DNA of 64,000 nt from Leucoraja ocellata. Taxonomy: Eukaryota. The notes under the pieces are model-generated. The model was not told where the DNA came from. It saw nothing but the letters and a program-made list of their open reading frames with translations, and did not search any database. The DNA is taken from assembly GCA_036785375.1 (NCBI GenBank), contig JAWMAR010000283.1:124001-188000 (forward strand), read 5' to 3'. The translations under genes were made by a program, and so were the position numbers. Shown here piece after piece: positions 1 to 64,000 of this stretch (its first letter is position 1; every line of letters begins with the position of its first letter).

Positions 1-1549
1 TGCCAACAGAATTGCATGCAGATGGTGTTTATACCATAAACTGGTAAACTGAAGTCCTATAAATTGTTGCCATTGTGTTAAGTGATTCTGCAGATTATTA
101 GTAACCATGCTGGCATAACCATACTGAGACAATAATACAGTCTGCACCGTGTAATAAGTCCCACTCAGTCCTGTTTATTCCAGCACAGCAGCATGCTCAC
201 TGGTTGATGATAATTAAGTACCAAATATACCATATTGTCTGGCTGCATAATCAAATAAAGGGAGGATAATATTGTTAGTATTAAGCCATTAATGTAATTG
301 GTTATGAAGCATAAAATATGTTATGTAATTAAATAGGCCAGAAATTATATGGCCTACATTAAGAATTACCCAAGCTGAGAAAATGCTGTTTCAAATACTG
401 TTTTAGGGAACGTTGTTTTCAACGTTCCATTTTGACTGCATTATAGAAATACTGTAAGAAGAAGGAAGGAAACTGACTGTAGCTGGTGCATCGTGGAAAC
501 CCCCGCAAAGATCATACGTGAAACTATAAGATCGTATTTTATATAACCTGAAACAATCCTGTTAGGTGACTGCAAGGAAAGTCATTTTATTGACAGTAGA
601 ATATACAACTTACAATACAAAAAGATTGAAGGCGATTTAATAACAAAATAATCTGCCACTCTTTTTAAATGTAAGCATTCGGCTCAGTGTGTGCAAGGAG
701 TTTCAGTTATTAAATAAACCTTATGGTCGGATGCCTCAACGATGTGATGTATTGGTGTTTGCTGTATCCGAATCCCTCAAACATCACATGCATTGGACAC
801 ACTCCATCTGATGGATTATTTAGACGGTAGCCAATCAGCTCCGCTGGCAATTCCATTCCTTCACTTGCAGTCATCTCTTAATATCTGCCACTGCTTCTTT
901 ATACAGTTTCCTGACTCTTTTTTTATATATATCTCACACAGGAGGTGATGGATATGCCTAAACGGGGGGGGGGGGGGGGGGGGGGGGGTGGAACCTCAAT
1001 GAGGAATGTGTTGTGTTACCAGTGCCATACATACATCCAGACTATAGATTGCAAACCGCAACATTTCATCTTTACATAAGATAATTCATGCATCGATCGT
1101 TTCCTGACAGATTTATGTCACTCAAAGGACAGTCTCACTTCTTGCTTTCATCGTTTCATGAAGCCTGGTTAATTTCTCTTAAGTCAATTGGGTGCCCCGA
1201 AGATGTTTCTTTTCCCTTAAACGTCCCGATTGTTCATTCACTGCTCGCGTTTTTATTCGCTGTGCTCCATAATTAAAACAAATGGCTTTGCAGACCTCAT
1301 TTGCACTGTGTATGGTAAATGAGCTAGTTGACCTTCTGCAGTTTGCGGGATAGGGTTGAATGTTCATGGGGCAAACTATTGCACTGGGCCTTTGTTGGAG
1401 CAGCATGCAAGTACGGGCAAGGCAAAAAAAAAATTGGAGGAATGGGTGGGTGGGAATTTTAAAAAAATGTAACTACAGTAATAGATAGAATAAACAGCCC
1501 GGTCGTACTTACTTCCCCGGTGCTTTGCGATTGGTAAACTAGATGAAGG

Positions 1550-1645
<96 letters not shown>

Positions 1646-1913
1646 TCAGCAAGGTCGACTATTAGATAGTGAAAGAGACCCTTAAAAAAAAATTTTTTTT
1701 TTGTATTTTAGGATCCGTGGGGTGGACAAATTCCTCACAAATCTCTTGTCTGCAAGATTTGTTTCCCCATGGGTGCAAAGAAGACAGGCAAGGCAGGCAG
1801 CAGGCAAGGAGGAACCCCCTGTGATGATAGGGCATGAGAGGACATGTGGATGGGAGGGGGAGGGGAGGTGATGACGCTACACTTAGGGTGTGGGCCAAAT
1901 GCACTCAGCTTAC

Positions 1914-2024
1914 CAGCGGGCCGAATTCCCATATGTTGCTGGCCATCCAATACAAAGCTTCCCATTGGTTGGCCTTCTGGACTGTACGCCGCTCCTTGGC
2001 TTACTGAAGGATCAAGAAGAAAAC
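1914..2024 (-). CDS. MEIS2: MEIS2 exon 11 (111 nt; 90 nt from the internal acceptor at 2003)
   Basis: aatcag|GTTTTCTTCTTGATCCTTCAG|TAAGCCAAGGA...CCCGCTG|gtaagc translates [38 protein letters not shown], which matches MEIS2 rather than MEIS1/MEIS3. Partly seen in ORF 1735..1965. Confidence 0.97.
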
Positions 2025-3541
2025 CTGATTGTAGTCAAACGCGGACACAGAGGAGAAAGAAAAGACATACCAAACAATCAGCAGTTACTCCTGAAACAGC
2101 AGACACAGTATGTTGTTGAACAAAACACATATACACGCAATTTTAAGAAATAAATCAAGCCTTCGTCCACCAACCCAACGACCCCCAGATTTAAACATTC
2201 CCAGCCGCAACAAAACATATCAAAGGTGCATGCAACTTTATATCGCAAAAGCAGAAACAATGGAGTGCTCCAAAGTACAGTTCCTCTCTCAGTGCCTAGA
2301 AGATCTGAAAACTTATTTTGTCCAAGAATGAGGTATTCCTCTGCTTGTGCAACCAATGTCACTTAAATTAAAGATTACTTAGTCGGGTATTGTGCCCTGA
2401 TTGTCCCATGATAATTAACTGTGACTATTGGCTACACCTTCTCTAATTGCACTCTAAGCATGAAGACACCCAGCCAAACATTTAATGGATTCATTCAATC
2501 AATACTATCAAATTACATAAAACTAAGAATAGTGTTATGAACGGCATGCAATTTATGATGATTAAAAATAAATTACACAGGCAGTTCCTTAAGTCCTTAA
2601 TTTATTAAATGCATGCTGCAGTGTGGGTCTGACATTTATAGATCAGATTGATGGGATCAGGGAATTTCACAGCGAAAGGGAAGGCCATTCAGCCCACTAT
2701 GCTTGTGGCAGCTCCCTATCTGTACCTCTATATCTTCATGGGTTTTCGTTTTAAGCTTTAAAGCTGTAGCTTGAGGTGACTTCTCTCAATTTAGGCAAGG
2801 AAGGTGACACTAAAAAATATTTTCCAGAGCTTGAGAATAGGGGAGAAAAATGAAAAAGAAAACAGCCAAGCCTACCAGTCTCAGTTTCTTTCCAATATGC
2901 TGTTCTTGATTGTATGTAAGTAATGATTTGGGGAAATGAAAGCATTGGGTTTTGGCAGCTATGCCTCTCCCACGCATGAAGACATGAACTCGGGCAAGGT
3001 ACTCAGAAGGCACCTGTAGACCCAAATCCCAGTTAGTCAGTGCCTTCAGCAGAGTGGGAGAGGAAATGTTCCTCGCGCTAGCTAGGATTGACTGAGTTTT
3101 GTTATGCAGCATTGACAATACCCTGACAAATCAAACCAAATTTCTCTCTGGCTGTCACAAAAATCCAGACGTTAGCTCTTGCCCAAACTACTCTGTGCAC
3201 ACCACGGTATCATTCCTGATCCCCAAGAAGCACGTTTGACAAGTTGTACACAATTCACAGAAATAAAAAGCACTTTACATATTGAAGTAAAGCAGCGGGT
3301 GCAAATCAACATCAAATCAAAGCAGTGTGAGTGACAATAAAAGGCTTCAATAAAGCTTCTGGCAAACCAACACAGAAGCATACAACTCCATGGTCGGCAC
3401 AACATGCTTGTAGATTCAATTTTGTGTATAAGCCAAATTAGAGCAAAACTGTCCCAGACTGAAATTAAACATTTTTTATCATGGGATTAACAGAATCTAA
3501 AAAGAACATAATTTTACCCTGGTTATTTAGGTGGTTATTTC

Positions 3542-3853
3542 GTTTAGTTTAGTTTAGAGATACAGCATGGAAACAGGCTCTTCGGCCCTCCAAGTCCATG
3601 CTGTCCAGCGATCCCCGCACGCTAACATTATCCTATGCACACTAGGGACAATTTACAATTTTACTGAAGCCAATTAACCTACAAACCAGTACGTCTATGG
3701 AGTGTGGGGGGAAACCAGAGAACCCGGAGAAAACCCATGCAGGTCACTGGGAAAACGTACAAGCTACGTACAGACAGTACCCGTTGACAGAATCGAACCC
3801 ATGCTTCTGGCGCTGTAAGGCAGCAACTCTACCGCTGAGCCTCAGTGACGCCT
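3542..3853 (-). mobile_element. HE1-type tRNA-derived V-SINE
   Basis: Reverse complement shows a tRNA-like head, V-domain (gggttttctccggg...ggtttcccccacactcca...aggttaattggc) and a LINE-type tail ending in (CTAAA)n. Confidence 0.85.
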
Positions 3854-4314
3854 CAGTTAGGGGCTATGTTTTCTGCCATGCATCAAGTGTGGCAATAGAG
3901 CAATAAAATGTATGATAGGGAACACTATGCAATACTCAAGCTTACTTTTTACTTTAGAATTACTAACTGGAGCAATATGTTTCAGAGGACTTTAACAGTA
4001 ATTATTTTAAGGGACCCACCGTTATTATTAACAGTAAAGCAAACAGAAGCCAGGGCATAATAACAGTGTGTTTACCTAGGAGCTGTGAGCAGTTAAGAAA
4101 GGCATCAGTGGCAGAAAGACAACCAGTGATTTCTGCTGTAACGGCACCCACTCAGTAAGTTATTTGTGGTGCGAAGATATTTGCCCAATTACCCTTATTA
4201 ACCAGAGATAAAAGCAGCCTTGGGAAAGTGAGGGTGGGGAATTCCAGTTGGCATCGGTTAGTGAGGTTTCTCCCTGCACCAGAATTCTGGATAGTTAGCT
4301 CTCCCAGATGGTGG

Positions 4315-4340
4315 CCTGCCTGCCTGCCTGCCTGCCTGCC
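4315..4340. repeat. (CCTG)n microsatellite
   Basis: About 6 CCTG units about 95 nt into the intron after exon 10. Confidence 0.9.
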
Positions 4341-4433
4341 GGGATTATTTACCAGGTGAAGGAACTCCTGATGAATAACTTGATGAAGATTTGTGCCTGC
4401 AGGACTTGAATACAGTTACTACTTGAGACTTGC

Positions 4434-4492
4434 CTGCTCGATTGGACTGGTCGATCATAGGTTGTACTATTCTTCTCCTGGCATTAATGAAC
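4434..4492 (-). CDS. MEIS2: MEIS2 exon 10 (59 nt), homeodomain helix 3
   Basis: tcttttag|GTTCATTAATGCCAGGAGAAGAATAGTACAACCTATGATCGACCAGTCCAATCGAGCAG|gcaagt translates (W)FINARRRIVQPMIDQSNRA(G). Too short for the ORF track; the donor is GC. Confidence 0.97.
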
Positions 4493-4951
4493 CTAAAAGA
4501 AAACAGTAAAAGGGTAGATTTTACTTCTCAATTAAACAAAAACAGAGTTGCTTTCTCCCCCCACCCCCATCCCACTCATTTTGATTTGTTGAAGGCACAG
4601 AAATAAAATCAGCTGTCCGTCGTGTCATCTCTTGATTTAAAGTCCTCTTACGGTCAACCATTTTAATATATTTAGTTGCCTGAGATGGAATGTCTGTCGG
4701 GGCAAAGAGGCACAAACATGGTAAAAGTTCATTGCTTCAACCCGGTTGCTTTCTTCCGAGAGTGGTTGTAACACCCCTTCCAGCTGTCCATAAATGAAGA
4801 CCAGGCTTTGCCACTCTCTGCTTTCACAAGGTATTGTTATGTCAGCAAGCCCATCAATTAGGTTGTCTGAAGTTTTATCACCACAGCAGCAAATAAGTGC
4901 TGGTACAGAAAGGCTCCTGCTTATTCGCAGCCCCTGCAGTTTTAGACTGTA

Positions 4952-4976
4952 AAGTCAAGGGGTCATTTGGAGGTTA
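4952..4976 (+). promoter_or_regulatory. Candidate composite DR2/DR5 nuclear-receptor element (RARE-like)
   Basis: AAGTCA-ag-GGGTCA-tttgg-AGGTTA in repeat-free DNA; two half-sites have one mismatch each. Confidence 0.45.
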
Positions 4977-6464
4977 GTGACTGGCAACGCTGACCTTTTC
5001 AACTGAGATTTCCACACCCAGGGCACAAAAAAAAAAGCAAATGCCCATCAGAACGAGGGGGGGTACTAAAAGACATGTGCTCAGAAAAACAGACAACTTT
5101 TTTCCACGAGTCCAAACATACACTTTTGATTTTATACTGAAAGATACATCTACGCTTATATATTTTGTCATTCTGGGAAATAAAAAGGTGGAAACGTATC
5201 CGAAATGGAGATGGGGCACCATGCGCTTCCATTAACGGCTTTAAAATTAATCCTCTTCTAGACAACCTACAGTTGCAGACTGTTATATATATTTTTAAAC
5301 GTTTAACAACCATTGTGCATCCAGCGCACCATCAAAGTGCCGCAGTTATGAAAAAATTGTGACAACCTTGTATTTTGTTTCTGATTTGACAAATCATGAT
5401 ACAGCTTGACGGTCTGTCACTATTACCAGAAAATTACCACATTCTTGTTCTTTACAAAAAAAGCCAGATAAAAATCGTTTCATAAAAGCTATTTGAAATT
5501 AATCATTGCAGGTCTGGTTTTAATTTAGCAGTCCCGCCTCCTAGCAGAAACTGCACTCACTCCACCTCTCGAAAAAAAAAACCCTCGTATTTCTTACTAT
5601 CTAAAATGTTCGCAAACTCTATGCAGGGGCCAAATGTTTGCATTTGAAATGAAGCCAAACTGCTCCACTGTCTTTTATGTCCAACTTAGTGCAAGAAACA
5701 CAACTCATGCGAATGGCATGTAACAAATGTCTCATGGCTGTGGAATTGGGGGATGGGGAGTAAAAAACAAGAATGAACCAGGAGCCCAAAAAAACATGAT
5801 TCCATGACTGATTTTTGATGCAAAATAGTCATAGACAAATAGCTTATTATTCTAAAGTAAACATTCTTATTTCAGAATGGACCTTCTAACTGAATTGTAA
5901 TAATCTTGCCAATGTTTTAGCAAGTGCATTATAAAATATTTTCTATCTATATACCGATTATTGAAGAGAAGAATCCTCTATAGATTTGCATTTTATCTTG
6001 TTGTCAAAAAATGTCACCCAACACAATTACTTGTCTTGCCTAAGCTCCAGTTGAAAAGCTGCTTCAGGCATTAAAACTAGCTAAGCAACTGAAGAAAGAG
6101 ATGTTCTTCAGGGAAATAGCGAGGGTCCTTTTAACAAGCAGCGCAGATATCATTAAATCAAATCATCAGTAAACAAACATCTGTTCGACAGTCAGAATGC
6201 ACAAAGTGACCCTGTGCAGAACGAGAGTGTTTCAGTTACGATTACCAGATCCAAACGAATTCAATTTACCTCATGTTCACACTTGCCATCAAACTGAATG
6301 GCGGTAAAGAACAAAGCAATATTAAGTTTGTGAGCAACCCCGGATATCTGCAAATATTTTTTTGACTTCAATCGATGGACTTTGAAGGCACATCTAAATG
6401 GAGATCATGTGCAAAGAAACAGATGGATCCAAACAAGTCCTCACTCTGGACATGAGGAAGATTT

Positions 6465-6765
6465 TTGAGTTTGAGTTTCATTTACTGTCACGTATGCCGA
6501 GGTACAGCGAAAAGCTTTTGTTGCATGCTAACCAGTCAGTGGAGAGACTATACATGATTACAACTGAGCCATCCACAGTGTACAGGTACATTATAAAAGG
6601 AATAAAGTTTAGTGCAAGATAAAATACAGTAAAGTCCGATCAAAGATAGTTGGAGGGTCTCGAATGAGGTAGATAGTAGCTCAGGACTGCTCTCTAGTTG
6701 TTGGTAGGATGGTTCAGTTGCCTGAAAACAGCTGGGGGGAAAAAATGTCCCTCAATTTATGGGAG
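6465..6765 (-). mobile_element. LINE 3' end, probably Rex1/Babar clade
   Basis: Same sequence recurs near 18790, 21815 and 32050; the minus strand ends ...aaagcttttcgctgtacctcggcatacgtgacagtaaa plus short repeats. Confidence 0.7.
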
Positions 6766-7376
6766 GTTTTGCGACAGGAATTTTCAAATGAAAACTCTTA
6801 AACAAGGCATTTGTTTTATTTTTGGCTGGGTGGAATTCAATTGTTGGCGGTTGTTAGACTCCCAATCAAAAGTTCCAAGTCTGAAAGCTGCCTTTAAACA
6901 AGGTTGAAGTGGTTGCTTGTTCTCGATGAGGCCAGTAGATGGAGCATTTGGCAAAAGCAGGGTATTTTCATCCATGTGGGCAGAAAAAGTGGAAGAATGG
7001 ACCGATCCACTACATTTTGACCAGTCACGGACCAGCAACAGCGGAGCCTAGTTTAGTCCTCTCAACCCTTGTCCGCCAGCAAAGATGCTGCAAAAAATTG
7101 CAAATGCCGACCGTGCCCAAGTTACAGCAGCATTCCCTTGCTGTGAAATGTTCGTAATCCGGACAGTTCACAGGTCGGAAAGATGGCCGCGATTCGCATT
7201 TCCACATAGCAACCCCTCGGCAACTGGCAAATCCAAGCCGCCGGTCTCCCAAAAGCTTGTCCGTACGTGAGGGCTATACTTGGGGGATCATAAGCTCAGA
7301 AGGACCTGTAGTGACGGACTGAGGAGGTAGCAGAGAGACAGACTTGGCCAACGTTCAATATAACATGAAGGTCTCG

Positions 7377-7565
7377 CAGTGGTTCTTAACCTAGGGGTCG
7401 GCACCCCCTATCGGGGTCGTTTGGGGCTTTGCCGGAGGTCATGAAGAGGACACAAATTTGTTGAGCCAATGTTTAGGAACCTAACAAAGGTACATATCAC
7501 ATACCACATACCAGTATTTTGTTCACGTATGTGCGTACTGGTGCCAAAAAGGTTAAGAACCACTG
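7377..7565. mobile_element. hAT (Charlie-like) MITE
   Basis: 16-bp TIR CAGTGGTTCTTAACCT ... AGGTTAAGAACCACTG; no intact 8-bp TSD. Confidence 0.75.
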
Positions 7566-7619
7566 CACATCTCATATGTGTATGTGACAAATAAACTTGA
7601 CTTGAACTTGACTTGAGTG

Positions 7620-8100
7620 AAGGAAGGAACTGCAGATGCTGGTTTACACCGACGATAGACACAAAAAGCTAGAATAACTCAGTGGGTCAGGCAGCATCTC
7701 TGGAGAAAAGGAACTGAACCACACTGGGCAGGTGCACCAGTGTCCTCTGAACAAGGGGGTGATAGGAAGTGGGAAGGGGGGGAGGGAGGTGGGGAGGAGT
7801 ATTGAGATGGATCAGATCCAATTGAAGCGGATCCAATGTTGACTTTCCGAGGAGAATTACATACTTCTGAAGAAGGCAAGAATTGCAGAAATACACGGAC
7901 AGAGAAGGGTGCAACTCTATCATAGTGTAACCAGTCAGGATGCTACTGCACTGCATGTTCCAGCAGTCTGAATAAGGGTCCCAATCTGAAATGTCACATA
8001 TCCATGTTCTCCATAGAAGCTGCCTGACCTGCTGAGTTACTCCAACACTTTGTGTTCCTTTGGTGTGAACCAGCATCTGCAGTTCCTTATTTCTGCATGT
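7620..8100. mobile_element. Penelope-derived foldback element
   Basis: Inverted arms ggaactgcagatgctgg...cagcatctctggagaa / ttctcca...cagcatctgcagttcc around a purine-rich interior. Confidence 0.7.
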
Positions 8101-8590
8101 TTCACTAACCTCTTGTTGAAAAAAAATCAAAAATAACTCTATATAAAATGGAAGCAGTTATCTCTCCCTTTTGTTTTACAACTGATGCCCTTGTTTTAAG
8201 ACCCGATATTCCTTTCCCCGGAATCACCTTTGCAATTAACTAGGAAATGGCCCCAAGTGAGTAGAAAGGGAGCACAATCTGCTCCTTGGCCATTGGTGAC
8301 TTTAGTTCCGGGTGTTGGGCTCAGAGAAACAGGGAGATTAAACCTGTCTCTTTAATATTCAGTGACACCAAATAGCTCTGGTGTAACTTGTGATACCAAA
8401 GCATTATCACAGCCCTTTGATTTATTCAGCATGCATCGTATCATTATAGATAATACCACCTGAACAGACTGAGCAAACTGTTATCAATAGAAGGTTACCT
8501 CCTCACATTCTTTCCAAACTGAGCCCAAGCTGACACTAAATGGTGTATATTTTGAACTCTGGGCTAAGATTCAAGTAACACAGCCATTAG

Positions 8591-8880
8591 ACTTTAGAGG
8601 TTTAGAGCAAAAACAGGCCCTTCGACCCACCGAGTCCACACCGACCAGTGATTACCCCATACACTAGCACTATCTGACACACTAGGGACAATTTACTATT
8701 TAACAAAGCTAATTAACCTACAAACCTGTACATCTTTGGAATGTGGGAGAATCCAGAGAAAACCCATGCAGTCACGGGGAGAATGGACAAACTCCGTACA
8801 GACAGCAGCAGTAGCCAAGATCAACCCCGGGTGTTTGGTGCTATACGGCAGCAACTACCGATGCGCCACTGTGTCACCCA
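8591..8880 (-). mobile_element. HE1-type V-SINE
   Basis: Similar to the other copies across head, V-domain and tail. Confidence 0.85.
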
Positions 8881-8954
8881 TCCACTGATGCTAAAAGATG
8901 TACATTTTGTACTCTGTGCTAAAATTCAAGTAACACAGTCATTAATGATTTTTT

Positions 8955-9515
8955 AAAAAGTGCTGCAGTAACTCAGTGGGACGGGCGGCATCTCTGCAGA
9001 TCATGGACAGGTGACGTTTTGGGTCAGGACCCTTCTTCAGACTGATTGGTGTGAGGAGGAGAAAGCTGAAAGAAAAGAGGGGACAGGAAAAAGTCTGGCA
9101 AGGGTGAATACTGGTTTAGATAGGCAGATGGATGAACGAAGACCAGCGATGAAAAGACAAAAAGCGCGAGTAAGGATAGAAGAGACACAATTGTGAAGCC
9201 AGACAAAAGAATATAGATGGAAGGGGATTGGAGGAGGGGGAGTAGAAATAGATGTGAATCTAGGTGGAGTACAGGAAAGAGAGGGGGTAAACAGGGAGGG
9301 GGGAGGGAGAAGTGAGGACGGTTCTTTGGAGGATTGTTACCTAAAATTAGGGAATGCATGATATCCTATGTGGCTGGGACAAAGATAATCTATCCCTCTG
9401 AAGAAGGGTCCCAACCTGAAACATCACCTATCCATGTTCTCCAGACTGACCCTCTGAGTTACTCCAGCACATTGTGTCTTTTTTGTAAACCAGCATTTGC
9501 AGTTCCTTGTTCCTG
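8955..9515. mobile_element. Penelope-derived foldback element with GA-rich interior
   Basis: Inverted arms with CTGAAGAAGGGT cores near 9030 (-) and 9398 (+); the interior carries a remnant of the Penelope ORF end on the minus strand near 9335-9378. Confidence 0.75.
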
Positions 9516-10014
9516 CACACTGTCCTTCCCTTTTCTTGACCTTTGACAGAATTGACACCATTTCCCTTTAACCCATGTTCAATCGAATTCCATTCTTGTA
9601 TCTCTATTTATAAGCAGAGGAACACCTATAATGATTGTGTGCCCACACTGTTACTTCCGTGACCTAAGTAGCTATTTTTGTTCTTCGCCTATTTCTTATA
9701 TACCCCCTGATGGCATCATCTGGAGGCAAGGGGTCTGTTTCCATGCATTCATTGAGAACAATCATCTCCTCCTCCTCACCCTTACCTCTCTTGCCTTTCA
9801 GTTATCAGTGCGGTTATCCAATATCCTGGATCACATCACAATTTCCTCCACCTCAATTTTCCGAGCTTTGAAGTCCATCTTTGACTCCAGTCGGAAAACT
9901 TTAATTCAGGCACTACCTGGACAATGTTTGCAATCATGATGCCTCTCGAGACGACTGTCCAGCTGCATCTTTGCCATCAACTAGACTAACTATTCCACCT
10001 CCTTAACACTCATG

Positions 10015-10245
10015 AAATCATAAGACATGCAAGCAGAATTAAGCCATTTGTTCGGCCCATCGAGTCTGCTCCACCATTCACTCATGGCTGATCTATTTTT
10101 CCCTCTCAACCCCATTCTCCTGCCTTCTCCCCGCAACCTTTGACGCCCTTACTAATCAGGAACCTGTCAATCTCCGCTCTAAAAATACCCAATGACTTGG
10201 CCTCCACTGCCGTCTGTAGCAATGTATTCAACAGAATTCACTGGT
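10015..10245 (-). mobile_element. CR1-type LINE 3' end
   Basis: cggcccatcgagtctgctccaccattca...ccctctcaaccccattctcctgccttctcccc tail shared with copies near 11395, 26210, 45005 and 63713. Confidence 0.8.
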
Positions 10246-10284
10246 CGACTCGATCTCTGCCTCAGCTCACTCACATTGTTCCTT

Positions 10285-10745
10285 AGAACATAGAACAGTA
10301 GAGCACAGAAACAAGCCCTAATCTCCTTGCCTGCACATAACTCATATCCGTCCATTACCTGCATATTCATCGGCCTATCCAAAAGCCTCTTAAACGCCAC
10401 TATTGTCTCTGCCTCTTCACCCCTGGCTGTACTTTCAGGACACCCACCACTCCTTGTGTAAAAAGCCTGCCCACACATTTCCTTTAACCATGTTCCCTCC
10501 CACCTTAAAAATATGCCGTCTAGTCTTTGACACTTCCATGCTGGGGAAAAAGGTTCTGACTATCTACCCTGTCCACTATACTGTATGCCACTCAGAATTT
10601 TATAAACTTCTATCAGGTCTCCCCTCAGCCTCCGATGCTCCAGAGAAAGCAAACCAAGTTTGTCCTATCAACCCTTATAGCTAATACCTTCCAATCCAGG
10701 TAGCACTCTGATAAACCTCTTCTGCACAGTCTTCAAAGCCTCATT
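10285..10745 (-). mobile_element. CR1-type LINE 3' fragment (second subfamily)
   Basis: Minus-strand ORF remnant EAETIVAFKRLLDRPMN is typical of the CR1 ORF2 C-terminus; ends ttctatgttcta. Confidence 0.75.
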
Positions 10746-10789
10746 TGTAACCTCGAATTGTAAACTTGAATATCACATTCCTGTCCATT

Positions 10790-11265
10790 ATTCCTTGTTC
10801 TAACCTCCAGAAATTAGTTCATCCAAAGTTCTATTACCTAATGTTGTCGTACAGACAAGTCCCGTTTGCTCAATATCCCTATTCAGGCATTAGCTCCTGG
10901 CTGTGCAATGCCTCAATTGTAAAGTTCTTATCCTTATATGCAAATTCTTCAATACCCTTAACCCTTCCTACATCTGTAATCTCATCCATTTCGAAAGTCC
11001 TATGATGAATGTGTGCTCTTTCAATTTTTGCCCCTTGGTCATCCCCAAACTTAATTGCTCCACAAATAGTTGTCATGCCTTCAACTGTCAATGCTCTAAG
11101 TTTTGAAATCCCTTGTGGAATCTATTGAGACCTTCCTTGAAACCTATATATGTGTTTGAACAAGCTTCTGGTATCTTGTTCTGGAGTCTCTCCCTAAGTT
11201 GTTAGGTCCTGTGAAGTGAATTGGAAATTTTGTTATGTGAAAGGTGCCATATATTGTTGCTGTTG
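10790..11265 (+). mobile_element. Old L2-like LINE 3' fragment
   Basis: Degenerate remnant KVLILICKFFNTLNPSYICNL resembles the L2 ORF2 C-terminus; tail-like gaaaggtgccatatattgttg. Confidence 0.5.
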
Positions 11266-11394
11266 CCTTTATTAACACAGGACATGCTTGAAGTTTTGAT
11301 TTGAAACAGCAGGAACAGTAAAGCACACTGGTGTGCGATTATCTGAAAGTTAGACCCGTGCTGTAAAATCCAACAGGTTTCTTGCATCTGAAGA

Positions 11395-11735
11395 GTTCAT
11401 AAATTCATAAATTATAGGAGCAGAATTAGGCCATTCGGCCCATCAAGTCTACTCCGCCATTCAATACTGGCTGATCTTTCTTTCCCTCTCAACCCCATTC
11501 TCTTGCCTTCTCCCCATAACCCCGGACACCCTTACTAATTAAGACTATGTCAATCTCTGACTGAAAAATATCCATTGATTTGGCCTCCACAGCCGTCTCT
11601 GGCAATTAATTCCACAGATTCACCACCCTCTGACTAAAGAAATTCCTCCTCATCTCCCTTCCAAAGGTATGTCCTTTTATTTGGAGGTTGTGGCCTCTGG
11701 TCCCAGACTGTCCCACTAGCGGAAACATATTGTCC
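11395..11735 (-). mobile_element. CR1-type LINE 3' end
   Basis: Similar to 26210-26555. Confidence 0.8.
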
Positions 11736-12362
11736 AGAGCTTCGGTCTTTAAAAAAATATTCTTTTATTTTATTGAGAAACGGTTATTTTTTTTTAGCAG
11801 GAAGAAGTTTTACTAGTGCTCAAAGAGTTGTAGGCATGGTATAAATAACACCTCCGATCTTGAGCATAGCAACCTTCTTCATGTACGAGACTCACTAGCA
11901 GGCTAATGTGTTGTGTCCCTTTGGGAGTTGATTCAAAGCTCTGTAGCCACACTCCCTTTTATCAATCAAAATATGGCCAATTGAGATTATCAGACCAGGC
12001 AGATAAGACTGTTTTCTCTCCTCCCAAGAGCCACTAATGGTGTGGGCACATGGGGAACAAAAAAACCCCTCCAGATGAGGAGCGCTTCATGTGCTCCTAT
12101 ATCACATCACTAAGTAATGCACCCTCTCCTCTCACCCTTCCCCCATTCATTTCTCCCTGGCGTACTCTGTGTAATGGGCTGGACTAAATTACTAGGTTTT
12201 TCTTTTTACCCCCAACCATTTTTATTATTTACATCTGGTAGTCTCCTTATTATAAAGTCTCTCTTGCTCCCCTTGTACACAATTGCACACAGAGCTGCAA
12301 ACCATTATAGTCCCTCTCAGCATGAGAACTTCATACTGTCTTCAAACAAATAATTACAGGCA

Positions 12363-12387
12363 AGGTTAAGGGGTCACATGGAGGTCA
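12363..12387 (+). promoter_or_regulatory. Candidate retinoic-acid response element: perfect DR5 plus overlapping DR2
   Basis: AGGTTA-ag-GGGTCA-catgg-AGGTCA; the DR5 matches RGKTCA-N5-RGKTCA exactly. Confidence 0.65.
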
Positions 12388-13469
12388 TATCTTTGGATAC
12401 TCATCAGAATGTTTACATTAGTACCAACAGAGGCTCATTTAACATGCAGAGATTTAAAAAATGTTTTACTGATGTACAAAGGTAAATGGAGCAATTTTAA
12501 AATACGGGACAAAATTTGTAAGGCCAACTTCCAAAACCATAATACTGAAAAGTTTCCATATCCTCATGTTTAATGTATTCACCAAATGATCTTGACAACA
12601 CTAATAGTTCCTCTGCCATTACCATTAAAAAGGAACACACAAATCTGTATGGTGCCTTTCTCTGTATGTAGGGTTAACATTCCCATACATTTGTGCCCAA
12701 CCTTTATTGAACTTAAATCTCCTACAACCCTGTTTTCTGCTTCACTGACTCCACACCACACCTGGCAACATGCTCTTATTTTTAGCAATCTTGCCATGAG
12801 AAAACTTTTTTTAGCCAAACCTTATTTATCTGGAACAGAGCCCAAATTAGATAGTCACTTCTTAAACAAACCCTCTTCCCAAACTAGTTGTTTAACCGGT
12901 TTGTCAAATCTTGCTGATAACCGGAATCCAGCCTACAAATACTATGTTAATTAAGTTCTATCACAGAATGAAAAGCTTAAACCGATGTGCTTTGATATTT
13001 TAAACAGCACTGTTCAAATCTATGGTAAGCAAAAATGTTAACTGATCATGTTAAATGTTAACGCAAGCTGATTTCTTGTTACACTAAAATTGAAATGTTC
13101 GAAGTTGAAGGAAAGTGAAAGAATTATTGATTTTTTTGGTAAATTTTCTACTGAACAGGCCTAAATGCAGTTCAAACCAAAATGACATGCAAATATTATT
13201 TGCAGATTTAACAGCCTCTGGAGATGGCTGCACCTGTCAACTTAATCCTTCTTGCTGCTTCTTGGAGAATTTTTTGAGAATTAGGAATATCCAGACTCAG
13301 AAATATTATTGTGCAGAGTGGACAGCCTTTCCAAATGTCCATCCTTGTAAATTATTTCACAAACATTTGGAGAACTCCAATGAGATTGATCCAAATTCCC
13401 CTATTTGTTTTATCCATGCCATCCAATACGTCCAACAATCTGTTGTCACTAACTTGCCTTGCAATTTTC

Positions 13470-13731
13470 TTTAGACTTTAAAACTTAAAAGATACAGTGC
13501 GGAAACAGGCCATACACTAACACTATCCTACACACTAGGGACAATTTTTTATCAAAGCCAATTAACCTACAAACCTGCACGTCTTTGGAGTGTGGGAAAA
13601 ACCGGAGGACCCGGAGGAAGCCCATGCGGTCACAGGGCAAACGTACAAGCTCTACACAGACAGCACCCGTAGTCAGGATCAAACCCGGGTTGTCAGGCAG
13701 CAGCTCTGCCACTGCGCCGTTGTGCCACCCC
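13470..13731 (-). mobile_element. HE1-type V-SINE (internal deletions)
   Basis: Head, V-domain and tail recognisable. Confidence 0.85.
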
Positions 13732-14369
13732 AAGTAATCCTGTAGTTTCCTGTAGTCTGAACAGATAGGCTGCATAAATAAGCATCCTACCTAGCAAGAC
13801 AGGCTAAAAGAGTTGGGACTCCACATGTTAAAGATGCATAATTTTAGGGGTGAACTGTTCAACTTTTATAAATAAGACTTTTGATTATGGAGGACTCAAG
13901 GTTTAAAGGGATCAGACGGGCAATGGAACTTAGATCATACCAGCTCCGATCCTACCAAATGGTGCAGGTGCCTTGAGGGCTTTCTTGGCCGATTCCGAGC
14001 CCTACCTCTTAGTAGACCATGCAACTATTATGGTCAACTATGTGGTTCTTATAGTTGGCCAATATGGACCATATAGTTGTCCATATTAGGAACTAAGTTG
14101 AACGCTTGTGTGCCTGTTGACAGTTGATTCAATCTTTATAGATAAATCCAATGGAAACATTGCAAGTGTTGCTTCTCTCTGGAAGGTATTATTTTGCTCT
14201 GCACCATTTAATTTTCCTCTTCCCGTGGCCGAGCACCCTCATGTGAGTGATTTCAGTCACTTTGACAAGATAGCTCAGGTCGATCAGGAATCCAAAAGGT
14301 GGATTCCATTTCCCCTGTTTCCCAAGAGAAAAAGGAATAATATGCCAAATTGTCACATCACATTTAAGA

Positions 14370-14515
14370 AATATGCCCTTCTACAATTATATAAGGTTTT
14401 GGTGATAACACACCTGGAGTATTCTACATAGTTTTGGTCTCCTTATATAACAGAAGGAAATGCTTGCGACGGAGAGAGTGCAGCAAAGGTTCACTAGATA
14501 GGTTATTGGATTGCA
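14370..14515 (+). mobile_element. CR1 ORF2 fragment
   Basis: Translates LLQLYKVLVITHLEYST*FWSPY, compared with the CR1 consensus-like LYKxLVRPHLEYCVQFWSPY. Confidence 0.65.
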
Positions 14516-14544
14516 ACTCTGTCAGAAGAAGAGAGCTTGGCAGT

Positions 14545-14895
14545 TGGCTTCCATTCTCCTCCACCCCCCTCCACTCTCCCCCCTCTCCCTTCTGGACTTA
14601 CACCTGTTTCTTCTGTCCCACTCGCTTTCCACCAATATTCCTTCCTCTAGCCTTTGTCTCTTTGTCTCACACCTTCTGTCTTTTCATCTCTAACCTATTA
14701 CCTGCCATGCGTTGTCCTGCTCCTCCTTTCTTCCCGCTTTCTTTTCCCACCCATCGACAATCAGTCTGAAGAAAAGTCCCGACCTGAAAAGTCACCTATC
14801 CATGTTCTCCAGAGATGCTATCTGACCCGCTGAGTTACTCCAGCATATTTAGTCTTCTTTTGCAAACTAGCATCTGCAGTTATTTGTTTCTACGT
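14545..14895 (+). mobile_element. Penelope-like element 3' end
   Basis: Pyrimidine-rich tract, then CTGAAGAAAAGTCCCGACCTGAAAAGTC at 14766, then the tail ...cagcatctgcagtt. Confidence 0.7.
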
Positions 14896-16959
14896 ATCTT
14901 TTTTCTCCATACATCATATCCAAATAGAACTCCTGAATCACGATAAACTGCTAAATATTATTTGAGTTTGAGAGTATGCTCTAACGAGTGTCAAGCTCAT
15001 CACTGTTATTCTAGGGTTGTATAGAATGGATTTCATTTACCTGGTGCTTTTTTCCCTTGTTACCCAGCAGGGGGGTGGGGTGCCTGCAATCATGTGCAGT
15101 GGCTGCCTGGTTCGCCGCTGTGAGAAGATAAGACTGTGCGAAGAGCTTTTGTAACTTAGTGGGCACCAGGAATGTGGCGACTCTTTGTATACTGCCTAGG
15201 TGAGGTCTGCTGTATGATTTCACCGGATTGTATGCAAAAACAAAGAATTTCACTGTACCTAGATACATGTGGTAATAAAGCATCATTGATTCATTGGAGA
15301 TTCAAATATGAGGCTGAGGAATTCGCTCCTGGTTCGCTGAGGTAAGGGATTAATACACGTTTTCATACCCATCTCTAGCAATGACCCAGAAGGTGTTGTG
15401 CACTGTAGGTGATTCCCTACATGCCCGTTGTACATTACACCATCTCAGTCATAGCTCCCACCACGGCAACACGGTGGCATCCAAAGGTCCAAACCAAGGT
15501 TAGTGGGGGTGGAACAATTGGAGCTCATTGGGGAAGGGTTTGAAACAGATGTGGCATCAGAGAATCAGAGACCAGAGAGGGCTGCTTGTGGAAGACTGCA
15601 TTCAACCTCAATCAGGTCCAAGGGTGAGTGGAGTTCAGCTGACTGGAGACCAGCACCACTGGGTTAGTAGGAAGTTCGTCAAGAATGGGCTCTTGGGTGT
15701 AATAGTGTTGGAAGATGTTGTTAATATAAGTGGTTAAGGTGTTTGTGAAAGATATTGGGGTATTTGGAGATTTGTGGAGGTGACAATTATGGAATCAACT
15801 AGGGAATCAGTGAAATGCTGGTCAGAATTTCAGATGATTGTGGGAATGGGACGGGGGATGGGGAATATGGATTGGAAGTCCAAAAAACAGAACGTAATGG
15901 GACTGCTATCAGTCCAAACCCAGTCGGCTATAGATGAGCATAACTAAGGCAGTCACTTCTCAGAACAGCCACGTGCAGGAGAAACATTTGACGCCATTCA
16001 ATTGTTCATGGCACCCTGGTCCTTTGCACAATGAATCTTGCAGTGAATGGTTCTCCAGCATAACATTGAGTGGGCCTATAGCAGTTTAACTATTTAATGC
16101 CCCGTGACAGTCGCTGCTCAATGTCTGGCTAGGGGTCCCAAAACCATGCAATGAACCGATCAGAATGAAATAACTCAGACCATAACAATTTTCTCCTCAG
16201 GAAACAAGGTTGCCGGTTTAATGAAAGAGTAGGATGCATGCTGCAATATTCTCAGCCTGGAGACTGACAAGGCACAGCTTTGTTGTTTTGATCCCCCTTT
16301 CTGCCGTAGTTAAGCAGCCTTGTTGCACCAAACCGGCGCCTGACTGAGTACTCCTATTCATTTACTGCAACTTTTTGATGGACTGCTCAGTATTAAGGGT
16401 GTATCATATTTCTTGGTCCAAAGTTAGGATGTTCTGCGCTCCTGTTAGTTGCTGGGATACATTCAGTTTTGACACTAATAACAGGTCAACACCAATAGTG
16501 CCTTTTTGCGGAATGCCAGATGTACATTTTAAACAAACTACAATCTAATTTGCTCTAACACTTGATGCCAAATCACAAAGGGGGAGGTCCACCCACGGAG
16601 CAGGAATCCCTGGAGCCACTTCTAAACCAACGCAGGTTTGAGTTGTAAATGTATTTTTTGAAAAGTAAAAACTGGCTCATGAAGGCTACAAAGAAATGAT
16701 TTAATTTTGGTGTTGTTCCTTATGTTATGCTTTTATGTGGCCATGAACTCTTTGACACAGGTTAACACAAAGCTAGCAACATCTCCAGAGAGAAATACCT
16801 TCTACGAGGGTTTCCCACCACCACACAAATCATTACTGGAAAGTGCCGGGGAATCAGTAACCGTTTCTCCAAGGACTAACAGTATGGTTCACACAACTGA
16901 GTACTGAAGGGTAATTATCAATGGGAAAAGGCAAGAATAAAACAACAGCAACAATTTCA

Positions 16960-17385
16960 GGGATGAGGCCTCGGCGGTGGCAGTGGTGAAGCCTCGCGAC
17001 GCCAATGCCTCAGCGGTGGTGAAGCCTAGCAGTGGCAGCGGCGATGCCTCGAGGGTCGACTTGTGGTCGATGGTCGATGAGAGCGTGGAGAACCACCGTG
17101 AGGGGGGAGGGGAAGAACAATGGAGGACCTGGCATGGGGGGGACTGCCATGAGGGGGGAGGGGAAGAACAATGGACAATGGGGGGGGGGGGGGGGGACAA
17201 AGGACAATGGGGACCCGACGTGGGGGAGCTGCTGTGGTAGGGGGGAGGGGGAACAAAAGGGGGAGCCGGCGTGCTTTGTAACTTTGTCAGTGCCGTAGGT
17301 GGCTGCTATTTGTATACATTGTGTATGCAAGCAAAGAATCTCACTGTGCTTAGTCACGTGTGACAATATTCCTATTCCTATTCTT
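16960..17385 (+). mobile_element. GC-rich repeat with internal tandem units and a Rex1-like tail
   Basis: Repeated gaggggggaggggaagaacaatgga and gcctc(g/a)gcggtgg units; ends aagcaaagaatctcactgtgcttagtcacgtgtgacaatattcctattcctattc. Confidence 0.55.
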
Positions 17386-17499
17386 TGGGCAGATCCATGG
17401 GATAGCAGAACATTCCACTCATTCTTGGCTGACCCCCAATATGGTAGATACAGTACTCTACATCATGACTGTATGATTATGCGTTTTCCTACATAAATA

Positions 17500-17805
17500 T
17501 AGACTTTAGAGATACAGGGTGGAAGCAGGCTCTTTGGCCCACCGAGTCCACGCCGACCTGCAATCACCCCATACACTTACAATATCCTACACACGAAGGA
17601 CAATTTACAATTTTTACAATTTTACCGAAGCAAATTAACCTACACGTTTTTGAAGTGTGGGAGGAAACTGGAGCACTTGTGGAATACCCACACCGTCACA
17701 CGGAGAATGTAAAAAATCTGTGCAGACGGCACCCGTAGTCAGGATCGAACCTGGGCCTGTGGTGCTGTAAGGCAGCAACTCTGCCGCTGTGCCACTGGGC
17801 CACCC
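17500..17805 (-). mobile_element. HE1-type V-SINE
   Basis: Near full-length similarity to the other copies. Confidence 0.85.
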
Positions 17806-18789
17806 GTGCAGGTTACTAAAGTACAAACGGTGACAATATACAAGTTTACGTATAGAAAGGTGATTTTGAATCGCTACACATAATAGACACAGAGAATTAG
17901 TTCCAAAGTCTATTAACAGTCTTGGGCTTGCATTTTCTCCATAAAAGTTGTTTGCGAAGTTCACTCAAGATGGGTGTACCGCCAGTATGATTGCCACATT
18001 CAAAGGAAATGTGAGAAATTGCACCACGAGTTTTTAAGTGCAGAATGCCAGAATCAGAATCTGTCAACAGCCCCAATGCTAACAGCAATTTCTCCTATAT
18101 TTGTCAATGCAGCAACAGGGAAGGTACCCCATTGTAATCCATCATATATCCCGAGAGACGAGACAAGGTGCTATATAAATGCAAATTTTTTTTATCTTTT
18201 ACTTGTGATATATATCAAGCAAGAAATCAAGATGACTAGCATACTTTGGTCAGGTCCCAACTTGTTCTTGATTCATTCTGGTACAGCCTTTCCTGTTTTG
18301 TGCAAATCTGCGTTTGAGCAATGATCCTGTCTGTCTTCCCCCTGGGATATAGGGTGAAACCAGTGTATGTCAGCAAATTCTTTAACTCATTGTGGGTGCT
18401 TGAATTTTAACATGGGATTATATTGAGAAAATATCAGCTTAAGCACCCGAAAAATTGAAGTAATTTCCAGGCAAATATTTAGTATTTTTTAGTTTAGAGA
18501 GATAGCATGGAAACGGGCATTTCGCAACCCCATTCACATTAGTTCTTAAACCTGTTTTTTTGGGGGTTTTTGATTCCCTTACCCTGGTTAACAGACATTC
18601 ATCCTATTCCCCTCATGAATTTATACACCTCTATAAAATCACCCCTGAGCCCCCTATGCCCCAAGGAATAAAGTCCTAGCCTGTCCAACCTCACCCTAAA
18701 GCTCAGGTCCTCAGGACCTTATAACATCCTCATAAATCTTCATAATATTCCAAATGTAGCCTCACCAACATCTTGTACGACTGTAACAG

Positions 18790-19240
18790 AGTTTTACTTT
18801 AGTTTTTTGTCACGTGTACAGAGGTACAGTGAAAAGCTTTTGTTGCATTTCACCAGTCAGCAGAAAGACTATACATGATTACAATTGAACCATCCAATGT
18901 GTACAGATACATGATAAAGGGAGTAATGTTTAGTGCAAAGTAAAGTCCGATTAAAGATAGTCTGAGGTACCAATGCGGTAGATAGTAGCTCAGGACTGCT
19001 CTCTAGATGTTGGTTGAATGGTTCAGTTGCCTGATGACAGCGAGGACAAAACTGTCCCTGAATCTGGAGGTACACGTTTTCACACTCCTGCACATCTTGC
19101 TTGATGGGAGAGGGGAGAAGAAGGAGACTCGTCCTTGATTATGCTGGTGGCCTTGCCGAGGCAGAGTGAAATGTAGATGGAGTCAACGGAAGGGAGGTTG
19201 GTTTGTGTGATGGTCTGGGCTGCGTCTATAATTCTTCGCA
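18790..19240 (-). mobile_element. Rex1/Babar-like LINE 3' end
   Basis: Longer copy of the 6465 family. Confidence 0.7.
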
Positions 19241-19995
19241 ATCCCACCTTCTATACTCAGTATCCTCACTAATGAATGTACCAGCAGCCTTCCTAGCTGT
19301 TTGTAGATTAGGGAAGAAACGTGGGCTTATGGAGTATATAAGTGTATGCTGTGAGTGAGCTCACTGGACTTCACCTTGGGCTGGGACTGGAATGGTGCCA
19401 GGACCCTCGAGTTCTCTACGCCAGGCTACAGTGAAGGAGTCCCCAGTGTGCAGAATATTCGGGACGTTGCTACCAACTGCCACTCCTATCAGTGAAGACC
19501 GAATGAGCAGAAGACTTGCGATTAATTTAATCCTTTCTAAACATTTTACTGTATTTCACTATACTTTAATAACCTGAATTTATTTGTAACTTTGGAGTGT
19601 TCTTTCTCCATTATTGACCCAAATCCTCAAAACCTGCCTGTATGATTACAAAGCCCAAGTCCAAATCATTTCTATTGGTAAACTCCGCTGAACACTTCCT
19701 TCCAGACTGTGACACAATCTTTCATGGATCACATCTTGTTTCCTATTACCTGGCCAATTTTCCATTCCCATTGCCACCGTCTCTTTTACACCACAGACTT
19801 CAATCTTGATCAGGTGCCTATTATGTGGTATCTCTCGAACGCCTGATGGACTGATGGACATCAATATATACCATAACAACCACATTTCCCTCATCAACAC
19901 TCACTGTAACTTCATCACATGAACCTATCACGGTAGTTGAACATGATTTGTTTTTAATAAATTCATGTGGCTTTCACTCATCAATCCACATCTGC

Positions 19996-20528
19996 ATCTC
20001 AAATTCTATTCCTTAATTATGGTTTAATAATAGCAAAAAAATTAATACTTAAATTTTGGAAGGGTACATCAATACCAACGCTTAAAATGTGGATTGCAAG
20101 TATGTTGGACACCGCTCATCTTGAGGAAATGCGATTCCTCCTAATGGATAAATCAGACCAATTCATAACGAGTTGGTCTCCATTCGTCGTTTTTTTGGAA
20201 TCATATGGTGCAACACAATTGTAAAAAATAACTGTTTCAGGACTGGACGAGGGTTGGTCAAGACTATAAATAATGATCTCCTTTTCTTTTCACTATTTTC
20301 TCTCTCAACTTTCTTCATTTACTCGTTTTCTTTCTTCACACACTATATATTTCACATTTTTCTATCCTTTACTATCTAACCTCTTTTTCTTATTCTCATC
20401 TTTTTTCAATGTAACAAAAAAAAAAGAAGTTGTACATAAAATGTATTATGAAAATATATATTAGGCACTTTGGTGCCATATGACTGTGCTTACTTCTAAT
20501 AAAATAAAATATTAAAAAAAATTAAAAA
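19996..20528 (+). mobile_element. 5'-truncated L1-clade LINE with A-rich tail and TSD
   Basis: ORF 19967..20224 has IAKKLILKFWK...PTLKMW...LEEMRF...F...WSPF, typical of the fish L1 ORF2 C-terminus. AATAAA and A-rich tail follow; TSD AATCCACA(T/C)CTGC at 19983-19995 and 20529-20541. Confidence 0.85.
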
Positions 20529-20584
20529 AATCCACACCTGCCTAAGTGACTACTAATTCTGTCTGATTAATATTACCGTTCAGC

Positions 20585-20872
20585 TTTGAGATATAGCTTC
20601 AGCCCACCGAGTTAATGCCGACCATCGATCATCCATACACTAGTTCTGTTATCCAATGTTCACAACCTACACACAAGAGGTAATTGTACAGAAGCCAATT
20701 AACCTATAAGGTTGCATGTCTTTGGAGTGTGGGGTGAAATCGGGGCACCCGGAAGCAACCCACGCGGTCACAGGGAGAAATTACAAACTCCATACAGACA
20801 GCACCCATGGTCGGGATGGATCCAGGTCTCTGGCACTGTAAGGCAGCAACTCCACCGCCCTGCCACTGTGCA
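20585..20872 (-). mobile_element. HE1-type V-SINE
   Basis: Similar to the other copies. Confidence 0.85.
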
Positions 20873-21046
20873 CTGACACTGTTATTGCCAGAACCTTCAA
20901 TGTCATCCGATCTTAAGCTGCCCGGTCGGTTATAGTTCCTATATAAGGCTGTAATATTTGCAGCAAGTCACTGCTCAGCCATCACTTGTCTGGCAGTGTA
21001 TGACCAGAGCCTCTGCAACTTACTCCCTCAGTTCGCTCAACAAGCC

Positions 21047-21790
21047 CAGGGCAGCACAGTGGCACAGCTGGTAGATCTGCATCCCACAGCGTCAGAGACC
21101 CGGGTTCGAACCTGACCTCAGGTGACGTCTGTGCGCAGTTTGCACTTTTTACCTGTGTAGTGACAGATTTTAATATCGTTTCAAGGATTTAGTCCTTTAG
21201 TCACTTTAATTGAAGACAGGGGATCAGAAGATAATGGATACGCACCCACAAACTCTCCACGAGACATTCAATGCCGTCGAAAGATAAATCTTCCAAACAC
21301 AGTCTCTTGATTAATAGTTTCTTTATTGTAGTAGTAGAACCAGTAAGATATTCATCCAAACTTCTTCTTGTGTAAGTACATTTCAATTCAATCGTGGCCA
21401 TGCTCATGCATGGTCAAAAGCTATCACCTCTCCCCCATTCTTCTTCAAACTAAACTAACTACTAGGGAGTCTGCACTAGAATCCCAGCCATAAACACGTC
21501 TCAGACTACGTATAAATCCCACCCACATAATTACAGGCAGATAAAATGTAAAGGTAACTGGTTATAGTTATAACATACTGAGTTAAGCTAAATGGCTTCT
21601 ACAACCTATGTGACTGTGTGTGTTTCCGTCAGTTTCTCCAGTTTCCTCCCACATCCCAAAGACACACCCCAAAGGGTCGGTAGGTTAATTGGCTGTGTGT
21701 AATTGCCCTTAGTGTACAGAGTAGATATGAAAGTGGGATAACATAGAACTTGTGTGAACAGGTGATCGATGGTTACTGTAGACTTGGTGG
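21047..21790 (+). mobile_element. HE1-type V-SINE interrupted by a solo LTR
   Basis: Head at 21047-21155 (B-box-like gggttcgaacc); the V-domain resumes at about 21609. Confidence 0.8.
21156..21603. mobile_element. Solo LTR (448 bp)
   Basis: Termini TGTAG...CTACA, 5-bp TSD ACCTG/ACCTA, cleanly splits a SINE; AATAAA on the minus strand at 21322-21327. Confidence 0.75.
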
Positions 21791-21814
21791 AACTTGACCA
21801 GATCTTTAGACTGG

Positions 21815-22180
21815 TTTAGTTAATTACTGTCACGTGTACTGAGGTACAGTGAAAAGCTTTTTGTTGTGTGCTATCCAAACAAGACTATACCTGATTACAA
21901 TCCAACTGTCCACTGTGTACAGATAAAGGATAAATGGTGCAACATTTAATGCAAGATAAAGTCTGATTAAAGATACTTCAAAGGTCTCAAATTAGATAGT
22001 TGTGGGAAGGTCAGAATTGCACTTGAGCTGGTGAGAGGATCGTCCAATTGCCTGATAACAGCTGGGAAGAAACTTTTCCCTGAATCAGGAGGTGTGCATT
22101 TTCAAACTTCTGTGCTTCTTGACTGATAGGAGAGGGGAGAAGGAGTGACTGGGGTGAGATTCATCCATGATTATGCTTGG
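21815..22180 (-). mobile_element. Rex1/Babar-like LINE 3' end
   Basis: Copy of the 6465 family. Confidence 0.7.
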
Positions 22181-22689
22181 CCAGTGCCTTCTCATTACAA
22201 ACTTTTAGCTCATCCAGAATCTCAATCAGTTTCTTTTGTTGAGACTCGAGCTACATTTTACTCCTTGACTATTCAATTGGAACCATAGCCAATGTCCTTC
22301 GTCTCCACGAGTCAATTTCCAGTCCAATATCTTATCAGCTCCACAATTCTTTTTTACAATACTTTTTGATTTACTTACCCATATAATATTTTGGATTCCC
22401 TTTTATGTTTGTGGCCAATCTTTTCACATGCCCATAAATGTCTCACTTGTAAATTGCCCCTATAGTGTAGGATGCGAAACTAGGATGACATAGAACTAGT
22501 GTATAGGTAATCGATGGTGTGGATTCGCTGGGCCGAAGGGCCTGTTTCCAGGCTGTATCTCTAAACTAAATTAGAAGTAAACTAAGTGGAGCAAGTACTT
22601 GGTTTTCACTTTCATCATCAAGCCTGGCATCTGCTGTGCGCTTCTCTTCTCTGTTCTGATTTAATCTCTACTTCTGTTTTGGTCATCCA

Positions 22690-23017
22690 CTGAGCTCTGA
22701 CTTCAGTTTCCCTCATGGGAATGTAATTCAATTGTGGCTGAAACATCTGCACTTTAACAGGCTTCCTCTGTTCAATTACACTTTTTGCCTGCCCAGCACT
22801 GAATTCAATTCATCCAACCTAGATTTGTTCTCATGCCAATGAAATTGGCCTTTATCCAATTGATTAGTTTTACCTCAGAGAGGCTGAGATTATTTCCCAT
22901 GGCTATTCTACACGTGATATTATGATCGCTCTTTCCTAGATGCTCCCCCAGTGGTACTTGTTCCACTTGGCCTGGCTCATTTCCCAGAAACAAGTCGAGC
23001 AATGCTGTCTTCCTCAT
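22690..23017 (-). mobile_element. CR1 ORF2 AP-endonuclease fragment
   Basis: ORF 22805..23017 ALLDLFLGNEPGQVEQVPLGEHLGKSDHN...NWIKANF contains the LD and SDH motifs. Confidence 0.8.
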
Positions 23018-23126
23018 TCAGCCAGAAACACACCAAAAGAGAATATTCTCCTGAACACCCTTCAGGATCTCATCCCTTACTTAGTTCCTTAAGTTATTGC
23101 TGCTCCAATCTATATTCATGGAGTTT

Positions 23127-23552
23127 GGGGTGGCACAGTGGCACAGCTGGTAGAGTTGTTGCCTTGCAGTGCCAGAGATCCGGGTTCAATTCTGACTACT
23201 CTCTGTATGGAGTTTATACGTTCTCCATGTGACCACATGGGTTTTCCCCGAGTACTCTAGTTTCCTCCCACACTACAAAGACATATAGCTTTGTAGGTTA
23301 ATTGGCTTTAGTAAATTGTAAATTGTCCCTAGTGTACAGGATAGTGTTCTTCTTGTGTATGGCGTGCACAGCCTAAAGTTGTAGTTCAACTTGTTCTATT
23401 TGATCTATTTGTTTGTGCACGTCAGGTTGATTGCATTAGTTGAAACAGGGTGGACCAATCTCCCACCTCAGGATAGTGTTAATGTCCAGGGGTAATTGCT
23501 GGCTGGCGTGGACTCAGTGGGCCGAAGGGCCTGTTTCCATGCTGTATTGCTG
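23127..23552 (+). mobile_element. HE1-type V-SINE carrying a nested insertion
   Basis: Head gggtggcacagtggcacagctggtagag, V-domain, and tail gggccgaagggcctgtttcc. Confidence 0.85.
23349..23468 (-). mobile_element. 120-bp retroposed fragment (possibly RTE-clade 3' end)
   Basis: Perfect 12-bp TSD CAGGATAGTGTT at 23337-23348 and 23469-23480; the minus strand ends ...tacacaagaag. Confidence 0.65.
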
Positions 23553-23902
23553 TGAAGCAATAATGGAATGACCTTAGTAACTTTCAAGTCTCTTAACATT
23601 CCCATCACTTTAAACTTTAACGTCTCTAAAGTCATTCCATCATTGCTTCACTGTGTCCATTGTGCATCTCGGCAATTTTCCTGCAGATTTGCTTATCAAT
23701 ATCCCACCAGCTGGTGATCTACAGAACAATCCCAATGATCGTAATGAACATTAACCAGTGAATATGAGGTCCACCAGAGGGTCCAGGCATAATGTGATGA
23801 CACTAGTGTAGATGGGGCATGTTGGTCGACGTGGACAATTTTGGTTGATGGGCCCGTTTCTACGCTATCTGACTATGGCTCTATTGATGTATTCATTGTA
23901 AG

Positions 23903-24394
23903 TGACCAGTGATCACCCCGTACACTAGCACTATCTTACATACAATTTTTACCATAGTCAATTAACCTGAACTTCTTTGGAGTGTGGGAAGAATCTGGAG
24001 CAGAGAAAACCCATGTGGTCACAGGGAGAACATGCAAACTCCATACAGGCAACACCCGTAGTCAGGATTGAACCCGGGTCTCTGCCACTGTAAGGCAGCA
24101 ACTCGACAACTATTCCAATATGTCGCCCCGAACCCAATCCTACCAGAACCCATTTCATTTCCCCCACATTACCCACCTCTAGATTCTACCCTTCATTAGC
24201 ATACTGGGGTAATTAACGTGCCAACCTGCACGTCATTGGAATGGGGGCTGGAACTGGGGCGTCCAAAGGAAACAGAGTGCACAGTCACAGGGTGAACACG
24301 CAAACTCCACACAGACTACACCAGAGGTCAGGATTCAACTCGGGTCACTGGAGCTGTGAGGCAGCAGCTCTACTAGCTGCACCACTGTGCCACC
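23903..24394 (-). mobile_element. Two adjacent V-SINE fragments
   Basis: V-domain and head remnants at about 23903-24115 and about 24195-24394. Confidence 0.7.
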
Positions 24395-24669
24395 TAAATA
24401 GGGATGAAGTGAATGTGTCACGGTTTGAACAACCAGCTATGTCTGTAATTCATTTGTAGCATAATATTGTAGCCCAATAAAGAACACAGTCTCCCAATTG
24501 ATGATTTGGGATCATTAATCAGCAACATGCCACATTCAGTCCTTAGCTGGAACTATAATAGTGGATGCTAAAGACAGTCTTGAGACACCCGGATTAAAAC
24601 TGGAAATGTTCATTTCACTGGAGCAGGCGATTAGCTACAATAATGGACAAACCCTGAGAAAATTGGGCC

Positions 24670-25340
24670 GGAATGACATAAGTACATTAATACAATAAGT
24701 GGCAGGACCCTGAGGAGCATTGATGTACCAATAGATTTTAGGGTGCAAATCTATAGCTCCCTAAAAGTAGCAACACAAGTAGATAGGGTGGTAAAGAATC
24801 TGGGTGCTTACTTGTCCAACAGTCGGGGCACTGAGCATAAAGGTCGGGAGGATCTGATGCAGCTCCATAAAACTTTGGATATACATTTGGAGTATTGTGT
24901 TTAGTTTTGGTTGCCCCATTTCAGGAAGAACATGGAGGCTTTGGAGAGGATGGTTTGCATGATATTGTCTGAATTAGACAGCTATAAGGAAAGGTACACA
25001 AAAAAGCTGGAGAAACTCAGCGGGTGCAGCAGCATCTATGGAGCGAAGGAAATAGGCAACGTTTCGGGCCGAAAACCCTCAGTCTGAAGAAGGGCTTCGG
25101 CCCGAAACGTTGCCTATTTCCTTCGCTCCATAGATGCTGCTGCACCCGCTGAGTTTCTCCAGCTTTTTTGTGTACCTTTGATTCTCCAGCATCTGCAGTT
25201 CCTTCTTAAAAACAGCTATAAGGAAAGGTTGGACAAATTAGTATTGTTTTATTTGCAGTGTCAGAGACTGTGGTTCAACTGATGATCATATATAAAATTA
25301 TGAGGAACAAAAATAGGATAGATAGTCAGAGTTTTTTCCC
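24670..25340 (+). mobile_element. Degenerate CR1 ORF2 fragment interrupted by a foldback element
   Basis: LYKTL...HLEYCV*FWLPHFRK-like remnant continues on both sides of the insertion at 24996-25211. Confidence 0.7.
24996..25211 (+). mobile_element. Young Penelope-derived foldback with hammerhead-like core and 18-bp TSD
   Basis: Near-perfect inverted arms of about 80 bp; CTGAAGAAGGGCTTCGGCCCGAAACGTT at 25084; TSD ACAGCTATAAGGAAAGGT at 24978-24995 and 25212-25229. Confidence 0.85.
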
Positions 25341-25369
25341 CATTTTTACATTTTTAGCGTTAGTTTTTG

Positions 25370-25618
25370 TTTTACAGATACATTGTGGAAACAGGCCCTT
25401 TGGCCCACCAAAGACATGCCAACCAGCGCACACTTGTACACTAGTTCTATCCTGTAACCCAAAAACCTGCACATCTTTGGAATGTGGGAGGAAACTCAAG
25501 CAGTCACAGTCAGGAAGAACGTACAAACTCCGTACAGACAGCACCCGTAGTCAGGCTTGAACCTGGGTCTCTGGCAATGTAAGGCAGCATCTCCCCCACT
25601 GCGCCACTGTGCCACCGC
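25370..25618 (-). mobile_element. HE1-type V-SINE (internal deletions)
   Basis: Similar to the other copies. Confidence 0.8.
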
Positions 25619-26209
25619 CTCGAAGTATCTCAGTGACCCCACCAGCCACCCTTCCCCTCAAGATCCCTCAGTGACCTCACTGATCGCCCCTCACTCAAGT
25701 TGCTTCATTGAGCCCAATCATTAGTCAAGTCAAGTCAAGTCAAGAGAGTTTATTGTCATGTGACCCAGATAGGACAATGAAATTCTGGCTTGCTGCAGCA
25801 CAACAGGATATTGTAAGCATAAATACAGAACATTACTTTAATAGTAATGAGTAATTGGGGTCAAGGAAAGAGCGTTCACGTCACGGCCCTGTTTCCACCA
25901 ATCTTTCCACCGCCACGCACAAGAAGTGACAAGACAGACACCATTGTGTGCAGATGCTGAGAAGTGTGTTCAACTGTGGCTGAACAACTTCTAATCTTGT
26001 GTGTGGACTCGATAAGGAGAAGAATGAGTAATTCCCATGGAGGTTGTTGCCAGTCACATGCTTGTTCTGCTGTTTCCTGTTCGCCAGCTCCGGGGGCTTT
26101 ATGGGTGCTGTTGAATAGAGATGACTGCTGCCTATGTTGGGAATTCTGCCCCTTTGCTTCTGAGAGTCCCATCGGACGTTCACATGCTGAGACCTGCAGA
26201 GAGCGGTTC

Positions 26210-26555
26210 TAGGTTCATAAGTTATAGAAGAAAAATTAGGCCATTCGGCCCATCAATTGTATTCCACCATTCAATCATGGCCGATTTCCCCCTCAACCCC
26301 ATTCTCCTGCCTTCTCCCCGTAACCCTGACACCCATACTAATCAAGAATCTGTCAATAGCTGCCTTAAAAATATTAATTGACTTGACCTCCACAGCCGTC
26401 TGTGGCAATGAATTCCACAGATTCACCACCCTCTGACTAAAGAAATTCCTCCTTATCTCCTTTCTAAATGTAGGTCCTGTTATTCTGATTCTAGTTTTAG
26501 ACTCGGACTCAGACTAGTGGAAACATCCTCTCCACATCCACTCCATCTAGGCCTT
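26210..26555 (-). mobile_element. CR1-type LINE 3' end
   Basis: Similar to 11395-11735. Confidence 0.8.
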
Positions 26556-27722
26556 TGTTTTGTTTCGGATTACTCAAAGGTTGCAGCACAACAGAATCTA
26601 ACATCGCTGCTTGTGAAAGGTTGTTCTAATGTATTTCTTCCAGACCTTAATCTTCAACCTTAATTTCCCTCCCCCATGGAGCAGCTCTTAAACCATGATA
26701 CACTTTGCTGGTGGCACACAGCCCTGTTGCAGGGATTTGGGATAGGATGGAGATGATGGTCTGAGTGGCGGATTGTTCTATGTTTTACCCCGAGGCATTT
26801 TCCATGGATTATTTCCCTCATGGAATATTCAGCCTGTCTGCAATCATTTGATAGGTTTATATCTTGATGTAATTTTTATTGATCAGTTGAAAATGCACAA
26901 CTGTGGCACTCGATGTGAATGAAAGTTTGTGAATTGGCATGTTCGATTTTAACAACTGCATTTATCTGCATATTCTTGTCATCTTCATATTTAATCTCTT
27001 TCATTCATAAAGTAATTTTCTACCTCCCTAATGTACTATACTACCATAAATTAATCAGAACAATTTGGCTTGTTTAAAGAAAATAACTTTGAACGGCTAT
27101 TATTTAATTGATCTTTTAATTAAATGTGTTGATATTTATATCTTCCTAAATTTATCAATACTTAGATATTTTCAAATTAGTTTTTTTTTAAATTGGTGCA
27201 TAATTACAGCTCAAATGCACCGATTAGACTTATTTTAATAAATATTTTGTGCTCTAATAAACTACTTGAACTAAAGTAATGAAAAAAATCATATGCAACA
27301 GTATTGAGGTAAAGTTAATTAAACTGTAATCAAGGGTTTTAGCATTAATTATTAATACGTTTTCAAAGAAAACATTGCGTTTGAAAACTTCAACGCAACT
27401 TGTAATTCGATCCAGTAAACCTTACCCTAGACTTGAAATGAAATATATTTAATAAGAATGGTTGCAAAATAGACTTTTGTCTGTCGCTTATTATCATTTA
27501 AGTGGAACCTTTTGCGTGGGCAAGTAGATATTTTTAAAATCTTGCCAAAGAATAGGAAGGTGAGACAGAGTAATTACAGTTGTAGGGAATACAACAAATT
27601 AAATAATGCCTTGACTGTGAAAGCGTGGGAGTTGGTTGACAAGTGAATAAAAATAAAATAATTTGAACCTTAACGATTGAACACCTTGCTTCATTCCAGA
27701 GGCAAACTTGACTGGTTACAGT

Positions 27723-27902
27723 GTTAAAGAGGGAACTGCAGATGCTGGAGAATCGTAGGTTACACAGAAAAGCTGGAGGAACTCAGCGGGTGCAGCAGCA
27801 TCTATCTGTCTGAAGAAGGGTTTCGGCCCGAAACGTTGCCTATTTCCTTCGCTCCATAGATGCTGCTGCACCCGCTGAGTTTCTCCAGCTTTTCTGTGTA
27901 AC
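27723..27902 (-). mobile_element. Young Penelope-derived foldback with 16-bp TSD
   Basis: Same subfamily as 24996-25211 but with the complete terminus on the left; TSD CTTGACTGGTTACAGT at 27707-27722 and 27903-27918. Confidence 0.85.
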
Positions 27903-30900
27903 CTTGACTGGTTACAGTATGGCTTAATAAAAGAAGAATCACCTATTAGCAGACTAAGTTTGGAGAGAAAATAAAACAAGCTCAACTTGATGGTGCAGTA
28001 AAGGGTTTCACATACTGTAATTTACACTTCCAAGTTTCCTTCAGTTATTCCAATTAAAGTCATAGTACATTTTATTATTAATCTTCCCAAAGATAATATG
28101 GTCCAGTTATCATCAGCAGTAGGCCAGCTGTTAGCTGTCTATCAACCACCTGAAGTGGACAAGCTGAGCAGGAGCAAGAATGTCATTCCTTTGATCTGGC
28201 AAAGAGCAGCTGCTGATTTATGTACCAGGACTTTGTTCCTCTGTTCTATTTTACTTTCTTTCCTAAGGCAGAACCATGAAATCTGGTGGAAAACTGCATT
28301 GTTCATTGCAACATCAACAAGCTCTGACAACTGCAACAGGCTTTCGTTGGCTTCAAGACAGCTCTCAGGCATCTCTTCTGATGCTCACCTTTCGAGATTC
28401 AGTTGTTATTGTTCAATTTAACTTCTGTACATTGAATGGACTGTGGCCAACACGCCTGGGGCATAAACACACCTGTATGAAAGGAGCCTTATTGTGGCAA
28501 CTATCTCGTCCAAACTACATACATACTCCCCATTTCCATACTAAGAAAGAATGCTCCATCCTCCCCTATGGCACTTCTTGCCTGAAGTGCACTTCATATT
28601 TCTGCTGACCTGTAAAGCCTTATCCACAGTCAAGAGCATTTTTCCGTTTTTATTTATTAAGGCTATAAGACCTAAAGAATGGGGATTAGAGAGGTAACTT
28701 TATATTTGGCTGTCTGTCAGTCACAAAACAAAAATTCTCTCAGGATCCACAGAGCAAATCAGAGTGAAGTTTCCTTATTGGGATTAGTTCCATTAGCCCA
28801 GACCCAAACATTTTAGTTTGACATGTATATTGCTGAAGTAAATTCCACTCTTCACCTCCACACATATCACCAGCACACAGCATTCAGTAGATGCAGCGTT
28901 AGGCTGGCTTCTCATTTACAGAGTGCATGGTAGATGTTTTTGCAAAAAGATTTCTGGATGGACCAGTGAACGATTATCTTTGTAGATAAATCTGATGTGG
29001 TTAAGATGCTTCGCTATTAATCATCCATGATGATAAACTCTTAACATAATCAATACCTCACTTTTATGCGACGGTGTTAGATTACTTGATTGAATTAGAG
29101 ATTATATTAATGGACTTAATAAATCCTGAACTCAACATGTAGAGCGATGAGTCTCAAATTTTATATTAAACACAAGACAATCTGGAGGTAATTATAGTTT
29201 TAAAAAAACATTGTGCACAACACAAGCAACTTGAAAATAGCTTATTATTTTGAACATGGCTCTTCATATTACAGAGAAGTAAACCATATATTTGATGCCA
29301 TCTTATAGTCAGCTGCTTGGTCTACCTTACAAATCTTTGAAACCACTAGTTCAGGTCAATAAACTGAAGTGCCTGACCTCCAACTACTCTTGCAAGTGTC
29401 ATTTAGAATAAGAGCAGTGAATCACGAACAGAGTAGAAAATATCTCAATTATGGGACTGATTGACTCCATAGAGAGTTGTTGCTCTGTCATTACTGTAGA
29501 CAGGGAGCAGCCTGTATTGTGTATTAGCAGAGTTTAAAATTATTTTCAGTGGAACAACAGCAGGGCAATTCTATACAAGGGTAGAGTGATAATTATTTAA
29601 TCAATATTGTCGAACATCATTCCTACATTCAACAGCCCCCACTCAAAGATAACACAAAATACCAATTTCATTCTGCCTTAGTTTCTGCACTATTTACATA
29701 AGGATTTGTCTACAAGTTCTGATCTTCAGCAACCAAATCAAAATGTGCAACCACAGTTTTGCAATGAAATTAAACTTCACTTTTTGTTTAAATGTGCACA
29801 ATGTGAGATGTATTTTAGGGCACATCATGTAAAGCAAACACTCAACATGGGATTTGAATCAGAGTTAAATCTGTACCTACTGGTAGAGCACTGGATCAAC
29901 CTGACTTCTTGCAGATCCCAAGGCAAAACCCACAAAGCCTAACTGTCAAGAAAACGCAAATGAAAGGAGATACTGGTTGTAGAGTGGTGTGTCAGGTTCA
30001 TCCCTGAGGCCAGCGAATTGTGTTTTCTGAGTCGTCTGACATTAATAGTGCATAGAGCTCTCCCTCCTTTACACTCATGTTAAACCTCAAGTATGTTTGT
30101 GCGAAAGCCTCTATCCTCTGACTATTTGTTTCAATTAATGGAATGGAATTAATTGAACGGACGAAGTTCTACTTTAAATTATCCGTAGATAGCACTCTTT
30201 GTATGCCCAACTTCTAACTAGAAAACCATTCCCTTGTGTGATTTACATCACACATGATTTTACAATATTTTTCTTACTTGTACTCTCCAACCTCTGTCAC
30301 TAAAACCCAAGTTTATCAATTAAATAAAAATCCATGCTAGTTTGAAGTGACTTGCCCAAATGACCCAGTCTCAGAGCAGAAGGATAAATGTGATATAATG
30401 AGCTATCACTGGTTTCCTAACATCTTTATGACTGATGTGCATTTTTCAAAATAGCTTCTTCTCCAGTTGCTGAAGTTGTATACAGTGGATTTACATAATA
30501 CTGCCAAATATCAACATAATTAATGTGCACGTCCAAAATCCATGCCATTAAACTATGTCAATACATTAGCTTTCCACAAAAAGCATGAATAATTTGTGCG
30601 CATTTAGGCAAGGTTAAATGATGGTAGCAGAACTAACCTAAAGAGGGTGCTATTTTAAACTTGTCAACCTTCCTCACTGGATTTTTCAACTTTCTTTATC
30701 CCCATTGTGGCCCTGATTATCGAACAAGTGACTTATCTTTCAGCATTTACAGAGAGACAGAAGGAGTCGACCTAAAGGCGCGATATAAATCCCATCCATT
30801 ATTATTATTATTACTTTGATAAAACTTTCATATCCAGGCAAAGATAAAAGATAATGGATAACCTTGAGGTGCTAGTTCCTAAATTTCTCAATATTTAACG

Positions 30901-32049
30901 ATGTGAATTTTTTTTTGCTGAAGAAAAGGGACCTGTGTATAATGAGAGGACGGATTAGTACTTTTTAAAGCAAATTCTAAAATATAGTTAATCATTAGGT
31001 GCGCAACAAGATTGGAATATAATTTGAACATTTGGCTCGTATTTATGGGAATATTAAGCTGTTCCATTCCCCTTTGCAGACCTATAATGGTTTGACCAAT
31101 AGAGACCAAGGTTTCACACACAGGGGATCAAAAACTGATGTCTAGACCTAACCACTTAAGACAGGTGACTATTAGTCCTAGTCCCCATGGTGACTGCCTC
31201 TTAACTGTCTGTCTGGTCTACATTAATATCTTAAGATTTTTTATTTATAAACTCCAATCTAGAAAAGGTGCCAACTTAAGCCATTCCAACTGTGCTGCAG
31301 AGATTAATTTTCTGTAATACAAACATTTTATTTTAGTAACTGGCAGTCTTAAGCAAAAGTAAAGACCTCGAAGCAGCCAATGCCAGTAGTTTTCCATTCC
31401 TGACATTTAGAAATTATAGAGCAAATCTCAACCATTAATTGGCACATTCACAAATTACCATCCATATCAGACGATCCAGTGAGGTTTGATAACATTAGCC
31501 CTTCTGTGGAATCTTCTTTAATTCAATTTATCTTCACCTTCTACCAAATATGGTGTTCCACCTTAAACGTCTGTGTGCCACAAGCAGACTATATCGCTGC
31601 TTTGAGTGTTACTGATAGCCTTTATGAAATGTGTTCTCGCCTGTGAAGCCAGCAGGTCTTCTGTTTGGTAAACAACTACAAGCATTTCAAATCCCTTTTA
31701 CACCATTTTCTCTCCTTTCTTCCTGACATAGTGAGTGCTAATTACATCCCTTTGAAAAATATAGTATTTTTGCACTATCTATACCACAGGAACAGTGAAA
31801 ATGGATAACATGCCACGTATAATGGAAGGAATCTAAAAGTGAATTGATCGTTCTGGGAATTCTGTCCAATTGTACCCCAGGAGCGGGAGAGACTTGAAAC
31901 GTTGCCAACTAGAACAGGTCAGCCAATGGTTTTTGCCCTGCCAGTTATACAGAAGTCTTGCTAAACTCCCAGGGCTGTAAAGATGAGCGCTGGCTCGGAA
32001 TAATGTTTAACCATATTCTACCAAGGGCAAATTAAACAGGAAAATAAGG

Positions 32050-32415
32050 TGAGTTTAGTTTATTGTCACATGTACTGAGGTACAGTGAAAAGCTTTTGTT
32101 GCATGTGAACCAGTCAGCGGAAAGGCAATACATGATCACAATGGAGCAATCCACAGTGTACACATACAGGATAAAGGGAATAACGGGAATAACGTTTAGC
32201 GCATGATAACGTACAGTAAAGTCCAATCAAAGATAGTCCGAGGGTCTCCAATGTGGTAGATAGTAGCTCTGGACTGCTCTCTAGTTGTTGATAGGATGGT
32301 TCAGTTACCCCATAACAGCTGGGAAGAAACTGTCCCTGAATCTGGAGGTGAGCGTGTACTTATGTACATTTCGCCCGATGGGAGAGGGGAGAAGTGGGAG
32401 TGGCCGGGGTGCACT
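32050..32415 (-). mobile_element. Rex1/Babar-like LINE 3' end
   Basis: Copy of the 6465 family. Confidence 0.7.
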
Positions 32416-32669
32416 CTGGTCTCTTCAACAGAAAAACTACCACCAGTAAAGCTTACTCGCAATTCAATCATGTTTTGGAAAAGGAACATCAGCAACAGGA
32501 GAAGCCCATTCAGCCCATCTTCACTCCTACATCGCCCTTTGGTTAGATCCTATCTGGTCTTCATTTCAATTCTATTTGACTTGGCTCCGTCTTGCTCAAT
32601 TTACACTTCCCTTCCAAAGTTCTACCATTCTCAGTATTCAAATTACAGGTTTACATTAGCTTTAGTACT

Positions 32670-32933
32670 TTAGTTGAGAGATACAGCGCGGAAACAGGCT
32701 CTTCGGCAGTCCGCATCGACCAGCGATCACTCCGTATACTCATACTATTCTACACACTTGGGCCAATTTACAATTTTTCTGAAGTCAATTAACCTACAAA
32801 CCTGTACGTCCTTGGAGTGTAGAAGAAAATCCACATGGTCACAGGGAGAAGGTACAAACTCCATACAGACAGTACCTCTAGTCAGGATTGAACCTGTATG
32901 GCAGCAACTCTAGCCCTGCGCCACTGGCTGCCC
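32670..32933 (-). mobile_element. HE1-type V-SINE
   Basis: Similar to the other copies. Confidence 0.8.
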
Positions 32934-33214
32934 CTCTACATTTCCCGATTTGATGGTTTTAATTCTGGGTTCCATCATTTTCAATACCCTCTATCAATGG
33001 ACATAGGTTTCCTACATCACGTCTGTAAGCTCCTTCCAACATTTTGAACACTTCAATTGTCCACATGCCCATTTATACCATTATATCACATTTATACCAT
33101 TTATACCATGTATTCTTTATAAAGGATAAACCCTAACAAGTAAACATTTGAATTTAAAGTTACAGTGCTTTTTAATGCCAATCTATTTGAGCTTTTGTGT
33201 TAAAAATGGAATTA

Positions 33215-33333
33215 AATGGTTTAGAGGGATATGGGCCAAATGCGGGCTGGTGGGGCTAGTGTAGATGGGGAGTCTTGATCGGCATGGGCAAGTTGGATCG
33301 AAGGGCCTATTTCCATGCTGTATGACTCTATGA
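33215..33333 (+). mobile_element. CR1/HER1-like LINE extreme 3' end
   Basis: ggtttagagggatatgggccaaatgcgg...gaagggcctatttccatgctgtatgactctatga; related copies near 23800-23885 and 40015-40128; tail similar to the SINE tail. Confidence 0.7.
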
Positions 33334-35637
33334 ATGTACAGTACCATGTACTACTGACCATGTAGATGCTCTGCATAAGGCCTCACCTTAAACTAATGTT
33401 ATACTGCAGCAGATGCGAGCCTAAATGATGGGTGCTTCACTGCTAGGAATGGGCATACATCACAGGGTAGATTGGATTTGATGGCACCTTTAAATTATAG
33501 AGTGCAATTTGTGTTGAGACTAAGTTAGACCCTGTGTGCACTGAAGCTAACTGGATGGCTTAAACTATAAATCTTACACGATGGGCAGGTGCTGCCTTGA
33601 AGACTTCTGTATTCCGCATATAAAAGGGAACAGCGAGTGGGAGTTGCTTCAATTGGCGATTCAGTAAGGTAGTTCCTAAACTCAAGTGCAGAATACATGA
33701 AGACTTGTGATAATGCAGACACCATCAAAAAGAACATTTTATTTTACAAAATGTAATGCAGAACGCACACAAGTAAAAATAGATGCTCTTTCCCCCTCAC
33801 TTAGCTGTTTAAAAGCGCAGCCTACCACATTGTTCTTTATATCTGCTTTAGCGAGTTTTATTTTGACATTGTTTTTAGTGATTTGCTGTGAAATATCAGA
33901 CTGACTGCTCACTCCAACCCCTCCTCAACCACTTCCCTCAACCACTTCCCCCAACCACCCCCCCCCCCACTCCACCCCCACTCCCAGCCCCAATTGCTCC
34001 TTTTTATAGCCTTCGTTCGATGGCCTTTTCATCTCAGTGATGCTGTCGTTGGTCACAAATCTCACTGCTATTCCACTGTGACATCTTCACTCCTTTGCTG
34101 CTGCTCATTAACAAACAATACTGCTGTGAAATTGGTTTAATGACAAAGTAATAAAATTGCTATTCAACTCACAGATTGCCCGAGGCTCCTCGAGCTCCTA
34201 CAAGGCTTACACTGTGTGCCAAGATGCATTAAGCTGCTTATTTGTGTACACTGCATCCTTCACTCTGTTTTAGTCTATTTTTCTCTGTCTATATTCAATA
34301 CTGTTTCCTTGCTGCCTCCCACCTTAAAATTAACGTTGATTTATGCGTGTAACCTGTGCCACATTGACTCGCTGTGCTATACATCACACGGCTGGTACTA
34401 TAGATATTCATAAAGGAAACATGGGCCCTCAAACAAAGGAAACAAACCATTAAATATACAATTCTCTATTTAGATTTATCACAATATTAGCAGATAATTT
34501 TGACCTGTATCTTCTCAAATATGTAATGTTTCCAATCTTACTTGTTTTACATCTTAATACCTTGCTCACAAGTATTTAAGGGCCTGTGTTGGAAAAGGCT
34601 TCATAAATTTTTGTTTACAGAACAGTGATTTGTGCCATTGATGCCACATAAATTTATGGTTTTAAATCGTCATCATTTAAATGGTTAAATTAAACCATTT
34701 AACCATTTATAAGTGTTTAAAGTGCCACCATTTCTTGCTTGGCAGGGAATGTTGATGTTGTATTTACTATGCCTTGACAATTTTCTTTACAGTAGAAAGT
34801 GAACGTAAATGCATTATGGCTAAATCCCTCCAGAGAATGTTAAATATACACTGTTGTTCGGTGATGGATGAGGTTTCTCTGAACTGTCCCCACCATCATA
34901 TATTGGCACAAAATGCTGGAGTAACTTAGCGGGTCGGGCGGCATTTCTGGAGAAAAGGAATAGTTGACATTCTTCAGACCACTATCACCTCCCCGCTATC
35001 ACCTCCACAAGATGACATTGCTCCTTTAAATATCAGTTTGCCTTCTCGCTTGGGCTATTTGAAGATTTTATTAATACAAGATGTACGTATACCTACAAAG
35101 CTGTTTTTGCTGCCACCTGTTTTTCATAACGAGTGCCCATTTTCTAAAACTACTTGGTTACCATTTCTAGAGGCCACCACCTCCCCCCTGATTTACTGTT
35201 GATGGACAAGAGTGAAATAACCAACCAGCTATGGAGCAGGTGGGTAATTCTAATTATAAGCAGCCAACATTTTTATTGCTATAATGTAAGGAACTCTTAC
35301 GAGTTATTTGAGCTTTTTGTTTGCTTGTCTCCCAAAACAAGCCTTTTGGCTTTCTTGAAGCAGCGGTTTGGTTTGGAACAGTTCTGTTCAATGTGCACAA
35401 GGAATGCCTGGCAAGAGCTTCATGGGGGAGTGAAATACAATAGGCAAGTGGCCACAAAAGGCAAATGGTTATTGTGGGGGGAGCAGCTGATGGGTAGGCA
35501 TTGAAGAAAAGGGTTTAATAACCAGACAAGTCAAACCATGTGAGAGAGCAATCTGAGAAGCAGGTCACAAATAGTCTGGAGGAGGTGGTTCGAGAAGAGG
35601 CAATTCATGGTGGAAATGGAGGAACAAAAATTAAAGC

Positions 35638-35848
35638 GCAGCACACAGTGGTGCAGCACCCGAGACCCAGGTTCGATCCTGACCTCGGGTGCTGCAGTGA
35701 GGAGTTTTAGCGTTCTCCCTGTGACCGTGTGAGTTTGCTCCGGGTGCTCCGGTTTCCTCGCACATCCTAAAAATGACCAGCACGGACCAATGACCAGCAC
35801 GGACTTGCTGGGTTGAAGGGCCTGTTTCCATGCTGTATCGCTAAGCCT
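35638..35848 (+). mobile_element. HE1-type V-SINE (deleted copy)
   Basis: Head, V-domain and tail present; small internal duplication of aatgaccagcacggac. Confidence 0.75.
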
Positions 35849-35849
35849 A

Positions 35850-36260
35850 ATAGGTAATGGGAGTACAGGGAGGATAGCTGAGGCAGGATGTGATGTTTCC
35901 AAGGAGCTATCCAACTGCCGGGCCTTGTCTATGTCTTTCCACATGTAGTCATGGACTGCCTCATGTACTGTGGAATTACAATGGAATCAAACATTGTGCA
36001 ATCATCTGGGAACAACCCTACTTCTGACATCTTGTTGGAAGGAAGATGGTTGATGAAGCAGCTGAAGATGGCTGGGGCTAGGACATGGCTACGAGGAACT
36101 CCCATGGTGGGGTCATCATATAGGCAAGATTGGCCTCTGTAGCCACAACCATTCCCCCTTGTGTGACACATGACGCCAAGTACGCAAGTGTGTGCTGCCG
36201 ACTTTGATGCAACTGCAAAATTGCCATAACTCAAATCCCTCTGTAGCATCCTGGCTAATA
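35850..36260 (-). mobile_element. CR1/L2-group reverse-transcriptase fragment
   Basis: ORF 35929..36249 GVPRSHVLAPAIFSCFINHLPS...EVGLFPDDCTMF is a degenerate GVPQGS...FADD RT core. Confidence 0.8.
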
Positions 36261-36284
36261 TTTATCCTTAAATTGACGTTATCG

Positions 36285-36580
36285 GAGAATGTGGATAGGT
36301 GATGTTTCAGGTCGGGACCCTTCTTCGGATGGATTGTAGGTGGGGGGGCGGGGAAAGAAAACTGGGAGAGAGGAGAGGAAGGATAAATCATGGCATGTTT
36401 TTTCCTGCCTCTCCTCTCCCAGTTTTCTTTCCCCCTTCTCCCTACCAGCCGTCTGCAAAACTTATCCAGATCAGAAACGTCATCTATCCATGGTCTCCAG
36501 AGATGTTACCTGGCCTGCTAAGTTACTCCAGCACTTTGTGTCCTTTTGTGTCAACCAACATTTGCAGTTCCTTGTTTCTA
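36285..36580. mobile_element. Penelope-derived foldback (degenerate)
   Basis: Inverted purine/pyrimidine arms and the tail cagcactttgtg...tgcagttccttg. Confidence 0.65.
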
Positions 36581-37128
36581 TTTGTTAGAAAACATATTTT
36601 CTGATGATATTCAAATGGGAATTTTTGAGAGATTGTCAAATGCAATTAACTAACAGGTTTCCTTCATAACAACAGCAACAAAGAGTAGTAGCCATTTTTT
36701 TTCAGATGGCCTGATTTTGGACGAGGTGCCAGTTAAGGGCAGAAAGCATTGGTACAGGGTTAATGTTTCAAGTGAATGATCTTTTATCCGACATTTCATC
36801 AGTTTGGATTTGAACCGCGTGTGGCTTCACTTTGCAGGGGTTCGTTGAGATGGGAAGACGGACTATGTCCACCAATTGTCTGCAGAAACAGTTCACATCC
36901 AAAGACAGTTCTGCTGATGCTGCACTATTTTGGATTAAAAGTTTTGGCTCATGTAAGGCTTATTTTCAGACAAGCAGATGAAATAACTGCCAGGGGTTTG
37001 GATAAAGAGGATGAAAGATGGATTTGAGTGGATATAGTTGATCTTAGTTTTCTGGATAGCATCATTGAGGGTCATAACACAAATGGCAACAGCAGAAGTA
37101 AACCACAGAAGGAAGGTAATAGTAACTA

Positions 37129-37129
<1 letters not shown>

Positions 37130-37178
<49 letters not shown>
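37130..37178. repeat. (TGAT)n microsatellite
   Basis: About 12 perfect units. Confidence 0.95.
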
Positions 37179-37729
37179 AAAAATGATTGACTCTTCCTTA
37201 CGAGCTACCAATCTTGTATTCATTGATAATGTCTGTGCCTCTCTGTCAGAAGACTATGGGTTGGAGCAAATAATGATCTCAGGTGGAATTTACAAAATTT
37301 CACAATCATAGATTAGCCAACAAAGGCAGTAAATTTCTTCACATAAACGAGCCAAAATGCATCCCTCAGCCTCGACACCAAGTAGATTATCTGGTCACTT
37401 ATGTCAAAGCCCTTTCAGTCAAATTGACAGCCACATTTCCCTAACATATTCAAATGCAGGCAAGGTCTGAGCTTCACGGGTGGCAAGCTATAGACTTGAT
37501 GAGGAAGTCTTGGTATGGATCAAATCTCAACACACATGAGCAGTTAGTTGGCAGGATGCAGCAAAGATTTCAAAAGTGACAATGCTCGGGAGATGCGACG
37601 GAACATAATAAGCATCTGGACTAGCTAAGATCAGATGCTACAAATTCTGAGAGAAAAAAGCACTTGAATTATGTCAATTCAAGGGAAAATTGGACCAGGA
37701 GCCAGCAACTGATGTTTTACCTTTTTCTT

Positions 37730-38032
37730 TGTTTAGTTTAGGGATACAGCACGTAAACAGGCCCTTCAGCCAACTGAGACCACGCCAATCAGCGATCCCC
37801 ACACACTAGCACTATCCTACACATTAGGGACAATTTGCAATTTTTACCAAAGCCAATTAACCTACAAACCTGTATGTCTTTGGAGTGTGGGAGGAAACCA
37901 GAGCACTAGGGGTACACCCATGCGGTCACGAGGAGAATGTACAAACTCCGTACATACAGCACCCGTAGTCAGGATTGAATCCGGGTCTCTGGCGCTGGAA
38001 GGCAGTCACTCTACCGCTGTGCCACCGTGCCG
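37730..38032 (-). mobile_element. HE1-type V-SINE, near full length
   Basis: Clear head, V-domain and tail. Confidence 0.9.
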
Positions 38033-38055
38033 CACCATCTGACAGATCACCATTA

Positions 38056-38363
38056 AGGGCCTGTCCCACTATACCAGTTTACCCAAGAGCTCTCCCGAGT
38101 TTTAAAAAGAAATCAAACTCGTGGTAAGTACGTAGAATGTACGTAGCGGGTACGTCGGAGCTCGGGACGTCTCTTAGCGGCTCGTAACGCTAACGGCAGG
38201 TACTCGGGAAACGCGGTAAGCTCGAGATGTTTTTTCACCATGTTGAAAAATGTCCACGAGAGCCCCGAGTACCTACGAGCGGCTATTACCGTGAATCTCC
38301 GAGTTCGAATCTGGGGAAACTCGGGAGAACTCTTGAATTACCTCGTACAGTGGGACAGGCCCT
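38056..38363. mobile_element. PIF/Harbinger-type MITE (308 bp)
   Basis: Perfect 15-bp TIR AGGGCCTGTCCCACT / AGTGGGACAGGCCCT, imperfectly extending to about 46 bp; TTA TSD on both sides. Confidence 0.88.
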
Positions 38364-39639
38364 TTAAGATCAGTATTTGCGAAGTAGTGATTACAATGAT
38401 ATTGGATGTGTTATTCAAAAGAGAATTAATAGTCACTTGTTGCTACAGTATCTTCGTTAAAAAAAGTCAGAGCCATCCCTTGGACAGCAAAACAACCAAA
38501 CAACAATGTTGGCAACATTATCAGCACAATGATTCAATTTTACCAAGTGCCTTCAGGTCACACAAGACACTAGTGTACAATTAAGGCGGTTATTATAACC
38601 TTTTGTGACTTTCCTCGCTATATGTTCCTACTTGGCAAATTGTGTAGTTGCAGCTCAGAAGTCAGTAAATGGAATCCATGTGCTGTTTGCATCATCTCAA
38701 GTTCGAGATGTAGCAGATTGCAGTATAAACACACTGGAATATAAGTCACTGAACTCTAGTGTTCCTCTCATAGCAAATTGATAGCATAATTTTATTATGC
38801 TATGAACAATGACTACAGGGAATGTGCAAGATCTGCACAGCTCTACATATAATCCATTTGACTAAATGTAACACTTCCATTAGATGAGTGTATAATGAAA
38901 GCAGTACTGGATGCCAGCAAGGACTATAACATTTCAGTTTTCAGATCTTGTCAAAAGGGCACACAATAAATCATACATATAGCTTATTAAATGTCATAGG
39001 CAGGTGATCCAACAGGGAGGACAAGGGGGGTGCTTATATTGCAAGATGACTTCGCTGTCATGTGATATGTATTCTTCAGAGCGCTAAGGTCAGAAATCCT
39101 TCACATGGATTTTAATAAGCTCCTTATTACCGTCTTTCAATGCTAATTATTTGATATATCCTTTCGGTAACCATCTATTAATATTGAAGTGGTAGCCATA
39201 TTTTAACAATGATTGGGTAATAACAATCATTGTTCATTTTTATATAATTGATAATGTAATTCCACTGAAGAAGTGGGAAGATTCTACTGTTGGGGCAGAA
39301 TAAAAATCGAGAAAAATTTGGCTATTAATTTCCACTCGATTTTAATACGTTGTGAGGATAAAAAGGACCATTTTATTTTCATAATGAAATAAAGTGATTT
39401 CAAATTGCCAATGCAATAGCATACCCTTGTAGGAGATCACAAAATCCGATTAATTACAACATTAAGTATTAAAATTAGAATTTATTATAAATATCTAAAA
39501 TTTCTTAATGAAAGCCAAATTTAAAAGTAAATCAAACATTAATTAAAAATTATATAGTGGAGAAAGGTAATCTCGTAAGTTGAATTATCAACCAATATGT
39601 ATGCTGAACGAGGCACGTGAATATTGTGGCTCTATGGAC

Positions 39640-40275
39640 AGCTCGAAAGGTTGGTGTTCTGCAGTAAATGATTCCCCAATGCCTTTTCACCATATCCTGT
39701 CCACAAGTCAGGAGTGTAATGGATATTCTCCTCATGTCTGATTAACTTAGCCCCAACAACATTTAAGAAATGCAACATCCTCCAGGTCAAGACAGACCAT
39801 TTGATTGGCAACCTATCCATAACAGTCACTTCCTCCATCGCTAGTGTGCTGTGAATGAATGTACATCATCTGTAAGATACACTGACGCAACTCACCGCGC
39901 CTTCTGACACGGCACCACCCAAGTCTGCAGCATCTTCTAGCAACTAGAAGTACAAGGTCAACAAACACATAAAAACACCACCACCTCCAACTTGCCCAGC
40001 AAGTCACACACCATGTTTAGCGGGATATGAACCTTACCCAGGTAGGTGGGACTAGTGTAGATGGGGCATCTTGGTCGGCATGGGCAAGTTGGGCTAAAGG
40101 GCAAGTTGCCGTGCTCTGACTCTATGACCATCTTGACTTATGCAGCTTGGATCAATATTCTGTAACCTCCTTCCCAACAACTCTGGGAGCACCCTCACCA
40201 AACAGAACGCAATGATTCAAGTGGCTCAACATCACCTTTTCAAGGGCAATTAGGGATGGGCAAATATACAATAAA
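39640..40275 (+). mobile_element. Old CR1/L2-group LINE 3' portion with a nested tail fragment
   Basis: Remnant QVRSVMD.SP...APTTFKKCNILQ; tail caccttttcaagggcaattagggatgggcaa. Confidence 0.65.
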
Positions 40276-41764
40276 TTAATAAATAAAGGTCCTGTCTCTT
40301 GTGTCATGTCAGCACTATTTTAGGCCATTAGCAATTCTGTTAGTATTAACTGAGACAAATACAACTGCAAGCCTTTAAAAAAAAATCAGTTCATGATATG
40401 CAGTCACATATACACTCAATAATGTACAGCACGTAATCCAGAAAGATAAACTGAATCTGTACATTAATACAACATTTGGCATCTGTCATCATTCATCATA
40501 TAGGATAAGATAAATTTCACACCATATGTTGATTCTTGCCAAAAGCCACCACAATATTTTCCCATGAGTCACAACTGAATCCAAAGATGTTTTCACAACA
40601 ATCAGATAAACTTAAAGAAACAGTAATTTGACACTACAGAGGAAAACCTCAGTCTTCAGGTATCATGTGATTTCAAATCCCATACAGTACTACAATTCCT
40701 CTAAGTGAGAGTGCCCCAGAGAATTAAGTAAACCTTTCTTTCTAAATTTAGAACTGAAACGAAAGACAAAGCTAAAAATGCTGTTCATTGTACATAAAGT
40801 AGCCTTTTATCTTGCTATTTATCATTGCCCAGGAACATTTGCAACATTTCTAATCACTTTATCCCGAATATTGTCTAATATTCTTTTTTTTTTATTATTG
40901 CCTCTAGCAAATGAAATTAAGTAAATGGTAAGGAATCGCAAACACGTTTCCTGCTGATGGGAATGATGCGCCACTTGCTGTATCAAAACAGAGCTTCCTC
41001 CTGACCTCTCCAAGCCTTGATTGTGCTGCTGAGACAAAGGAATGATTCAGCATGCCCTTTCATGTGGCTGCCTCAAACTAACAGCGTCAGACCACTGGCA
41101 CTGACCATTAATTTGCTGATATCAAAGAGGAAAATTCTACAAATTAATTGGGGCACTTCTGCAAAACACCCTTCTACTTGGGAAACAAGAACTTAATTTG
41201 ACTGATTTTGGTTGAAGCTATTTATGAATCCTTTCCCATTTTTAATAGTGTGCAGTCCCTGCACTTTACGATGTCTAATGGGACTATGATCTGGCACTTG
41301 GTACCCCATGTCGAGTGTTTACAAACATAAATCCTAGCGTCCCCTTCGACTCGGTGCTGTATATCTAATTCTTGCTTCAAAATTGACAATGTCAGCTGAT
41401 CGCTCTGAAGCTTTTGATGTTTGGGTGGCTGAGCTCTTAACGTTGTCATTTCTTTAGGAAACATTAAATTATTAAGTTGGAACAAAATGTACCATATCTA
41501 GCATAACATAAACTGGCAAAATTAAAATATTTAACTGACGTAGCAGCTTTAAATGTTATCTAACTCACTGGCTTCACGATACCCTTTCAAAGAAGGATAC
41601 AAATATTGTACTTCACAAAATGTGTTATTCTGATATAAAACAACTTGGTAATTTTTTGATCTTCAATACAGCAGTTTATTTCTGCATAAGTCAGCCTGAC
41701 AGAATGTGGGCAACTCAATTTTCTGCACTGTAGCTAGGCACATTGCCTTTTACGTAGTGCTAGC

Positions 41765-42023
41765 NNNNNNNNNNNNNNNNNNNNNNNNNNNNNNNNNNNN
41801 NNNNNNNNNNNNNNNNNNNNNNNNNNNNNNNNNNNNNNNNNNNNNNNNNNNNNNNNNNNNNNNNNNNNNNNNNNNNNNNNNNNNNNNNNNNNNNNNNNNN
41901 NNNNNNNNNNNNNNNNNNNNNNNNNNNNNNNNNNNNNNNNNNNNNNNNNNNNNNNNNNNNNNNNNNNNNNNNNNNNNNNNNNNNNNNNNNNNNNNNNNNN
42001 NNNNNNNNNNNNNNNNNNNNNNN
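41765..42023. other. Assembly gap (259 N)
   Basis: Run of N. Confidence 1.
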
Positions 42024-42754
42024 CAGCCACGGAGTCCGATAAACCTAAAAGCTTCGTTAATGTCTGCCTGCCTGTATCCCATAGATAGAGCACTTTGTAA
42101 ATGAACCTGCTTTGATAAATATATTAAGGAAAGCTGCGAATAAAAGGAAAGTCTTCTCATTTGTAAATACAACCTCTGCTACATGGAATTATAATGATAA
42201 AATGGGGTTCCATGTAATTAAGTTTGTATAAGACCTGAAATCCGTGCAAATACCTTCCCTGAATTTTGAAAGGAAACTGTCAGTTCAATTAATCTGAACA
42301 TCACCCGAGAATGTACTGAACAAAATTAAGCTGCAGATAAAGCCCGGGCCAGTATTTTGATAAGTAATTCCTGTATCATTTCTTTGGTACTGTGATCATT
42401 TCATTTAATCCAACCTCCCCACATCTCCCCCACTCCCATTCAAAGTTACGTGTTAAGCCATCTACAAAGGGACAACTAGTATTACTACTGTGGCAGTAAT
42501 CCATCATATCGCACATGTAAAATGGGAAAAAAAGTATACTTTTTTTTTTAAATGATCAAAAAGGAAAATCAATATCCCATTCTAAATATGGTTCTGAAAT
42601 GGGACAATGCAAAACCTTCTATCCAGGCCGCCACAACCAAAGTTGCATGTTTGCGTGTTAAATAGTTTCGTATCACCCAAAAATAATAAGGGGGCTCGTT
42701 ACAAAACATAGCACCTTTCCATAGAGAGAAAGCATAGGAGAGATAAGTCACTCA

Positions 42755-42970
<216 letters not shown>

Positions 42971-45004
42971 CTAATATGGATTTTTTTTTAAAATGAAATA
43001 AATTATTTTGATTGCTGGGTGTTGACACGTTTTTGGATCAGCCTCCAGCCCTTTTGAAAGCCATGTAATTGCAGGAGGTTTTCCTCATCTTACCTTGTCC
43101 ATATTAGTAATGACCCCTTGCTACTACTAAACCACTAATAGTTTCAGCAGCAGCGAATGAAATGAATAGGATGAATCTAAATTCACAGTTGGTAATTTGC
43201 ATTGTATAAGGCTTCCATAGCCTCTTGGACAGCCCTTGGTCATCAATCCTTGGCTGTCAGTTGCTGCACTCTGCCACAGTGATAGATATGCTTCCTAACA
43301 CCAGAATTCATCCAAACAATGCGATTGTCCTTTATTTTACACTTATTAATGAAGATAATGGCTCAAAAAAAGTACAAGGATATTTTTCTGTGGTAAGAGT
43401 AGGGAGGGAACTCAAAAGGCTTACATCATAATTTGTGAATGGTTAAACTGCATGTTTTGGAATCATTTCTTAGTAAACCTCTAGTGGCTCAAGTTTGCAG
43501 CCTCAAACATACTGGTTATTACGTGTTGTCAAAATATGCATTTCCCCTTTCCATCTAATCCATCAATATTAGTTCTTGCTGCAATGGAGCCAGTATGGAT
43601 GACAATGAAGTGTCGCTATGAAACCAAGACTGGTGATTGTAGGAGAAGCAAGGCATCGTCAGGTAATGCAGTTCTGCTATGCATATGGCCATTTGAAATC
43701 TCTAATCCAGTCATTTCTGGCATAGCCATCCTGTAGCAATTGAGGTCTCCCAGTGGAATACATGCTAGAATATAGCAACAATGATGATGGATCACTTCAT
43801 CACTGTGGAACCAGACTGTGGTGAATTAAGGACACAGGTCGTAGGTTTGGCTGTCCTGAAACCACTCTGTACTGATGAAGCTTTCACAGAGGTGTAAAAT
43901 GGTAGCTACTCAGAGTATGACATTTTTCTTTTAACCAGATATTAATTTTCATCTTTCCTGCTAAAAATTAAAATCTCTACGCCTTAAGTCATTTCGCCAG
44001 CAATAGTTACAAATGATTTTTGCTCTAAATACATTCTATTGGATTCCACATTGGAATTTTTTTTGCACAAGATTAATTGTATAGTCAATGTAAGCTGCAC
44101 TGAATGTGGATCTAAGTGTTACTACTTCCTGACAACAGCCAAAACAGGCAGGAATGCATGACTCACTTGGGCTCACAGACATGTACTACTAAACATGGAG
44201 AGAGAGCAAAGCACAGGCATTCAGACTGCAGCAAATGGCTCTACTTGCTCGCTGCCTTACCAGGGCTACAGGCCGCACAATGACAATAATGGAAGCTCCA
44301 GCGAAAGGCCATCGTGACGGCGTGTCTGGAGAAATGAAACAGTTATCATTTCTTACACTTCAAAGGTCGGGATCATAAGCCAGTGGCTGTGTAATGTTAC
44401 TGTGAACAGGGTTCCCCCACAGAAACCAGTCGCTGCCCCCTCAACAATAGCTGGCTTTCGCTGCTTCTTTTCTCTGGCTTCCAGCCAGGTGCCGGTTTGG
44501 TACACCATTAATTTATGTTCAGTGAATTGATGCGGGTCTAGAGAAATGTTTTTTCATCAATTTACCTTCCAAGTTGAAACTGCGTCCTGCCAGGTTTTGA
44601 GTTGATAATGTTAAAGGCATTATATTGAAGTCAAACGTGAAGTTGAGGTAAGTTTTGTTGTTTCAAAAAGGTGCTAATGCATGTATAATGTGATGATATT
44701 CAAATACCCACTTATTTCCCTAACATGCATCTCTCACAAAGGAGATTAATTTTACTTAATGTGGGTGTTAATTTATAAATTATCATAAATTCATGGAAAT
44801 AAACAGAGATAGCCCTCTGACTAAACATCAACGCCAATACAATGGGCTGTGCATGCATTGTAAACCAGAGTGTCGGCAGAGTCAAATCTAGATACATCAG
44901 ACAAACCCGACGTCACACATGCACAAAGAAATCGGCCTTACATCATGGGTAGTTTATTCCATAAAATAATCACAACTTTTCACTGTAAACTTGAACAGGA
45001 TTGT

Positions 45005-45352
45005 GCCTGGATAGTGGAGTGGATGTTTCCACTAGTGGGACAGTCTAGGACCAGAGGCCATGACCTCCAAATAAATGGACGTACCGTTAGAAAGGAGAGA
45101 CGGAATTTCTTTAGTCAGAGGGTGGTTGGTAAATCTGTGGAATTCATTGCCACAGAAGGCTGTGGAGGCCAAGTCAATGGATATTATTAGGTGGAGATTG
45201 ACATTCTTGATTACAAAGGTTATCAGGGGTTATAGGAAGAAGGCTGGAGAATGTGGTTGAGAGGGAAAGATAGGTCAGCCATGATTGAATGGCAGAGCAG
45301 ATCTGATGGACCGAATGGCCTAATTCTGCTCCTATAACTTAGGAACTTATGA
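45005..45352 (+). mobile_element. CR1-type LINE 3' end
   Basis: ORF remnants MFPLVGQSRTRGHDLQING...RRNFFSQRVV and VNLWNSLPQKAVEAKSM. Confidence 0.85.
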
Positions 45353-46655
45353 AAAAAAATGCATAACATGAAAACATTGGCAGAATTAAATTTAATGAAT
45401 GCTGAAAATTTCCCTACAATATTCACAAATAATCGTACTTGTAGTTTGTTAGCATGCTTGGACACAAACCCAGATAAAGATTAAAATACCGTGTGCATAA
45501 TTGATTACAACCAAATTACCTTGTGTCCCAGTTACACCGCATGTTTGATGTTCATATGGTTAGATTTTTCACACCATACCAATATGAACTATGCGGTGGA
45601 ACGTTGCCAATTTTGCAGAAACTGCTAATTCAGTATCAGTAGCAAATTCACTGGAGCAACGACAGAACAAATGGAGGGTGTAACCGTAACTGTTCCTTAC
45701 AACCATGTTTAAATTCTGCTCCACTTACGCAGTTTGACAGAGACCACTACGTTAAGCGCCATTCTCTACACAAGATGGAATGAAAGGTGCAAGGAAAGAT
45801 TATCCACAGGAGTAAAAAAAAATAGACCAATTTAAACCACCTACTGCTCCTCACTTTAAACAAAACTGCTAAAAAGCACTCAATAGAAAGAATCAGCATA
45901 ATTGATCCCAAGCACTGATGACCAGAGATGACAGTTCCATCCTGTCCCCTAAATTACTGGATCACTGTAGCCAGAATTTATGGGAGTCAGACAGTGGACC
46001 TCACATAGCTCACATATTAGACCATTAGGCATCTAACTACCTCTGAACAATTTCAATGCATTATCTCTCTTTCTCCCTGGGGCACAAACTTCACTCTTCC
46101 ATACTTTTAATATATTTTGTCGGCACGAAGCAGATCGAGTTATTACATGCCAGCAGAACGCAGCAAACACTAGTACCCTGGCTGTGTGTGCTGCAGTTGT
46201 GGTCTCAGCATATCCATGGACTGTAAAATAGGATAAATACTCACACAGTAAACTTTATCTCGCGATGATCGGTATACTCCAGAGCTAGAATTTGATTTGT
46301 TTTCACACTGACCATAGATCAATCTCTTTCCTAGAAAGAGGGCTCATTATTTTTGTTTACAAGTCATGCGCACAAAAATCCACTTATCTTAATTTCATAG
46401 AAAAGCCTGCAGAAACCACAAGTAGATGAGTGGTTTCCACATGAATTATCTCAAGTCAGTGGTTACAAGGCGTCCCATTAAAAATCTTTGCATACAGCTC
46501 GTGAAAGAAAGAATCCAGTCAGACGACGGAACAATGGACTGTCAACAGAAAAGGATTGACACATCACTACCGAGCCAAGAAGTAGTTATTGGTGGATAGT
46601 TTGCCTCCCAAGATGGGAGATAGGGCCATCCAGGAAAGGAAGAGAAGTGTGTAGC

Positions 46656-47050
46656 AAACATAGAAACTTAGAAAATAGGTGCAGGAGTAGGCCATTCGGC
46701 CCTTCGAGCCTGCACCGCCATTCAATATGATCATGGCTGATCATCCAACTCAGTATCCTGTACCTGCCTTCTCTCCATACCCCCTGATCCCTTTAGCCAC
46801 AAGGGCCACATCTAACTCCCTCTTAAATATAGCCAATGACTGGCCTCAACTACCTTCTGTGGCAGAGAATTCCAGAGATTCACTGCTCTCTGTGTGCAAA
46901 ATGTTTTTCTCATCTCGGTCCTAAAAGATGTCCACCTTATCCTTAAACTGTGACCCCTTGTTCTGGACTTCCCCAACATCGGGAACAAACTTCCTGCATC
47001 TAGCCTGTCCAACCTCTTAAGAATTTTGTAAGTTTCTATAAGATCCCCCC
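46656..47050 (-). mobile_element. Young CR1 LINE 3' end
   Basis: ORF 46812..47012 DRLDAGSLFPMLGKSRTRGHSLRIR...VNLWNSLPQKVVEA; short-repeat tail. Confidence 0.9.
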
Positions 47051-47186
47051 TGCAGATGCTGGTTTACACTGAAGATAGACACAAAATGCTGGGGTAACTC
47101 AGCGGGACAGGCAGCATCTCTGGAGAGAAGGAATGGGTGATGTTTCGGGTCGAGACCCTTCTTCAGCATTTTGTGTCTATCTTCAA
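47051..47186 (-). mobile_element. Penelope-derived arm with hammerhead-like core
   Basis: Minus strand reads CTGAAGAAGGGTCTCGACCCGAAACATC at about 47139-47166. Confidence 0.7.
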
Positions 47187-47289
47187 AGGAAGGTAAGCGT
47201 TAGAGATAGTTCAGGTGAATTTGAGAGAAAGGGTGGAAGTTGGTGCTAGATGATAAAACTTGATGAGAATGCAGCACCAATGGAGTGAA

Positions 47290-47534
47290 AAGGAGTTGTC
47301 CATGTGACTACAGGCTCCGTCTGTACGGATTTGTATGTTTTCCCCGTGACTCACGTGGGTTTTCTCCAGGATCGCTAGTTTCCACCCACACTCCAAAAAC
47401 GCCCTCGTTTGTAGGTTAATTGGCTTGGTATAATTGTAAATTGTCCCTAGTGTGTGTAGGATAGCATTAGGGTGTAGGGATTGCAGGTTGGTAGGCCGAA
47501 GGGCCTGTATCCGCGCTGTATCTCTAAACTAAAC
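47290..47534 (+). mobile_element. HE1-type V-SINE (5' truncated)
   Basis: V-domain and tail ...gtatctctaaactaaac. Confidence 0.8.
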
Positions 47535-48406
47535 ATCTCTAACAATCGAACCAGCATCTGCAGCCTCTTGTGAAGAAGTCCATCAAATCAAATTGAAGAA
47601 AGTTATGAATTATAAATGATTAAATCATGGTATCAGGATTGATTGTTTTTTAGGGGAAGAGATGCAGAGAGAAACTAAAGAGGTAATTTGGATAATTCTT
47701 CAACATTAATTTAACGCGGCAATTAGTTCAACTTGGCATCATGTTCCGCATGGCCACTGTGGACCAAAGGGTCTGTTCCTTTGCTGTACTGTTCTATGAG
47801 AGGTGCAGTGTAAATGCTGGTGGTATTTGCCAAGACAACAATGATATAATACACCATGAATACTGGCAGGGAGCATTTGTGCTGAATGACCTAATCTATG
47901 TTGCACATTCAAAGTTCTGGGATTGAGGGAGTCCAATTTGAATCTGCGAATTACAGAGTGTGGTAAATGCACTGATACTTAAAAACTTGGCTGAAAAAAA
48001 TTATATAAAGCTCACTCCAGTTCTTCTGGCCAAAATGTTGGCAAACAGGGATGAACGAGCTGAAATTGGCAATAAAAGTGCAGCAAGAGATCATGTTTAA
48101 GTCGAAGAACTGGGGGAGGGAGTCAGTATCGAATCTAAATTCAGCAGGATTTAGCCAAATATAGACCATTCCAATCTTTAACTATAATGTGAACTCACTA
48201 ATACCTGGCATGCACTTGTACCTGGAATGTACAAATTTGTTCTTAGCAGAAGGGCTTGAAAACCCTTTTTCTATAGTCGTAGCCACTGCACAAAAAAAGC
48301 ACAATGCTGGAATGTTAAAGACTAAATATCCCCCAACGTGAGAAATGACAAAATGGTGATGATAAGCTTTATCCGGTTGTTGGGGAGGATGGTGGTTCCT
48401 TATATA

Positions 48407-48701
48407 AGGGATAAAGGGGAAATCCTTTAAAACCGAGATGAGAAGAACTTTTTTCACACAGAGAGTGGTGAATCTCTGGAACTCTCTGCCACAGAGGGTA
48501 GTTGAGGCCAGTTCATTGGCTATATTTAAGAGGGAGTTAGATGTGGCCCTTGTGGCTAAGGGGATTAGGGGGTATGGAGAGAAGGCAGGTATGGGATACT
48601 GAGTTGGATGATCAGCCATGATCATATTGAATGGCGGTGCAGGCTCGAAGGGCCGAATGGCCTACTCCTGCACCTAATTTCTATGTTTCTATGTTTCTAT
48701 G
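48407..48701 (+). mobile_element. Young CR1 LINE 3' end with 7-bp TSD
   Basis: Close inverted copy of 46656-46945; (TTCTATGT)n tail; TTATATA at 48400-48406 and 48702-48708. Confidence 0.9.
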
Positions 48702-49261
48702 TTATATATTGGGACTGGAATTATACTGAAGTATCACAGGAGAGAGGTACTGGGCAGTGAGAACGGAGGCACTGTAGAGGGAAAGAACACACAAGGAAGT
48801 CTGGATCAAGGAGACTGTAATGGATAGCAGCCAGAAGCGTAGAGATATCTTGAGAGAGGCACAGTTGAAAGGCGGCCTGGGAGTTGATTGAGAGAAGTGC
48901 TGGTGATTGCGATGAGGAGCTTTAGACAATGTTAAAACTCGCCACAGATTGCAGGAATTCCAGACGCAATTTATTGCCGAAACTGTTTTAAATCTACGTC
49001 AAATCATCCTGGTTCAAAAGCTTCAAGCTTGTGACACTCGTCTCCGGTAATGAATCCCAAAGCTTGTCAACAGTAAAGCAGAATTCAGAAAAAAAGCATA
49101 AAAGTAATAGCAAATAACAATCCCAGTAATCAGTAGAATATGTGAAATTTAATCCCAAATTCCGATAATCACAACATGAATTTGGGATTGCAACTTCTGG
49201 GTGCCAATACAATGGCACCGTTTATATGACTGCACTGCACAATATTATAACAACTTAATTT

Positions 49262-49543
49262 TAGTTAGTTCCATTTAGAGATACAGCATGGAAACAGGCT
49301 GTTCGGCCCACTGAATCCGCACCAACCACCGACTAACGATACACTAGTTCTATCCAACACACGAGGGACACTTTAAAGAAGCAAATTAACCTATAACCTG
49401 CAGGTTTTTAGAGTATGTGAGGAAACCGGAGCATGCAGAGAAAACAGAGACAACATCCAAACTCCGTACAGACAGCACCCGTGGTCAGGATCGTACCTGG
49501 GTCTCCGCCGCTGTATGGCAACATCTTTGCCACTGTGCTGCCC
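49262..49543 (-). mobile_element. HE1-type V-SINE
   Basis: Similar to the other copies. Confidence 0.85.
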
Positions 49544-51964
49544 TTTAGCACTACAACTTTAGGAACAGTACTGAAGAAAGTGGATCTGATCACTAGTAAT
49601 AAACATCCTCATAAAATGCAGCTTTTATGTTTGGTATCATTATGTTTGGTGGAAATGCAATGCTTGTTCTTGTGCTAAATGGGAACTATTTAGCATCAGT
49701 GGAGGAGTGGGAGTTGGACTAGTGTGCAATGAAAATTTGTATTCTTGGGCGCTGGTACATGTGATCCTAAGGAGACTCATGAAAGAGATGCACATAAGCC
49801 AAAGTCCTTAGATACAGAAGGATTAAATTTCAGAAGATTATGTTTCTATTGGGGATATCAAGATTTAAAAGCCTAGAATGATCCAACCATTTATCATAGC
49901 TGTGTAGCTATAAAGCTAACGACCTTTTCTACATCAAACGCTAACTTCAACTGCATGTGAAAAGTCAGCACACAGACTGGACAAGCTGCTTAGCACCCTA
50001 CTGACGGAGCAATTCTCAAGTAAACCCAGGAGACACTGCATTTAAATCAGAATGAACCTTACGTACTGCATTCTCTGTGGATCTATAAACATAAATGGTA
50101 ATTTAGATAAGGGTTAGCCAGCTAAAACAAATGTAATTTTGTATAAACTCAATTTGTATTTTAAGTGCACTTCAGTATTAAAGAAACGGCTCACCAACTG
50201 TTATTCCGACCACATAAAAGCTACTAAAAGGAATAAGAAACAAAATATTTTTGAACGTGCATGCAGAACATATATTTCAGTTCTTACCTATTATCGCTGA
50301 CCTGAACTAACAGCATTTGCTTCTTTTCTTTCACTAGTGGTTTTCCCAGTCTGGCCTAACAGGAAGTCTAAAGTGATCCTGACTCCTCCCAGGAGGCTGT
50401 TCATCAGCTAGCTCAGCTTACAGCAATAAAAAAATTGGTAATGTGCAAGAGTAATTGGTAATGCACATTGGTTTCTATCAAATTATCTTTTATTACAAAA
50501 GATAATAAAAGAGCAACTGTCCTACCACATCGTGGCGAAGGCTACTGATCTTTTATGTCTCCTTGGCATTAGCATGACAATACTCATGTTCAACCATTGT
50601 AATCATTACCAATTCCAGTAATGCTGACTAAATTGTTGCGCACACCAGCGGGTCATTAGCCTTTGAGCTGGATATATAATAGGTCTGAAACAGATTTGAT
50701 AAACCCCAAGTTCTTTCTTGCTGACAAGTGTCTTCATTCTTTTCAACAACTCTCAGAGCCGTACAGGAAGAATGGAGGGGTAGGCGCGAACTGAAGCAGC
50801 CCTGAAAGCTTAGTAGGCATATGCTGAATTGCTGTCGACTAACAGTGGAAGACAGCTGTTGGTTTTTACTTGGCATCAGAATAATTAATGAAGTAATCAA
50901 GCTATCAACTGCATGCTTTGACCAGCAGGCATTACCTTAACTAATGCCTTCAAACTAGGCACCAGTTGTAACTGCTACCAGGGAGAATAATCCTTTTTTT
51001 TAAATATTAGAGAGTAAAGGAAACTCAATTGCCTCAAACTGTTACCCCTGTTTCCTCTGCTGTCTGTCTGCTGTGTTGAACAGCATTTATTGTGCTCTTA
51101 ATAGTGAAGGATTATTGGGATGAAGTGGTGGTGAGGCCACGACAGGATTTTCAGCATTCTTAGATCTGTTCCTCTTGCTTGAGCCAATGTCTGACCTGGC
51201 TGTTACTAATATTCATGTCTAGTTGATCCAAAAAGCTGCATATAATCTTCCTCTCCCTAATTCACATCGACACATTCGTTATTCAAATCTGCACATTCCG
51301 TCAGCACTGCTGTAACAGTTTTAAATCTGTGTGCTGAAGATATTTTCCAATGCATCTTTTAACCATTATCCTTTTAATAACCAAATCTAGTCTAAATCAG
51401 ATGCTAATCTGATCTATCAGTCTTCAGAAAGATGCTGCATGGCCAAGGGAACTACGATTTGTGATGTGCAAGGTTGTGATCCTACTTGCTCAGGTTTCAG
51501 ATTAGTTAATTGTCATATACGCCAGGGTGTGCAATGACATTCTTTGTACACATGAAGATCACAGTTAACAGTATACATAGATGTAATGATCAATACAACA
51601 ATGACGCGTACAAAACAGCAGAATGGGGCAAGATTGTAGTGCAAAAACTAAGTAGAGAACAAGAATATTAAAACTACAAAACGTAATACCTGAATGAGGT
51701 TGAGGTAAGAGTGGGTGGGCTGAAGGGCCGATTCCTATGCTGTATCTCTAAAGTCTAATTCTGTACTCAGTTCCTAGTGCAATCAAGGCAGTTTGTAATT
51801 TCAAGTTTACATTGGAAACAAGCCGGCGATGGCGGCAGTGCTTACCCAGAAGATCACGCACCGCAGAAATTGCCCCAGATACAGCTGAGACAGTTAATAC
51901 TACTGGTGAGTTATTTCAGGCAGGGGATAAGGGTGGGGGGGGGGGGGGGGGGGGGGGGGGGGTG

Positions 51965-52055
51965 ATTCCGACACGTTAAATCTGATTTACGTTCAATCTG
52001 ATTAACGTAAGGGTTCACAGAACGTGACCCTTTTGTAAGTCGGGAAGTGCCTGTA
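51965..52055. mobile_element. Possible Tc1/mariner (Tigger-like) terminal fragment
   Basis: Ends gtaagtcgggaagtgcctg+TA, resembling a Tigger TIR; no partner end found. Confidence 0.4.
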
Positions 52056-53079
52056 GATGGTCACACCTCTGGAAATGGGGAGTGAAAGAGGCGATTGGTT
52101 CACAAGTCGGATAGCGGTGGGAAAGAAGCTGTTCTTAAGTTGAGGCATCTGAGCTTTTCAGCTCCAAGTGCATTGTCTGCGGTCAGTAAGAGGGTTTCTT
52201 TGTACCAAAGGCTAAAACTGAACTATGTGGGCTGGCGTGCATCAAAAACAAATCTTCAGCTGAGCCAGGAATGGGACGTAGCAAGCGCGGAGACGCAAAT
52301 CCGGCAGCCAAGTCTGGTTGACATTTGAACTTAGGCTTCCCCTCAGGGGCGAGTTTTCCAGTTCTTGGCCAGCAGTCTGCAAAAGGGAAGTAAAACTACT
52401 TGGGCTTGGCATTGCTCAAGGGTGCCTCCAGGTAAATCAACTAAGGAGAGAAACTGACAGCATCTGTTTGCAGCATTTTATCCTCCACGCTCATATAGAA
52501 GGTGAAAAGGAGGTAGAAAAGATATTTATTTTACTGGAAATAATGCTGGGTTTTTTCTGTTCCAAAATATGCCATATTTTTCACAAATCGTATAGTTGTG
52601 ATCGTTAAAGAACAGGGAGAGGTTCACATGAGGTCTCGTAGAAGGATTTCACTATACAGCACAGAAAAATCTGCTTGTTATGTAAGTTATCAGATTTAAT
52701 TTGAAAATAAAGGCAGAGCCTAGGCCTGATAAAAGCCAGAGCAGCTTTTTTCTGCTTTTCACTGCTTTGTGTGACCCTGCCTACTTGGTGCTGTAATAGG
52801 ATATCATAGAGATTCTCCCCTGGAATTGGCAATCATCACCTGAAAAGCAATTCTGTTGACTCTGGGAAGCACTTCAGTGGCTAAGGAAGTTTAGCACTCT
52901 CTCTAGCGCACACACATGCACACATAGAAATCTATTTACCCACCTGCACAAAATATACAGACACACACAAAATGCACACATGCTCACACAGCACGCTCAG
53001 CAGCACAAGCTGACACGCGCAGGAAAATACGCAGCCACATGCATGTGTTCATACACACAACCCAGAAGCATGTAAGCGC

Positions 53080-53295
53080 AGGAAAACACAAAGTGCTGGA
53101 GCAATTCAAAGGGTCAGGCAGCATCCCTGGAGGACATGGATAGGTGACGTTTCGGGTCGGATCCTTTTGAGTCCCGACCCGACCACGATTTGTCACCGAT
53201 TCATGTTTTCCAGAGATGCTGCCTGACCCTCTGAGCTAATCCAGCACTGAGTGGCCTTTTTTTTGTAAACCAGCATCCGCAGTCTCTTGTATCCA
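53080..53295. mobile_element. Penelope-derived foldback
   Basis: Inverted arms gggtcaggcagcatc.../...gatgctgcctgaccc. Confidence 0.7.
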
Positions 53296-53389
53296 CATGG
53301 GAAACACAGATGGTGAAGTAAAGGGATCAAGTATTACACGTCTGAAAGCCAATACCAATGTGCAGTCATCAAAATGCAGTTTGCAAAAA

Positions 53390-53818
53390 CAACTTGCTGG
53401 AGTAACTCAGCGGGTTAAGCCGCATCACCGGAGAACATGGATAGGTGATGTTGTGGGTTGGGATTCGTCTCCAGCTTGTTCTTCTACAACACACAAGCTC
53501 ACATGGTCTCGCAAACACACACATGCACACGCACATACACATTCAGACACACACGCGCACACGCACATACACATTCAGACACACACGCGCACACGCACAT
53601 ACACATTCAGCCACACACGCGCACACGCACATACACATTCAGACACACACGCGCACAACACCGAAGCACGCAAGCAACCATGGTCAAACGCATGGTCACG
53701 GAACAAAATGTTTGTGTACTGAAGAAGGGTCTCGACCCGAAACGTCACCCATTCCTTTTCCCCAGAGATGCTGCCTGTCCCGCTGAGTTACTCCAGCTTT
53801 GTGTGTTCATCTTCAGTG
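53390..53818. mobile_element. Penelope-derived arms flanking a minisatellite; best hammerhead-like core at 53719-53746
   Basis: CTGAAGA-A-GGGTCTCGACCC-GAAAC-GTC followed by the family tail. Confidence 0.65.
53517..53657. repeat. 32-bp CA-rich minisatellite (about 4.5 units)
   Basis: Unit acacacgcgcacacgcacatacacattcagac. Confidence 0.9.
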
Positions 53819-55574
53819 TTAGTGTACCGGTTGATCACTAGTCGGCACGGACTCGGTGGGCCAAAGGGGCCCCTTTCCTTGCTGCATCTCGAAAGTCTAA
53901 AGCATGCACGTTTACCTGCGCATGAGTGACATTTGCCGTTTCCACCCTCCCTGCCTCCAAAACTAAGCCGAATATGATACACACCAGGACACTGCAGGGT
54001 GGAGAATTGCTCAACCCTACCTCGGTAGGCCATGGCTTTTAGTCTTCATGTAAATCAGTGCCTGTCACTGCATGCATGATTCACTGCTCAGAGTGAACTG
54101 TTCTGTGACGAATGAGCCCTGCTTAATTTGGCAGTGATTATGCAGGCTGCTAGCCCCCTAAACCCCTTTGAACTTGTAATTGCTGCTGGTTTAAATAATG
54201 AACATTAAGGTGGGGGGGGATCTCAGAAAAGTGTGGATAATTACAGGGTTTTTTTCTTTTCGCTGGCAAAGGGTGGCTGAGGTGACTCTGACCCGTCGGT
54301 ATCAAAGTAGCCTGCGCAAGATTGCTTTGACACCAGGAAATCTCAAGAGCCCATGAGAAAGGAGGAGCAATGGTGGCAATGAATATTCATGTCAGACCCT
54401 GCTTCCACCTCTGTTGCTGTCTTGCTTTCTATTTCTTTTGTGGTAAATTAAAGCAGCTCACAAATATGTAACATGCAGAAAAGGAGCGCTTTAATAGTTG
54501 CACTCTGGGACGTGCTCAGACGTCCAAAATTATTGTACCATTGAAAAGAAAATCTGTCTAAGTTTGAGGTAACTTGTACTTACATAGTTTTGCATGACAC
54601 GTCACAACTGATGTAGAATGCACCCAAATCATAAAAACCTTTCAATGCACTAGGGCCGTGTTTAATTTCCAAGTTAATCAGTGAAGATTTATAGCAGCAC
54701 AGGCAAACTAAACATTAAAACTCTCTGTGTCTGTTTTTGATTTTACTACTTGCCTCCCCTTCATTCGACTCCCCTCCCACCCCACAGAATCCTTCTTTGT
54801 CTATTTGCACTTTTGCTCTGGATTTTCTTTATCCTGGTGTGAGACGAATATCAAAGACCTATGCTATTTGTAGGCCTCCAGCGCATAACAACATCTCAAT
54901 GGTACATTTTTAGAACCTGCGTCAAAACATGGCACCCAATGATTAATGGCCACTACATTGAAAGCAGTAGCCCGTCAACGACGCCCTCCAGCAAGGCTGC
55001 GGAAGAGTACGCAACCCTGCTCTGCTAAGGTTGGCGCTGCCAAAGTATCCAGACCCAGAGGATGACTGACACAAAGCAACACAAGAAAACACTCAGCTAA
55101 ACTACCAATCCTAGCACGCGTTGCCAATTCAGGCGCACATCGCCATACCTTCTCATTACATTCCACATAATCAATAGGGTCCGTGTGATTGAAAGAGGAA
55201 CATAGTCGAAACGATCTGGGGTTTCAGTGCCGAAAATGAAAGGTCATCGTGGTAAAGTCATTTTCTGGCTATTTCACGCGAGGGCTGGTGAATTCTTTAT
55301 CTTAATCTTTTCCATTTTGATCTTGCATTGTTGGAATATTAAGTGGCAGACACTGCCAGGAAGGTGAAGATGGATTAATTAAAAAGCACATTTAGGTGTT
55401 AGGTGAAAATTTATTAATGTGAAACTACATAAATTGTACAGAAATACTCTTAACTTTAAATTTAGAAAGCTTTTCTGAAAGCGTTTCTCTTGTTACTGTT
55501 AGTTCAGTTTAAAACACATCCTACAAGAACTACAGAGGATCCAAATAGAGGGATAGCACCGATTTTTTCGGCAA

Positions 55575-55830
55575 CTGAAAACAGGCCCTTCGGCCCACCG
55601 AGTCCGCGCCGATCCCCGTACTACCCCGCAGGATAATACACGAGCACTATCCAACGGACAATTTACAATTTTTTTTTTACCAAAGCCAATTAACCTAAAA
55701 CCCTATATGTCTTTGGAATATGGTGATACCGTAGCACCTTGGGAAAATCCACGTGATCCTGGGGAGAATGTATAAACTCCCCACAGACAGTCAGGATCAA
55801 TCTGGGGTCTCTGGCGCTGTACGACACCAG
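55575..55830 (-). mobile_element. HE1-type V-SINE (degenerate)
   Basis: Similar to the other copies. Confidence 0.75.
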
Positions 55831-56081
55831 CTCCAGTTCACTGGGCGGCCACAGATGACATTGCATGCTGCGGACACTCCTTCAGGCCATGTGCCTCCTT
55901 CCCAAAAGAGTTCATTCACATTTTATATTTGTTCTATTTAAGTTCTAGTAATCTATGGAGCTATAGAGAGGCAGGAGGGGTTTAATTAGTGGGTGAGAGG
56001 TGTATTGTAGAATTATAATTATGTGACCTCTGTTGGTCTGGCAAAATGGACTAAGGGTGCCAGAAAAATCAGTGGCGGGCC

Positions 56082-56403
56082 TTTAGTTTAATTTAGTTTA
56101 GAGATACAATGTGAAAACAGGCCCGACAGTCCACCAAGTCTGAACTGACCAACGATCATCACACACTAACACTATCCTACACACACTAGGGACAATTTGC
56201 AATTTTACCAAAGCCGATTACCCTACAAGCCTGTACATCTTTGGAGTGTGGGAGGAAACCGGGGCACTTGAAGAAACCCCATGCAGGTCACGGGGAGAAT
56301 GTACAAACTGTACGATCATACAGACAACCCCTGTGGTTAGGGTCGAACCCGGGTCACTGGCACATTAAGGCAGCAACTTACTTCTGCACCACCGTGCCAC
56401 CCC
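56082..56403 (-). mobile_element. HE1-type V-SINE
   Basis: Near full-length similarity. Confidence 0.85.
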
Positions 56404-57479
56404 AACCTGCAGCTGTTTAGAAAATAACGTAAATGACAAGCTGACATTTTAATAATTCTGCACTCTATATTTTTAGCAACCAGTCTCTTTGAGGGACATA
56501 TTCTATTGACACGGAAAGCACAGATTAGTCTTCTCAGGTTTTACAGTAAGTACTCTATTGTAGGAAAGGGAACTGCAAGCCTTAGTTTCAAAAAGCTCTG
56601 AAGGAAAACCAATTCCTTGCCATGCTCAGCAGTTCTTATGCTGTCTCCTCTTTATGTTTCATGGATAAAGTCATCAACAAGCAGAGTTTTTGACTTCTTC
56701 TAGTTCAAAAATATTTATTCTCTTTGATGTGTAGCTAAGCTAGATTTGGGATTTACACTTGATAAAAAAAAATCTGTAAAGCATGAAAAAAAAAGCATCT
56801 TGCCATTAAATGAGAAAGAAATGCTCAAAACATTGTAATAATTCCAGCTGTATTATAATTCAAGCCTTTGCCAATCTTCTTGTAGTAGTCTCTGTACAAA
56901 TGAATCATATATTAGAAGCCAAGGTAAAGCGATAGCCATTTCAAATATGTCACTTAACCTGGTATGCCAGCCTCTTCTCTGAGAATGCATATTTATACTT
57001 TTATTGTAGCAACCAGCTGAACACTAGGATCAAGCTAAGCTGAGAAAATGCGGCAATAAGGATCAATTTTTCTCCTCTTCTAGCTCAAGATATTTCACAC
57101 CAATTAGAGGCAAAATTGTGCTCACTATTGGTATCATCAGCCTATAACTGAGCTCATTGAGAAGAAAATAATGAAAATAATGTCAAACCAGTTGCGAAAT
57201 GAACTTAATTCTGATATTTAAAGGCACTGAAAAAAAAATTGAATTAAAATAGTTTTTGACAATAAACTCGGAGTTTTGCTTTTTTCCCCCGAATAAGTTG
57301 ACCCAATTATTTAAAAGAAAGACAAAGCATTTCACTGTACCTAGATACATGTGACAATAAAGTATCATCCTCAGAACTACACTGTGCTAAATAAATGACC
57401 ATTCTGGCATCACCCTGAGTCCTCACGATTGCCAAGGTGTAATTTCCTGCAACTTGGATCTAAGAGGGTTTAAATGCCA

Positions 57480-57725
57480 AAGATAGACACAAAAAGCTGG
57501 AGTAACTCAGCAGGCCAGGCTCTGGAGAAAAGGAATAGGTGATGTTTCAGGTTAAGACCCTGGCTCAGATTGAGACTCGGGGGAGAGGGAACCAAGAGAC
57601 ACGAAAAGGTACATGGAGCAAATTAATGAAAGATATGCAAAAAGTCAGATCAAAGCCAGGAACAGTGATCAAGCTCTTTGCGTCTATCTTCAGTGTAAAC
57701 CAGCATCTGCAGTTCCTTCCTATAC
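57480..57725. mobile_element. Penelope-derived foldback (deleted)
   Basis: aagatagacacaaaaagctggag ... ctttgcgtctatcttcagtgtaaaccagcatctgcagttcc. Confidence 0.65.
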
Positions 57726-58139
57726 ATTTTACATGCCTGATGACTTCTGGCCCTATAAAATATGTAGCTGGATGCCCTGGAGCAGTTCAAGTAACGATTC
57801 AAAACGAGTAGATTTCTAAACTCGTTGCAGAGTTCTGTTTAATTTCTCTTTTTTTTTGTGGTTAAGAAAGGTTAATTACTGCAATCTAGGAAGGGTTAAT
57901 GGCTCCCATCTCCTAGCTTCATGACTTCATGTGAGAGAACAGGACAAAGACAACAGATGGCAGACAGTGTTTGACTTCTGTCCTTTCCATTGTTACTGAA
58001 AAGGCTGCAGAACCTTGATTGATAAAAAGCAAAGGCTTTGGTGGCCTTGGCCATAATTATCTGATAGCTCTGTGACGGATGAGCCCTGGAACATTTACTT
58101 TTCTATAGACATGGTCTTTGACAAGTGAACTGTCCCTAG

Positions 58140-58154
58140 GTTGCTATGGGTGAC
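58140..58154. promoter_or_regulatory. Candidate RFX X-box
   Basis: GTTGCTATGGGTGAC; its reverse complement GTCACC-CAT-AGCAAC fits GTNRCC-N3-RGYAAC. Confidence 0.4.
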
Positions 58155-60739
58155 CAAAGTGCTGACATCGAGCCCCTTCACCACACAAGTACATGACAAA
58201 TGAGGCTAGCAGCCTCAATCCATTTTGAATCTCGGGGACTACCACCCCTCACCCACTGCCCAACAGAAAATAACCTACCCAATGGACATCAATGGGTTAA
58301 ATTGAGACTACTGATTCCAAACTTAAATTTGCATATGTTTAAAAGAAAGCAGACATTCATAATAAGTCGAGGTACAGCTGCTTTTCACAATCTTGGCAGA
58401 TTGCACCATCTCGTCAGCAACGCTGCTTTTATTTACTTGTTTCTCCCACCCGGCAAAGCCTGATAACTGTACAAAACAACCTCAACTTTGGCAATTATCG
58501 AAGTAAACAATAAGCTGATGTGTTCCAGCTGCAGAAGATGCAGCAGCAGCCTCGCCAGTTGAGCTGCTGTCCACTCTAATGCAACATGGCAGGACACAAA
58601 AGAGGCCCTGCCTGCTCCACCACTGCTGCAAAAGAGCAGCCCGTCATCAAGGGTGTGCTATAGCTCTGTGTCCCCGCTGTATTGGGCGGCCTAGTCTTTG
58701 TGTTAGGCAAACATCCTCCCCTTGGTTAAGGCTGCCTATAGTCATGCTGTAAAATGGTTCACTGTCAGCCTAACAGCTCAAAGGCCATGTGTGTTGTATC
58801 AAACTTAATGATAATTTTCATCACCAGAGTACTGCCATGGCAACAGAAATAGAACTGTGCCTATGACGAAAATTGGCTATAACTTATGTTCACAAACTAT
58901 CAATTGTTTTTTTTCCCCTCTCTTTGCGCATTACATTTTGGTGATCTTCCAACTTACCTCTCCACTCCTTCAATTTGATTCAGGCTGGGTTTGAATAAGA
59001 AACTATTTGAATTTCAACTTCCAGCTTTACACAAAGGACTAATTTCAAGGAACTCGTTGAGGCATTTCATTTGGGAGGGATTTTTCTTTTAACCTTCTGA
59101 AAAGGAAACAATTTTGTTCCAACAAAACCCCCCACTTTCCAAGGGGAAGCCCAAGCGCTTGAAATAAAAGGCATCTCAATGCGCTGTTGCAACAAAGATA
59201 AGGACACCTCTGAAATTTGATGAGAGTGTTTACAAGGGAAGGGTCTTTGTGTCTGAGCACTTCCTGCTTCCATTCTGTGATCAAATATGTTCTTTGCAAA
59301 TCATGTAGGAGAGTACTTGAGTGCAAAGGCAAAGGGAACTAAGGGCTAATTGAGTGGTTTGAGGGCTTCTCAATGTATCTAATTTAAGGACCTCTCTCTC
59401 TTGCAGCCAATAAAAATCACCCTTGGCAAGATATCTCTCCTGCTTGCTTTCGAATGTAGTTTAAACCGAGTCAAAGCAATAAGAGTTTGCTGATTATACT
59501 CAATGGCAAGGTTGCTGAGCAAAATCGATAAAGGAATGTGCCAGGTTCAATTATGTTCCATTGTGATTTAATTTGCATGGCGGTGTGGGGAGGGGATGTA
59601 AATGTAGAATACCTGCATTTCCAAGTGCCCTCCGAGTGGCATGTGTCAAGGATTGCTACTCTATTCACAAAATGGCGCAAAACTTAAGTTACTTGCAGTT
59701 CAGTGTTTAGAATTCAAATAAACAACACATTTGCACGTGAAATAATCGCCTCTATATTTCATTAGTGTTCACTCCCCTTCACCCATTATAAGATGCAAGA
59801 CTTGAAAAACGCTCGGCAGCAGCAGAAAACAAAAGTCTGTAAAAAATGAATACAAACTACTTTTTCCCCCCTCTATGCTGCATTAAACTAACTGCCTGGA
59901 ATTGTTGTGGCTGGCCTTTGTTGTTTTTGTCCCTTAGAGTTGTCCAGAGGAGGTGACAATGGCTCAGAGTTGAGAACATATGTAAAAAGACCCCTGTGGC
60001 TGTTGGAAAAGTTGCTCATGCTGCTTGGGTGTTTGAAAAATAACAACCAATGTTCCTTTCTTCCGACAAAACTAATGAATGCATGAATGTTAGAATGCAG
60101 CAGCGACCCATTCAGAGTGGAAAGCCTGAGCACCTTCCCTGTAAGAGTGCATTCTGCATTGGTGAAATACATTTGCTTAACAAATTAAATTAATGAGATA
60201 ATTCAATTAGTCTTTTTGATGTGAAAATACTGCTTAAGGAAAGGATTACTGTAGTGCAGGGGTAGTTTGGCCTCTACAAAGAGGTGAATGTTGAAATAAT
60301 GCATTGAAAATAAGAGAGGGACAATGATGTGAGTTTTGCTCTGAATTCTGCAGCGACTTGAGTTGTGCACTTGTTTGCATTTGCAAGGGCCAGATGGGGA
60401 AATTCTCACATTACTCCAGTTGCACGGAAACAAAATCGTTCGTCAATAAACTGGGAAATGTCAAGGCTGAGCAGGAGCCAAGCAAAGTAAAAGTTTCTGA
60501 CTTGCGTGTGGAAGGAGTGCTCTGTTCGGCGCTCCTGCCAAGGCTTTTTACACAAACAGGCAGCCATGCTCTTTAGGACAAGGAGGGAAAACCTCCTGGC
60601 AACTTCCTCTGCAATGCTCGCTCCATTCCAAATTAAAAACATTTTACAGGTTACTAAATCTCCAGCTGAGGTGATGTAGCAAAGAACAGCTGTGAAGTAA
60701 TTTTGATAATGATGAGAATAATAAGCACATGGCAAGGTT

Positions 60740-60903
60740 NNNNNNNNNNNNNNNNNNNNNNNNNNNNNNNNNNNNNNNNNNNNNNNNNNNNNNNNNNNNN
60801 NNNNNNNNNNNNNNNNNNNNNNNNNNNNNNNNNNNNNNNNNNNNNNNNNNNNNNNNNNNNNNNNNNNNNNNNNNNNNNNNNNNNNNNNNNNNNNNNNNNN
60901 NNN
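60740..60903. other. Assembly gap (164 N)
   Basis: Run of N. Confidence 1.
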
Positions 60904-61724
60904 CATGTTCTGTCTAATTCCTCTGTGCAAATGGGCACAGGGCACCTGACCTCGAGAAAGGCCATAGCTGCAAGGCAGAATACCCACTGCTTCCACAGAG
61001 CAGTGACCATTCTGGTTAATCCTGACCCCTGAGCCACAATCAATATACCTTCATTTACTAATAATGTCTTCACATCAAAGTGACAGATAAGAAACAGGGA
61101 TCCAATATTCACCATTTATTTAGCTATCTCTCTCTCTCTCATTTTTGTTTTAAGTTGCAAAATAGTTTTGAGTTCCAATAAGACTTTTAAATGGTCTGCT
61201 TTATTTTGCATCCATCATCGAAACAGGAAAGCATTTTGCTCTCTTGGAGTTGCGATTCCGCCTTAGTATGTGCATTGAGAAAGGATTAAACCCAGAACCT
61301 TACAGCTGAAAGGTTGGTAAACAGATTTCTGTGAGTTGCTTGTTCTCTCCTTTCTAAAGTTCTCCAATAAGAACAAACATTCGTACAAGTTCTGAACACT
61401 TACACAGTCAACACTTCACAAGGAAAATATCTGGAGGCCAACAAGTTGCTCCATTACCCTATTAGCCTGGTTTAGTACTGCTGATTAGAGGCAGCTCAGA
61501 GGGAAGCATTTTAATATATACCTGCCCCTCATGTGATGTTATGACTACCCACTGAAGTGGCAAAGTGAATGGAGAATACTGTCATTAATCCAATCTACTC
61601 AAATGCCGGATGCTACAAGAGTGCGTCTACCTCACATGATGAGAGGAAGAGTTTACACGTTGGCTGTTCCTGGACAATTTCTATGCAGCAGTGTCACACC
61701 ATAATAAAAGGTAACAAAAAGTTA

Positions 61725-62450
61725 CACAACATGCTGGAACAGCACCTCATACAGTATTTCACTTGGGCAGTTTACAACCCAGCAGTATGAATATGAATCC
61801 TCTAATTTCAGGTAGCCCTTGCATTCCCTCTCTCTCTGCCCCACCCCCAATTTAGTCACCCTGCTGGTTCCACTGTTCACATTCATATACCCTTTCGTGA
61901 TCACCTCTTCCACAGCCAACAATGGATCATTGTGGCTCCACCTTTCCTTGGTTATTGGTGCCGGCTCTGATTTGTTTTGAACCTTTTCATACCCCTAGTT
62001 TCACTTTCCCCTTCTCAAGAAGGGTCTCAACCGAAATGTCACCCGTCCAAGTTCTCCAGAGATGCTGCCTGACCTGCTGAGTTACTGCAGCAGATAGACA
62101 CAAACTGCTGGAGTATCTCAGTGGGGTCAGGCAGCATCTCTGGAAATAAATAGGTGTCATTTCGGTTGAGACTGAGAGTCAGGGGAAAATGAAACTAGAG
62201 GTATGAAAAGGTTCAAAACAAATCAAGAGCCGGCACCAATAACCAAGGAAAGGTGGAGCCACAATGGTCTGTTGTGGATTGGCTGTGGAAGAGACAAAGT
62301 GAATGGAGAATACTTTGCATCTCCCATTATCATCATATTTGCCTCATCTATCTGTGTTCCCCAGAGATGCTGCCTGATCCGCTGACTTACTCCAGCACTA
62401 TGTGTCCTATTGCGTATTAACCAGCATCTGCAACTCCTTGTTTCCACACA
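61725..62450 (+). mobile_element. Penelope-like element 3' end (GIY-YIG domain C-terminus) with inverted duplication
   Basis: Frameshifted LEQHLI/FHLGSLQPSSMN/SNFR* at about 61734-61815, pyrimidine-rich UTR, degenerate hammerhead core and tail, then an inverted copy of about 190 bp. Confidence 0.75.
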
Positions 62451-63384
62451 ACAAGAAGTTACCAACCTTCCAAACATTCAGGGCAATTAGTGGAGAATAT
62501 GGGCGATTAAAGATTTGTATGCAAGGCAATTAGTGGGGAAATTAACGCTTACAAAGAAATAAAATTCAACGGTGATGCACGTCTGTGTGTGAACACACAC
62601 AGGGCCTGGCTTAACCGTGCTGTAAAACTAGAGCCTACTAAAGTCACCGTGAAATTAGATGCTGGGTAAAAGTTTGAGAGTGAGTTCTAAAGGGATAACA
62701 ATCCCAATATTTCTGGGGTAGGTGCAGGGGAGGGTGAAAATACCAGTTCTGCAGAGGTGCTGATGAATTTAACAACAGCTCTTTATTCTGGTTAATTTCT
62801 TCATACTCCAAGTTGACCGATCGACAGAGTAAAGAGGTAACCAGCTGTAGGACGGACAGTTAGAGAAAGCCAGCCAGGGAGATGCCGGGCACCCTTAGCA
62901 ACCTGGAGGGAGGTTGGGTGCAAGATAAAGTCTGGGATGAATGGGAATCAGAGGGTATTATTAGCCAGGGGGTGAAGAAAGAAGCACTCAGGCTGAGAAG
63001 GAAAAATAATGTTCTGGGTTGGGAAACAAAGCAATCAGGAGAGAGATTGCTGGAATTCATGGGGGGTAAGAGATGGGAAGAGAGAGACGTTTTTGGAAAT
63101 GGCCAGAAATCACATTGTGCTGTGAAGAACTGGAGAGGGAGAGAGAATAACAAAAAGAGTGAAAGGAATGCCGATTCTGGAACTGGAGGGTAGATGGCCT
63201 CCATCATGGCGTGGTACACAGATTGGCAATTGGGAGGGCAGAGTTATTGGGCGGTCTGGAGCTGGAGTGTTGGAGAAGAGAGAATATTCCTCCCCATGCA
63301 ACTGAATTCTTGACCTCATCAGTTGACCTCAATTGTTATGAATTGAGAACAATATCTCCTCGTTGCGGAACATCTGCACAGGGC

Positions 63385-63712
63385 CAACTCAGGGCTGTGT
63401 GCTCAGTCCCCTATTCTACTCTCTCTCTCTCTCTCTACCCATGACTGTGGAGCCAGATGCAGCTCCAAAGCAGTCTTTCAATTTGCCGATGATACCGCCA
63501 GCGTTGGAAGAATGTTGAGTAATGACGAGCCAAAGTAGAGGAGGGAGATCAATAACCTGGTTGAGTGGTGCTAGAACATTAGCAAGACCAAGGAGCTGAC
63601 TGCTGACTTCGGAAAGGGAAACCTGAGAAAACGTCCACCCATCAACATTGGCGGGACAGTATTGGAGAGAGTCAACAGTTTCAAGTTCTTGAGCGTACAC
63701 ACCTCTGATGAT
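63385..63712 (+). mobile_element. Rex1/Babar reverse-transcriptase fragment
   Basis: QGCVLSPLFYSL...HDC...FQFADDT...LVEWC...ISKTKEL..DF...ERVNSFKFL. Confidence 0.8.
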
Positions 63713-64000
63713 CTCATAGGTTCATAAGTTCTAGGACCGGAATTAAGCCATTTGGCCCATCAAGTCTACGCCGCCATTCAACCTGGGTTGATCTATCTTT
63801 CCCTCTCAACTCCATTCTCCTCCCTTCGCCCCATAACCCCTGATACCCTTACTATGCAAAAATAATTTCACAGTGCAGTTGCATATGTGACATATAGAGC
63901 ACCATTGAAACATTTAAGAATCTGTCAATCTATGCCTTAAAAATATCCATTGACTAGGCCTCCACAGCGTCTGTGGCAATGAATTCTACAAATTCACCAC
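63713..64000 (-). mobile_element. CR1-type LINE 3' end (runs off the window)
   Basis: Similar to the 11395 and 26210 copies, with a short internal insertion. Confidence 0.75.

Follow-up and report, generated by a model that had tools for sequence, protein, structure and literature searches.

What are the two short hairpins that interrupt a stretch of the genome of the skate Leucoraja ocellata, each enclosing the core of a hammerhead ribozyme, and how did they come to be there? We addressed this in a window of 64,000 nucleotides (contig JAWMAR010000283.1, assembly GCA_036785375.1), in which sequence comparison confirmed both foldbacks along with the long perfect flanking direct repeats, the hammerhead core and the combination of one tailed with one tail-less arm that a first-pass annotation had described (Table 1). 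In the numbering used here, in which the C of CUGA is +1 of the terminal repeat, the tail-less arm of each insert ends at +94 to +97. The annotation had called the foldbacks nearly identical and oppositely oriented: the common layout stands, but they belong to different subfamilies and the core of hairpin 2 sits off the axis, within a 50-nt loop; likewise the tail switches side, but the core lies on the plus strand in both. The C(UUCG)G stem II holds for hairpin 1 only, as hairpin 2 and most copies carry a U-G closing pair, and even the two arms of hairpin 1 differ from each other in stem II.

Table 1. Features of hairpins 1 and 2 in window coordinates (TSD, target-site duplication)
Feature	Position	Strand	Remarks
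Hairpin 1, whole insert	24996-25211		Arms of 91 nt, 97% complementary, 24990-25080 / 25089-25179
Left TSD, hairpin 1	24978-24995	+	Perfect repeat, 18 nt apparent; last 5 nt match the element end as well
Inverted tail-less arm, hairpin 1	24996-25078	-	Terminal repeat from about +8 to +95; without the CUGA box
Tailed arm, hairpin 1	25079-25211	+	Parental terminal repeat from -4 to about +130
Minimal hammerhead motif, hairpin 1	25082-25113	+	From sequence and the criteria described in PMC4209133; putative ribozyme
Hammerhead helix I, hairpin 1	25082-25083 / 25112-25113		2 bp
Hammerhead core, hairpin 1	25084-25090 (CUGAAGA); 25092-25103 (stem II)		CUGAAGA, extra A, 4-bp stem II, GAAAC-GUU
Predicted hammerhead cut, hairpin 1	after 25111		Predicted from sequence
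One-sided tail, hairpin 1	25179-25211	+	About 33 nt; start of read-through towards the parent ORF
Right TSD, hairpin 1	25212-25229	+	Perfect repeat, 18 nt
Hairpin 2, whole insert	27723-27902		Arms of 49 nt, 98% complementary, 50 nt apart, 27757-27805 / 27856-27904
Left TSD, hairpin 2	27707-27722	+	Perfect repeat, apparent length 16 nt; both ends show microhomology
Tailed arm, hairpin 2	27723-27805	-	+47 to about +130; without hammerhead
Bases between arms, hairpin 2	27806-27807		Assigned to neither arm
Tail-less arm, hairpin 2	27808-27902	+	Begins exactly at the modal start, G-1; complete core 27810-27837
Right TSD, hairpin 2	27903-27918	+	Perfect repeat, 16 nt

The parent element

The window hairpins are dead remnants of a common Penelope-type element, each a very short portion of its ribozyme-bearing end. 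The 3' end of the repeat forming their arms runs upstream into an ORF with reverse transcriptase (RT) and GIY-YIG domains at 14 of 30 loci (two pairs of which are duplicates), which bears out the annotated derivation from Penelope-like elements (PLEs) by retrotransposition but lends no support to the proposed short retrozyme-like element, non-autonomous and replicated in hairpin form. The parent ORF is a 776-aa frame with matches to RVT_1 (E 8.7e-7) and, C-terminally, GIY-YIG (E 0.0025), both slightly under the Pfam cut-offs; it has 724 homologues, the named elasmobranch ones being 63-69% identical, and a PDB sequence search with it returned 0 matches. The GIY-YIG domain is preceded by a CX4CxxC linker, and a CCHH motif is also present, a combination described for the Neptune/Nematis-type PLEs (CX2-5CxxC linker with CCHH; PMC8557442), whereas the linker is absent from the Penelope/Poseidon type; its presence rules out a 'Poseidon' label. 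By linker and motif, the parent is probably of the Neptune/Nematis type, from whose described members it differs in its long, proline-rich N-terminal region, its unit of about 4.0 kb and its targets, no microsatellite bias being evident in the sampled insertions.

Partial or full tandems forming pLTRs were seen at loci L081 and L154, and as copies spaced about 4 kb apart on contigs C1 and C8. The tandem junctions at L081 and L154 identify the tail as read-through towards the ATG at +165. The genome contains 12,879 young tails, about 33-36 nt long and present at one end only, and 48 of 74 de-duplicated tailed insertions, a structural sample drawn from C1, have an adjacent inverted arm. With ORF continuity, tandems, an inverted copy, a one-sided tail and a TSD, these insertions show the features of EN+ PLE units such as Pen2a_Av of Adineta, for which a head-to-head truncated repeat, a 30-40-nt tail on one arm, partial tandems and junction palindromes are described (PMC3846280; PMC8557442). 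The skate insertions differ from those rotifer examples in that most are only 100-230 bp long, lack ORF sequence and number in the tens of thousands. The best 40 genomic matches are 98-100% alike, in keeping with the recent activity already suggested, and the approximately 10 relatives annotated in the surrounding gene proved to be at least a dozen older ones in the window, 70-83% alike. A DNA transposon (MITE) with terminal inverted repeats, which the fold-back shape and high copy number might recall, is refuted here, as the annotation held, by the asymmetric ends, apparent TSDs of 12-20 nt, variable centres and continuity with the RT ORF.

The hammerhead motif and the start of the arms

The exact core pattern occurs 93,812 times in the genome and 0 times in the reversed control, and is therefore not a chance motif. 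In a tally of 202 motifs, whose core boxes were preset by the search pattern, the extra A is present in 201, G10.1-C11.1 in 178 and CG at 15.2-16.2 in 172 (reversed control 0), while the stem II closing pair is U-G in 128, U-A in 62 and C-G in 4. The core features described for minimal PLE hammerheads (PMC4209133) are thus matched, namely CUGANGA, the extra base before helix II, a stem II with G10.1-C11.1, GAAA, palindromic 15.2-16.2 and NUH, as is their mostly dispersed occurrence as single motifs from truncated PLEs. The annotated minimal, dimer-type motif is upheld in its core, but helix I comprises only 2 bp (U-G or U-A, then G-C), as in D. virilis, versus 4-5 in Schistosoma, and helix II 4 bp versus 7-8 (PMC4209133). 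Stem II pairs 1-3 are fixed as G-C; changes occur at pair 4 only, are almost all one-sided and are inherited inside one family. Predicted folding disfavours the hammerhead fold of the monomer, and in the hairpin context the prediction has the core trapped in the long stem or refolded. An Rfam search gave no match at the gathering score and, at E<=10, 23 matches to generic hairpin families only, no hammerhead family being among them.

Neither genomic counts nor the 74 tailed arms show a clear accumulation of arm ends at the ribozyme cut site: arms with a purine preceding the cut-site G number 1,004, versus 487 at +28, 535 at +30 and 942 at +33, the three control positions, and 1 of the 74 tailed arms begins at +27 to +31. 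An apparent cleavage signature from paired ends (9 pairs in 100 rows versus 1 in 300) was not upheld after inspection: the candidates (43 matches at 40 loci) included at least 11 point mutants and several microhomology deletions, and one of three retrieved paired ends was a clean double end. We infer that the hammerhead is a passenger and that the main template is not cleaved RNA.

Exact counts by 5' reach fall from 23,829 at T0 to 21,888 at G-1, 17,463 at A-2 and 14,995 at C-3, and in 31 of 127 arms the match stops just after G-1, two bases before the core, making this G the likely start of the RNA. Counting against that reading, it also sits at a polypyrimidine-CAG site resembling a splice acceptor, below a C-rich run. 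Reads from three raw RNA runs are mostly 90-95% alike, 75-95% of them continue into other sequence, and they show no site where many molecules start or stop; the putative start is read from genomic arm ends. The data did not bear out a sharp third priming site at +228, as the ends spread from +226 to about +290; the drop from 494 to 301 is partly subfamily variation.

Junctions, target sites and the two arms

The central junction of each window hairpin is unique in the genome. A near-identical junction, one base shorter, occurs nine times (eight distinct); these copies come from several subfamilies, and the tail is on the right in four and on the left in five. Such recurrence in different subfamilies and with both tail positions makes it likely that the hairpins were formed anew with each insertion. 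A short retrozyme-like hairpin element with its own RNA, spread in trans, is accordingly most improbable and largely refuted: it would account for the predominance of short copies (59 of the 74 tailed insertions), the preferred start, the ninefold recurrence of one junction type and the existence elsewhere of head-to-tail arrays in which every unit has a full core (L292, 299 bp x 3.1; L175), but the recurring junction is polyphyletic, array junctions vary from locus to locus, and hairpin folding is predicted to sequester the core. Animal non-LTR retrozymes likewise derive from a PLE terminal repeat and carry a type I hammerhead, but are by definition tandem repeats that contain two or more complete ribozyme units (bioRxiv 10.64898/2026.07.22.740005), whereas each window insert is inverted and has a single core; tandem units were found only at the other loci, and junction searches in the genome yielded no family sharing a junction.

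In 39 hairpins the apparent TSD, which bounds the true length, is 12-20 nt. Allowing for microhomology between element and target (mean 2.7 nt on the tail side, 1.2 nt on the inner side), a stagger of 14 nt fits 32 of the 39 and one of 13 nt fits 31; both window TSDs include such microhomology and are compatible with 13-14 nt. The annotated TSD variability thus gives way to a narrow stagger, longer than the 8-10 nt of the rotifer examples (PMC3846280). The sampled hairpins show no pattern of 2-8-bp TSDs with symmetric ends; the outer ends are fixed, and the arm annotated as truncated carries the known tail-less end. Four contig comparisons with the window gave no empty-site joint among the 15 listed of about 1,890 joints.

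The two arms of an insertion share marks: they agree at an AAC indel in 33 of 34 cases (62% expected at random) and at a T-run in 30 of 34 (40% expected), and fall in the same length class, long or short, in 40 of 42, although at L011/L012 and L173 a long tailed arm is joined to a short inverted one. Later gene conversion could also account for such concordance, as could a pair of RNAs transcribed from one source locus. In 40 pairs, two non-adjacent ones being dropped, the arm extending further 5' is the tail-less one in 18 and the tailed one in 5, with equal reach in 17 (p=0.011), a split that no single fold-back route fits throughout. Self-priming or fold-back on a single template, as proposed in antisense form for rotifer Penelopes (PMC3846280), instead of priming at both nicks, is therefore unlikely to have made the inverted arm. 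The shared variants and the 17 near-symmetric hairpins, several of them with a small palindrome, for instance stem II, at the centre, would suit it, but fold-back of tail-primed cDNA cannot produce the 18 cases, antisense self-priming cannot produce the 5 opposite ones or hairpin 1, and the tail-less end is fixed, with microhomology to the target end. Complete long hairpins have equal arms in 3 of 10 cases, with no new case in added loci, and are only a hint of lock-step synthesis of two cDNAs.

In each window hairpin, two 5'-truncated copies of a terminal repeat thus very probably stand head to head, the repeat being that of an autonomous Penelope-like retrotransposon of approximately 4 kb. 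The hairpins were likely assembled in the course of insertion, with no dedicated hairpin RNA as template; the observations behind this reading are the identity with the parent's end, its ORF, the tandem junctions, the outer ends fixed at +94 to +97 and +128 to +131, the TSD sizes and the private junctions.

A possible insertion mechanism

We propose that the element protein would nick both target strands 13-14 nt apart, and that both nick 3' ends would prime reverse transcription on one RNA at two fixed sites about 35 nt apart, one at the tail end and the other about 35 nt upstream, aided by 1-5 nt of pairing. Both cDNAs would run towards the RNA 5' end and then be end-joined head to head; synthesis begun in the 5' repeat would reach the RNA start (G-1/A-2) and run off within about 95-130 nt, leaving the many short stubs, whereas long copies would result from a start in the 3' repeat. 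In vitro work on PAc of Anolis, a Poseidon-clade enzyme, describes nicking and extension of both strands, two internal AC-rich start sites that bound the tail, and a minimal hammerhead in the repeat that is dispensable, cleaved RNA not being the dominant template (PMC11167929). These points resemble the skate element; the absence of strand preference between the two start sites in vitro counts against the scheme. PAc differs from the skate element in clade and in its ORF, which starts in stem II and not beyond the tail; the main text of that paper does not treat inverted arms or TSDs.

The insertion layout itself, an inverted truncated copy with a one-sided 30-40-nt tail and a TSD, has been published (PMC8557442; PMC3846280), so that the value lies in the data and the element is an ordinary one; the origin of PLE inverted repeats and tails is described as unresolved in the passages of PMC3846280, PMC8557442 and PMC11167929 cited here. 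We found no literature on this skate/ray family, PLE twin priming or a fixed run-off start, which subscription papers, Repbase/Dfam and supplements may hold. Annotators should take such hairpins neither for MITEs nor for active ribozyme genes. Tentatively, and with the odds somewhat against the full scheme, the stubs in their tens of thousands may record the Penelope mechanism in vivo: a dimer, a 13-14-nt stagger, both ends primed on one RNA at sites 35 nt apart and a joint run-off at the ribozyme's first base, with end-to-end jumps on short RNA fragments giving identical-junction arrays of 200-300 bp, that is, retrozymes at birth without ribozyme cleavage. With its more than 12,000 young tails, this genome allows the stagger, the priming sites, template sharing and the run-off point to be put into exact figures that can be tested.

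Penelope-derived hairpins and their parent element

The two foldbacks, their flanking direct repeats and the hammerhead core described in the first-pass annotation were all recovered from the window sequence. Each insert consists of head-to-head copies (arms) of the terminal repeat of a Penelope-like element (PLE), only one of which carries a tail of ~33-36 extra nt (element positions in the table take the C of CUGAAGA as +1, preceded by T0, G-1, A-2 and C-3). The core is on the plus strand in both inserts and only the tail switches sides; the inserts also differ from each other at subfamily-marking sites, and the C(UUCG)G loop, ascribed to both, is present in hairpin 1 and not in hairpin 2. 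About ten relatives had been noted in this gene; at least a dozen older ones are present in the window. Penelope stubs (very short insertions) are spread throughout the homeobox locus, whose homeobox exon was the one strong match among 100 tested of 353 open frames and encodes a peptide that we take to be Meis-like. The repeat holding a CPEB3-like ribozyme candidate extends to about 26016; its second copy (locus L221; 86% over 160 nt) starts at 25857, the G-run opening the first helix of the ribozyme model, and the match may mark where a different dispersed repeat has its 5' end, headed by the ribozyme.

Features of the window and of related loci
Feature	Location	Strand	Details
Hairpin 1	window:24996-25211		tail-less arm (inverted; about +8..+95) followed by tailed arm (-4..+130)
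Hairpin 2	window:27723-27902		tailed arm (inverted; +47..+130) and, after two further bases, tail-less arm from G-1
Older tailed hairpin	window:47050-47166		same layout, 77-81% alike; arms join at CTG microhomology at core
CPEB3-like ribozyme candidate	window:25846-25908	+	26.7 bits (gathering 35), E 3.9e-5; weak match, HDV-like family
TALE homeodomain exon	window: about 42754-42830	-	Homeobox_KN E 1.9e-11
Head-to-tail array (L292)	G000:C9:3393418-3396444		299 bp x 3.1, 100% identity, full core per unit, 14-nt flanking repeat
Minisatellite	L211:1561-2272		66 bp, 10.8 copies, 98% matches; older subfamily's terminal repeat without CUGA box
Full tandem parent units	G000:C1:8668292/8672277; C8:5608930/5612876		read-through junctions separated by about 4.0 kb

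In this 3.44-Gb genome, the best 40 matches for the right arm show 98-100% identity, and 14 of the 30 loci retrieved have the arm extending upstream into a frame that encodes GIY-YIG. Longer copies contain a 776-aa frame combining RVT_1 with a C-terminal GIY-YIG domain (both scoring slightly below the Pfam cut-off), with 724 homologues, the named shark and ray ones being 63-69% identical. The protein carries a CX4CxxC linker and a CCHH motif, features that PMC8557442 assigns to Neptune/Nematis but not to Penelope/Poseidon; judged by sequence, the parent family is a Neptune/Nematis-type PLE. Adjacent parent units are spaced about 4.0 kb apart. Tandem junctions at L081 and L154 identify the tail as the stretch of ~35 nt with which read-through begins, in the direction of an ATG at +165. 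The exact core motif occurs 93,812 times and young tails 12,879 times in the genome (reversed controls, 0 each). At two loci (L013, L014), young copies sit inside the GIY-YIG region of an older copy of a related element.

Junctions, target sites and arm concordance

The central junctions of hairpins 1 and 2 each occur once in the genome. Because one private base could make a junction unique, that of hairpin 1 was also searched one base shorter, yielding nine matches (eight distinct). These belong to several subfamilies, and their tail lies to the right in four and to the left in five; the copies are best regarded as independent events. The proposal of a short non-autonomous, retrozyme-like element is disfavoured by unique window junctions and by a recurring one that spans subfamilies with the tail on either side. 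Retrozyme and MITE identities were both rejected for the window hairpins on tests of membership.

The first 91 of 100 listed tails on contig C1, de-duplicated by right flank to 74 (which also merged four read-through tails into L154), comprised 38 short and 10 long hairpins, 21 short and four long singles, and one read-through. The tail-less end is intact in 39 hairpins (37 from the sample, with L212 doubtful, and the two in the window); their apparent target-site duplications (TSDs) span 12-20 nt, and target and element ends share means of 2.7 and 1.2 nt; allowing for such shared bases, a stagger between the two nicks of 14 nt fits 32 and one of 13 nt fits 31. Arms of the same insertion agree at an AAC indel (33/34) and a T-run (30/34), and 40 of 42 pairs are both long or both short. 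Of 40 pairs (two non-adjacent ones omitted), 18 have a tail-less arm that extends further 5', five a tailed arm that does so, and 17 are equal (p=0.011). Counting against this picture, stem II differs between the arms of hairpin 1, L011/L012 and L173 pair a long with a short arm, and only 3/10 complete long hairpins have arms of equal length.

Hammerhead core, start point and tandem arrays

The motif agrees with the description of minimal PLE hammerheads in PMC4209133. Its helix I has 2 bp, and variation in stem II is confined to the loop-closing pair. An Rfam search gave no hammerhead match, the predicted fold disfavours the hammerhead in the monomer, and within the inserts the core is predicted to be buried in a long stem or refolded. 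Copy ends show no convincing excess at the predicted cut site.

Starts of tailed arms pile up, with 23 of the 74 sampled at -6..+1 and none at -12..-7. In a set enriched for long copies, the match ends directly after G-1 in 31/127 arms, with unrelated bases beyond. Exact genome counts fall from 23,829 (from T0) to 21,888 (G-1), 17,463 (A-2) and 14,995 (C-3), i.e., by 8%, 20% and 14%. The site fits an initiator consensus in which A-2 would be the start. In D. virilis, Penelope is described as having an initiator within an internal promoter (PMC2377424). At L157, a copy starts at G-1 after a jump and then again at T0, which is what a physical RNA end should produce. This position resembles a splice acceptor as well, and in D. 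virilis an intron ends at helix I (PMC4209133), but no common upstream exon was seen; we therefore infer that the G-1/A-2 region is somewhat more likely than not the RNA start.

True retrozyme-like arrays of the parent family are present at other loci as rare products (L292, L175). Short head-to-tail arrays occur at L292, L300 (contig C13), L175, L157 and L211, including units of 204 bp x 3.9 that lack the CUGA box and 292 bp x 2; their junctions, at +226 to about +290, are the same within an array and unlike between loci. Such arrays suggest that synthesis jumped repeatedly from one end to the other, or that a circular template was used without being cut at the ribozyme site. Match spacing in L206, L207, L212 and L215 is similar to that of the L211 minisatellite.

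A proposed insertion mechanism

The layout of hairpin, one-sided tail and TSD is already in print (PMC8557442 and PMC3846280), and PMC11167929 describes, for a different PLE clade, nicking and extension of both strands and a tail delimited by a pair of internal starts, along with a predicted dimer. Starting from the directly observed ends, TSD bounds, private junctions, arm concordance and start pile-up, we propose that a single RNA would be primed from both nicks, with strand displacement over the stretch where the two arms overlap; cDNA synthesis would run off at the RNA start, and the two cDNAs would be end-joined at the centre of the hairpin. The parent family behaves like other EN+ PLEs.
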